Shown piece by piece: positions 1-64,000 of a stretch of 64,000 nucleotides of DNA. The DNA lies in contig JAGIQG010000010.1 in the NCBI GenBank assembly GCA_024679065.1, forward strand, positions 62,868,001-62,932,000. The letters run 5' to 3'. A program made the translations under genes and the position numbers. This stretch comes from Sphyrna mokarran (lineage: Eukaryota). The notes below the pieces were generated by a model. The model was not told where the DNA came from. It searched no databases and saw only the letters and a program-made list of their open reading frames with translations. How positions within the stretch are numbered: position 1 is the stretch's first letter; every line of letters begins with the position of its first letter.

Positions 1-477
1 GGGTAAAAATGTTGTGGGTTCATCTATTAAGATTAGACACATAGGAACAGTTATACATCAGTATAAATCTCGAAGCTATGTGCGTGTGCTCTGCTCAAAG
101 CAAAAGTGAAACCAGTACGGGAACACATGACACATCTCTCTTCTAATGGCATAATACTGACATTGCTTAAAAGAAATACCATAACAGCATCCAATCAAAA
201 TTTTTCTATACTGCCAATGTTTCTGCTTAATAATTTAACTTCTATTAATGTAACAACAGACTTCATATATATTAGGTATACCCTTACCCTCTATATCTCC
301 ATCTTCTGATAGAGTTGTAAGCTAGACCAGGATTTTACAGCTTCTTCCACCCTAAGGGATATGTGGTCCCACTGAACTGAATGGAGATTTAAGTAGCTTG
401 CTGACTGCATTAAAGGACAACTCACTGTGATAGGGCCATAAAATCCTTTTGTTTCCAAGATAGTAAAAGAAATAAAG

Positions 478-575
478 TCATAAGGAGAATAGGGCCTGGA
501 TGGGATTGTTGTTGGTGCAGACTCAATGGACCAAATGGCTTCTTTTTGGACTGTATTTCTATGATTCTATGAATT
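478..575 (+). mobile_element. Isolated 3' tail of HE1-like SINE / CR1-type LINE
   Basis: ggtgcagactcaatggaccaaatggcttc...ttctatgattctatga, similar to the tail at 1050-1118. Confidence 0.65.
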
Positions 576-793
576 CTCATTGAGCATCTTTGTTGTCCGA
601 AAGTACTACAAGTTAAGCTCAACAATCATGAAAACAGCAACAATCTTTGTCATTTTATTCTGTTGATTTCCATAAAAGAGAAATTAGAGCTATAAATACT
701 CTGAGTTGTTTTCTCAGTTCAAAAATTTTGAAAGTGATCCCTCATTTATATCTAAATCATAAAAAGACAAAATGTTTTCAGTAATTCAGTAAT

Positions 794-1118
794 GGGCAGT
801 ACAGTGGTTAGCACTACTGCCTCTCAGTGCAAAGACCCAGATTCAATTCTGGCGTTGGGTGTCTGTCTATGTGGAGTTTGCGTGTTCTTCCTGTGTCTGT
901 GTGGGTTTCCTCTGGGTGTTCTGGTTTCTTCCCATACTCCAAAGATGGACAGGTTAGATGATTGACCATGCTAAATTGTCCTTCAGTGTCCCAACATGTA
1001 AGGGGTGGAGTGATGCAGAGAGGGTCTGGGTAAGATGCTCTGTTAGACAGTCAGTGCAGACACAATGGCCCAAATGGCTTCTCTCTGCATTGTAGGGATT
1101 CTGTGATTCTATGATTCT
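794..1118 (+). mobile_element. V-domain SINE (HE1-like), near full length
   Basis: tRNA-like head (cagtggttagcact...attcaattc), V domain (gtggagtttgcgtgttcttcctgtgtctgtgtgggtttcctctgggtg...), CR1-type tail ending gattctatgattcta. Confidence 0.85.
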
Positions 1119-2064
1119 AAAATCTGAGACATGCTAAATATATAAAAGTATTAAATTCAAACCATTGTGATGGAATAGGTTTAGAATATCTTGGAAAAAT
1201 AAAGTTGTTTTGATTAAATTTATTATCGTAACATTAAAAAAAATCATAATGTCAATGTTTTAATTTTATTTATGTATTCTAAGCTGAGCACTATTTATGC
1301 TGAGACAAGTTTACACATTTTTGTACTCAGTATCCATGTCAAACATTTACAAGTATGATAATGCAGAGTAAAGCTCTCTCAAAAGCCCAAACCACAGAAG
1401 ACCTCTCACTATTCCATTGATATTGCACTTCCATTTCCCATAACCACTGGCCTTGATGCCTTTCTGGCTGATAACAACTAAGAATATTCAGCTCCAAGTT
1501 ATGGCATTTTTGGGAGTAATATTGTTGAGAAATATTCAAAGAAGAAAAGAAATATTGTTGGGGCTGCAACATTCATGATTCCAAAGCAGTTGCCTGAATA
1601 CAAGGATATCCTAGGCATTGTATTAAATCATAATCTACATGGAAAAGAATTTGCAGGAAATTGAAATTTTTAGTGTATGTTATAATTCACCAAGCAGTGG
1701 AAATGGGATATGTCTCCAATTATCTATTTAGCTATGGACACATAAAAATGTAGGGGAGATTTAGCCTAACTGTCTGGGGGAAGCCTTAGAATCAGGTGGA
1801 TTTTTGACCTTAGTTAGTGGGGTCAATTTTAATCTACCCCATTAATTCGGAAACAGATGCAATGGTGCAATATTGATTTTACATCCTTAACAAATTTATT
1901 CATTATTGAAATCAACATGTGATATTGGATAGAGTGTAAAATCAACATTCCCCTTCTCCCACAAGTTTCTCATGCAGTAATTAGGTTGACTTTAGGGCTA
2001 TCACATTAGGTGTTTTTAACTGTCAAAAGTTAGACTGGACTGAAGATAATGCTTGTGTTCAAAG

Positions 2065-2640
2065 CGAATGGGTATTTGGAATGTATCCAGAATGATTTCC
2101 TGACAAAATCCAGCACCACATTTTAGAAAGGATATCAAAGTCTTGGTGGATGCAGAGAAGAGATGAGGGATTTGAACTGTGTGAAGAAGCTTGGGCTGCA
2201 CTCCTTCAAGTAGAAAGATTAAGGGGCTGAAAAGTTAGGAAGGCATGCCATTGCTTTCTTACCACCATAGCATTCTGTCAGTGGAGGGAAATGTGGTTAA
2301 CAGTCCTCGTGTCCAGAGGTTAATTGTAGCACTTAAGTGGCCAATTAAGTGTCATTTCCTACCACAACAAACAATCAAGGGCTCCTTTGCTGCATAGGGA
2401 AACATGCTGGTGAACCTTTACACTCTCTCAATGGGTATGTGTGTGTGTGCATGAGCATGCGCGCATGTCCATCCATCCCTTATTGGTAACGGAAATTAGT
2501 AGTATACTTGGTTGGGCAAAAAATGCAGAGATATGGGGGAAAAGCAGGTGAGTGCAACTAACGGGATATCTCTTTCAAAAATTTGACACAGGAACAATGG
2601 GCTTTCTCTGTATTGCATGATTCTCTAACTATATGACACT
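2065..2640 (+). mobile_element. Decayed CR1 LINE 3' fragments, interrupted by unrelated sequence
   Basis: caccacattttagaaaggatatcaaagtcttgg...gcagagaaga (PHFRKDIKVL.VQRR-like) and a CR1-type 3' UTR at about 2500-2640. Confidence 0.55.
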
Positions 2641-3059
2641 CAGGACTTAAAGAGTATAAGCTATCTCATAATACAAATCAACCAGCCTGTATTTTTACAA
2701 GTTTCTAAAATGTAAAATAGTAATTTAAGAGATGACAAAATCACTTGTGATAAAGGAATGAGTCTAACTGTAAAGAATAAAAGTATGCGCAGGATATTAA
2801 GTAAATAATTGCATCTTTATTTTCAAATAATTTTAGAAGTGAGAACATACAGAAGGGGAATATAGCACAATTGTCTGAAGTAAATTTAGAATGAGAAAGA
2901 AATTGGTTATAAAACAAACTTAACAGAACTTTGCATGGATAAATACCCATGCTTTGGCAATCTTCATTCCTGGTTGAAAGGTTTCAGAGAACGTAACTGA
3001 GAGTCAAGCCACAGTTTTTCAATCCTTCTTAAATACAGATGTTCTGTCATGGCATTGGA

Positions 3060-3155
3060 AGCTAACCATTGTTCAAGAAAGGTGAGGAGGGTAAACCAAG
3101 TTAACTGTAGACTGGTTAGACTAATGTCAGTTGTGGACAAACTCTTAGAGGAAGA
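3060..3155 (+). mobile_element. CR1 reverse transcriptase fragment
   Basis: LFKKG followed by NCRLVRLMSVVDKLLE, resembling the CR1 motif NYRPVSLTSVVGKLLE. Confidence 0.65.
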
Positions 3156-6100
3156 TTTTAACTTTCATTGTCAGAACAGAATTTCTAATGGGGAACAGCC
3201 AAATTTCTTTTCCATTCACTCCAATGAATTTCTCTTCTTTTCTCAGCTATACATTCCTCATCTAATCCACAAGCTTTAAACATCCATTTTTTGTCTTGTC
3301 TAATCAGGATTTCTTGACGATCTCATCTGTTTTCCTATTTTTTCTGACTTTGATAGTATCCTGAAATGATGGTCTTAAGGGGTTTGGACCTTCACTTAGA
3401 TTTTTTTTAGTTTAAAACATGGTGCAAGAGTCATAAGGGTATGCAAACAAAAAAGATACTCTTCTACATATGTTACCATGTATAATTTAGGCTACATCCA
3501 GATTTGTTCAAGCTTTCACATCAAGAAGAGTCATAAAACATTTGTGGTTTATTCCATGACAGTTACCTCCAAATGTTAAAAACACACATGCTCCAAGCTC
3601 TAACTTCGGAGAAGTTATGCTGAAGTTCTGGTACTCACAGCAGAACAGAACTAAGAATAACGTTAAAAAAAGATCATGGACAGCTGATAAAAATGATGTG
3701 CGGGTGAGTTTCTATCCATTCTTTCACTTTCCTCCTCCTGAGCCATAAAATCATTGTTCAAAATAGCCAGTAGCCTGGCAAATATTGCAAGCATCTGCAG
3801 TGCACTCACGCATCCCTGTCTCTCCCTCATTCCTTCCACTTAACCTGGATTGAAGTTATGTATGATTGCATGTTTACATCACTGATTTTATAGAAAAACT
3901 ACTAATGAAAAATCTAATCCTTCAAATATACTTAAGAAGGCCATTGCAAACAATGTAGCATCATTGTAATATGTTCCATGACTTGATCGTAAGGGTACTT
4001 ACACCCATCCTACTGGAATGTGATCTGCATGGTATTACACAGATTATGCACTGTTTAAGTTAGCTCAAGGGATAAGATGCAAGGTTTTCATAAATATGCA
4101 TGGAAGCAAACACAGGGATACTTTGTTTCTCAACTTTTTTAAAGTGATTGATCATTTTAAAGTGGTTGCTTGATTGATTTCTATATAGTAACAGAACTTT
4201 GCAAAGTGCAATTGGGCAGTGGGTATAACTCTCTCAAAGAGCCTCTTCATGAGAGAAAGGTAAAGATTGAGTTAGGGAGTGAGGAAATGAAGAAACCTGG
4301 ATTGAGATTGCAGTTGTACTGAAAGGTCCTACAGCTCTCAAAAAGTAAAGCCTGTATTTTGAATGTTTTGATTTGCTGCTAATTTATTCTACTGAAATGT
4401 TTTCTGGGGTGTATGACACATTGTTTTATATTTTGCACCAAATTACTCCTTCCATGTAGATGTTGACTTCTCAGTATCTCATTTGTGTCAATTATTAACA
4501 TGTAAGTCTTAACAGCGACTGTTGGCAAACTACCAAGGCCAAACTCAATCCTGTCTTTACCTGACACCCAATTTTGGCTATTTTTTCAGCAGAGTTACTG
4601 GATAACAACCAGGAACTATTTCCAGTTTTCACTTCCCTAGTCTCAAGCATCTGTTACAAGTTAAACAATCTTGTTGCCATCCAAGTTGAGTTCAGGTAAC
4701 ATGTCTCTGAAAGAGGACCCTGTTCAAATATTAACATAGCTTTCTATTGCTGAATCTGATGATTTCCAAGATTAGTCTGATTTTATTTCAGATTTTCACG
4801 ATTTGTCTTTTCACTTTTGTGATAATTTATTTCTTAATATTCCACGTGCTGCTGTTTTCCTTTTACTGTTTAAAAAGAAAATTCTTCAATTCTACAGACG
4901 TGACTAGAAAAAGCATAAGTAAACATTACAAAAATAATGCAGTATAATTGGATGCAAGGTTACATGGTAATTAGTAATGAGAGTTAATTGGAGAGAAATG
5001 TGGCTTTTCCTTTTCCTTTGCAGATTGTGGTAAACGTAGTCCTTTGAAAGGAAATGTATTTGAAATATGAATATTGCACTTAAGTAATTTAAGTACTTTC
5101 ATGCCACAGGATGCTGATGAAGCTGAGGCTGAATATTAAGGAAACAATGTTGTGTCTGCTGTGGCTGCAAAAGAGTAGAAATCGAGGATCCAATTTCTTC
5201 GTTGTTAGCTTCCTTGAACAGTAACAAATAATATGCAAAAAAGAAAGGTGATGGAAAATATGGAGAAGACCTTTTAAGAAAATAATTCAAGACAAGAACA
5301 TTCTCAATGACACTAACTGAAAGTATCTGAAAACTCCACCAAAAATATTTAATATTATACTTAACATGTAACGGTAAATATTTGTCTCAAGCAGTAATGC
5401 TAAACAGTTTATTGTACTGCTCAATAATCCATTCTATTGAAGCCAATGCAACTGAATATTGGGAGAAGAGAATAGTGGAGGAGGATGATAGGAGATAAGG
5501 GGGTGGCAGTGGCCGATACCAGAACATCCATTTAGCAAAATCTTTTGAGACAAATTTCTGCCACCAAATCCTTTTAGAAAATAATATGTAATAAATAATA
5601 ATATTTCATTCATAAACCACAAAATTAGTTGATGGAATGTTTAAGGAAAAACATAATCATGAAATTCCATATCCAACATGTACGGGGGGTGAATAGACCA
5701 CATCCAAGCTATGCCTTTGATTGATGAATACACTCAGCATTTCTTCCTCTTTTTAATGTTCAGTGTTGTCCTGGAGAGGAGAATATATTGAATAATTTTC
5801 ATAAGGCTTTAGAAAAGATATTAATAGCCATATCCAATATAAAAAACTACAGCTTGAAATTCAACTGGATTTTCTTCATGTCTTCTGCAGGACATTAGCA
5901 GGATATCCTGGGGAAGTTGCATAAATGGGCATTTTAGCAGTGTGCTCTGTGTTTCCAAAGGTTCTGACCATCTCCCACAGGGGGAGTCCTGGTAATTCCA
6001 AGGATATGTGTCCAAGGAAGTACTACACTGTTCACCCTGCACAAGTGTTTTCAAATTAGAATGTGATTTGCATACCAGAGCTTTCAATTACTACTTTATT

Positions 6101-6763
6101 TGAATTCTTCAGTCTGGAAATATTGAAAAGACTGATTTAAGCTCACAGTTCATCTCCATCTTGTCTGCATACATGGCCCAATTTATTTTCAAGTTGAATA
6201 TTCTGTTTTCAGTAACAGATGTTTCTGATGATAATATGCTGTTAAAACCTGGTGGAATAAGATGTGCTGTGTGTCCCGCTCCTGGCAATAGGAACAATTA
6301 CCTCAGCTGACTACACTTAGTGAAAGTGATCTTTCCTCTTACTGTCACATGTAGACAGAAGGCACTAATCTTAACTGTGCCTCTAGACAGGGTCATTCTT
6401 TTCACTCACATTTCTAGAGATGTTCACTTCACTGTTTTAAAAAGGAAAAGTAATGTGCTGCCTTCAGCTTCACTGAGAGAGTACAGGCAATAGATATTGT
6501 TTGTAAAGAGGAACTAATTTGAACTGCATGAACTTCTAACAAATGGAGAATAAACTTAGATTAAAATTAACTCAATTAATCTTACTAAATCCTGAACAAC
6601 AGTGCCGAATTTGTCTCGCTGTAAGGAAGAAGAACTGGAAATATTTTCTCAGGAATGACATGCAAGAAAAATAACTCCCCATTGTAAGCAGTAATTGAAC
6701 AATAAATATGTTAACCATTTAAAACCTATTGAGGAAATTAATTGTCCAGTTTATAACCTCTCA

Positions 6764-6968
6764 GGCTGGGATTTTCCAGGCCACCCCCACCAATGGTGGG
6801 GTTTTCCAGAAGTGGTTTTGTCATTGGCCGCCATTGAGATCCAACAGTTCTGCCAAAGTCAGTGTCTATTTACATTGCCCGCTGGCCGCACTGCTGGGCA
6901 TCCTGCCACCAGGGGTCACCTTGGAGTCAGAAAATTGGGCCAGCAGAAAAGGCTGGAAAATCCCATTC
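6764..6968. mobile_element. MITE-like element with terminal inverted repeats
   Basis: ggctgggattttccag at the left end and ctggaaaatcccattc at the right end (14/16 complementary); GC-rich interior. Confidence 0.65.
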
Positions 6969-9499
6969 ACGTTCATTAGTTCTCATTAGGGTCCTTCCAA
7001 GAGTTTAGGCTATCGAATCATTTGGGACCTATAATTTTATCAGTCAGCTGAATTACATGCGTAATCTGAGTAGACATGGATTAGTGTGAGAGGAAAATAG
7101 GGTGATGTTAAAACTGATGCTGAGGAGGATGGGTATCAGTCAATAATTGTATCTGCCCTTTGCAGCCTGATGTGAGATACACAGAACCTTCCTTGAGCGG
7201 AAGCGGAGTCCGCAAGAGTAAACCTGAAAAACAATTTCACACACATCTATCCCAGCCTTCTTGGATAAGGGTCACTTTAAAATGCTTTCAAATTTGATTT
7301 TGCATCATTTAACTACTTGGTCTAAAAATAAAATATCACTCTTAAAAGTTTGTGGTTTGTGAATGGAATGTATATAATTTTATTAATAAGCAACATTACC
7401 AAAACAACTATGTAATTTCTGTTTAGACATTATTAGCACACAGATCATTATTTAAAAAAATATACAGAATGGCAGCTACCATCTCTGCTGAATACAGAAG
7501 ACTTAAAATAAATTGAGTCTTAAAATACAAAACTAGATAATTTATAAAGATATCTTTGGTTATGATTCAGTATGCAGGTAGTGTCAAACCAGATTTCTTC
7601 ATAATATAATAATCTATAATTTAATATTACTGGTGGAAAATTTAACTGTCTTGTTACTAATAATGTGGAGAGCTGAATTCTACTCTGAATTTGATTTATA
7701 GAATAATTCTGAAATTGCTTAGCAAAAGTTGGGAGCTCACATTGGTTACTTCCTCTAATTTATCATTAAGAAACATTTATGTGATTTTTTTTCATGAACA
7801 TAATCCCTGCTCATTTTTATTAATCAATTCAGTGCAGAAGTCTTTGTACTATAATGCCACAATAATTTGATATTCTCTTTAAGTATTTTGTTAGCCATGT
7901 TCTTCAATTGCAGAAATTTGAGTCAAAAAAATTGAGTAAATATTTTAAGCATATATATTATAGTACGTCACACAATCGTGCAGTTTTCGAAGCTCACTTA
8001 AATGAAATATTTTATTACTCTACAGGAGTGTTTCAAGACCAGAAGATCAAAATTCAGATTTATTATGTGTGTAATTAAAAGGACCTCTGAAGAGTGGCAG
8101 TGTCACTGTGTGATAGAACAAGAGTTAATGCTCCCATTTCCCCACATGGAGAACTTTTGATCCACCTCAGTCCCATCAGGGGTACATTCCAGAGGGTACA
8201 AAAACCTTATCCATTGGAAGACTGGGGAATTCAAGAGAGTCAGCCCCCACTAGTCTCTCACACACCTCCTACTGACTGGTTTACATTTCAGCAATGTAAA
8301 AATCTGTCCTTTCAGTCTTCCAGCATTGCACAAGGGACACTCAACAGAAAAGAGGTTAAAGATATCTAAAGCACAGTGGAGCATTGGCAGGTGGTGATTT
8401 TACATGCTTCCACATTGATATTGCAAAATTGATTCCATATCTATTGCTATTTATTTTTGAGAATGTACTGATTATGTTGAAACTATATTAATGAGACAGA
8501 GAAGCAGGGAGATATGGTTTTTCACAGGCACAAGGGAGTTGCAATGAAACTGTCAATATTTATTTAATATATTCAATTCAATGTAACTGAATTGGGGTGG
8601 ATGTGGGGTAGGTTGATTTTGGGTGATGATGTAAAGTGGGCAATACCAATTCTGCCACTGATTATAGATTTCTCTTATCTGACATCATTGAAAATGAAAA
8701 TTGGGACATCTTCATCCAAACACTCATCTGATGCCATTAGCCAAAGTCAAAGTTAGTCCCTAGCATTTCTATTTTTCCCTCATTGGTTGCAATGCAATAT
8801 TTGAAAAATAATTACTTGCAGCAAGATATCAGTGCCTCGAATGATCTTCTGACAAGCATCAATTCAAAAACTTTAGAACTAGTCATCAGGCAGTTAGACA
8901 GTGTAATGGGGGAGCAGCTAAGACAATGAGCTGAATATTTATTGTTCTCATTTGTACCCAGGAGATCTGATTTAAGAAGTACCCCATTCTTCATATTCAG
9001 TAACAATGATAATGCAGAAAATGGTTTCCAGTAGTCATGTGATTGATAAGACATTCTGTTAGCTGTGGGATTTGTATGTTAGATAATACTTTTAGCTTCT
9101 TCTGTAATTTCCTTTCTTTGCCAATAAAATTCAAAGGAAGAACATAAACGATGTTTTTTTTTGTACAAATGCATTCACTTCATAATTACATTCCAAAAAC
9201 GGCAAAAATAAAGCGGGTATACAGTGTCAGTTAGCAATCCAAAGTGCTTTAAATTTGCTGACTTCGATATCCAGCCACACTTTGGCTTTGTATCATTGCC
9301 ATAGTAATGAAATGCAGTCTGCTCCTGCATTTAATGTTTCTCCTAACTTCTCCTGAGGCTGTTGTGTTTGGTGAGTCAAGCACCATTTGGAAGTTTTTAC
9401 TGGTGTGGCTTCAAAAGCAATGCTTCTAACGGTGGCAGGAATGGATTTTTCTGAATAAGTCAAAGATTTTATTCATGTGGAAACCAATGAGGTAGTTTC

Positions 9500-9600
9500 T
9501 TCTTTACAATAGTGACTGCATTTTAAAAGTACTTTAATGGTTTCTGAAGAGCTTTGGGACATTCTGAGGTTGTAACTGGCACTATGAAGTATTTTTCTTC
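9500..9600 (+). mobile_element. Deu-SINE / L2-type 3' tail fragment
   Basis: gtgactgcattttaaaagtactttaatgg...gagctttgggacattctgaggttgt resembles the AmnSINE1/SacSINE1-type tail. Confidence 0.55.
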
Positions 9601-12600
9601 TAAAAGCCAGGATATTCAAACAATATGACTTCAATATTACTAAATCACCTCTCCAGCCACAGACTACTTGCCCATATATTTGTCAAATGGAAAAGTATTA
9701 AAGGACATTTTCAAAAGAACATTAATATACAGTGGGTTACCTGAGCTACCAGTTCCAGAATATTGTATAATTCATTGTACTGTATAATTCAAAGCAAGGA
9801 TCCACTAACATGAAAGCTTCATGCTACAGTAATCTACAGAGCTATGGAAAGAATCATGCTTGAAGCAGATGTGTCATTGGATAGCAGGTGGCAAAACAGT
9901 ATGACAGTTTGCCTTGTGAAGTGAAGCTAGTGAGGCTATGACTCTTCTGGTATGTCCAAGTATTTGTGGAAGTATCTTTATCTGCAAGTCCCTGGGTTGT
10001 TACATCCCACTTGCCTGACAGTTTTGTTGCTACTGAAACTGTTGCCCAGTTCACTGCAAACTCCTTTTCCTCATCTTAACTGGGCACTCATAACCCAAAA
10101 GGACTGCACATGCTCATGTAAAGAATAACAACCAGTTGTTGTTGATTATATAGACAAAATGGACAAGAAAGAAATGGAAGGTTGTGAAACAAAACCAACT
10201 AAACCAGGGATGAAAATGTAGGGAAAGGAATGAGAAAGCACAAACTCACCCCCATCTTAGATATTTTCTATTGTCTAAGAAATCCACTACAACAGGCAAG
10301 ATTCTGCAATTCCCATGCACCAAATTCTTATGCGCAATGTTCACATTGTGGACTTAAACTTCTGTACAGGGCCAATAATAATTGCATCTTCTCTATGATG
10401 TGCATATGTGTGTGACAGTTATGATATACAAGCTATAAATCTGATGGTCAATGCATATTTACATATGGCATAGGGGATCTGTCATATGTAATACAACATT
10501 TAGTGTGACATCCATAATCTGTAATCGTGTGTCAGATTAATGCATGATAATCATGATGAGCAACATGTAAAGGTGACAGAATGTAAAACTGCATAATACA
10601 TGCATGATGGTCATAATTCACAAAGGGTGGGTGTGGGATATGCTAAGTATAACTTGTATATCTAAAATCCATAATGTAATCACTATGAATATGACATGTT
10701 AAGTTTCTGTGCATGCATGGTGTACGTGTGTGAGAGAAAAAGAGACAGCCTTAATGCAGAACATTTGGGAGTATTACATCAACCCAACTTCAAAAGAGTA
10801 AGGTACAGTCAAAATAAATTTTCAGAATGTTTGTTCTAACTGCAAACTTGTATTTGCCCATAGGCTTGTTTAGACTTTAAACACATTCAAATATGACCTC
10901 TACCTCATGCCTTTTCTTATTTTATCTTTATCTTCTATTTCTTAGATAACCAAACATAAGTAATACTTATAGCATGTGCCAAAAACCTAAAAAAAAGAAC
11001 AGAGGCATAGCAATGAGAGTGTTGTTTGATCTCTGTTGCTTATGTCCTGCAGAGCATATTAACCTCATCCTATAACATAAGGTCATTATATTTACATAAT
11101 TTGACAGTGTGGAGTGCTTGAAGCACTCAAACTTCCACAGGGGGTTGGGGATCAGAATGTCAGGACGCCAATAATGCTGGAACAGCCTGTTGATTACTGC
11201 CAACTGCTTTCTGAACTATAGTCATTGGAGACTTAAGTTTCCTTGCAAGATTTAGATGGTGAAGGCAAAAAAAAAGTGATTTTGCTTCCTACTGGTTCAG
11301 ACACTTCAATTACATTATGTGACATCCCCTTATTTAGAGCATTACTCAGGCCTTCCAGTTCTTAGAGCACTACATGACTGCATTGGGGTGGTAGGTGCAT
11401 CAGATGAAGAATAGTCTCGACTTCGATATATGATAATATATGGAGCTAGATAGGAAGGCCATTCAGTCCCTATAACCTGGTGCATCATTCAGATAGATTA
11501 CAGTTGATGTGCATTTTAATTCCATCTAACTACCTTTGGTTCTGTATCTCTTTGTACCCTTGCCTAACAAAAATGGATCAGCAAAATCACATAATGTGGA
11601 TCAGCACAATGAATGGTAATTGAATCAACAAGCACAATGCATCATTGTCTTGGTCCAGCAATTTACTTCTGATTAAGCTTATAGCAAATCCTGGCTATTA
11701 CAGAAAGGCTGTGACTTACATTTTCATATATACAGTGCTTCAAAATTGTGGTTCACCATGTCCACACTGATAGAAAATACGGTTACTTGTTGCCAATGTC
11801 TTTGAAACTTAACCTCCATTGTATTCATCCATTATTTGAAATGTGGAATCTGTACAACAAAAAATAAGGCCACAACCCTCAAATGCATTAAAAAGTAATA
11901 ATTCATTGAACATAATTACAGAACATATTGTTCCAAACAAAATAATTTTGGAAGATACTAATTCAAATGAACTTTGTGACTTGTTCAAGTTTGAATATAA
12001 AAATAAGCTTGTATTTTGCATTATCAGAAATATGCCAATGCAATAATGATCAGTACTTACTATAATAACAATAATTGTTTATATTTATGAGTATTGGATG
12101 CAGTAATAAAGAAAAATGATATACTCGTGAAGGAAAATATCTGATAAACCTCCCAAATATCACTGGATTAAAATTGTTCATAAACATGTTTTGCAACTCT
12201 CTCATGATGCAGCCTGGAACTTTAAGGCCAGTAATAAATGGATAATGTCAAAAGCAAATCCTCAGACATCATTAACTTGAGAAGATCAGTGTTGGTGTGG
12301 CTGTTGTCATTCAGCATTGTGAAAACCTGTATCAACATTCTCCAAAAAACTGAATCTGTCCAGTGTGCATTGTGAGTTTACTTCACATTTATGGAAGAGT
12401 TTAATTTGTGTTCCACAAAGTGAGTAATGTCAATGTTGAGGGATTAGAAGTTTCAGCTTCAACATCAAAACTTAATCAGATGCACAGCAAAACTTCCTTT
12501 GCACCAACAGTACCCCTTAGCCTTAGAATTACATTCTTCATTACAGCTTTTCATTTCCAACACTAGCCATCTTTGTGACCTTTCTGATGGTGGCTTTTGG

Positions 12601-12864
12601 TTTAACTGTTAAATGTAATTTTATGCAGTGAATTCATATGCATTGTGAATCAAGTTGAGATTTAAGGCTTGATTCAGTGCTCCTGGTAATGTCAAGACAT
12701 GACAGATCCACAACCTATCAATGCCTAATGATGGCTGAAACAGAGCACATTGCAGATGATGTGCTCTGATATTTGGAAGCAGTGAGAACAAGGAGTTCCG
12801 AAAACGCAATGCAGCCTGGAAGATCAGTGCACCAATTATGAATACATGATGCATTTTGATAACT

Positions 12865-13132
12865 GGACAGCAAAGTGGCACAGTGGTTAGCACAGTTCCC
12901 TTACAGCACCAGGGGTCTGGGTTTAATTCCAACCTCAAGTCACTGTGTGCAGTTTGAATGTTCTGCCCGTGTCTGTGTGGGTTTCCTCCGGAATCTCCAA
13001 TCTCCTCCCACATTACAAAGGTGTGCACTTTAGGTTGATTGGCCATGCCAAATTACTCTTTAGTGCCAGGGGGATTAACAGAGTAAATTATTGGATTTAT
13101 AGGGAAAAGGCCTGAGTGGGATTGTTGTAGGC
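12865..13132 (+). mobile_element. V-domain SINE (HE1-like)
   Basis: gtggcacagtggttagcac A-box region, gggtttaattcc B-box region, V domain gtctgtgtgggtttcctccgg; tail truncated. Confidence 0.85.
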
Positions 13133-14139
13133 TTGATTGCTTTTACTGTAACAAACAAACTAAAATTAACACTGATTAGTCATAACAAGGCAGGCAACTA
13201 ATATTCTAAACTACATTACAGATATCCTTCAGTAGTTTCCTAATGCGACTAATAATCCCAGCACATTTATATGTTATGCTACATTCTCAGCAGAATTGAC
13301 ATCTAATTGAAGTTTAAAACTTCCCAGCTTCCAACAGGCTCATTTCTCCCAATTTCGCTGAGCCAAAAATAATTTCTCTCAGTTTTCTAAGATTTCCACA
13401 AACTGATTTCTGGCAATAAGGCCTATTCCAGTGACTCTTTCTCCTGGCCACATCAGAGAAAATCTACCAGTGCCCTTAAATCCCTGTTGGTTCCATATCT
13501 TCATCCAGTGGGCAAGCTATTACCAGCATTCTCCCTAGTAGTTAACAGAGAAAAAGCTTTTTCCCTTGCTCTTCACAGTGGCACTGTTTTCCTGTCTCTC
13601 TCTCCCTCTGTGTGCAGAGTTTTAAGAGTCTGTGTGTCTACCCATGGCAAAACCAGCTGCTTTGTTTTCTTTTTCAGTGTTAAAGCTGGCAGGTGAATTT
13701 CAATAGCATTCGATCTGGGCCCCCTATTCCCATGGTAACCAGGCCACACAATCTTGCCTTTGAGCAGAACTTAGTAAGTCACATGCCCCTTTTCATTACT
13801 CCATTTTACCTTGAATTAAAGAGACTGTACAAAACATAGTCGGCTTAGAGCATGCTGTTTTTTCTGTACAATCACAAAGTCTATTAGTTTTTCATCTTGC
13901 ACTCATAATGGAAACTGCAAGAATGCCAAATTTCAAATGATCACAACTTATACCATAGAAGAAAAGAGTACTGACTAGTTGGCAAGTCAATTCTGATTCC
14001 CAAGGCATTGCCATGGAGGAAGCAAAGAGGAAGTGTGGAATCTTCAGATTCACAGGTAATTCAAAAAAAAGCACAGGGTTTGAACATGTTTTTAAAAAAA
14101 TTATTCTTTCATGGAATGAAACATCAACCATCCTTAACT

Positions 14140-15006
14140 GCTCTTGAAGTGTGTGGCTTGCTAGGCCATTTCAGACAACAGTTAACAATTAACCCTATTA
14201 TTGTAGATCTGGAGTCACATGTAGGCCAGCAGATTTCATTCCCTAAAGGGCATCATCAAACAAGGTGGATTTTTACAACAACCAATGATAGTTTCATTGT
14301 TGCCATCACTAAGACTACTTTTTATTTCCAGATGTTATTAATTGAGCTTAAATTCCACCAGATTTTGTCTAACAAGAGGCATACACGCAATGGGCCGTGA
14401 GAGGGCTGCTCTTGGATTTTTCGAGAGTAGCCTAGTGCTTCACGTCGTTAGTGTATGCTTGACCTGGACAACAAAGAACAAAACAGCATGGGAAACAGGC
14501 CTTTCAGCCCAACGAGCCCGCGCCGCCACCCCGATGTTTCTACCTCTACCTGTGATCCCTGTCTATGTTTATTTGATGGGCAACACGACAGCTCAATGAC
14601 TATTGCTGTGCTATGCAGACACATGGATTTGGTCCTGTGTCTGCAGGAGTTTGGGCATTCTCCCCGGTGCTTGCGTGGGTTTTCTCCAGGTGCTCCGGTT
14701 TCCTCCCACATTCCAAAGCTGTGCTCTTAGGCTGATTGGCAGAACAAATTCTCCCTAATTTGGTTCTAATGCATAGATCTATAAACATAGACAGCGATGA
14801 CAGAGATTATGGGTAAAAGTGGGAACATCAAGGTGGCGGTATGGGCTCATTGGACCAAAGGGCCTGTTTCCCATGCTGTTTTGTTCTTTGTACTATTCTC
14901 TGTATCTTTGTAGTAGATGGCATGATGGGATTTGAATTCATGGCCCCAAAATATTAACTTGAGCTTTGGGAGTAGTATAATGAAATTACCACTAGGCCAC
15001 CATCTC
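14140..15006 (-). mobile_element. Second tRNA-headed SINE-like family, split by the insertion at 14364-14914
   Basis: Body at 14140-14363. Head at 14915-15006 reads gagatggtggcctagtggtaat...gaattcaaatcccatcatgcc on the minus strand. A related copy lies at 49200-49455. Confidence 0.7.
14364..14914 (+). mobile_element. Composite hairpin-headed V-domain SINE derivative, copy 1 (with internal inverted arm)
   Basis: Colinear with 41945-42370. V domain at about 14635-14720; CR1-type tail ending tgttttgttctttgt; possible agat target duplication (14360-14363 and 14915-14918). Confidence 0.85.
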
Positions 15007-15799
15007 ATTTCCTTGAAGAGAATGGGTCCTCATATATGTCACTATTAGTAAACATTATGAGCTTGACTAATTAAATAGACAACCAATTTAAGAACAAGCT
15101 CATACTGTGGCTCATTTTTACCTGCTCCAGGTGGCATACTATCTTGATACATTCCCTGCACACAAAAAAAACGTTCTAGTTTTGCACTTTTTTTGAATTA
15201 CCTGGAATCTTGGAGAGCCAAGAATTCTTCACGCTTTCTCCATGGCAACACCTCAGCCAATCAAAGTCAACTTGCCAAACAATCACAAAAGTCATTCTGT
15301 GTGAAACCTATAAATCAAGAACAAAAAAAATCTTTGAAGCAATTCAGTGATGTTTGAACCATAATCAGTGTGTTTTGTCACTGTGCTTTGTGCTGATGGA
15401 TTGTGTGTGATGTCTAACACCTAACCTATAACTTCTTCTAAATGAGTCCCCAGTGGCAGGAAACAGGCATTTTTGTTCTGCAGGGTTCACTGACAGCCAG
15501 CTAAGATTTGTGCAACAACAGTAAAGATTTGAGAAGACATTTACCTCCTTACATACACAATGGTGAACCTAGACTGAATAACCTGATGGAGTCTATCACT
15601 CTATGTTATATCATCTCCCACTAGTAATGTAATTGAGGACCAGGCTTACAAACTCAGTTTTTCAGCACATTGAAGCACCAATGGAATAGGGAATTTGCAG
15701 AGATACAAGCACACAGTATTGGCCTACCAATACTGCCTCATACATGCTCACATTGCTTTGGAGGCTCTTAGACATGATTAACTTTACCTCACTTTAGGA

Positions 15800-16145
15800 A
15801 TATTTACATAAGATCATGAATGGTCTCGTCAAGGCGAACATGGAAAGGATATTTTCTAATGTGGGTGAGTTCAGAACTCTGTAGGAGAAAGATGTGGAGA
15901 TTCTTATTTTTTTCTTAGAGGGTTCTCTCAACTTGGGAACTCCCTGCCTCAGAAGGTGGTGGAAGTGATGTCATTGAATAGTTTTAAGGCAAAGGTAGAT
16001 AATTTCTTGATAGACAAACAAATCAAAGGTTATTTGGTATGATGGGAGTGTGGAACTTGAAACAGAAACAGATCAGCCATATCTTATTGAATGGTGGAGC
16101 AGGCTTGAGGGGCTGAATGGTCTACTTCTGCTCCTATTTTGTACA
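15800..16145 (+). mobile_element. CR1 LINE 3' end
   Basis: aagatcatgaatggtct...gggaactccctgcctcagaaggtggtggaag...gaatggtggagcaggcttgaggggctgaatggtctacttctgctcc. Confidence 0.8.
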
Positions 16146-16670
16146 TTCATAAAACTTAGATCAACAGTTGAACATGAATATTGGAACAGTTTTTCTATTT
16201 GTTATCTTGGCCATATGATTAAAAACTTTATTACCATTGCAAATAATTAAGTTATTCTCAAAGATATAAAAAGTGATGTGGGTCTGAAATATAAGTAACT
16301 AAGTAAATAACTTAAGAAAGAGTCAAAAATGTAATAAGCACCCGAAAAGATGAGGATGAGCATCATCCTGGCACTACCCACGAAGTAAATGTTACCGTAG
16401 AATGTAGCTCTCAAGTTGCCAGCTCTGGATTGGACAGTAAGACTGAATACCATTGAGTTGGGAACAGATGAACAATAAATAGGCCAATTGATTGATAATT
16501 CTCTGGTTGCAGGCTGGCTGATGCTGCAAATCATTCTGGAGGAAAACAGTGATAAAAAGCTGAGAGAGGAAGGTATCTTAACTATCACTTGCTACAATGA
16601 TGTTTGCAACACTTGTTAAACTGCCTGTCTATTGACCTAGGCAGGTATCTTCTGCACAGCTGAGTATCAT

Positions 16671-17112
16671 TATGTGGAGATGCCGGCGTTGGACTGGGGT
16701 AAACACAGTAAGAAGTCTCACAACACCAGGTTAAAGTCCAACAGGTTTATTTGGTAACAAATGCCACTACCTTTCAGAGTGCTACTCCTTCGTCAGGTGA
16801 GTAGGGAGTTCTGATCACACAGTGAATATAAAGGCACACACAGAATATTAATTAGAATGTGAGTCTTTACAGCTAACCAAATCTTAAAGGTGCAGAAATG
16901 TGAATGGAGGTAACATTAAGCATAGGTTAAAGAGATGTGTATTGTCTTCAGACAAGGCAGTAAGTGAGATGTTTCAAGCCCAGGCAAGGCATGAGGGTTA
17001 CAAATAGTGTGCCATGAATCCAAGATCACACAATTTGTAACCCCATGACTTTCCTGGGCTTGCAACATCTCTGTTGGACTTTAATCTGGTGTTGTGAGAC
17101 TTCTTATTACAT
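16671..17112 (-). mobile_element. Penelope-like element terminus with inverted segments and hammerhead ribozyme relic
   Basis: Minus strand reads cacCTGACGAaggagtagcactctGAAAggtagtg, then AATAAA. 16708-16745 is repeated inverted at 17071-17107, and 16966-17005 at about 17033-17071. Flanked by ctgagtatcat / ctgagcatcac. Confidence 0.8.
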
Positions 17113-17789
17113 CTGAGCATCACCATAGATGGAGCACTCCATGTCACAGCCTCAGTCATTGCATCTGTATGCACACTGGCAAAATCTTATGTCACACAGC
17201 CAAATAGCAGTAGGGGCAACTTGCAAGTTTTGGAGGGAGGAATTTGATACATCACCTACCATCACGAGGAAAGTTGATAGTCTTCATTGTTTCATCAGCT
17301 AAAGCATTGCTGAGAACGAAAAAAGTGTAAGGAGCAGAAGGAATTCAATGGAGGCACTATCTTTACCATGGAAGTTGTTGCCACTTCATCAAAACCAATA
17401 CTGATGCAAACATGGAGATTCTGATGCAATGGCAAGCCTCTGATTTGAGAAGGCAGCATTCTTGTCAATTCTTAAAGGCGCATATTTAAAACTCTTCAAA
17501 TTGATTGTATTTTGACCTCGTGCTGTGCAGCACCTCCACCAAGTTACCAGGCTGCTGATAGAGTAGTGAGCCCATACAATGCTCTCGAGATGTGATAAAA
17601 TTGGTATTAATTGGTCCTTAAACACCTTCATCGAAGTTTCATTGTTGTTGGGCAGATTGCCACCATCACTGCAAACCCATCAACAGGCAAAGCATGAGGA
17701 AACAGGAACACATTGCATAAGCAGTCCAATGCTTTGCTCCTCCTTTTATCTGTCTGGCTGCCTCCAAAGATACCTTCATTAGAGTCAAC

Positions 17790-18190
17790 AACCAAATAAC
17801 TTATATAGCTCTTTTAACACAATAAAACATCTTCACAGGAACATTATCAAACAAAATATGACATGGAACCATGTATCTCTTCAAAGAGGAAAGCGAGATA
17901 GGAAGGCAGAGGGATGGTATTCGAGAATATGGGGCTTTATCAACTGAAGGTATGGCCACTAATAATGGAGTAATTAAAATCAGTGATACACGGCAGACCA
18001 GAATTAGAGGAGTGCAAATACCTAAGCTGGATTTTAAGAGATGAAAGAGATAGGAAGGAATGAAGCCACAGAATTTTTGAAAACAAGACTCAGAATTTTA
18101 AAATCAAGTTATTGCTCAACTGAGAGCCAATGTAAGTCAATGAGCATCGAGATGAATGAGAATTGGACTTGGTATGAGTTTAGAAAGGAA
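17790..18190 (-). mobile_element. L2-type LINE 3' fragment
   Basis: aacttatatagctcttttaacacaataaaacatcttcacagg is the reverse of an L2/Deu-type terminus, followed by purine-rich decayed ORF sequence. Confidence 0.55.
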
Positions 18191-18281
18191 TAGAATAGTA
18201 CCTTTCATAAACTTGAGGTCATTCAAAACTTTGCTGCTCTTTTCTTAAGAAAAATGCTGCCCTCATCGTTGGCTGATAAGT

Positions 18282-18592
18282 CATAGGATACTATAGTGCA
18301 GAAGGTGGCCATCTAGCCCATGGATCTGTACTGATCACAATCTCACTCGATTCCTATCCCCATAAACCCATGTATTTACTCTAGCTAGTTCTCCTAACTA
18401 AGGGGTGATTTAACATGGCCAATCAACCTAACCCGCGCATCTTTGGAGTGTGGGAGGAAACTGGAGTACCTGGAGGAAACCCACGCAGGCATGGGGAAAA
18501 CATGCAAACTTCATAGAGACAGTGACTCAAGCTGGGAATTGAACCTGTGTTCCTGGTGTTGTGAGGCAGCAATGCTAACCACTGTGCCGCCC
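18282..18592 (-). mobile_element. V-domain SINE (HE1-like), full length
   Basis: Reverse V domain (tgtgggaggaaactggagtacctggaggaaacccacgcag), B box (gggaattgaacc) and head (gctaaccactgtgccgccc). Confidence 0.88.
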
Positions 18593-18944
18593 CTGCAAAT
18601 ATGATTGTGTAATGTCCTAAATATTTAGGGGTTGTGAGTGATACATTAAAAAAAAGAGTTGCACATTTAGATTCAAACCAACAACAACAAGGTTTATTCC
18701 TGGAGCTCTTACCTATACAGAATAGAAACTGAAACTAAATAGGGGCCTGTGAAAAATTCAGTGACAACGCCATTAAATCATGTGACTGGTACATAAAACA
18801 ATCATATAACCACTTAAATATATAAAAGATTGATGGCATAATTGAGACTGGTCAAGTTCCAATGCCAGCTGACCATCATGAATTTTATTTCTTAATTTGA
18901 TAACATTTATCTATTAAATTCAGACACAACAACACATACCCAGC

Positions 18945-19515
18945 CCAGTCATCCCTGCCAAGTTCTCCTCACTAGTAGCTGGGGGCCTTATAATTAAATT
19001 GGGTGAGCAGTCCCACACACTAATCATATCTTATAACTCATGTCGCAGACTCCTCCATCACCATCTCTGGGTATGGTTGATTCCCCCCAGCTGGAAAGAC
19101 CCACTAGAAGTGGCAACACAATGACATATAGTCTAAGGTGTGGCCCTGAGCACTCTTCCTCAACATTTGACTCCAATTGATTCTCGTGGCACCAGGTCAA
19201 ACATGGGTAAGGTTACAATCAAATGCTCTCTCTCTCTCAGCTGAAGAATATTGATCATCGTGTGGAAGAATAGCTGAAGTAGTATGGGTACAAAATGTAC
19301 TCTGGATGAGGTCTTCATTGTCTATTGTCAAGCATGGTTTAGTAGCACCTTGACAGGCTGAGCCCAGAAAAACATAGCTGCCACACTGGCAGATAGTGCG
19401 AGAAACAGCATGAGTGAAGCCAGTCATGATCTTGTCCTCATCAATCTACATTTCACATATGCATTGTCCATGGCAACATTGATATGCTTAATCATCAAAC
19501 AGCTTTTGGAGAGAT
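18945..19515 (+). mobile_element. Decayed AP-endonuclease region of a CR1/L2-group LINE
   Basis: Frameshifted remnants such as KLGEQSH, DSSITISGY, SWHQVKHG and LILSSSI; no intact ORF. Confidence 0.55.
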
Positions 19516-19791
19516 TAAGGCCATGATTCTCCCAAATTAGGACTAAGTGCCCATGCTAGTCAGTAAATATGAGCATTTCCCATTGCCACTAGGAGCATCT
19601 GTCAGGTGGGATTCGCCCACTTGACAGATGCAAATTCATATATACTAAGCAACCTGATTTTCAGAGATCTGGCTATCATTTTTAAATGACTCCACAATCT
19701 CCACGCTCAGAGACAGATTCCCCCCTTCCCAAAAAATGAAATGGTAACCCCTCCACTCCACGGCCCCACTGACCAGGGGAGAACCAGCAAC

Positions 19792-20760
19792 CCATAAGAC
19801 CATAAGGTATAGGAACAGAATTATGGCTGATTAATTTCTCTTACCTTTTCCCTGTAATCTTTTGATCCCTTTGCCAATTAAGAGCCTATCTATCTCTGTC
19901 TTAAATATAGTCAATCAGCTGGCCCTGTAGCCTTCTGTGGCAATAAATTACATAGCTTCACCATCCTACGACTGAAAAACTTCCTCCTCATCTCAGTTCT
20001 GAAGGGTCATCCTTTTATTCTAAGGCTGTGCCCTAGGATCCTAGTCTCTTCAATTAAGAGAAATATCTTCCCCATGCCCGCTCTATCCAGGCCTTCCAGT
20101 ATTCTATAAGTTTTATCCTTCTAAATTCCATCAGCTCCAAACCCACAATCCTAAAATTCTCCTCATAAATCAAGATTTTCATTCCTGGGATCATTCTCAT
20201 GAACCTCCTCTGGACCCTCTCCAGAGCCAGTACATTCTTCCTTAGATACATGGCCCAAAATTGGTCATAATACTCCAAATGTGGTCTGATCAGAACCTTT
20301 TAAAGCCTCAGTAGTCCATCCCTGTTTTTGTATTCTAGTTCTCTTGAAATGAATGTTAACATTGCATTCGCCTTCCCAACTACAAACTCAATATGCAAGT
20401 TAACCTTAAGAAAATCCTGAACTTGAACTCCTCAGTCATGTTGCGCTTCCGATTTCTCAATCGTCTCCCCACTTTGAAAATGGTTTAGACCTGTTCTTCC
20501 TACCAAAGTGCATAATCTCTTTCCCACATTGTGTTTCATCTGCCATTTCTTTGCTCACTCTTCCACTCTTCTAACCTATCCAATTCCTTCTGCAATCTCT
20601 CTGCCTCCTTGATACTACCTGTCTCTCCACCTGTCTTTGCATTATTGGCAAATTGAGCCACAATGTCCTCAGTTTTATCATCTAGATCATTGATGTATAA
20701 AGTGAAAAGTTATCGTCCCAACATTGACTGCTGTAGAACTCAACTTGTCAAATGCCAACC
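19792..20760 (-). mobile_element. CR1 LINE, 5'-truncated RT region plus 3' UTR
   Basis: ORF 20054-20278 (EYYDQFWAMYLRKNVLALERVQRRFMRMIPGM); LFTLYINDLD near 20680-20710; tail ccataagaccataag. Confidence 0.9.
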
Positions 20761-21317
20761 TATTACCGAAACAGGGGCATCTTTCCCTTTCCTCACAAAT
20801 AATGGATCAACCCCCTACACCAACCCCACATAGGCATGAGGGTGACCTGAACACTCCATTCAGACCTCCCCCATTCCTACTCTGTCTCCACTGAGACCCC
20901 TCCCCCCACTGTGCTCTCTTCCCTATTCAAACCACACATGCAGCACTCCTCCTCATTCAGACCACCCATCCATTCAATCCCTATGAACTCCCCCAATTAT
21001 CCCTTCTCAGACCCCCACTCAGCCTACTTCTCCACTCAATACCCCATTAAACCCCTTTCTCCACTCCTACCATCCCCTTTTCCCCAGGCACACCCACATT
21101 CAAACCTGCTCTCCATTCAAACACGCCATCAACCCTTTCATTTTGGCAATGCCAATGGTGCAATGCCCTGGCACTGTGGCCTGGCACTTTGGGCTCTGAA
21201 GGGGAATTCATAGGTGCTGAATGGGTGGCCTGGGTCACCTTCATGCCTGTGTGAGGTACGGATAGAGGGTGATCTGTTATTTGTGGAGAGGGTGAAGGAT
21301 GCCCCTATTTAGGTTAT

Positions 21318-21521
21318 AGGTTGGCATTTGATGAGTCGAATTCTACAGGGGTCACTGTTGGGACCAAAATTTTTCACTTTATACATCAATGATCTAGATA
21401 AAGGAACTGAGGGCATTGTGGCTCAGTTTTCCAATAATGCAAAGATAAGTAGAAGACAGGTAGTATTGAGGAGGTGGAGAGGCTGCAGAAGGACTTGGAT
21501 AGGCTAGAAGAGTGGGCAAAG
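21318..21521 (+). mobile_element. CR1 RT fragment, part of an inverted duplication
   Basis: QGSLLGPKFFTLYINDLDKGTEGIVAQF; reverse complement of 20549-20760. Confidence 0.85.
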
Positions 21522-23479
21522 TAGGTCCAGTGGGCACTTGCCTCTCTGCATGACCAAGCTACAGAGAGTGAGTGCTGGGTATTGGGAGGGCTGGAACAGG
21601 AGGCAAGGGGTTGACTATGCCATTCTCCTCAGAATACAGGTCTCGTGGCTGAACTGCCCCTTCTAGCCCGGGCAGACCTGATGATCACTACTGGAATGGT
21701 GATTTCAGGCAGTCCTGTGATAAACATTTTCATTCCAGTCTGTCAGCTGTGGAAGTTTTGAAGTGGACAGGTCACTTTAATCTCCATATCTTTGGTCACT
21801 TAGCTGGCTTTTATATCAGTGGAGCACACCATTCTGCAGCAGAGATTTTCCTTTCACCTTGTCATAAGCTGTAGGTGTGAGCAGACCTCTTTGAAGTTCC
21901 TTGACAGAAATGAGACGTCAATTTCATCTTGGAAGGGAGGTACCATTCTCCACAGCTGTGCATTCAACCCCAATGTATGCACACAGCTTTGATTTGAAGT
22001 TTCTGAGTCTCCCTAGCAAACTAAAACCTTTGTAACCTTCTCTATTGCATCAAAAACCTTTGATCTCTGTCAATTTCATGCTTTGAAAGAAGAGCCCTGC
22101 CTTGGGGTTCCGGCACTTTATCCAAAACTTTTAAATATAGAATAAAGCGTAAAGCATCAGCTTCCAGCTCTCAGTCCCCCTCAGTCTCCCATATATTCCC
22201 CATGCCCTTTCCTTGCCAACCTATGCCATCTCATACCCTGTACATACACTCATGGCCCCTTATACCATTCATGTCAACCTATGCCCTTCTACCCATAAAC
22301 TTCTGGCCTTACATCTATTATGCCAACTCACCCAGTATCCACCATGGGCAGAGCTTAAGACTCTTGCAGCGTTGAGATAAAATCACATTCTATGAAGTTC
22401 AAGGTATCTATTGCAGATTTCACTATACTGAATAAAAAACACATTCCTAAAAAAAATTACTACGTTTATATTCCCTCAGCTAAATAAAGCTTTATTACAG
22501 CAAATATTTAGTTCAATGAACAATCCCTTATAACAAAAGCAGTAAAATTCAGAGTACCACTTCAAAGAGTCTACAACCACTTCGAACTGCCAATCAGATT
22601 GTGAAATGGAAGGCACCTGACTGTGATAGTGGGTGGTTGTAAAATCAATCATACAGCAATTTTCCTGTATTAGGCATGATTAGGTTTATGTTAACAGGGT
22701 GAAACAGGAAGAAACAATTTTTTATTTCTTACACTTCAGACATTTTCTTTAAAGATTTAGAAAGGAAGACCTTTTAAATGCTTTGTCCATTTGACAGCTC
22801 CCTTTGACAGGCCCTCTTGATACTTTTGACAGGACAATTATTTTTGACAGTTGCTTTTGAGTTTTGATGGTTTACTTTGACAGATCTGTTGACAGTTCCA
22901 ATGAGCTTGGCAGTTAATGAGTATATGCATTTTTTATATATATTTGTGGCTACTTTTTAACAATTCCAAAGGCATTTTACCTCCCTCAAAGGGCTCCTGA
23001 CCTAGCCCAGAATTCTCCAAGCCTAATCCAAAAGGTACCTCACCTCATTCAAAGGGAACCTGACCTCCCCCAAAAGCAAACAAGGATCATATTCAGAGGA
23101 GTATCTTACCTCTCCGAAAGGTTACCCTCGTTATCCCAAGAAAGGCACAATGTTCAGGCCTATTTTAACAGATACTCTTTGCACATTGCAGATTTCACAT
23201 TCCTAGATTACCAACATTCCACTTGAATGGTGTTTGTTAATGATTTAATTTGCCATCTACCAACATAAAATGGTGCATGTAAGAAATGCGAACCACCACC
23301 ATTCCCTCTCTTGTGAAAATGGGAAATGTTGTGTTCAAGACTTCGGGGACTTCGGATTTTCAGGCACTTCTGCCATTTTCACCATAATGAAAAATCCAGG
23401 CTTGTGTGCTTTTCCATTAACATGAACATTTTTTATGTGTTCTGAAGAATAGAGCCAAAAAATAAAGTCCTCTCACCCC

Positions 23480-23735
23480 TGGGCCATAGTTCAGTTGATA
23501 GCATACTCAACTTAGGGTCTGAAAGTTATAAGTTCAAGTCCCAGTCCAGGCATCATATCACAAAAATCTAGATTGTCACCACAGTGTAGTGTTGAAAGAG
23601 TGCTACATTGTTGGAGCTACCAAGGTCCCAATTCTACAAACTGTTTATTTAAAATACTTCTTCAACGCAAGCGAAATGTACTTGGCTGTTATGTCCAATC
23701 AAAAAATGATGCACAATCTTTTGAGGTTTGGGGGA
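23480..23735 (+). mobile_element. Deu-domain SINE (SacSINE1/AmnSINE1-like), internally deleted
   Basis: tRNA-like head (tagttcagttgatagc...aagttcaagtccc) followed by aatctagattgtcaccacagtgtagtgttgaaagagtgctacattgttggag. Confidence 0.6.
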
Positions 23736-25369
23736 CAGCTGAGAGAGAGAAATATGGATAGGTGGAAGTTGTCGACAATAAATTAGAGTTTGATCACCTG
23801 ACATTTGATTTCCCAGTCCCAATATACCTCTGTAGCTTTGTTATAGTAGCTAGATACCTATTCCGTGAGAGCTCTCGCTTGTCTGTTGGACTGTTGAGGA
23901 TGTTCTTCATAGGAGTCATATTAATGGAATATGGCCAACTGAGTGTGATGTGCATAGCGAAAACTGGAACTTCCCAGTGCAATAGAAGTACCATTGTAAT
24001 ATTTTGTGCACCCAGTCAATGAAGTGCCAGTAAATTTGCTGCCCCTACTGGTTTTTATAGACTAAGTAATCTACCTATAGAGCCGACACCAGTTAGTTCC
24101 TCTGTTATGTTCAAATGGCTGCTTCTTGTATTAGCAACTGCACTTCTTCTGTTAAATCACTGCTTTGGGTAATTCTTTGTGTGAATCATGAATCTCCCAT
24201 TGAATCTGCACCCCAAGGACACTTTTTTCTTCTCTTGTACTAAGTGAAACTTGGCAGTGCCACTGTAGCCACACTCTGCTTAAATTTGAAATCTTAGTGT
24301 TGGTTGAGCTAATGCCATGTCTGCCTTGGACTTAAATACAAACTTTCTGAAAATCCCCAGGCTCTACAAGTTTCTGTTTAAGGCATTATCTAGCATTAGA
24401 ATTTTTTTCCCAACATTTTTGCTAAGATTGAAATCAATTTTTGTCAGGGTGAAATCTCTCAGGGAAGAGCTAAGCAAATACTACTACTCTCAACTCATTT
24501 TTCCTTTATGTTAAAATCAGTGAAGATAACTCTTCCCCAATGTTGAAAGCTGTTTTACAGACTCAGTGAATGGAAATTGTGTGAATTTGCAGTGGTACTG
24601 GTTGTTGTTAGTAGGGTAGTCTATTTTGATGTTAGGTTGGATGGAATTTTATGAACAGAGATGAGGTGTGGATATCTGGTTCTTGAGTGGGTGATACTGA
24701 CACACCCAATGCAATCCACAATTGCGTTGTTACTTCCTGTTAGCCAAGACAGGGGTGGTGGGCACGACTATTCTGGGGATGGAAGACCACAGTGAAGAAC
24801 AGAGCTGAAGATTTCCCCAGGTAGTGTTTTTCCCTGTCTGCAACCTTCCCTATGAACAAGGAACACAAGTACTGTCAGTTTCCTCTCACCTGTACATGTC
24901 CCCTTCGTCCATCGAGAGACTGGCAACTCTTACATCAAGCTGGCTTCAGGTTGTGGATGCTGGAGATGCAAGCAGGCTCCCGTGTCATCAGAGTGTCTGG
25001 GGGGCGGGGGCTGCTGGACTGTTCCCAAGTTCCTTGCTCTTCTTAGGTTAACAGGGAAGTGCGGATGTATCTCGTGAGGGAGGAACAATGGCTGCTTCCT
25101 GCTTCTGGAGGCTCCTCTCAGAGTGTTCCAACTGTAGACAGTAGCTCCTCAACCTCTTCAGCAATGACATTGGCTTAGGAACTGCAACGACAAAGGAGAA
25201 TCCTGGAACTGTTGACTGTACAGCTACATCCCATCCAGAAGCCTGGAAATAGAAAGCTGTCTCTGGTAAAAATTTTGAGCATGTCCCGCTGCCAGTAAGC
25301 GTGGGTTCCAAGATGCCCCATTTCTTTACAAATAGCAGATCCTAAAGCCCACGGTAAAATCCTGCCCAC

Positions 25370-25860
25370 TTAGTCAATTTCTGGGCACCTCACTTGAGGA
25401 AAAATGTCAAGGCTCAGAATTCAGAAGAAAATTGCTGGAATGGTGCCTAGAATGAAGGACTTCACTTATGTGAAAGGATTAGAGAAACAGGGATTGTCCT
25501 CCTTAGAACAAAGAGGTTAAGGGAGTTTTAACAGAGGTTCTAAATATAATATTCTGATGGAGTAAATAAGGAGATACTGGTTTCAGTGACAAAAGGGTAA
25601 ATAACAACAGCACTCAGATATAAAGTACTTAGCAAAAGAATCAGAGGGATGGAATGAGGCGACATATTTTTGCACTGATGTTATGATCTGGAATGCTGTG
25701 CCTGAATAGTGATGAAAGTATATTCCTTAATAATTTTCAAGAGGGAAGTAGATAAATATTTATTGGAAAAATGCAGGGAAATGGGCTAATTGGACCATTC
25801 TTTCAAAGAGCTGGCACAGGCATAGTAGGCCAAATGGCCTCCTATACTGTATCATTCATC
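25370..25860 (+). mobile_element. CR1 LINE 3' end, old
   Basis: caatttctgggcacctcacttgaggaaaaatgtcaaggc... through gagctggcacaggcatagtaggccaaatggcctcct. Confidence 0.75.
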
Positions 25861-26689
25861 ACAGAATGCTTTGGTTTTTTGACATTACATATTAAATAAC
25901 ATCAGTCTGCATCTCCTCCAACTCATCATGAGAAATATCAAGAGAGATTCACCAGCAGAAATAAAGTTATTGCTTTTGGTATTTATTTTGTCTATTGCAG
26001 TTGAAGCATCATATTTCTTGTATCACAAGTCAGGGAACACACCTCAGGCATTGCACTTGAAATGCAAAACACTTCACGTGCTTAACTCAAATTTTATATT
26101 CATAAAATAGTGGCAACAGAGCTAAAGATGTCAAGAATGTACAAATCAAGCTGAAGGAAAACATTGTAAAACCTCCAATAAAAAAATCTACTAGGGATGT
26201 AATAAAGCAAAAGAGCACGAGGGGTCAGCAAAATCTACCAATACACAAATGCAAATAAATCCAATCTTTCCAAATATATTTTTGTCAATTACATGTCTGT
26301 TTGTGCAGGCCCTACAATGTTGGGGATGTTTATTTCTTAGGCTATCTCCTAGGATCAAGGCTGACTTGCCTCCACTTTGGTTCAATGGGATGAAATTTTC
26401 TCATCCCGCTTGCCACAGAAACCATAGCAGGTGGGACAGGACCGTGCAAAGACCTTGGGCAGAATTTTCTGGTCTTGAAGCACGGCCATAAAATCCCACC
26501 CATAGTGTTTGCAGGTTTGTGTGCTGTCTCTGACTCCCTGAAAGTGTCCTTGCATGTTCCTGACAAAGTCTGTTGAAGTGTTTGGTGCCTTCCCGATGAC
26601 CCATCTCCATTTTGGTCAGTCACATGTACGGGGCTCCCATGTCTGATCACTTCAGAGATGCTTCGAGGACATCCCAAAAGCATTTCCAC

Positions 26690-27210
26690 TATTCCCTTGG
26701 GAGTCTGGTATCAGGCAGACAAAGGACGTGTTCTGCCCAGTTTGCATTGATTTCTGAGTGATTAGTTCCTTGATATTCGCCAGGCTGGCTTAAATGAGGA
26801 TGCTGCTGTTACACTACATCTCTTGCCACCAGGATCTTAAAAAGGTACCACTGGAGGTACTCAAATTTTGGGGTGCTTTGAGGTACCTACTAAAGGTTGC
26901 CCAAGCCTCTAATGCATAGAGAAATCCAGGGATTACCGATGACCAGTAAACAATGATCTTAATCCTGGATTTGAGATCTTGGTCCTTAAAGTACTTCTCC
27001 TAAGTAGATCAAAGACTGAGATGGCACATCAGAGACAATGACAGCCTTTATTGACAGGAGGCTCCTAAAATATGGAAGTAGTATCTATTTTACAGGATCT
27101 CACCATTCATCTTAATTGATGGAGTTGGGGTAGTGAGGGGTGGAGGGGATTTGCTGCTCTTCTATGGGACCTGGTTCAATTGAGCCTTAGTTTTCTAGGT
27201 GTTTAGTGAA
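26690..27210 (-). mobile_element. RTE-clade LINE, C-terminal RT region
   Basis: Minus-strand remnants IKMNGEIL, ASLANIKELITQK and WAEHVLCLPDTRLP (RTE motif WAGHVVRMPDTRLPK). Confidence 0.7.
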
Positions 27211-27624
27211 AGATTCATTACAAAGATCACTCCTCAATTGCTTCCCAGTAGACAAAGAGTCACAGTGAGATTTTACCACCAAGAAGTGCCAAAGACATAT
27301 TCTTCACTGCACAGCCTTATCTTAGTGAAGACTGGGTTTAAACAAAGCTGTGTCATTGCATCAACTCTTTTCTCCGTCTTCTTTGTTGTAATGCTGCCCC
27401 TCATCTCCAACAAATTAATCAGATGTGGAGATCATTTGTACAACATACATGAAGCTATTCAACCTATGTCACTTTTAATCAAAAACCCAAAACTCTCCAA
27501 TCTCAGTCATTGATCTTCAGCCTACAGAGGTTGTAGTGGCTTGAACTGGTGCAGCAACTGAGTTCCAGATCATTATCCACTTCTTCTCCAAAACATTTGA
27601 GAAAATGGGCCATTCACTAAACAC
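27211..27624 (+). mobile_element. RTE-clade LINE, RT core (inverted 5' segment)
   Basis: ORF 27199-27513 contains VKTGFKQSCVIASTLFSVF (RTE motif VKTGVKQGCVIAPTLFSIF); ends FSKTFEKMGHSLNT. Confidence 0.75.
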
Positions 27625-27649
27625 GTGGTAGGATACGTACGTATAGTAT

Positions 27650-30600
27650 TATTATGTATTGGGGTTGTTATTGTATTACAGCACTGTCTCTTTTAGAGAA
27701 TATCATGTGCACAGTTTGATTTGATTTATTATTGTCACATGTATTAGCATGCAGTAAAAAATATTGTTTCTTGCATTCTATACAGTTAAAACATACCATT
27801 CATAGAGAAGGAAAGGAGAGAATGTGGAATGTAGCATTACAGTCATAGCTAAGGTGTCGAGAAAGATCAACTTAACTTAAGGTAGGTCCATTCAAAAATC
27901 TAATGGCAATAGAGAAGAAGCTATTTTTTGAGTCAGCGATCTCAAACTTTTCTATCTTTTTCCTGACAGAAGAAAGTGGAAGAGAGAATGTCCGGGGTGT
28001 TTGAGGTTCTCAATTATGCTGGCTACTTTTCTGAGATGCAGGAAGTGTAGTCGGTGTTGATGGATGGGAGGTTGGTTTGTGTGATGGATTGGATTTCATT
28101 CATGATCCTTTCTAGTTTCTGGCGGTCTTAGATCAGGAAACATACCAAGCTGTGATACAACTGCAAAAAAATGTTTTTATGGTGCATCTGTAGAAGTTGG
28201 TGAGAGATGTAGTGGACATGCCAAATTTACTTAGTCTCTTGAGAAGGTAGAGGGTTGGTGGGCTGTTTTCACTGTAGTGTTGGTATGGGGGGAGCAGGGC
28301 AGGTGGGTGATGATCTGGACACCTAAAAACTTGAAGCTCTTGACCATTTCTACTTGGTCGCCATTGACGTAGACAGGGGCATGCCCTCCATAATGCTTGC
28401 TGAAGTCGATGACTATCTGTTTTGTTAACATTGAGAGAAAGATTATTGTTGTTGCACCAGTTCACCAGATTCTCTATCTCTTTTCTGCAGGCCATCAACA
28501 TTACAGTAGTGTCATCAACATCAATGTTGAGGATGATTGTGGAGAAGGTGCTGTTGCCTATCCTTATTGATTGTGATCTATGGGTTAAGGAGTTCAGGGT
28601 ACAGTTGCAGAGTGAGGAGCTGAGTCCCAGGCCATAAGAGTTTGGAAATGAGTTTCATAGCAATAATGGTGTTAAAGGCTGAGCTGTAGTAGGAGTCTAA
28701 CATAGAAGTCCGTTATCTAGGTGTTCCAGTGTTGAGTGTAGGGAGATGGTGTCTGCTGTGGACCTTGTGGATTAGGCAAATTGTGGTGGATGTAGGTAGG
28801 CTGGGAGGCAGGAATTGATTTGTGACATGATTAACTTTTCAAAACACTTTATAGTGATGGATGTCAGAGCCATAGACGATAGTCATTAAGACACACTGGC
28901 TGAGTTTTCTTTGGTAGCAGGATGATGGTCATCATCTTGAAGCAGGTAGGGATCTCAGATTGGTGTAAAGAAAGGTTGAAGATGTCTGTGAATACTTCTG
29001 CCAGCTGATTCAGGCAGGGTCTGAGTACTCATCTGGGAACTCTATCGGGGCCAATCACTTTCCGTGGGTTGATTTTTGAGAAGGCTGCTTTGATGTCAGC
29101 GATGGTAACCTTGGATACAGGTTCGTCCGAGGTTTCTGACCTTTTGCTCAAAATGGATATAGAATGCATTGAGCTTATCAGGGAGGGGTGCATTGGAGCT
29201 GGCGAATTTATCTGCCTTCATCTTGTAGTCTGTTATGGTTTGCTGACCTTGTCATAGTTGGCGGGAGTCTGTGTGGCTAGGCTGGGACTTTAGCTTGGTC
29301 TGGTACTGTCTTCTGGATATTTGATGGATCACCGTACTTCATATTTGACTTTCTTGTATAGGCCAGTGTCACATAATTTGAACGCCTCAGACCAAGACTA
29401 CAGCAGGCAATGGATATCTCTGTTGACTCGTTTCCGGTTGGAAAACATGGATTTGCTTCTTTGGCACACAGTCTTCTATACACTTACTAATAAAGTCAGT
29501 TAGTGAAGTCAATTAGTGTATTCTTTCAGACTGAAAGCAGAATTTTTAAATACTGACCAATCCATTACTCTAAGCAGTCTCGTAGGAGATCATCTGATTC
29601 CTCAGACCACATTTCACAACTTTCTTTGACGAATTTCCTGGTCGATTTTTGCTTGTAAGCAGGAGCACAGCCTTGTGGTCTGATTTACCAAAGTGTAGGT
29701 GGATTGTGAAGCAGTAGGCATTCTTGATATTTGTGTAGCAGTGGTCTAGGACATTTCAGCTTTTGGTGGAACAGGAGATGTGTTGGTGGTATCTTGAGCT
29801 TGGCGTGATTGAAATCATTGATCATAATGAACAAGGCCTCGGGATGTTTCATCGCAACTCTATTTGTGGTGGTGTATATTTTGTCCAGCGTGATCTTCAC
29901 ATCAGCATGGGGTGGAATGTAAACTGCTATCAGGATAACAGAGGTAACTAAAGGTAGTAGGGGCAGCATTTTATCATCAGGTATTCATTGGCTGCTTCAT
30001 GGTTTTGTCCCAGTCTAGATCAAATCTTGTAGAGTTAACAGCTATTCAATAAACCCATCTTGTTGTTTGCACCCAACTCCGGATGCTATAACTTCATGTA
30101 CAATACATAACAAGATAAAATGAATACTGGCAATCAGGAGCAGATGAAATACCTTATGAGCAAAAAATAAAAAAGAAAATCAAAGCCGCATTTTCCAATT
30201 GAGAACTTTGATACTTTGACATAAAACAGGATCAACAGCAGGTCAGCCAATTGTATCTAGCATCAGACTGGCACATGCCAAGAGATTAGGTACTGTCAGT
30301 CAGACAGCCATGCCAATGCTGATATATTGTCAAGATTGCCTTTACCTTCTGCTCAAGAAGCGCCCAGTAGTGTTACTAATATCTTTAACTTTTTGCAGAT
30401 AGAACAAACCCCAGTGACTGCAGTTCAAGTCCAACAATACAGCAGAAATAATCCATTGATGAGGAAGGTACTGAAAATAAAAGGGGGAACTGCAGGAACA
30501 CATCCCGAATTAAACCCATATATTTCCAGGAAACTTGAATATAGGGTCGATCTTGTTATGGGGAATGAGGGTAATAATTCCTCCAAATTTGTGACATCCA

Positions 30601-31972
30601 GGTATAGTTCAAATGAAAGAACTTACGAGAAACCAATTCTGGTGCCTGGACCAGATGCCCAGACTGAGGAAAAAGCAGGACTGTGCCACTCATTTACAGG
30701 GATAAGGAATGCACTAATACTATCTCCATTGCATCCTTGGAATGGCCTAAAATGCTTAGTAATGTCTACACATTGACTTTTCAGGCACATATGAGGAGCA
30801 CATGTTCATGGTTGCACACTCCAATTAACTGGAAGTTGTCTCCTAATGAAGTCAACAACTACGGCACAAACCATTAAAAAACTCGATGAGATTTTTGTCA
30901 GATTTGGAAAACCAGGCCAAACTGTGAGTGATAATGGGCCACAATGGGCCACAGTTCATGGTTCAAGAATTCAGAGACCACTTAAACATGAGTGGTATCC
31001 AATACATAAAATCAGCATCATCCTACCCATCAGTGAATAGATCAGTCGAAAGGATTAAGTCCTTGAAGCATTCACTGAACGCCTCCAAGGACCAAGGTTC
31101 ATTAAATAGCCATCTAACAGTTTCTTGATGATGCATCAGAACACTACACATGCACTCAGAGTTCCCCAACTTTACTATTACTTAACACAAAGCTGAGGAC
31201 TAAATTTAATCTACTTTTATCACAGGAAATGTCCAAGGTAGATGCTTGTTTCAACAAGGCAAGCATGTTTTAGCACACAGCTATACCATTAGTGAAAAGT
31301 AAATTCCTGTATCTGTATTGGCTCAATCTGGCCCTACCTCCTATACAGTACAGTACAGATGAGTTAGTGAGGATCAGTTGTTAGCTACACACATCAACAT
31401 GCCAGTACCATATATGTCAGAATTACTACAGGAGGAACCACCATCTATGTCACCAGATACTGTGACGACACCTTCTGGTCAATCAGCAGAAACTGAGATG
31501 GTTGGAAAATCTGTTGCTGTCAGTAATCTTGCTTCTGTAAAAGAGACTGTTCCACCTTCCAGGAATGAAACATCTTCTGAAGATCCGGAGGACAACCAAA
31601 TTCCTGAAGTGCACAGGGAACCAGTATGGAATAGATGCCTACCCAATAGTCTATATTACTCTACAATGATTATTGTCTGCCCTTGTATTATGTTTCATTG
31701 ATAATGTAAAAGTATTGTGGTTATTTGTTGCTATGAACTCTCAGCAGTAAAGGGGGAAGGATGTTATGTCTTTGGGGTTGTTGCTCTGTTTTGCGCTGTC
31801 CTTTAAGAATCTAACCACATGTGACATCACCAGCTGCTTCATGGGCTTTGCTTTAGTCTAGATCAAACCTGTGTACAGTTAACAGCTATTCAATTAACCT
31901 GCTTTGTTGTTTGTTCCCAATCCCAATTCTATCACTTCATGTTCTTTTACTCTAGGACTGCAGTACGTAACA
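27650..31972 (+). mobile_element. Internally deleted Gypsy/Ty3 LTR retrotransposon
   Basis: 5' LTR is split (27650-27713 and 29988-30112). 3' LTR at 31762-31972 (TGTTATGT...ACGTAACA). PBS-like tggcaatcagga at 30128; polypurine tract agggggaagga at 31751-31761. Remnants HANADILSRLPLP, LHPW and MKSTTTAQTIKKLDEIFVRFGKPGQTVSDNGPQ (integrase). Confidence 0.85.
27714..29985 (-). mobile_element. Rex1/Babar-clade LINE, decayed, inserted in the Gypsy 5' LTR
   Basis: RT remnants EIENLVNWCNNNNLSLNVNKT, VEMVKSFKFLGVQI and LTNFYRCTI; endonuclease remnant VILIAVYIPPHADV...DFNHAKLK; tail aataataaatcaaatcaaa. Confidence 0.88.
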
Positions 31973-34900
31973 CACAGAATAATGACACTTTCAGATTTTC
32001 TGAACTTCAGCTTTTAGATAATCCTTTAGAAGAAAAACTCTTGAGTTCAAATGGCCCCTATTTCTTCTACAGAGCTCTGCCTAATAGTGGTTAGATTTTA
32101 CTGCTGTCCAGCTCACTTTCAGCCAACTCTTGGGTGGGCAGTCTTAAATCAACATGAGACTCTGCCCACACCCTGAAATCTGTCCAAGTGCCAAGATTCA
32201 GATTTACAAATGTGCAATTCACCTCACACATGCTCTTCTGTAAATTGGCTTGGGACCAGCATATTCTATGAAAATGTTTGCTTCAAATCAGAATAGAAAA
32301 CTTTTAGATGTCTTGTTACTTATGTTTAGGTATTGACATTGATTTACTATTTTTCATTTATGATTAGCAGAACGGCAAGAGTTTAATATGTATAAAAGAA
32401 GTTTTCATTTTTTGCATTTCCTGTTTGCTTTGTGTTCTGAACAATGAAAGAATGGCACAATTTGACAAAATAAATTAATTTTAAGTTGCTTGGGAGGTGT
32501 GTCTGTTTAATGTGCATTTCTATCAACAGCTTGCTTACTGTGTATTTTTTTACACTGTCTATGGATGTACTCTACTACTAATTATTTCCCTATCTGAGGA
32601 TTAGCAATGAGTAATAATTACATAGCTAACTACAGAAATTGGAAGAGTACTGAAGCCCGTGTGCTACAAACATGAAGCTAATTATCTGCGTCAATATCTC
32701 TGTTGCGCTGGCTGCTTTGCCCTGAGTGTTTGAGGTAGTACCTATCAGTTTCTGTGCAAGATTACATGATAGTGTAAAAACATTGCCAACTGAAATCTCA
32801 ATCAGTTACTTCAACATATGTCACTGTTGAGAGTAACCCTTCATGATCCTTATCATCGATTGGGTTGGGCATTTTACTGGTAAGTACACTTTAAAATCTC
32901 GCTAACATAGTTGCCTCTATCCATGCTGCAAGAAAGTTGAAGGTGTTTCTAGGTCTTCATGGTGATAGTGGGGATAGTCATGAAAAATGGCCCACATCAG
33001 GTTTCCAATGCGATTGTCACAAAATTTCCCATCGATGTTCCCCATGTGTTCAATGCGAGATTATCATGAAGCAAGCAACATCTATCATGTCATTCATGGA
33101 AGATGACAACACGTATCCAAGTGCCAGACTCACCTAACCAATCAACTCATCTTTCAATGTTGTACGCAAGGAGATAAATAAGTATTCAATATTATGCTGT
33201 TGATGTACCATCCGCTGTTTAAAAACAGGCCTCTAAAGTTATCCTCTGAGAACTCAGAAAACAATGACAAATTGTAATTATGTAGCACCTTTAATGGAGA
33301 AAATTGTTCCAAGGTGCTTCACAGAAGTATAATCAGACAAAAGGGGCACTCAGCCTCTTGGGATTGGTTCTTCATCAAGGAAAACACTGATAACTTTTCA
33401 TCACCGATACTTGGTGCTTCATCCTGTGTAGTACATCACTATCTGTTTCTCAATTAGTATGTGCATCTGGACTGCTGCCTGCTTCAAGTGTGCACCTGGT
33501 GGTACATTGTGTTCCCCTTGTCTTCTAAAGAGAGCAGATGGTACATTATGGGGTTGAATTTCTGCTGAGCAATACTTTTAGGACAAAATTAACCCAGAAA
33601 ATTCCAATTTGCACTTTCGAACCAAACCCTTTGCCCATTTCTTTGAAAAAGGTGAAAAATTTTGGTAACATAACTCACATAGGAATTTTAAACAAGCATG
33701 CTAAAAAGAAATCGGTTCGGCAAAATTACAATCCCATGTTGAGTAACATATCTACCTTTGAATTTTGTACTATCATATAATATAAAGCCACCACGTGGGC
33801 ATTTTGATTGAATATATCATAGTGTTTAAGATTATCTGAATCAAGCACTAATTCCCTGCGTGAGTCAGCCAGTAACAATATAATTTGTGAAAAGGAGTGG
33901 TGAGCACTTTTAGAAATGTCTGAAACTCTAATTATTCCATGCAATGCTATGCACTAAACAAGATGAGGAACAGAACAAAGTTTTCTCATTCCTCTTCTCA
34001 GACAGGGGTGGTATTTTCAATCTTGTCTCAAAATGGAATCTAAATCAATGGACAACCATGGGTCTTTCTCAAGATTTGAATCAAAGTGCACTTACTTCTG
34101 CAATTTCAGAAAACGGGAGAGTTGACCAGCTTCTGCATTGAGATTGCGAGCAGATTGGACCTATCAGTATTAAATAAATCCCAGAGGAGTGTAAGAACAA
34201 ACTAGAAGCAGGCTAGGAGATTTTACATGGGTACCAAAATGAAAGCTTACCTCTTGTAGGGTAATCTCCATTGTTTCTTTTAATGCCCAATGCATCGGTC
34301 ACCTAACCTTTGATCTAACAGAGACTCAACAACATCACACATATTCAATGCATTTGTACATTAAAATTGCAATCAGAATCCGCCAAGAGATCTAAGACAT
34401 GATTTCCATATTTAATAAGCATCCCATCTGCTTTGAAAATGATGCTGGCCCTTCATTTAAAGGCCTGCTTGCAATATGAATCGGATGAGCAATTGGTTGT
34501 CCATCAAACTTTCCTCTGCCAGTTACCCATTTTCCAGTGAGAAATGGGCAGTTAAGATTTGAAAATCTCTGTGCAACAGTAACAATCACCCTTATATGAC
34601 CCTTGCGACTGGAGTGCATACCCTTGGTAAAGTGGTCCTATGCTTCTATTACCTGCAATTTCTTCAAATAAGTTGCACATTGAAACCCTTACAGAATCCT
34701 TCTGAGCTTCGAGGCATCTTTGATCTTTTATAAAGCTACAGTATGTTCTGCACATTTCTGATGAGATTATAATCTTTCTTTCTTTCCAGTTCTTCTACTG
34801 ATCTCCAGAGCTTCAGATGTTGTGACAACGCAAAGACTTAACTCAAAGTAGAAAGATTTCCTATTTTTTAGGATTCCATACTCTGATGATGATATAACAG

Positions 34901-35614
34901 CTTTGCTGTTAGCGTTGTTATTAACTCCTCTCCACAATGAATGAAGGAGGGTTGAGATAGAGTAAAAATTTTTAAATGAGGAGCTTAACTCCAAAATGCT
35001 GTATTCATGCTCATTTTTGGTTTTTGCAACAGTGAATGGGGTGCCATGTCAGTATTTCACACCTGAAACAAAAGACGCATTAAGATACTTAAACTATATT
35101 CTAATAATGCCATTGAGAGCCCGATTTAAATTTAACTGTTGTCAAGCGTCTTTTCCAGCTCAGAAATGATGATTGCTGGGTCTTTTATAGCACTCCTTGT
35201 TTCAGAAGGAACAGGAGTGCTTTCCCTGCAGCCTAAGAAGGAAACCTTCAGCTTACCCTCGGCCATCCCCTGCCACTTCCTGTCTCTTACTGCAGTTAGT
35301 CCTAATCTCTGGTGCTCTTCACTCCCACTGCCACTCGCTTCACTCTCTTCCTCTCCCACACATCAATCAGGTTCCTAATCCCCATACTGTAGGCATGCAT
35401 CTATCAGAATGAGTAGTACATCCAAATGCTACTCGCAACTCAGGTGGAAAGTTCTCATAAGTACATTTCACATTGTACCTGGTTATCAATGCTTGCAGCC
35501 AAACTGCATTGGCTCAGTTATTCTGATTTCCATGATATTGGGAAATATGGCTTAATTGCCCATTGCAAAGATGACACCAATAAAATCACAAGGAAACTCC
35601 TGACAGTGAAACAG

Positions 35615-36084
35615 GAGGATGGAGGATAAGAGCAACACAATTTGAGGGTATGGAGAGAGAGAGAGAGAAACAACACAAACTGGAAAGAGGGAGAGTGAGA
35701 GAGCAAGCAACACAAACTGCAAGGAATGGGGAGAGAATGACATAAGCTGGGAGAGAGACAGAGAGACACAAACTGCTAGGGAAAGTAAGAGCAAGGCAAA
35801 CTGAGAAGGAAACAGTTAGAGAGCAAGCATTACAAACTGAGATAAGAAGGGAAGGAGAAAATGACACAAGCATAAAGAGAGAAAGTGACGCAAACTGCAG
35901 GAGAAAGAGAAAAAGAACGACATAAACTGAGTGAGGGAGAGTGAGAGAACAAAACTGAAGAAAAGAAAGAGAATGACATAAGCTGGGGAGAGAAACAGAG
36001 ACAGATGACAAATTGGGGAATGGAGAGAGAGACACACACATACAAACTCAAGAAGGGAGACAGAGTGACACAAAATGAGGGACA

Positions 36085-36085
<1 letters not shown>
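35615..36085. repeat. Degenerate purine-rich minisatellite
   Basis: Recurrent units of roughly 30 bp built from gagaga...gacacaaactg / gacataagctggg. Confidence 0.7.

Positions 36086-36166
<81 letters not shown>
36086..36166. repeat. (CA)n microsatellite, about 40 units
   Basis: Uninterrupted CA run. Confidence 0.98.
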
Positions 36167-36171
<5 letters not shown>

Positions 36172-39100
36172 GGGAGCGTAATATAAACAGGAGAGAGGGA
36201 AAAAGAGGGAGCAATATAAACTGATGAAGCGGTTTTTGAACTTTTATGACCACTTCACGGGTGCTTGATAAGTGTTAAAATTTTTCATACATTAATTATG
36301 AACATTTCAATAAATCCCTATTCTCATAAATTACATATTCTCAGGTTTTGGGGAAAGAAGAAAATTGAACCCACCAAAATATGCCTAGTATGAAGTGCAG
36401 TATTAAAAAAGAACAAAAGACTTTGAGTAAAAGTGGAAATGTCAATTTGAGCAAAACATTCTTCAGTGATTGATACAAAATTTCCTTACATAAGGTGAAT
36501 ATTTCTTTACTATTTCATGTACAAGTTTCTGAATTTGTTGGAAGGATTCTGTTTTCATAACAAGTCATTTTGCAAGTGATTTTTATCATTTGTAATAAGA
36601 TTGCAAAAGAAACAAATGTGGCATTATAATGATACAGATGACAAAAGGTTCTCAGTCTCAAGCAACACAAGGTGAGCCAAATTTATTTTTCATGATGGCC
36701 CTACTTTTTGATTTGCTTTGTTATTTATCTCTCCCTTCAAAGGACACAAAGTTACTAGTCCTGTTTCGGTGGAGACTGGCTTTCAAAGCATAGTTCTTAG
36801 TGACTATTAAGTAGATTATGTGAGTGGTATGGAGTTCTTATTTGTCATTCTGACCTTCATTCTTGATGTCCCTACTTTCCAGCATCAATGATTACACTGA
36901 TGTGGGAAACTCCCTTTGGTACTTCCAACTAGTTTTAGAAATTGGAAGTGGTATGGTAGAACTTTTTTGCTTGGGACTGAGCATTCACTCCTAGGGAGTG
37001 TTTGATCATCTAGTTTCCGGTGATTCAGGTGTCCTTCCATTGCCAAAGTTAAACTGTTTTTTTTATTTTGACAAAGCTTATAATTATAGTATTTAGACCT
37101 TTTATTATTTAGGTATGTTATTTTGTTATTAGTTACGATATATATATTTGTACACTTCCTGTTTGTGCAACTGCACTTCTCACTCAGATGGTACTTCTAC
37201 TCCACTCCTTGAATAACCTAAAGGAAAGTCAAGGTTTTCCACTCTGGAGAGAGACATTTCATGATTAATGAAATCTTTTTCTCATTTTCATATCTACTAT
37301 TTTCTTACATCTCATTGCTGGATACTTCCTCAATTTTTTTGTAATTTCATACAGTTCTCCTTTGCTTACTTTATATGGAATGTATACTTTATTTGAATGA
37401 ATCCTATTTTTATTCAGCTTTTCAGAATTCTATGAGAATTGGGCTGAACTTCCTGCATGCATCTGAATACATATGTCTTGGCCCAACTTCTGATTCCTGA
37501 ACACAGGATTTACACTGCCTGGCTACTTGTCACTGCTTATCACTTTTACCTCTTCTCTATCAGTATCCTTATCATGACATTGTTTAGAAGTTCAGTTGAC
37601 TCAATACCATTTTATTAAGATCATTCAATGATTTAATCATAGTTTTGTTAAAATTGGACCATTATAGCTCCAGTATAAGTTCACTGCATTTTTCACTGAG
37701 TGCCAATTGCAAATTCATATCAGATAGTCTTGTAATAAAACATGTCCTTGATGCTCAACAGTACTTTTAAACCAGTGTAGTATGTGGTACTTTTTTAGCA
37801 AAAATGCTAAGTTTTGCAAAAGAAAATGGGGCTCACTATTCACAGCCCACCAGTGTTGCCAGCAAGAACAGAGAATTTGGCATTCAGCAAGCCTCCATTC
37901 ATTGCAGCGGGACTGGAGAATCTCAACTGCAGGCAAGATCAGAGAATTCAACCCAATGTTTCAACTCAATTCATACAATGAAATGTTATAGGGACATAAG
38001 AGAGACATAGCTGACACAAACAATGGGGCTCTCCCTACCACCACCCCCGACACCAACAACGGGGTCTCCCCTACCAATGTCAACATCAGGGCACTCCCCT
38101 GGCAAAGGTTAGCACTTCTAAATTGGAAGTGCCAACCCAATATTATCAACCTGGGATACTATTCAGGGAGCAGTGCCCAGACATGTCCCTCTCTTACCAG
38201 GCCTCTACTTAGCTTGGCATCTCTGGCAGGATTCCCTCAACTGTTTCCTGTGTTCACAAGCTTATTGTGAACCTTGCCAACAAAATTTCAATATTTTGTG
38301 AGGGGGATATCCTTCAAACGTATGTTAATGCATTAAAATGTATTTAAATTAATTACATCACTAGCAAGGGGGTGGAGAAAATCAGCAAACATGATTTGTC
38401 CTCATTATCTACTCCCCATCAGCTTCTGTTCACTCTGACCTTTGAACTGATCTGTAACCTTTTTCATCTCTGGGTTCCACCTCTACCCTAAGCAAGATTG
38501 AACATATCAACCCTTGATACATTCTGCACAGTAAATATCACACTGGCCATATCCCACATCTCCCCCCTATCCCCATCCCCAACACTCCCACCCCACTAGA
38601 GGTGATAATTTACAAAAACAAATGGACAATGAAATCCAAAAATATTGACTCCCTCACAATATTCCTTACCTAATCAAAATCAGGAGTTAAATCTGACGCG
38701 TTGTCAAGCTTGCCTGCTGCTACTCCCTCTTCACGTCTTCAAAGTTTTTCCCTCTCCTGTTCAAATTTCCTGGCTTCCCTCTTTCTTTGCAATTTTTCAT
38801 TCCGTTTCTCTAACAAATGAAAAACCATACACCACAAGTATATTTCCACTGCCTCTTAAGTAGACATCCGATTCTCCCAAAATCAATAAAATATTATTTT
38901 TAGCTATGAAGTGTTTACTTCTGTTGTTTTCCTTTCTCGATCTGGTAATTTCTAACCGCAGAATTGTTATTCATGGTGAGAGGATTACTGGAGATCCTCC
39001 CCCTAGCACAAGCTAGATGAATCCTCCAGTTTTGTTTTAAATTCCAACAAATTTCATCTTTTCAGTCCAAATGTGAGTCTCTACCCATATGCCAGTGCAG

Positions 39101-39639
39101 GAAATCATCGAGACTTTTTGCTTCTAGTTGTTTTCTCTTTCTCTCCTTGACCTTAGTGGACTAACCCATCTGTGATCACCAGTGATATTTTAGGGAAGTT
39201 ATAACCCAATATCACAATGTTTCGTCTGTACCCTCCCCATCTCGATGTCTATCATCATGGTAATATGAATCACATGGGCCTTATATTCAGATAGGGACGC
39301 TAATTAGCTATCCTTGAGATCTAATTCTCTTTCATCTCAAAGTAAATGGATATTTTGAAGCACAACTTTTTACTACCCAACATTCTTAACACTTTTCTGG
39401 GACCTTGGAAACTCACAGTCTATCCGTTGTTTACACACAGGCCACTGCCGTTGTCTCCAAGTGTAAATTTTACTCTATTTAAAACACCATCACAAAACAC
39501 AACAATCTTGTAAACTATTTAATTGTAACAGAGAAGGATTTCTATCATAAAATGACAAGGTTGGCAGTAGAGAGAAATTGAAGGAAGATCAGAGGGTTAA
39601 GGCTGAAGCAGCTCAACATTATACCAGCAAAATCACAGA

Positions 39640-40300
39640 AAATTAGCATAGGACCACAACAAGCAAGTACGATTTCGCTTTTATTACAAGGAGATTTGAA
39701 ACAACAATAAGGAAGTCTTGCTGCAATTATATAGACTTTTGGTAAGACAACACCTGGAGTACTGAGTACAGTTTTGGCCTCCTTACCTAAGGAAGCATAT
39801 ACTTGTTTTAGATGAAATGCAACAAAGGTTCCCTAGATGGATTCTCGGGATGAGAAGACTGTCCTTGAATAGATTGAGTAGAATGGAACTACATTCAATG
39901 GAGCTGAGAAGAATGAGATGATTCCACTGAATTTGTAACTCTCTTCGGGAATGTGACCAAGGTAGATGATGAGAGGCAATTTCCTCTGGCTGATGAATCT
40001 GAAATTAAGGATCACAGTCTCAGAAAATGATTTCGTTACTTAGGACTATGATAAGGACAAATGTCTTCACTGCAAATGTTATGAATCTTTGGACTCCTTC
40101 AATACAGAGGTCTCTGGATGCTGAGTCAATGAGCATGATCAAGACTGATGTGGCTAGATTTTTGACACGAAGTAAATTAAGGAATACAGAAATTGGATAC
40201 AGAAACAGAGATGATATCGAAATACAGACATGATCTTATTGGATGGTGAAGTAGGCTCAAAGGGGTCCTCTCTTGCTCTTATTCCTTCTGTTCTTATGTA
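39640..40300 (+). mobile_element. CR1 LINE 3' end
   Basis: LLQLYRLLVRQHLEY*VQFWPPYLRK at about 39718-39795; 3' UTR ends cttattccttctgttcttatgt. Confidence 0.85.
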
Positions 40301-40309
40301 CATGATATT

Positions 40310-41410
40310 TACATCACAGAATCAGACCATTCAGTGTAAACTAGTATTTAGCTTCCACATTGAGCCTCTTCCCATGCTTCTTCATTTAATTTCATCAGCA
40401 TATCTTGCCAGCCCTTTTCCCCTTAGACATTTCCTAGATTTCCCATAAATACAGCAATGATAGTTGCCTGAAGTACTTTGTGTAGTTACAAGTTCCACGT
40501 TCTAACCATTCTCTGGGTAAATGTTTTTTTCCTGAATTCCCTAATGGATTTATTAGTGACAATAACATGCTAGTACTGGCCTATCCTGGAAGTGAAAACG
40601 TATTTTCTACAGCTTCCCTATCAATCCCATTTGAAATTGTAAAGACCTGTATCAGTTATCACTGAATTTTCTATTTTCTAGAACAAAGAGCCACAACCTG
40701 TTCATCATTTCCTGATAGTATAACTCCTCAGTTCTGGTGTAATTCCAGTAAATACTTTTGCAATTCTCCCATGTTTCTATATAATTTTTAATAAATCAGG
40801 AATCCAGAACTGTTTGCAGTATTTCATTATGGTGGAAATATGGCTCAGTACATTTATTTATAACTTTGCTGTATTCAATTACATCCATCTAGAAATGAAC
40901 CTAGTGCATTTTGTTTGCTTATTTTTATGACTTTATTAAGCTCTGTTGCTACTTTTAGTGACCCCCCTATTTATCTGTACCCTCAGAACCCTCTGCTTAT
41001 TGATCCTATTTGGATAATTATCTTCTTAGGGAAGTACGTGGCCTCCTTATTTTCCCTATCTAAATGTATCACCTCATAGTGACCCAAATTAAAGTTCAAG
41101 TGCCAATTCCATACTCATTCTGCTAGTTTATTAATGCCTTTCTGTATGTTGTCACACTCCTCTTCTGTATTAATGACACCCTAATTTTATATTGTCTATA
41201 AGTTTTGAAATCATGGTTAATTCTAATTCACAAGTTTCAAATTATTCATGTTAATTGTGAACAAAAGTAATCCCAATGCTGATTTTACTGCAATTATGCC
41301 TCCCAATTTTTGTCAGTCAAAGTAACTACCTTTATCCCTGCTCTATACTTTTGGTTTTGTGGCAAACTCACTATCATTCTGCCACTTGTACCCTGACTCC
41401 ACATATTTCT
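40310..41410 (-). mobile_element. Older CR1 LINE fragment, tail-to-tail with the previous one
   Basis: Reverse CR1 3' UTR (ttccacgttctaaccattctctgggtaaa) and decayed RT region (ccagaactgtttgcagtatttc; tgaacaaaagtaatcccaatgctg). Confidence 0.65.
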
Positions 41411-41944
41411 TCAAAAGAGCTTGTGTAGGAGCTGAAACAAATCAACAAAGCTTGAAGCTGAATGTTGAGTGAAGTTAGGAAAACGATGAAAGTCTTGGGT
41501 CCTAATCCATCCAGAACCTTTCGCTATCTTTCTATGCTTTTTCTCCTTAGATTTGTGATTCCATTTAGAAGAATAGTTTCATAAACACAAATACCATACT
41601 GATGGCTTTCTGTCAAGGTATACGATTCCACTTACCAGTCATAAGGATCACTGATTAGTTCCTACTCTGCCGATGCACACACTCTGACTGAAACAATTTG
41701 AACTCAAAGTACCTGAGTGAAAAACAAAGAGAAGATTTATATTTTAGCCATTGGCCTGACAGGAATATAATCATCTTGCACTCTCAATATATTTAACTCA
41801 GTTTTGAGTAAGTTTAAAAGTGTCCCAAGATATCCAAGGAAGCTTGAGAACTTTTTAAAATCAGTCTGACATGACAGTGTCAATTATAGGGTGTGTGAGG
41901 CAGCTTCTTCTTGTTTTTATCCTACAGGTGCTTTGGTCCACCTT

Positions 41945-42370
41945 GTTGTCTAACAAGGGGCATACACGTGATGGGTCGTGAGATTTTTTTCGAGAGTATC
42001 TTAGTGCTTCACGTTGTTAGTGTACGCTTGACCTGGACTATTTGATGGGCAACACGACAGCTCAGTGACTATCGCTGTGCTGTGCAGATACATGGATTTG
42101 GGCTGTGTCTGTGGGAGTTTGCGCATTCTCCCCGTGCTTGCGTGGGTTTTCTCCGGGTGCTCCGGTTTCCTCCCACATCCCAAAGATGTGCTCTTAGGCT
42201 AATTGGTAAAACAAATTCTCCCTAAATTGTCTCAAATTTGGTTTTTAATCCTTAGATCTATAAACATAGACAGGGATCACGGGTAGAAGTGGGAACATCG
42301 GGGTGGTGGCACGGGCTCGTGGGGCCGAAGGGTCTGTTTCCCGTACTGTTTTGTTCTTTGTTCTTTGTTT
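41945..42370 (+). mobile_element. Composite hairpin-headed V-domain SINE derivative, copy 2 (no internal inverted arm)
   Basis: Colinear with 14364-14914; many CpGs retained, so relatively young; ends ttgttctttgttctttgttt. Confidence 0.85.
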
Positions 42371-42694
42371 CATATAACTTCCCTCCAAGTTTACGTTGAG
42401 ACTTAACTAATGACTTAAAAGGGGTGATTTTAACTTTGCTGGTTAAAATTATCCCAGGAGATATACACTGTCATGCCATGAATTTCTTAGAAGCTTCAAA
42501 ATTTAATCTGCTTCTCTCAGCAGGAGCAGATGACACCCACTAAAAATTGGTCAGGTTCTTATTTACATGTGCAATTTGGATACTGCCCGAAATTTTTTTA
42601 ACTGATAGCCTGTGTAAGGAAGCTATTGTGTCTCTTCCACTGAATCAACCCAGCAGAAAGGCAAATTAGGCCGAAAACTGTTTTACGAACAGTC

Positions 42695-43290
42695 GAACAT
42701 ATGAATTAGGAAAAGGAGTCAATCATTTGACCTTTAGGGCTACTTCATTATTCAATAAGATCATGGCTGATCTGATTGTAACCATAAGCCTACATTCCTA
42801 CCTAGCATGATAACTCCTCTACCCATTTTTAATCAAGAATCTATCGAGCTCTGCCTTAAAAACATTCAAAGATCCTGGGCAGGATTTTATGGCCCATTTT
42901 GTCCCAAACCCATAAAATCCTACCCAAGCTCAACAGAAACTTCCATGGTGGCAGAATGGTAAAATTCTAGCTTCTGATTCCACTGCATTTTGAGGGAGAG
43001 AATTCAAAACACCCACAAATCTCGAACAGAAAAAGTTTCTCCTCATCTCTGTCTTATTTTTAAACAATAACCCCTAGTTCTAGATTTTCCCTCAACAGAA
43101 AACATCCTCAGCACATTCACCTTGTCACGGATCTTCAGGAACTTAAGGCTTTCAATCAAGTTGCCCCTTATTCTTCTAAACTGCAATGAATACAAGCTTA
43201 ACCTGTCCAACATTCACTCAGAAGACATTCCGGGTATTAATCTAATAAACCTTCACTGAACTGTTTCAAACGCATTTACATCCTTCCTCC
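42695..43290 (-). mobile_element. CR1 LINE 3' end interrupted by a short MITE (about 42877-42973)
   Basis: gaacatatgaattaggaaaaggagtc...ttcaataagatcatggctgatctgatt. The host reads aaagatc|ctgattccactgc across an insert bounded by gggcaggatttta / taaaattctagc. Confidence 0.75.
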
Positions 43291-46200
43291 ACGTGACTTA
43301 CTTGAGTGTGTGTTTCTATGGTCACTCGTGATATTCTCTGATACCTGGCATCACATCCTCCACCAGTCGGTCAGTTCGCACCTCCTGAGTGGTGGCATGC
43401 AAGTGAAGTCCAGGAATTAAGATCTCACAGGAGTCTAGCTGGCAAGTCTGGATTGCTTGCCACCCATCTCAGGAGCTCCAGCTTGATTTCCAGCCCAAAT
43501 TAACACCAGCTTTGCCTTACTGCAAAGCAGAATATTTTCATAGCCACACTGAATTGATGTATAAAGATTTCCTGTGTTCCTAAAAACAGTGTAGTGAATC
43601 TCCTCCTCAAATTTATGTTTTGTTTTTGCAGGAAATACTCAGCTCTTTTCTAAGAACCGCACTAAAATTAGTGGCAGCATACCTCCAACTGATTCTATAG
43701 GAACTGGATTCATAAATATCATGCCATCCATACCAGCACAGAACCATTTCTGCACAAAAATAAACTGCATAAACAATAGATGTTAACTCAGGCGGGGGTT
43801 AGTCTGGGAATGGCCAACACACTTGAACAATGTGAAGAAAGTGCAATTTGGCCAATGGTTCTTGTTGGGTCACATTTAATTTTTTAAAATTAGCTTCTTG
43901 TCCAAAGGCTGAAAGAAGGTTTTGAGATCAGGGCAAAAATAAGGTGGCAAATACAGGTAAGGAGAAGAAGTAGAAAAACTGGACTTGGAATTCCTATTCC
44001 TCCTGGCACATTAGTACTCCACATCAAAGTAACATTCTTGAACTCATTTTGGGCTCTTCTAGCCACCATGGCTCCCACCATGATTTGGTTTTAAACAGGT
44101 CTCTCATGTATTGATATTAAAATACTGTACTTTAGGTTTTTCCATTTTAATTTAGGCCCCATCCTGACTGAAACAGGAGCCAACTTCAAAATAAAATGTA
44201 ACCAGGTGAGAAGGATCATTTGGCAACCCATTTTAACTCCAAGCATGCAGCATTTCCAGCAGGCAGGGGCTGGATTTAAAATCAGTTCAATGATATAGCA
44301 GATCTGAAAAACTACTCACATACACAAAAACAAAACATAGCCTGAATTCAAACTGGCAAAGATGGAAGAGAAACAACATGAAGCACTTCTGAACACCAAC
44401 TAAAACCTAGAGACACATTCATAACAAAGCTCTATATAACACATAAAGGTACAGCACAGAAAGACATTGTTGGAACAAAAGTATGAATGTACAAATCACA
44501 TCACTCATGGGTCATAGCTCTGTTGCACAAATCACAGAGTGTAATGTGGAAAGCACTGAATCATTCTTGCACACAACAGAAGAAAATGTTTAAGTATGAA
44601 CGTGCACCTTCTGGAAATATTAAAAATGAATCAGTATCACCATGAGACACATAGCAGAACATACAAGACAAAAATACATAATTGCCAATACAGTGCCACA
44701 CACACATGCAGACACACAAATACAATAGTCTCACAATCACATACATACATAAGCAGAGACAGACATGACTGTGAGCAATGTTACATGAATAATTAATGCA
44801 AGGTGCATTTTAAATGGGCGAACATCTCTGTTAAAATATAAGAGTGTAATTTAATATGATCCTGTATCACCTAGAATAGATTACAAGCTATAATGTCACA
44901 CATATGCATTAGCATATACATTCATACACATATATAGATGCACATAGGCAAATACATACAGCTAGAAGCTATCATATTTTCAATGTAAATAGCAATACAC
45001 ACAAATCACCCTGGAAACTTAAGTGTCACTATGGATAAAGAGGGAATTTCTTTTCAGCAAATTTTCACATACTCTAATTTTATGCTGAAACATCACAATA
45101 TATAAATGTCCTCAGTCCTTTGCTCAAACTACTAAACACCGCAAAGACCATTAACTTAACTCCACACAGCCACATCTGAGAAATGGTGTTGCATATTGGT
45201 ATGTATTTATCCACTTTAAAGCAGAGACAAATTGTTGGTGATACCCCAATGTACGTTTCTACTACTGATTTTTACAGCAATTTTGTTTTTGTTTTAGAAA
45301 TAGGGTACATTTCTCCTTATTGGAGTCTGTGCTATATTTACTATATATTTGAATATTTCATCTGTGGCATCAAAATCTGCTACAATAAAAAAGAAAAACT
45401 TTTGGAATTGCATTTTCTTAAATATGCTATATTAATATATATAAATCATAATTTTGATAGCTTCAAACTTAAATTTTCATTACACCAACAAAATAATGAA
45501 GGATTTAAAGTAGATGAATGGAGTATATTCTGCACTTTGCCTGAGCCCTGCTGTTTATACTGATTTTAACTTGTTCTGCTCCATTATTTTGTCCTGATAA
45601 TCTCAGATTAGAGCAAAATTTTCATGAAAGAAAACAGCATAGATTTTGGCATTGTTTTGCTGCAAATCGAATTAAGGAGATTTTGGACTAATTTGTGGAC
45701 GTAGCCATACAATCACATAGCTGAAAACATAGGTATCCAGACACAATTACATACACTCACTGCATGCTTCATTGTTGATGATATATGTTTTGGTGCAGAC
45801 TTCCACCAATGTTCAAAAGGCAAACACTCTTATGTCACAGCCATGCTTCCATGCACAATATATTCCAAAATTGGAAATACCACACAGAAACACAGATAGA
45901 AAAACATGCACAAATATTTAACTCACGCACAGATGTATCGCACAAATAATTAAGAAACCTGTCCCTCACTCTTACACTTCAATTGCACTCACAATACTAA
46001 CTGATATCACATAGGTAAAAGAAAGAAACAGAACTATTCACATAGAAAAACATTAATGTATGAGAGACACAATTATGCAGAAACACTAACAGTCAACATT
46101 CTAGCCACATTGCTAAACTCTGGTTGCCACAAAAATCCACATCAGAAATACCACATATCATTTTTTTTTCCCCCTGGCTTATTCTATCTCTATTCCTCTG

Positions 46201-49199
46201 AAATGTTAATTGGGTTTCCATGTTCAAACGTGTCCAGATATCTGTCAGTTTGGGATAATTCCTGAATACAATATGTTTACCCCTAAAATGTTTTCCATGT
46301 GTAGATGTCGTTAATTCATCACCTTAATGTGCCTAGTGGGATGGTTAGGTGATCTATTTCTTATATTTAGATACCATTGTTACAATACAATGTGCGTATC
46401 AAAAAAGCTACTTGTTCCCTTTCTATGTCTGATTTTCTTTGGCTGCTGTGGTTTTCTATATTAATCTATGATTTAGGACTGAGACACATAATATAAACAT
46501 TTAAGTTTTCTAGTAAGAAAAATATAAACACCTAAAGCTATAAATTAGTTGAAAGTTGAATGGTGACAATTCCAGGCAGTGAAGTTCACATACCAATACC
46601 TAATCTGCCATTTTTAACACACACAGGCATTAACTCATTCAATATAAACTGATTGAGACATGTGTAAAAACAGAAATCAGCAATGCCAGCAATTTTCTTT
46701 TGCCTGATATTTGCCTATCTAAGTTTCTACTCATGAAAAACATTTGAAGAATATTCCCAACTCACAATATATTGAGTGTGTGGGGTTTAGGTGTTATATG
46801 TGTAAATGCTTTGCTGTGTGGAGGTGCTGCCTGAGTGTCTGAATGTGAGGCAAATCATGTTTAAGTTTTGGAGGAGATGGTGTTATGCTGAGAGTGTTCA
46901 CATTACTGAAGGAGTATTTGTATATGTGTGTGCCCTTGACTAATAGCACCTGAGCGATAAGAAAAAAACTTAGGCAGATTAAGATTAGGCATGAGGGAAA
47001 AATTGTATGGGCAGCACTTGCTTATATGTGACAACTTGCTTCTATGTAGACTTTTGTATTGGAAGAAAAAACGTATTTACATTGGAGTTTTTGTGAGTGC
47101 CTGCATTTCATTAAATATTTCTATGACTATGTGTCGTAAATATGAGTAAGGGTTTCTGTGTGCATACGCTTGCATGCATTTGACTGTTTGTGTGTGTGCT
47201 TGTGCATGATGACACTTACATAAGTATGTTCCTGAACATTGGAAGTAATTGAAAGTATTAAAAAATAAGAAAATATTTTTCATTTGTCTATGTATGTCTC
47301 CTTTAGAATAGATGCGAGAATGTTTCTTGCTGTAATAGAGGATTTGTGGAAGAGTTTGTTTGATTGTATATGAGTATGTTTCTCCATATTGGTGCTATGT
47401 GTGAAAGAAAGATCAATGTTATGTAGGACTGTGCTGCTTGTGATTGTGACTTTGGGATGGTGTACGTGTGTTTCTATATGTGGGAATGTTTCTCTATCCT
47501 AGTATGTTTAGGTATATAGGTAAAATAATAGGTATATTATTTTAGTAAAGATTCTGAGAAACCAGCATTCTCAATATCTGAGAATGTTCCTATGGATCTC
47601 CATTAAGTGTGAATGGGACTTTCTTTGCGTAGTTTGTGTAGAATATTTTCAGATTGAAATGCATGTTGCAAAGTGCTTATAAACCTTGAAGTAAAATATT
47701 CTCATACGTGTGCATAGTTTTCTTGTTGCCTTCTTCTAATGGCAAGACAGATAAAATCATTTCACAAATCTGGTCATAGGATAAGGAATTTGGATTTAAT
47801 AATTGCAAAGAAATGGTTTATTGGTGCTCATCTATCAGAATATAGCTAAAAGAATACAGGTACAAAGTAGTTTAAGTGTAGGTCAAGGTCCTATATGTGT
47901 AAGGGTTGGTTATGAGTATTGACATTGCCATTAGTTTGAAGCATGAATGTTTCTATGTCTATGCATGTGAGGGAGTCATTGCATCTCTAAGAGTGTTCCA
48001 TGTGGGGTTATTCAGGTGGAACTGTTTAGAGAGTAAATGTACAGTGCACAAGTATTTCTGCATATGTGTGTGATCCCATATGAATATTGTAAAAATATGT
48101 ATGAATGTGATATATAAAGGTATAGAAATGTATATGTTTATATCTGTACTTGCATTTCTGTTTCTATAGGAGATTTTTTATACTTTTCTGTGCATGAGTA
48201 CTTCCGTAAATGTGTTTGTGTGCACTAAAACTGTTTTTATGTTAAAATGTTCTTAACGTTTGTATGCGTCTGACTGTGTACCTATTTTGGTTTATAAAGA
48301 TTTGGATGCAGAAGAGCAGTCTGCCTTTGTCTCAAAATGTTTGTATTTATAAACAATTTTGTCACTTCAGTATCTATTTCTTTAGAGTCTGTGTGCATAT
48401 TTCAAGGTTTCGTGCTGTTAAGGGAAAACACATTTACAATACATATTAAATCTTTTAAGAGCTATTTATTTTGAAATGGAATTTCCTGTTTGTAATAGTA
48501 ATAGTGTACTGAATGGGCTTGTATAATTTAGAATATCATATATATGTGAGAAGTAACCCTGATTACTTATCAAAGAATGTTAAAACATGCAAATGTGTTG
48601 GGGGGGGGGGAGAGATTAGCATCAGTGTTTATATATGAATGGATAGTTGTATAGTTTCTTCAGTATTTGGACATTGTTCAAGAATATTTGAGGACGCTGT
48701 CTTTGGATATGGATCTGTGCGTGTTGGAGAATGTTGTAATGGCTTGTATAAGAAAATGTCTTTGCATAGACAGTGTTATTACTTCTTGTAAATCTGTATG
48801 GGCATTTACCTGTGTTTGAGTATTTATGCTGGAATCTATAAGTTTGTTCTCTGGATATTAATATTAGTAGTGCATGCAAATATTTGTCTGTGACTGCAAC
48901 TGTTAGGCCTTCTTTGTGTCAGAATTTGTATACATGAACCTGTATACCAGTATTTACAATGATATGCATACAATCATGAAAATATGCATGTGACTACTTT
49001 CACATTAATTATATAGGTGTATGTGCAGATTGATAGGAAGGGATGCATTGGTGTGCGTATAAAGCTGTGGTTATGCATAAAATCTGTTCAAATATTTGTA
49101 TATGCCTGTGAATAGATGTTTTTTGATTATTTATCAGGCTGTTGGTGTTGCAGGGGAAGCTAACGTTTATTGCCAACTCTAGAAACTGTCTTGTTAGCA

Positions 49200-49455
49200 C
49201 AGGAGAGTTAAGAATCTCTCATATTGGAGTGCTGTATCATGTGGATCAAAACAGGTGAAGAGAGCAGATTCCCTTCCCTGGAGGATATTCGTGAATCTGC
49301 TGAGGTTTTTACAAAAGGGTCTCGTGGTCACTTCTACACAGACCTACTTTTTATTTCCATTTTTTAAATTGAATTCAAATACTCAACATATACGGTGAGG
49401 TTTGAACGCACATTCTTCAGACTATTAGAGCAATAACGTTACAACTACAGTACTG
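49200..49455 (-). mobile_element. Second tRNA-headed SINE-like family, old copy
   Basis: gcagattcccttccctggaggatattcgtgaatc...ctactttttatttcca...ggtttgaac is similar to 14140-14363 and 14915-15006. Confidence 0.6.
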
Positions 49456-50089
49456 AACTATTCCTACGTCTGCACGTATAAAATCAGGCATTAAGTTGAT
49501 GCAATAATCTCAATGAAAAGGTCTGCAAAGGGAGAGTGTTTTAAAATTGAAGTGATCTCTAAAATCTAAATATTGCTCTGCTGTCATCTTAACATTTCGC
49601 ACACTCACGTCCTATTTCCCGTGTTTGCCTCTAGTACCCAACCTCCCTATTCACTCTCCATTGTATCCTGCATTGTGACGTTTCTTGTCTTCATGCCCAT
49701 TTTTGGCATTTCTGTGCTCAGTGTGGCTCTGAACTTTTCTCTCTTCCTTCTATCCTAGATATTTTACCGTGCACACATCGCTTCAGTGTTGAAGTCAAAG
49801 TAGTAATTTCACGATTCACCACGCCAGAGGAGTACTGGATCAAGCAATTACTTCTCAAAACTCAGCAGACCGTGCCTACTTCATTCTTCCCAGGACCTTA
49901 AAATTCGGAGGATTCTTAGCTCCGTCAGACTTTTCTTCCTAGCACAGGCGTGAAACTTCTAAACCTTACTGTCAACTAATCTCGACCTCATTATTTACCT
50001 CATAATCTGTTTCATTCTTGCTGAGGTCCTGCATCGGAGTCCTTAGTCTTGTATATCCAAAAGGATATGTGATTATTAAAAGCAGATTA

Positions 50090-50225
50090 AAAGGAGCCTT
50101 ATTTCCAAAATGTATACCATTGGACTCGATGACTTAAAACGTTCACCTTACTTTCTCTCCCCACAGTTGCTGTCTGATCTGCTGAGCATATCCAGTATTA
50201 TCATTTTTTGTTTCAAATTTTCGTT
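50090..50225 (+). mobile_element. Decayed Penelope-like terminus
   Basis: ttctctccccacagttgctgtctgatctgctgagcatatccagtatt resembles a common shark Penelope-type end; the ribozyme core upstream is no longer recognisable. Confidence 0.45.
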
Positions 50226-53126
50226 TTGTGTCTTTTTTAAATTACGTATACGAGTTCAATTATGGTGCAAGGTTCTGGTGCCACATAAGCTGTGTGTGCA
50301 TGCTCCTATGTCTCCTCTTTCCGGGTAAGCTATTCAAACATTGAGGCACCTTCATGTGTTCGCTCTTTTGAAGTCTAGGTATCCCACTTAACTATTTATT
50401 TCAGCTCCATTCTAGTCTCTTGCAGAAACGGGCCACCCGTTTCGATGATGCGTTGGCTTATTTAAAATTCCATATATGTTCACTCAACATTTCCCCGAGA
50501 GATGTGAAAAAGTGAATCTCTCTGTTATTGCAAACTCTCGGCGTGTCAGCTGTTCGAGGTGCATGGGTGGTTTAATAGTTGGCCAACTCTCAAGCCTATT
50601 TTGTGTAGGTTTTTTGTTTGTAGATTTCAGGTCAATAATATGTTGCAATGCACTCGGAATGTTCGGACCTTCGTTGGATGGATTTGAGTTTTCATATTAT
50701 TTGAGTGCTTATCTCTTTCTGAATCACACTGATTACAACACATTGCATCTTCCCCGTCCCCCCAGGTTATTGCCCGTGTCTTTGCTGACAGGCTGCACTC
50801 TTCTGACTCTGTGGCCCATATTCGGCAGCTGCAGCTGTCAAGCCTTTCCCCTGCTTCATGCTTGAAGTTATTGGATGCTGGGCGCCCTGTTTCGAATATG
50901 GACTGGACCCCCATGTACTAATGGTTTGGCGTGGTTGCAGTGAAGTTCGGGTGAGGTCCAAGACTTGAGATAATGCAGGTTTTAGTGTTTATCTTAAGAG
51001 AACAGGTTACTTTGGCTTTCCCTTTCTCGGCAATCCAATTTTATTAGGATTTACTATCATTTGTGCGCGGGAATCCCTCGGGAAATAATGCTTTGATTAA
51101 TGTAATCCTAGGCAGGGATACGCCACATGCCCGGCTCCCAGGGGATGAGCCCTGTTTGACAAACAAAAACAGTACAGCCACGCCGAGTGCAACTATTACA
51201 ATCCGCACCCCACTCCCGGAGACGCACTGGAACATTTGAACAATGAGCAGAAGTAAAAGGGCAGCAACCGAGGCCGCAGCTGACTGCGGGGGTACAGAAC
51301 CGCAAGCCCACATTTAACCGGTTAATTCACAGAAAAACTGCAACAAAAAGATCCACTGGCTTAATACATGTTCCAAATCCCTCACCGGCTGCGTTTGAAA
51401 AGAAAGGGGGCACATTTGAATTTTTGGGCTAATATCACCCGTTAAAGAACCTTGCTGTATTTAAAATAAGAACCCTTGTATTCATACAAGAATAATGCGC
51501 ATATCCAAATGCCACGTGAGAAGCAGCAGTCACATGGCGGGTAATATGCACGTCCCAATATCAAATTAATGTGAAGGTTTCAATAAGAAGCAAATACAAT
51601 TCATTCGGCAGGTGTTCCAAATCCCGTCACCAGCAAGTGAACCAGAAACCGCGTGTAAAATACCAAAAACAACGCACAGTTATTCAGTTCCGACTACTGC
51701 ACGCCGTCATTGGCACCACACAGGCTAATGTAATAATTCAAGCTATGTCAAAATGCACAGGGCCGCTGGGAGACATAATACGAATGGGTGACATACACAT
51801 CCTGATCTTGAAACAATTGAAATATGTCCCCGGATAGATGTTATCTGGATTCAGCTATCATCCAATGTAAACTCTAATACAAAACCAATATAAATACAGC
51901 CAAGAAACTGGAATGAGTGATAAGCATATTCTAACATGAAACCAGGACACAACAAAGCACCCAGAGCAGTCACGCTGCCATCTACAACCACAGCCCCATT
52001 CTTCAAAATAACATTCACGCTGTCCATGACATAAACCATCTTTTGCCAGCCGGATTTATTCCCTTTAATATATGCTAAGCGCTCACTGCTCCATGCAAGA
52101 AAACACGGTCATATCGAAAACAGCAGCGATCCAAATTAACATTGAACATGCTAAGATCCGTGTCTGTGTCGACCAGTTGCGGCCCTGGTCATTTATTATT
52201 TAACACCAAAACAATCTTCCATAAAGACTTCGCGGCTATACTGTTCATGTTTGCCTTTAACTTGTTTAAGCCCAAACGGTGGGGAATTGAGGGGTGGGGA
52301 GGGAGGGAGGGAGAGGTTCACGTTAAGCAATGGGATAGATATCCGTTATCCCTTCGGTAGAAAGGAGTTTGCTGCACACGTCCCAGTCTAACAATTCATA
52401 AAATCAAATGTATTGATATGCAGTAAACACCTGGAATATCATCAACAGTACGGGTTATCCCGCATGAAGGGGTAGTCTGCATGTTCGCTATTTTATTGTT
52501 TAAAAATTCTGTAAGTAAATTTTATCTTTAAAAACATTAAAATATAGCATCACACAATAAGATGTTGGTTCAGTTTAAAAAGCATCCAGCTCATTGCCTG
52601 ATTCGACCATTGCATACATCCATCGAAAAAGATTCACTCCAAAACTTTTCACAAAGCTGTGTACGAGAGTTTTATTATCTTACTCAAATGTTCCCCCTGA
52701 AACTTACCCCTAACCTGAAATGTTAGATGTAAAAGACGCGATGGACGTCTTCACTGTTCAAATCCTTCACACTTTCAGACTGTGCAAGTATAAAATAGAA
52801 TTGTTGATAGTCAATGTAACGCGGGATTTAGATTCAGTATACGGTTTGGTGAATCAACAAGTACATTTGTGTGGCGACATTTCTTAGCAAGTCCCGAAAA
52901 GAGCAGAAATGGTTTACGTACTGATGTTTCAATACTTACTTTCCCAAAATGCGTGTTTGGACTGAGCTCCTGTGGTCCAGTGGTTACATTTTCCCCCGGT
53001 CCCTGGCATTCAATCAAAGCTACGGAAAGTTACAGATTCAAAAGAAAGTTTGTCATAATTTATACTTGCCGCAATTTACCCTCATTGTGATATTTAACCC
53101 ATAAATCTTAAAATATGCATTCGTAA

Positions 53127-53240
53127 ATGCAATATGTATCCATGCATATAATATATTGCAATATATATCTATGTGTATAATACATTGCAATATATATCCA
53201 TGTGTATAATAAATTGCAAGATATACTCATGTATATAACA
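53127..53240. repeat. AT-rich tandem repeat, four units of about 29 bp
   Basis: Unit approximately ttgcaatatatatccatgtgtataataca, repeated four times with substitutions. Confidence 0.8.
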
Positions 53241-56200
53241 GACTCCCAGAGAAAGTACCAATATTTCACAGACACTGAACGAAAATATAAATATGTTTTT
53301 GCAAGACGGTTAGGTTATGTCAAAATGGTCATCCGATAATCATACAAAAACTGCAGCAGTAAATGTAACATAAATCTGCATCTTAAAGCAATACACAGCG
53401 ACAACCTTGAAACCGCTGAATAAAACTTATTTTTAAACAAACGATGCATTCTGTAACAAACATAAGGGCGCGCTTTTGCTTTGTGATATCTCATTCCACT
53501 AAGTGTAGAGTCGTGCAAACATGTTGCAGGAGCTGAATTCTTCCCTAACTTTTCCTCCGACAAAAAGTAATTAGCGATGGTAAATCACCAAATCATCCTA
53601 TTGTCGGGAACACCCGTAAGGTCAGACTGTTGGAGGGGTAACGACTTAAAATGGGAACAGTGGCAAAGATAAAACGGTCCGGAAACAATAGGAACTATAC
53701 CATTTGGAAATGTCTGTGAATTTATTGCGAGTATATTTTTCATCTTCAACAGTTAATGAAACACAACCAATTGTCCTCCTATAAACGGTTTAGCCATACT
53801 TTGGGACACCGCTCGGTTCTCTGATCTCATCATTCGGAGTTGTGTTAGACGCATATTTAAAATCTAAGGTGCAAAACTCGTTGCCTCGCATAAAATGGGG
53901 CAAACCTTTACAGACAAGAGCAAAATCTTTAACTTCTCTTTGAAAGGAAATCTAAAGCAGAATGATTAGATCGTTGCAGAGACATGCACCGTCACAGAGT
54001 GGGCAATGGGGACAGCTGGCGCAAATAACGAACTTCCCCAGAAAAGATACCTAATCTTAGAGGGGCCGAATCTCGTCTCTTCCCACGGCGACAGGCCTTT
54101 AAATAGTTTCTACCGCAAGGTGCTCTTCGTCATTTTTCTCGCGAATATCACACTTCACAAGTCCTTTCCCCTCTTCCAATTCCTCGTGTTTATATCAGTG
54201 TTTTGATATGAAAATTTAATTCAGTAGGGGTCACATGCTCAGCCAATCTTTACCAATCTCAGACTCGTCTAAGTCTACAAGTTTAAAAACACTTCGCCCG
54301 GTTTTCATCTCTTAAAAAGGAGTTGCTTGCCAAGAGTTCGCTTCTTCAGTCGAAATTAAAGTTTTAAATGGGATTTGTCACAAAACCATCACTATACTCA
54401 GTTATCCACGCTGCGATTGATCATGAGAAAGTCCACTTCAACGTGCAACTTAACTCAATGTGGACGCTCTGCCTTTCTTTAATATTCGAGCCAAGTGTTA
54501 CAAAGTTAATTGGAAACTCTTTAGAATCGGCTGGGGGTGAATTGAGATCGTATAGAAAAAAAAAGCGGATACTTTCCTTCCACCTTAAAACTTTAGACTA
54601 GAAGGCAAAACCGAATTAGGTAATGAGTAACCGCATTGATGAAAATACATATGTATCAAAATCTCAAAACAACAACAAAAACTACTGCTTACAGTTCAAG
54701 TCGGGGGCAGGCTATTGCATGGAAGTGCCCCATTGAGGGGCTAGAGATTTCTCACTGGTCGCAAATTCTCCCGCCTGCATTTTTTTTTGGCTTTAGCATC
54801 TCTGTGCTTAACAATAGATGTAATTTCAAATAGAAATCTTGCCTTCCCCATATATTTTCAATATAGGCTACATTAAATATTTTACTCATTTTTTAATACC
54901 GTGGATCTGAAAATATTTATTTTTAAGGTCGCTAAAATTTCCTGGAGAAGTTGACAGCTACGCTTTATAATTAAAATTGGAGACCAGGAATCATGCCCAT
55001 TGCACTTCCTTTTGCATACATGGTTATTATTTTGACTTTTTTAAGGCGTCACATTTCTCCTGTTTTTGTATAAACTAATTCTGTGGCTTCTTTTCTCTTC
55101 CCCCTCCATGACTGAACTCCGTTATTTCTCTTGGGCTATGCTCTGTCTTTTCACGCACGGCAGTGCTCCCTACCGCCCACAGCGTGCAAGAGCAGCATCT
55201 ACCAAGCGCCGTATTTGCATTGTGCGCTCCAGACTCCGCAACTTACAAAATTAACGGCACCCGGGGGGGAATAAACTATATGTTTTAAAATGTCAGAATT
55301 GGGAATGGAAGACGGCTACCTTTATTGACTATATAGAGAGCTCTATACACTGACTTGGGGTCCCGAGCGTCCTTCTCGGCTGAAATGGAGTCCTTTATCT
55401 AAAGCCGAGTGCACAAACATATAGGTTAATGTGACCACTATTCTTTCCTTTTATTTGGTTCTCTATGGCAACGAAAATGCTGTGCGCAGAAATGCACCCC
55501 GTCAAGAAAACAAATGATCTTCGGGGAGCAGCTCTACATGGCATCTGTTCCAAAGGGGCACAGAGGGAAGTATGGAAGAAGGTAAGAGTGAAAATGTATG
55601 TGTGTGAGAGAGAGCGAGAGTGTGTGTGGAGGGTGAAGTAGAAAGGAGTCTTGATCTGTTTGACGGAGAAAGGATTTACGTGTGTGAAAGAGAAAAAAAA
55701 TAAAGACTGTAAGTGAGATGCAACAATGTGAGAAAAATACTCATTTAAAAACTTGATTTTTTTGTGACTGCAAATTCCTTCGATCTGAATATTTTGAGCT
55801 ATCTTTGTCATTATATAGTGAAAACAGTGAAAAAGACACTAAAATAAAGACTGTTATAGCAGCCTCGCTACACAAACACTTATGTTGTAAAGAAATCAAT
55901 GTTTATTAAAAAAATCAATCGCGCTGTGAAAATGGACATAAAATACCTTTTTTCAAAGCTGAAAATGGGCGTAAAATTCTGTATCGTTATATCTTTTAAT
56001 GATACACACTACACGTGTCTAGGCGCGTATACATACAAATGTGTGTCTGTGTGTGTGTTTGTGTATTTAACTAAGCTTGACATTCAAATTAATTCCACTC
56101 GTCACTACGCGAATCTTTTTTTGGAATCAATAATGCGAAGTGCCTGGATTTAAACACGGGAACTGCGGAGGAGGACAACACAGTATGAAATGTCAGATTT

Positions 56201-57869
56201 GGAAAAATTTCTTTTTAACACTTGACCTTGACAATCCAAGTGCTTCCGGTGTGCACCGAGTTTTACCTTTCTGTAGTCGATGAAAAGGAAAGTTGCCGAA
56301 GATGCTTTTAAATGTGGGGAGATGGCGGCCCTATTAGTTTAATGCCTGACGCTCGCACCACCCACCTCTCCGGAGACCTCAGCCAAGTTCTCGTTAGTTC
56401 CTGATTGATCGGAATACCAGGGGCTCGGTTTATAGTGGCTGTGCTCTCGGTGCACGGAGTGCTCCGGTTTGCACGTCGGTTTCTGAGAGATCATTTGCAA
56501 TGCATTCGCGACCTGATTAATGCGAGAATCTCCTATTAATTGGGACCCTGCCGAGTGTTCTCGACTTAACGCGTTTCCTTCCACAGTGATAGTGAGGCAG
56601 ATCAAAAATTTAGCACACACAAATAAAAACGAGCCCAACGTTCCCCGATCCTCATATGCCCCAAAATCTAAAATCCAAATGAACCTATTAATAAAGCCTT
56701 TTGAGATAGGATACCAGACTTACCAATGGGATGTTCGCTGTTCAAACCGTAAACAGTGTTGAAAAGTTTCGCATATTCGGAAGGTTTGCTTTGCTTTTTA
56801 CCTTCGCTCCGAATGGATCCTCGCTAAGATGTGCCCTTGTACTGCCTCTACTGAGCCCGGCTCTCACTAGTCTATTATTTTCACCAAAATATATGAAAAT
56901 TTATGCAAATGTAAATCAGTACAAATTGCTCTCTGATGTTTTACTTTTTTTCTTGGTGGGGAAACAAGCTTTAGAGGATCTTTATTTTTTTAAAAAAAAC
57001 AAGATATATTTAAGGTATTTTCCATCATAACCATTCACTTTTAAGCTTTTAATGGGGAGAAATGTGTTCCTTTTAGACGGCGCATTCCTGTTCCATTGGC
57101 CCACCTGAAACGCCTTTAAATGCGTGCACTGTAAAATTCGTAGCAGTAATTTAGACAAAATCCTCACTGTATATTAATGAAAGAGGGCCCCATGGCACCG
57201 CTTCTATATTCCCTATTCAGTGTAAACAAAACCACGAGACTTGGTTTGAGAGTGGTCCAAGGAAAATCTGCTGGAGAGGAAACATGCTGTTGCGGCTCTG
57301 GCACAGACTATTCAGCGTCTGCACCTGGAGATCAGAGATTTAAATGAGATCTGTGTTACATCTCTGAACTCCTTGGCAGTCGCGGGAAAGCAAGAAATTC
57401 TTACGGTTGGAGGGTCCATTCAGTCTTAAGACTCCAGAACAGCTCTACATATAAAACGGGTCTGCTAATCGCCAAAAAATAGGTATTTTTTTTTTAAAAA
57501 GTATACAGAAATCAAGCGTATGTAAACATGCAATATCCCTTAAATTTCGAACCTCACACTTAAGTCTAAAGCTGTGCATTATAGGAGAAGGGATTTTTTT
57601 TGTGCAGGGCTGAATGAACCGCTCAGGCAGGAAATTGGCGCATTGGAAGTTTACGTTTCCAACGCAAACTGAGTCGGTCGCATTTCTTACTCTCTGAGAC
57701 CAAACCAACTTAACTTGCCCGTTTGCAAATTGAGCCGAAAAGTTTATTCATTCTGTTTAAGGGATGGTCAACTTGGTTGCTACTTTGGGAGGGAGAGAGA
57801 AAAAAAGAATCTAGGTATTATCTTGCTTCAGCAAGAGCTGGCTGTTGTGGCAGCTTTTCTGCTTGGTCG

Positions 57870-58200
57870 CATCTCTCCCCCCCCCCCCCCCCCCCAGCTC
57901 CATGTACCCACCGCCCCCCCAACCCCCAGCCTCCCTCCCCTCCCCCCACCTACAGCAGCGACATTCCCCTAATTAAAAAGCAGCCAATCGGAACCGCCGG
58001 AAGGAAGCCTCTCGCCTGAGTGTCGCGGTGGGAAGGTGTCAATCACCCAGCGGGTAGCCAATCAGCGGGAGCCTCTGGCTGAACTTCCTCCTCTTTTTTT
58101 GTGTGTGGCGAGCGAGCGGGCGCGGGGGGAGAGCGCGGCGAGGCGGCCGAGGTAAACACTGGCTATGTGAGGAGGGAGCTGTCAAATCGCAGCTCTCCCA
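57870..58200 (+). promoter_or_regulatory. POU3F3 proximal promoter (GC/CpG-rich, two CCAAT boxes, TALE motif, forkhead motif)
   Basis: CCAAT at 57984-57988 and 58058-58062; TGTCAATCA at 58037-58045; GTAAACA at 58152-58158; C-rich tract 57877-57950; immediately upstream of the CDS. The TSS cannot be seen from sequence. Confidence 0.65.
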
Positions 58201-58444
58201 AGTCCCACCAGCAGCAAGCAAGCAAAGCAAAAGCAAAAGCAAAAGCAGCAGCAATCCCACACACAACAACAAAAACTCTCAACAACAACAACAAAAAGCA
58301 GTGCAAAAAAAACCAAAAAGAGGAACTTTAAAAAAAACAAAAAAAAACTCACTTTTTTTTTGTTATTTGTTATTTGTCTCTGGCAATCAAAACAACAGCA
58401 ACTACAACAAAAAAAAAGACAAGAGAGAGAGAGGGGGAAAAGCC

Positions 58445-58708
58445 ATGGCGACAGCGACGTCCAATCCCTACATGGCCAGCAATAGTATCCTGTCCTCCAA
58501 CTCTATCGTGCACAGTGATTCAGGCGGCATGCAGCAGGCGACCACGTACCGAGATCCCTCGAAAATGGTGCAGAGCGACTTCATGCAGGGGGCCATCGCC
58601 AGCAACGGCCACATGCTCAGCCATGCACACCAGTGGGTGACGGCGCTGCCGCACACCGATGCGGGCTCTCCCTGGTCCTCGGCCATGGCCGGCAGCCCCC
58701 TGGGTCAA

Positions 58709-58743
<35 letters not shown>

Positions 58744-59629
58744 GCAACAGGACGTCAAGCCGTCGGTGCAGGTGGTGGGCCGGGACGAGCTGCACACGGG
58801 CGCCGCTCCCCTGCACCATCACCGCCCGCCTCACCTGCCGCCCCACCAGCCGTCACACGGCGGCCACCCTGCCGCCTGGGGGGCCACCACCACGGCTCAC
58901 CTGCCGTCGATGGGCTCGGCCGTGCAGCCGCTCATCTACTCGCAGCCCGGCTTCACGGTGAACGGCATGCTGAGCCAGGCGGGCGCGCAGAGCCTGCACC
59001 CGGGCTTGAGGGACACGCCGGAGCTGGTGGACCACGGGCAGCAGCACCACAGCCATGAGCACTCGGACGAGGACACGCCGACCTCGGACGACCTGGAGCA
59101 GTTCGCCAAGCAGTTCAAGCAGAGGAGGATCAAGCTGGGCTTCACCCAGGCCGACGTGGGCTTGGCGCTGGGCACCCTGTACGGCAACGTCTTCTCCCAG
59201 ACCACCATCTGCCGCTTCGAGGCGTTGCAGCTGAGCTTCAAGAACATGTGCAAGCTCAAGCCGCTGCTGAACAAGTGGCTGGAAGAGGCCGACTCGTCGA
59301 CCGGCAGCCCCACCAGCATCGACAAGATCGCGGCGCAGGGCAGGAAGCGAAAGAAGCGCACCTCCATCGAGGTGAGCGTCAAAGGAGCTCTGGAAAGCCA
59401 CTTCTTGAAATGTCCCAAGCCCTCGGCGCAGGAGATCGCTTCTCTGGCGGACAGCCTGCAGTTAGAGAAAGAAGTGGTCCGAGTTTGGTTCTGCAATCGG
59501 AGGCAGAAGGAGAAACGCATGACGCCGCCGGGAGGGGTGCAGCAGACGGACGATGTGTACTCACAGGTCGGCAATGTAAACGCCGATACACCACCCTCTC
59601 ACCACGGACTACAAACCGCCGTACAGTGA
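58445..59629 (+). CDS. POU3F3: POU domain class 3 transcription factor 3 (Brn1), single coding exon, 394 aa
   Basis: ATG in strong Kozak context (gccATGg) at 58445. Has POU-specific domain ([29 protein letters not shown]...), class III linker ([16 protein letters not shown]) and homeodomain ([11 protein letters not shown]). N-terminus MATATSNPY...[32 protein letters not shown] and C-terminus DDVYSQVG...ADTPP.HHGLQT.VQ match POU3F3 rather than POU3F1/2/4. No introns. Confidence 0.95.
58706..58750 (+). repeat. CAG/CAA repeat encoding Gln15
   Basis: CAA (CAG)5 CAA (CAG)6 CAA CAG, in frame within the CDS. Confidence 0.95.
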
Positions 59630-61010
59630 AAGCAGAACATGCAACATAGGCTGTTTAGACTGGAATTTTTTTAAGGAAAAAAATTAAAAAATAAACAAGG
59701 ACAAAACGAAATCAACAAGTTCAGGACTATCGCATTGATAGCAAGGTTTTCTACTGTGATTGTGAGGCTGGCGATTGCATTAGAATGAGTGCAACAAAAC
59801 TGCAGATGTCTTTCCCTAAAAAAAAACAAAATCTGATCCCCCTTTTCTCCTCTGCTCCCCCCCCCCCCGGCTTGTGGTGATCGACAGGTGGACCCCCAGA
59901 TACTTCCAGATAAGTGTGTCTACATTTTGCCTGCTGTTTCAGAAAGAACTGGTTTATAAAATAATTTCAGATTGGGCCAAGAGAGATGGGATCGGCCGTG
60001 GACGCTGGAAAGTGCCTGGTGTACTTCCAGAGGCTGTTTTTTTTTAATTCCACCCCCCTGGCTCTATCAGGTGCATAGACAACACTGAAAGAGAAAACCG
60101 TTCATTCTGTTCTTTGAGATGCTGAAGACTATCCTTCATGCAAAACACTGTAATCTGTAGGGGAGAGAGAGAAAAAAAGAGGTAATCCGTACTGACTATC
60201 AAAAAAAAGACCGGTAAAAAGAAGGGGGTCTTAAAAATACGAAACTTCAGAGCAACATTAAACCTGCCAGGCAGGGGAAATTTCAAGAGAAAACAATTAG
60301 AAGGGTTGATCCAAAAATAATGACAGATGGAACTTTCAGCAGCGAGGCTTGTTGGAAAAGACAAAAGAAAGACTAGGGGATTTGGGCGAGAAATCGTCCC
60401 AGATGTGGCTTTGATGATTGGTTCATTATATTGTGTTCGACCTCATTTCCCCCTTCCATCCCCCCCCCAAAAAAAAACCTTCGTCCGAATGTTTTCTAAT
60501 TTCATCTCCAGCCCATTGGAGTAGAAGCATTTTTTAATAAAAAGAAAAAGAGAGAAAAAAAACCCTCCACCATCTGCAGCTGCACTTACTGAACTTTTCT
60601 TCTAAAAAAAACCATTGCCAAGTTGAATGAATGGGTGCTGTGGATGCGACTGTGTAAAACTGCCATTTCCAAGCAGTGTTCTTGGTAGGTTTCAATATAG
60701 ACTTTTCAAAGGCGCAATATAGAGTCAGTAGATCAGTTACTGATCTAAAAATATTTACTTTATATTTTCATCAAAATTGACTTCTTTTAATATTTTATTC
60801 AGAATACCTATGAACTGCTGCAAAACGGTAATTTATTTTTCCCCAGATCTTGTATTAGCTGTTTTCAAAACGAGCACAAATAAATGCGATGAAAAAATGG
60901 ACAGTTGTTAGGTAATAAGGGTATCTTTTGATGTGATAATTTGATTGTAATTTAATTTGAGTAGTGATTCCGTAAGAGATGATTCAAGAAATAAATTTGT
61001 TAGAGTCAAA
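59630..61010 (+). other. Probable POU3F3 3' UTR with candidate polyadenylation signals
   Basis: Repeat-free AU-rich DNA after the stop codon; AATAAA at 60536, 60879 and 60990. The true 3' end is unknown and may lie further downstream. Confidence 0.45.
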
Positions 61011-64000
61011 CGACTTTGTGGCTCATGTGTCTGGTGTACAATAACGGTACCTCGAAAAAAATGCAGAAAACCTTCAGTCTTTTTTTAAACGTAGCATTTA
61101 TTTATGAACCATAAATTAATCTCCATATAATTAAATTACACTTTTTAAGATCTAATGCCGTTGTACGCTTAAAGGCTCACGTTTATTTTAATTCCGAAAG
61201 TATGATGTAGGTTATGAATTTATATATGAAATCCTATTCTGTGCGATTTATCTGTTGTTAGAAATAGGTAAGCCTTTCACCAAGCTCAGCTCCCGTGTTG
61301 TCCTGATGTTTGTCCTGCGTCTTTTTTCCCCTCATTTTTAAAGCGTCTCCAACATGTATATTACATCAAGTCTTTGCTTCTGTTCGTTTGGGTTTTCCTG
61401 ATTTTTCCCCCCTCCCTCCCATTACCCCCTCCCCTTCCCAACCCACTGATTTTCCATATTTTCGAGAATACAAATTCACTTCATTGAAAGAAAATACCGG
61501 TCTTTATTCAGTCAGTTTGAAATAGAGTTATTTAACTAAAAAAAAAATTGGTGATAACTGTTTGGGAGGAAGGTAAAGGATAATTCGAGAAGAGGTTCAG
61601 GCGCAGGTCACAGATTCATTGAATGAGCTGTGTTGATATTGTTAGGCTGGCTTCCTTCTATATTTCTAGAATAAGACCCTGTGGAATAAGGACGTCTGGA
61701 CGTATATTTTTTAATCAAAGATGTCTAATAACTCCCTGAACAGTTCTGCTCATAAATTCTTATTTAGGGAATATATTAAGATGGAAAAGAAAATGCTCGA
61801 CCACCACAAATATGTTTATTAACATTGAATATTTCACCTACCCATGAACAAAGTTGTTAGCCGCTTACTTGATCTACAACAGTCCTTCTGGGATTTTTTT
61901 AACGCTGATATACTTGCATGATTTATAACAGTAACATCCCACTAAAAGTCCAGATACTGGAATCACAAATTACATATTTTAATATTGTATTGCCATCCAA
62001 TATTATAGGGTTTATTTATGAAAAATCTGGTTTAAAGTACTGTCAAAGAAACCCAGTGAAATCCTTATGATATCGGCTTATCCTTGCGATTTGATAGTTT
62101 CACGTCCTTTCTAATGTCTGCTTAGCACTGAAGGACGATATTATTAAGATTCCACCCTAGTTGTCTTATCTGTTACAAAATGTACCATCTACCCAGATAT
62201 TTCCCAGTGTCAAAATGTTAGGGGTTGGGGGTGGGGTGGCTGAGATGCTGGGCGTAAAGAGATATTTTAAACTATACAATAACCACAAGAGGTGACGAGG
62301 CATGTTAGGTTGTTGGCATGCTCTGGGCTGAATTCTTTCTTTCAACAGCTCTGTATGTGACGTCAGTTAAGTGTTATATTGCAAATAGATCTTGGAAAAC
62401 CTGACCATGTTGCCGTTATTATTATTATTTCCGCCGTAGCGTTACGTCTTTTTAGGTGAACTGTGTGTGCTGGGTCTATCAGTAGAAAGTTGTAGATTGG
62501 CGCAGGGTTGCGTTGGCACTTCTCAGTCGCAGTACCAGAAATTGATAGGTGGGGGTTCACTGGCCGAATGGAAAATTTATCGGCAGCTGCGGTGACCAAA
62601 GAACAGCGTAAATAAGTGGCGCAGGGAAATTAATGAATACTAGGGACTGTGAGAACATTAGGGTTTGTTGGTCAGACAGAGTTCTGTTAGCAAATAATAA
62701 CACGTGATTCCGTAAACCTATTTTTGCACATAAACTGTGCTACTTGGTAGGAAATTATCAGGGCTGCATAAACCGTGCTGGGGGATGTTAATCCGTCTAG
62801 CGCTGGGTGGAATACGGAATGATTTATGTGTCAACCCCGAGTAATTAAAAACTCTGAAAAGCCAGCCTAGTCTCCGATTTCTAAGTTTGATGTTTGCGGA
62901 TACATGAAGCGAGGAAGTCAGATTTTATGTCACCGTTGCGTTAGATACTAGGAGAATGGCCAGACAATGGCACGGCACAAGAAACATCATTTTATTCTTT
63001 TTCATATTAGTTCACTTTATTCTGGAGAAGTTACATGCAGGGCCCGCTTTGACCTGAAGCATTCATTGTGTTCAATGTCGTGAAGATCTCGTGAAAAAAA
63101 TAGTTGAAACGTGTAGGGAAAGGTAGAATCGGGGATAAAATGTGACAAGGATGTAAACAATATTTTCGGATGCTGCATTGATTTGTATGATTCTATTATT
63201 CTAATCTGAATCCGGGTTTTTTCAAATCTCTTTTTTTCTCTCTCAAATTTGTGCTTCATTATCTCGTTTCCCTAGCACCGGCCCCTTTCGCTTACTTCAT
63301 TTCTAGATCCGTTAGCCTAAACCCCCCGAATGGTTACAATAAATTAAACATACTGATCAAGAGAGCCCTGCTGCGGAGATATCAAGCTGCATTAATTCCT
63401 GTCTCCTTTATCTGTATCCTTCAGTGACACCTTTAACTATTCCCAGTCACCGGCGGTTCACAGTTACTCAGCTGCCTTAACTCAAGTTTGCCTCTGACAG
63501 TACAGAAGCCTCAATTGTCACTGTCTTCCTCCTTCCAAAACGTGTACCCATCATTTATTTACAGGGTGCATCCGCCCATTAAAGTGCACGTCCAAAAACT
63601 GTAGGAACATGGAATTCACACATGTGCACGGATTGTATATTCGTCCTTGGTACTCCAATCTTAACTTTTAAACTGATTGCTGAATCTATATCGTTCACTT
63701 GTTCCCTTTCTGGTGGTTTTAAAAGTTCTGCTCGAGGTAGTCATCGCTGTCGCTTTCATCCGTTGAAATCTATTGGCTTTTCTAGTACAATAGTCCCACC
63801 CGGGAGAGTGAATTGCAGAAAAGAGCTCGAGGTGCCGAGGTACATTTTAAAATAATTGGCGATTGTTTGGAGCTGAGGCAATCTCCCAGGCTCCTTTCCC
63901 CGCCAGTTTTTGAGTAGTGTTTGATGTGATTAGTCTTCAAAATAAGCAGTAAGCTACAGAAAAAAACATTCTGAAGTTATCCAAACAATCCTTAGTTTAT

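What the first reader, a model, noticed from the sequence alone, without database searches (positions are those of the whole stretch)
14364..14914. Composite retroelement with an unrecognised structured-RNA head replacing the Pol III promoter
Seen: two copies 27.6 kb apart (14364-14914 and 41945-42370) share the same 5' start (ttgtctaacaag) and module order. The modules are a ~105-nt head, then a decayed HE1-type tRNA head (gggcaacacgacagctcagtgactatcgctg) with no GTTCRANNC B box, then the V domain, then a CR1-type tail with TTCTTTG repeats. The head folds into one long nested hairpin: ttgtcta 14365/tggacaa 14465, aggcatacac 14377/gtgtatgctt 14451, cgtgag/ttcacg, and ggctgctcttg 14404/cgagagtagcc 14422. 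At least five pairs are G-U on the + strand and would be A-C mismatches on the minus strand. Known: SINE heads normally derive from tRNA, 7SL, 5S or snRNA; by eye this head matches none that I know. Inference: a master RNA that lost its internal promoter yet still retroposed, with a structure maintained at the RNA level. It could be a domesticated ncRNA, a pre-miRNA-like hairpin, or a ribozyme/processing signal that releases the unit from Pol II transcripts.
Basis: partly seen in the sequence, partly recalled or inferred. Interest (0 to 1): 0.72.

Follow-up and report, generated by a model that had tools for sequence, protein, structure and literature searches.

The report
Shark LINE tail keeps folded RNA
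The two repeats are shortened copies of a very abundant shark-type jumping gene (a CR1 LINE); the supposed new 'head' lies inside that gene's untranslated end, next to a captured piece of a parasitic short repeat, and its predicted fold and the captured piece appear to be kept by selection, which would offer a way to test what such conserved pieces do.

Summary
The two copies, their modules and the hairpin are real, but the 'head' is not a 5' end. Both are 5'-truncated copies of a CR1 LINE (ORF1 esterase, ORF2 endonuclease + RT; at least 22,995 copies). The hairpin belongs to a ~135-nt predicted three-way junction in the LINE's 3' UTR, followed by a promoter-less V-SINE front and the LINE's own tail. 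Three families (A, B, C) share this module and form one clade. Their sister D has a like tail and no module: one capture. The fold survives ~30% divergence better than random change (three two-sided changes; one pairwise test not significant). V domain identity is 90-92% against 62-75% at four-fold sites. No Rfam match; no sign of cleavage, Drosha release or splicing in the copies. Likely role: a cis-acting RNA element helping LINE RNA (untested). The scan noted this captured V-SINE before on other DNA. New variant; interest 0.48.

The parts
14365..14894 (+). Copy 1: 5'-truncated CR1 family A (older subfamily A1), 3' UTR only
14365..14469 (+).
14470..14572 (-). Antisense 103-nt insertion of the family's own 3' tail (a second, shorter truncated copy nested in copy 1)
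   Evidence: 88% to copy 2's tail
14578..14637 (+). Copy 1: decayed tRNA-like V-SINE head; A box altered, B-box region deleted
14638..14757 (+). Copy 1: V domain and adjoining SINE body
14835..14891 (+). Copy 1: LINE 3' tail ending in TTCTTTG-type repeats
41910..42370 (+). Copy 2: 5'-truncated CR1 family A (subfamily A2), 3' UTR only
41910..41929 (+). Copy 2: pyrimidine tract and CAG|GT; CAGGU is predicted to form the outermost helix; no spliced copies seen
41925..42044 (+). Copy 2: three-way junction from end to end, with a 14-nt deletion in the apical stem
42047..42105 (+). Copy 2: decayed tRNA-like head
42106..42224 (+). Copy 2: V domain and adjoining SINE body
42305..42370 (+). Copy 2: LINE 3' tail with (TTCTTTG)n

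Best explanation
The two elements are 5'-truncated copies of an abundant CR1 LINE, and the 'head' is the middle of that LINE's 3' UTR: a predicted three-way-junction RNA beside a captured, promoter-less V-SINE front, together likely kept by selection as a cis-acting element that helps the LINE's own RNA get copied. Shown: LINE anatomy, scattered 5' ends, one module-bearing clade (A, B, C) with a module-free sister (D) that has a like tail, loss of the Pol III boxes, slow change of the tRNA-like part, V domain and tail. Inferred: the module entered once between ORF2 stop and tail (template switch, or insertion into a master copy); the RNA is made from the LINE's own 5' promoter and copied in cis by ORF2 from the tail; early stops of reverse transcription leave SINE-like stubs. 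Predicted: the fold. Untested: that the module raises RNA stability or RNP assembly (about 0.4 for that specific role).
For: Upstream continuity into ORF2. 14 of 16 copies picked only by the endonuclease region carry hairpin, tRNA-like part and V. Pfam RVT_1, Exo_endo_phos, Lipase_GDSL_2. 22,995 exact hits for a 32-mer, control 0. Tree of 53 ORF2 ends: A+B+C 99/99, D sister 100/100. 5 of 5 subfamily majorities fold alone to the same junction, sense z -2.4 to -4.3, antisense -1.1 to -3.2. Folding energy beyond random placement of the same substitutions: p 0.003, 0.003, 0.017, 0.050 in 4 of 4 tests. Pair retention p <= 0.032 in 5 of 6 A-B and B-C tests; three two-sided changes between A and B (one search agrees on 10 natural copies). 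Identity between families: V 0.90-0.92, tRNA-like 0.84-0.94, tail 0.95-1.0, linker 0.51-0.55; four-fold sites 0.62-0.75. Family B copies with open ORF2 frames of 1009 and 1005 codons are followed directly by the module.
Against: Only three independent lineages, and nearly all covariation rests on family B. C->B pair retention is not significant (p 0.22), and none of the 4 close comparisons is. The junction's sequence identity between A and B (0.69-0.70) equals neutral sites. The younger A subfamilies carry an uncompensated C-U mismatch, and B breaks 9 of the 50 consensus pairs as aligned. The family C ORF2 majority has 5 stops in its best frame, so its four-fold figures are rough. The null models ignore CpG context. 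Module-free CR1 families are also abundant, so the module is not required. No raw RNA reads could be laid (searches gave contigs only).
Confidence: 0.8

Rival explanations
1. Passenger: the module is a hitch-hiker in the LINE 3' UTR. The hairpin is a relic (for example an old inverted repeat), and the SINE part looks conserved because 3' ends are swapped between families.
For: Junction identity A-B equals neutral sites. A mosaic copy exists (L187 changes from C-type to A-type inside the hairpin). Module-free families thrive.
Against: The conserved tRNA-like + V block is flanked on both sides by diverged sequence (junction 0.69-0.89, linker 0.51-0.55), so swapping needs double crossovers. A, B and C share changes that the free V-SINEs lack. 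B keeps its folding energy beyond chance.
Confidence: 0.12
2. One reading: a separate short master RNA begins at the hairpin, released by self-cleavage or Drosha, and retroposes as a SINE.
For: Strong + strand fold in copy 1. 2 of the 29 other top matches to the head appear to start at or within 3 nt of the same place.
Against: Of 85 unbiased family-A copies without deletions, 1 starts at +95..+110 (0.96 expected); 0 of 68 family-B copies in the matching window. Genome-wide: 43 of 19,028 have three foreign bases in front, 29 of them the pattern of an internal 3-nt deletion variant, leaving 14 against 18 and 7 at control positions. No Rfam ribozyme or miRNA match.
Confidence: 0.03
3. The module is a captured host exon or a splice-controlled unit: the pyrimidine tract and CAG|GT act as a 3' splice site that yields a short spliced RNA.
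For: A pyrimidine tract and CAGGT stand before the junction in A, B and C.
Against: 0 of 13 internally deleted A copies rejoin at the CAG|G, nor does the 1 deleted B copy. CAGGU is explained as a helix with AU(C/U)UG, 100% paired. The tract itself is only 0.42-0.60 identical between families.
Confidence: 0.05

Closest known systems
HE1 V-SINE / HER1 LINE pair of sharks and rays (table row in PMC3747384, passages seen; named in PMC4824008, passages; originals not read, not held)
   Same: tRNA-like head followed by the V domain; a CR1-type partner with a shared kind of tail. Free V-SINEs with intact A and B boxes are common in this genome (47 copies in the fetched DNA).
   Different: Here the SINE front sits inside an autonomous LINE, has no Pol III boxes, follows a ~135-nt junction absent from the free SINE, and ends in a tail closer to LINE family D than to the free SINE. 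The names HE1/HER1 were not tested against reference sequences.
Canonical vertebrate CR1 LINEs (families D, E, F in this genome; CR1 label from anatomy and recall)
   Same: ORF1 esterase, ORF2 endonuclease + RT, heavy 5' truncation, conserved tail with short repeats.
   Different: Their 3' UTRs are about 60-100 nt; families A, B, C carry 450-600 nt with the module.
MER6/MER6A (Tc1/Mariner MITE holding an Ac1-like V-SINE; PMC6887750, passages seen)
   Same: A V-SINE that lost its head's function and spread inside another mobile element.
   Different: MER6 is a non-autonomous DNA transposon with no RNA step. Here the host element copies through RNA, so selection on V can act on the RNA, and slow change of V was measured.
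SINEs with LINE-derived middles (Kojima 2018, PMC5786205, passages seen)
   Same: Modules move between LINEs and SINEs.
   Different: The direction is reversed (SINE into LINE). The passages seen say SINE bodies rarely resemble anything but SINEs and that the origin of the conserved bodies is unknown.

Membership tests
tRNA-derived V-SINE (HE1 type) | Small-RNA-derived head at a fixed 5' end | tested here: not met
   5' ends scatter; upstream is ORF2
tRNA-derived V-SINE (HE1 type) | Internal Pol III A and B boxes | tested here: not met
   None in the A1, A2, B or C majorities; both present in the free SINE majority (motifs recalled)
tRNA-derived V-SINE (HE1 type) | V central domain | tested here: met
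   Aligns with the body of the genome's free SINEs; the label V is recalled, no reference sequence on hand
tRNA-derived V-SINE (HE1 type) | Short, non-coding master element | tested here: not met
   Master about 4.6 kb with two ORFs
CR1-clade LINE | ORF2 with AP endonuclease and reverse transcriptase | tested here: met
   PF03372/PF14529 and PF00078; open frames of 1009 and 1005 codons in family B
CR1-clade LINE | ORF1 with SGNH esterase domain | tested here: met
   PF13472, E 4.8e-9
CR1-clade LINE | 5'-truncation ladder and a fixed 3' end with short repeats | tested here: met
   family B ends in an A run
CR1-clade LINE | RT phylogeny with reference CR1, L2 and Rex elements | not testable with these tools
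   No Repbase/Dfam or reference LINE set held; the tree holds only this genome's families
Known self-cleaving ribozymes or other Rfam RNAs | Match to a covariance model | tested here: not met
   0 at gathering score in the window; best E 0.55-2.8 in four E-value scans of families A, B, C
Known self-cleaving ribozymes or other Rfam RNAs | Site-specific cleavage of the RNA | not testable with these tools
   Indirect only: no pile-up of 5' ends
pre-miRNA | Precise ~22-nt read stacks on both arms | not testable with these tools
   No small-RNA raw reads among the 20 runs listed

The most novel reading that the evidence does not exclude
One shark CR1 clade built a new ~300-nt structured RNA device in its 3' UTR: a three-way junction of no known family joined to a domesticated V-SINE whose tRNA head was refolded into new hairpins. 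The device raises the fitness of the LINE RNA in cis, so the V domain works at the RNA level independently of Pol III. That would explain why V has been kept in SINEs across animals, and an intact family-B element makes it assayable.
Probability: 0.35. Interest if true: 0.75.

Novelty: new variant of a known kind. Interest (0 to 1): 0.48.

Why it matters
The role of the conserved SINE central domains is stated to be unknown; RNA stability during retrotransposition is one untested proposal (PMC4824008, passages). An autonomous LINE that kept V at about 90% while neutral sites fell to 62-75%, with the Pol III boxes gone, separates V from Pol III transcription. Family B is young and has open ORF2 frames, and sister family D is a natural module-free control, so a plain reporter assay could test V and the junction. 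It also warns that truncated copies of such LINEs mimic new SINE families.

Tried and rejected
1) Rfam: five scans, no match. Likenesses to Y RNA ends, miR-302/430 seeds, C/D boxes and HDV or hammerhead cores were recalled leads only and found no support there. 2) Frequent 5' inversions (first impression): withdrawn. Most opposite-strand hits were below the family's identity level or nested insertions; at most 3 of 98 A copies and 0 of 69 B copies qualify. 3) Truncations clustering just upstream of the fold: 10 seen against 3.6 expected in A (bin chosen after seeing the data, p 0.003), not repeated in B (1 against 3.5); rejected as structure-driven. A deficit of 5' ends inside the fold (3 vs 7.6 in A; 2 vs 6.8 in B) is weak, since B has few ends anywhere near the 3' end. 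4) Splicing at CAG|GT: no deleted copy rejoins there. 5) A free-standing source of the hairpin: none in 774 kb of fetched DNA; a single host copy cannot be found among some 20,000 LINE copies with top-40 searches. 7) Literature: five searches listed no paper title or abstract describing a V domain inside a LINE 3' UTR; Repbase, Dfam and the Ogiwara papers could not be seen, and no supplements were read, so prior annotation as a consensus is not excluded.

Full report
1. The observation. Both copies are in the window with the stated order of modules. Copy 1's first 107 nt fold at -47.7 kcal/mol, z -5.5 on the + strand and -2.65 on the - strand; copy 2 folds at z -1.0 because it lacks 14 nt of the apical stem. 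The shared start is not real: copy 2 matches the family from 41910. Copy 1 holds an antisense 103-nt copy of its own tail at 14470-14572. Rfam finds nothing in the window or in E-value scans of three related families.

2. What it is. The head has 2,334 first-look candidates in the genome; 40 were scored and 30 fetched. In 27 of the 30, homology runs on 30 to more than 1,500 nt upstream, in a ladder of 5' ends, into a reverse transcriptase frame. Of 16 copies picked only by the endonuclease region, 14 carry hairpin, tRNA-like part and V about 2.3 kb downstream. The longest shared stretch is about 4.6 kb, with ORF1 (PF13472), ORF2 (PF03372, PF00078) and a 531-nt 3' UTR. A 32-mer of the UTR has 22,995 exact hits, control 0. 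The window's copies are truncated members of this family A.

3. No common 5' end. I fetched the first 100 exact hits on contig C1 and dropped 2 duplicates. Genome-wide, 19,028 copies carry the start motif. Only 43 have three foreign bases in front, and 29 of these show the pattern of an internal 3-nt deletion variant (variant seen). That leaves 14, against 18 and 7 at positions 6 nt upstream and 4 nt downstream. At most about 0.8% of copies start there after correcting for chance matches. Family B gave 0 of 68 in the matching window (70 fetched, 1 duplicate and 1 deleted copy dropped). Release by a ribozyme or Drosha followed by retroposition is therefore not supported.

4. Relatives. Two more families carry the same module: B, young, with open ORF2 frames of 1009 and 1005 codons directly before the module, and C, older. 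Other families have short UTRs with neither hairpin nor V. In a tree of 53 ORF2 3' ends (80 collected; rows covering under 170 of 205 codons, duplicates and 12 surplus B rows left out), A+B+C form a clade (99/99) whose sister D (100/100) has a like tail and no module (midpoint root). One gain between stop codon and tail is the simplest reading (inference). The captured piece aligns with the front of the genome's free V-SINE, whose majority (47 copies) has A and B boxes; the module has neither, and the B-box region is deleted. Contigs from runs of five other coded organisms (B, D, E, H, I) cover part or all of the family-B hairpin, and one 761-nt contig of organism G spans ORF2 end to tail, with the listed differences densest in the linker.

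5. Is the fold kept? Each of 5 subfamily majorities folds alone into the same three-way junction: a basal helix, a small side hairpin and a long arm; sense z -2.4 to -4.3, antisense -1.1 to -3.2. The consensus has 50 pairs, 9-12 of them G-U. A and B differ at about 30% of sites, as do four-fold sites (0.69-0.75), so sequence alone shows no constraint. Placing the same substitutions at random gives weaker folds in 4 of 4 tests (p 0.003-0.050). Pair retention beats the null in 5 of 6 A-B and B-C tests (p 0.0003-0.032) but not C->B (0.22), nor in 4 close comparisons; three pairs change on both sides between A and B. On 10 natural copies, 95% of cells pair, 5 pairs change on both sides (3 of 500 shuffles as high; two of the five come from single-copy decay), and slid controls pair at 38-46%. 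With three lineages this is moderate evidence. The tRNA-like part (0.84-0.94), V (0.90-0.92) and tail (0.95-1.0) are far better kept than the linker (0.51-0.55) or four-fold sites (0.62-0.75; C values rough).

6. How it likely works. From established knowledge of stringent-type LINEs (PMC3747384, passages), ORF2 protein recognises the 3' tail and copies the RNA from there; early stops give short copies. The RNA is inferred to come from the LINE's own 5' promoter, so loss of the Pol III boxes costs nothing. Slow change of the SINE-derived block and retention of the fold suggest a cis-acting benefit, most simply RNA stability or RNP assembly; this step is untested. The origin of the junction was not found.

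7. Rivals and dead ends. Passenger plus 3'-end swapping (0.12), separate SINE master (0.03) and splice-acceptor use (0.05; 0 of 13 deletions rejoin at CAG|G) are weighed in their sections. My early impression of many inversions was wrong (at most 3 of 98, 0 of 69), and a truncation cluster upstream of the fold in A did not repeat in B.

8. Comparison with what is known. It works like an ordinary CR1 LINE and meets the tested CR1 features; it fails the SINE tests for head, promoter and size. The nearest precedent for a V-SINE carried by another element is the DNA transposon MER6 (PMC6887750, passages). PMC4824008 (passages) calls the role of central domains unknown; PMC5786205 (passages) says such bodies rarely resemble anything but SINEs. 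PMC5499810 and PMC1513397 (passages) describe other shark repeats, not this one. Five searches listed no description of this module; Repbase, Dfam, the original HE1 papers and supplements were not seen. The scan's own notes report the same captured V-SINE on other DNA of this genome; my reading was fixed before I opened them, and they are not independent support. One note's claim that such cores were reported never to occur in LINEs was not found in the passages I read.

9. Verdict. Observation partly confirmed; interpretation partly supported. New variant of a known kind; interest 0.48. The boldest reading, a functional RNA device that makes the V domain assayable apart from Pol III, has probability about 0.35 and interest 0.75.

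Noticed in passing
window 58442-59629 (+): Intronless open frame with POU and homeodomain (PF00157 E 8.7e-39, PF00046), by its start a class III POU (POU3F/Brn-type) gene (class recalled); the two LINE copies lie about 44 and 16 kb upstream.
   Followed up: partly
window 18337-18590 (-), 12877-13125 (+), 794-976 (+): Three old free V-SINE copies with a tRNA-like head and a different tail.
   Followed up: yes
L074-L143, L206-L235 against L240-L309: Internal deletions of about 65-1700 nt in 13 of 98 family-A copies but 1 of 69 family-B copies; cause not found.
   Followed up: partly
window 14470-14572; L129, L130, L074 and others: CR1 copies often sit inside other CR1 copies (11 of 98 A copies scored as interrupted, one of them an assembly gap).
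   Followed up: partly
L144-L168, L236-L237: Family B is young (top copies 99-100% alike over 146 nt, 5,827 exact hits of a 28-mer) and ends in an A run, unlike A, C and D, which end in TTCTTTG repeats.
   Followed up: partly
tRNA-like part of the module (for example window 42047-42115): The decayed head is predicted to form two new hairpins; in B one gains two G-C pairs from G-U. Not tested statistically.
   Followed up: partly
L087/L108, L086/L109, L089/L090: Identical or near-identical neighbouring copies with shared flanks on contig C1 point to local segmental duplications.
   Followed up: no
window 20563-20867 / 21212-21515: Inverted pair of about 300 nt, 82% alike, 345 nt apart; not examined.
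   Followed up: no
window 28133-28654 (-), 30261-30776 (+): Decayed open frames resembling an L2-type RT end and an LTR-retrotransposon integrase region by eye; not tested.
   Followed up: no
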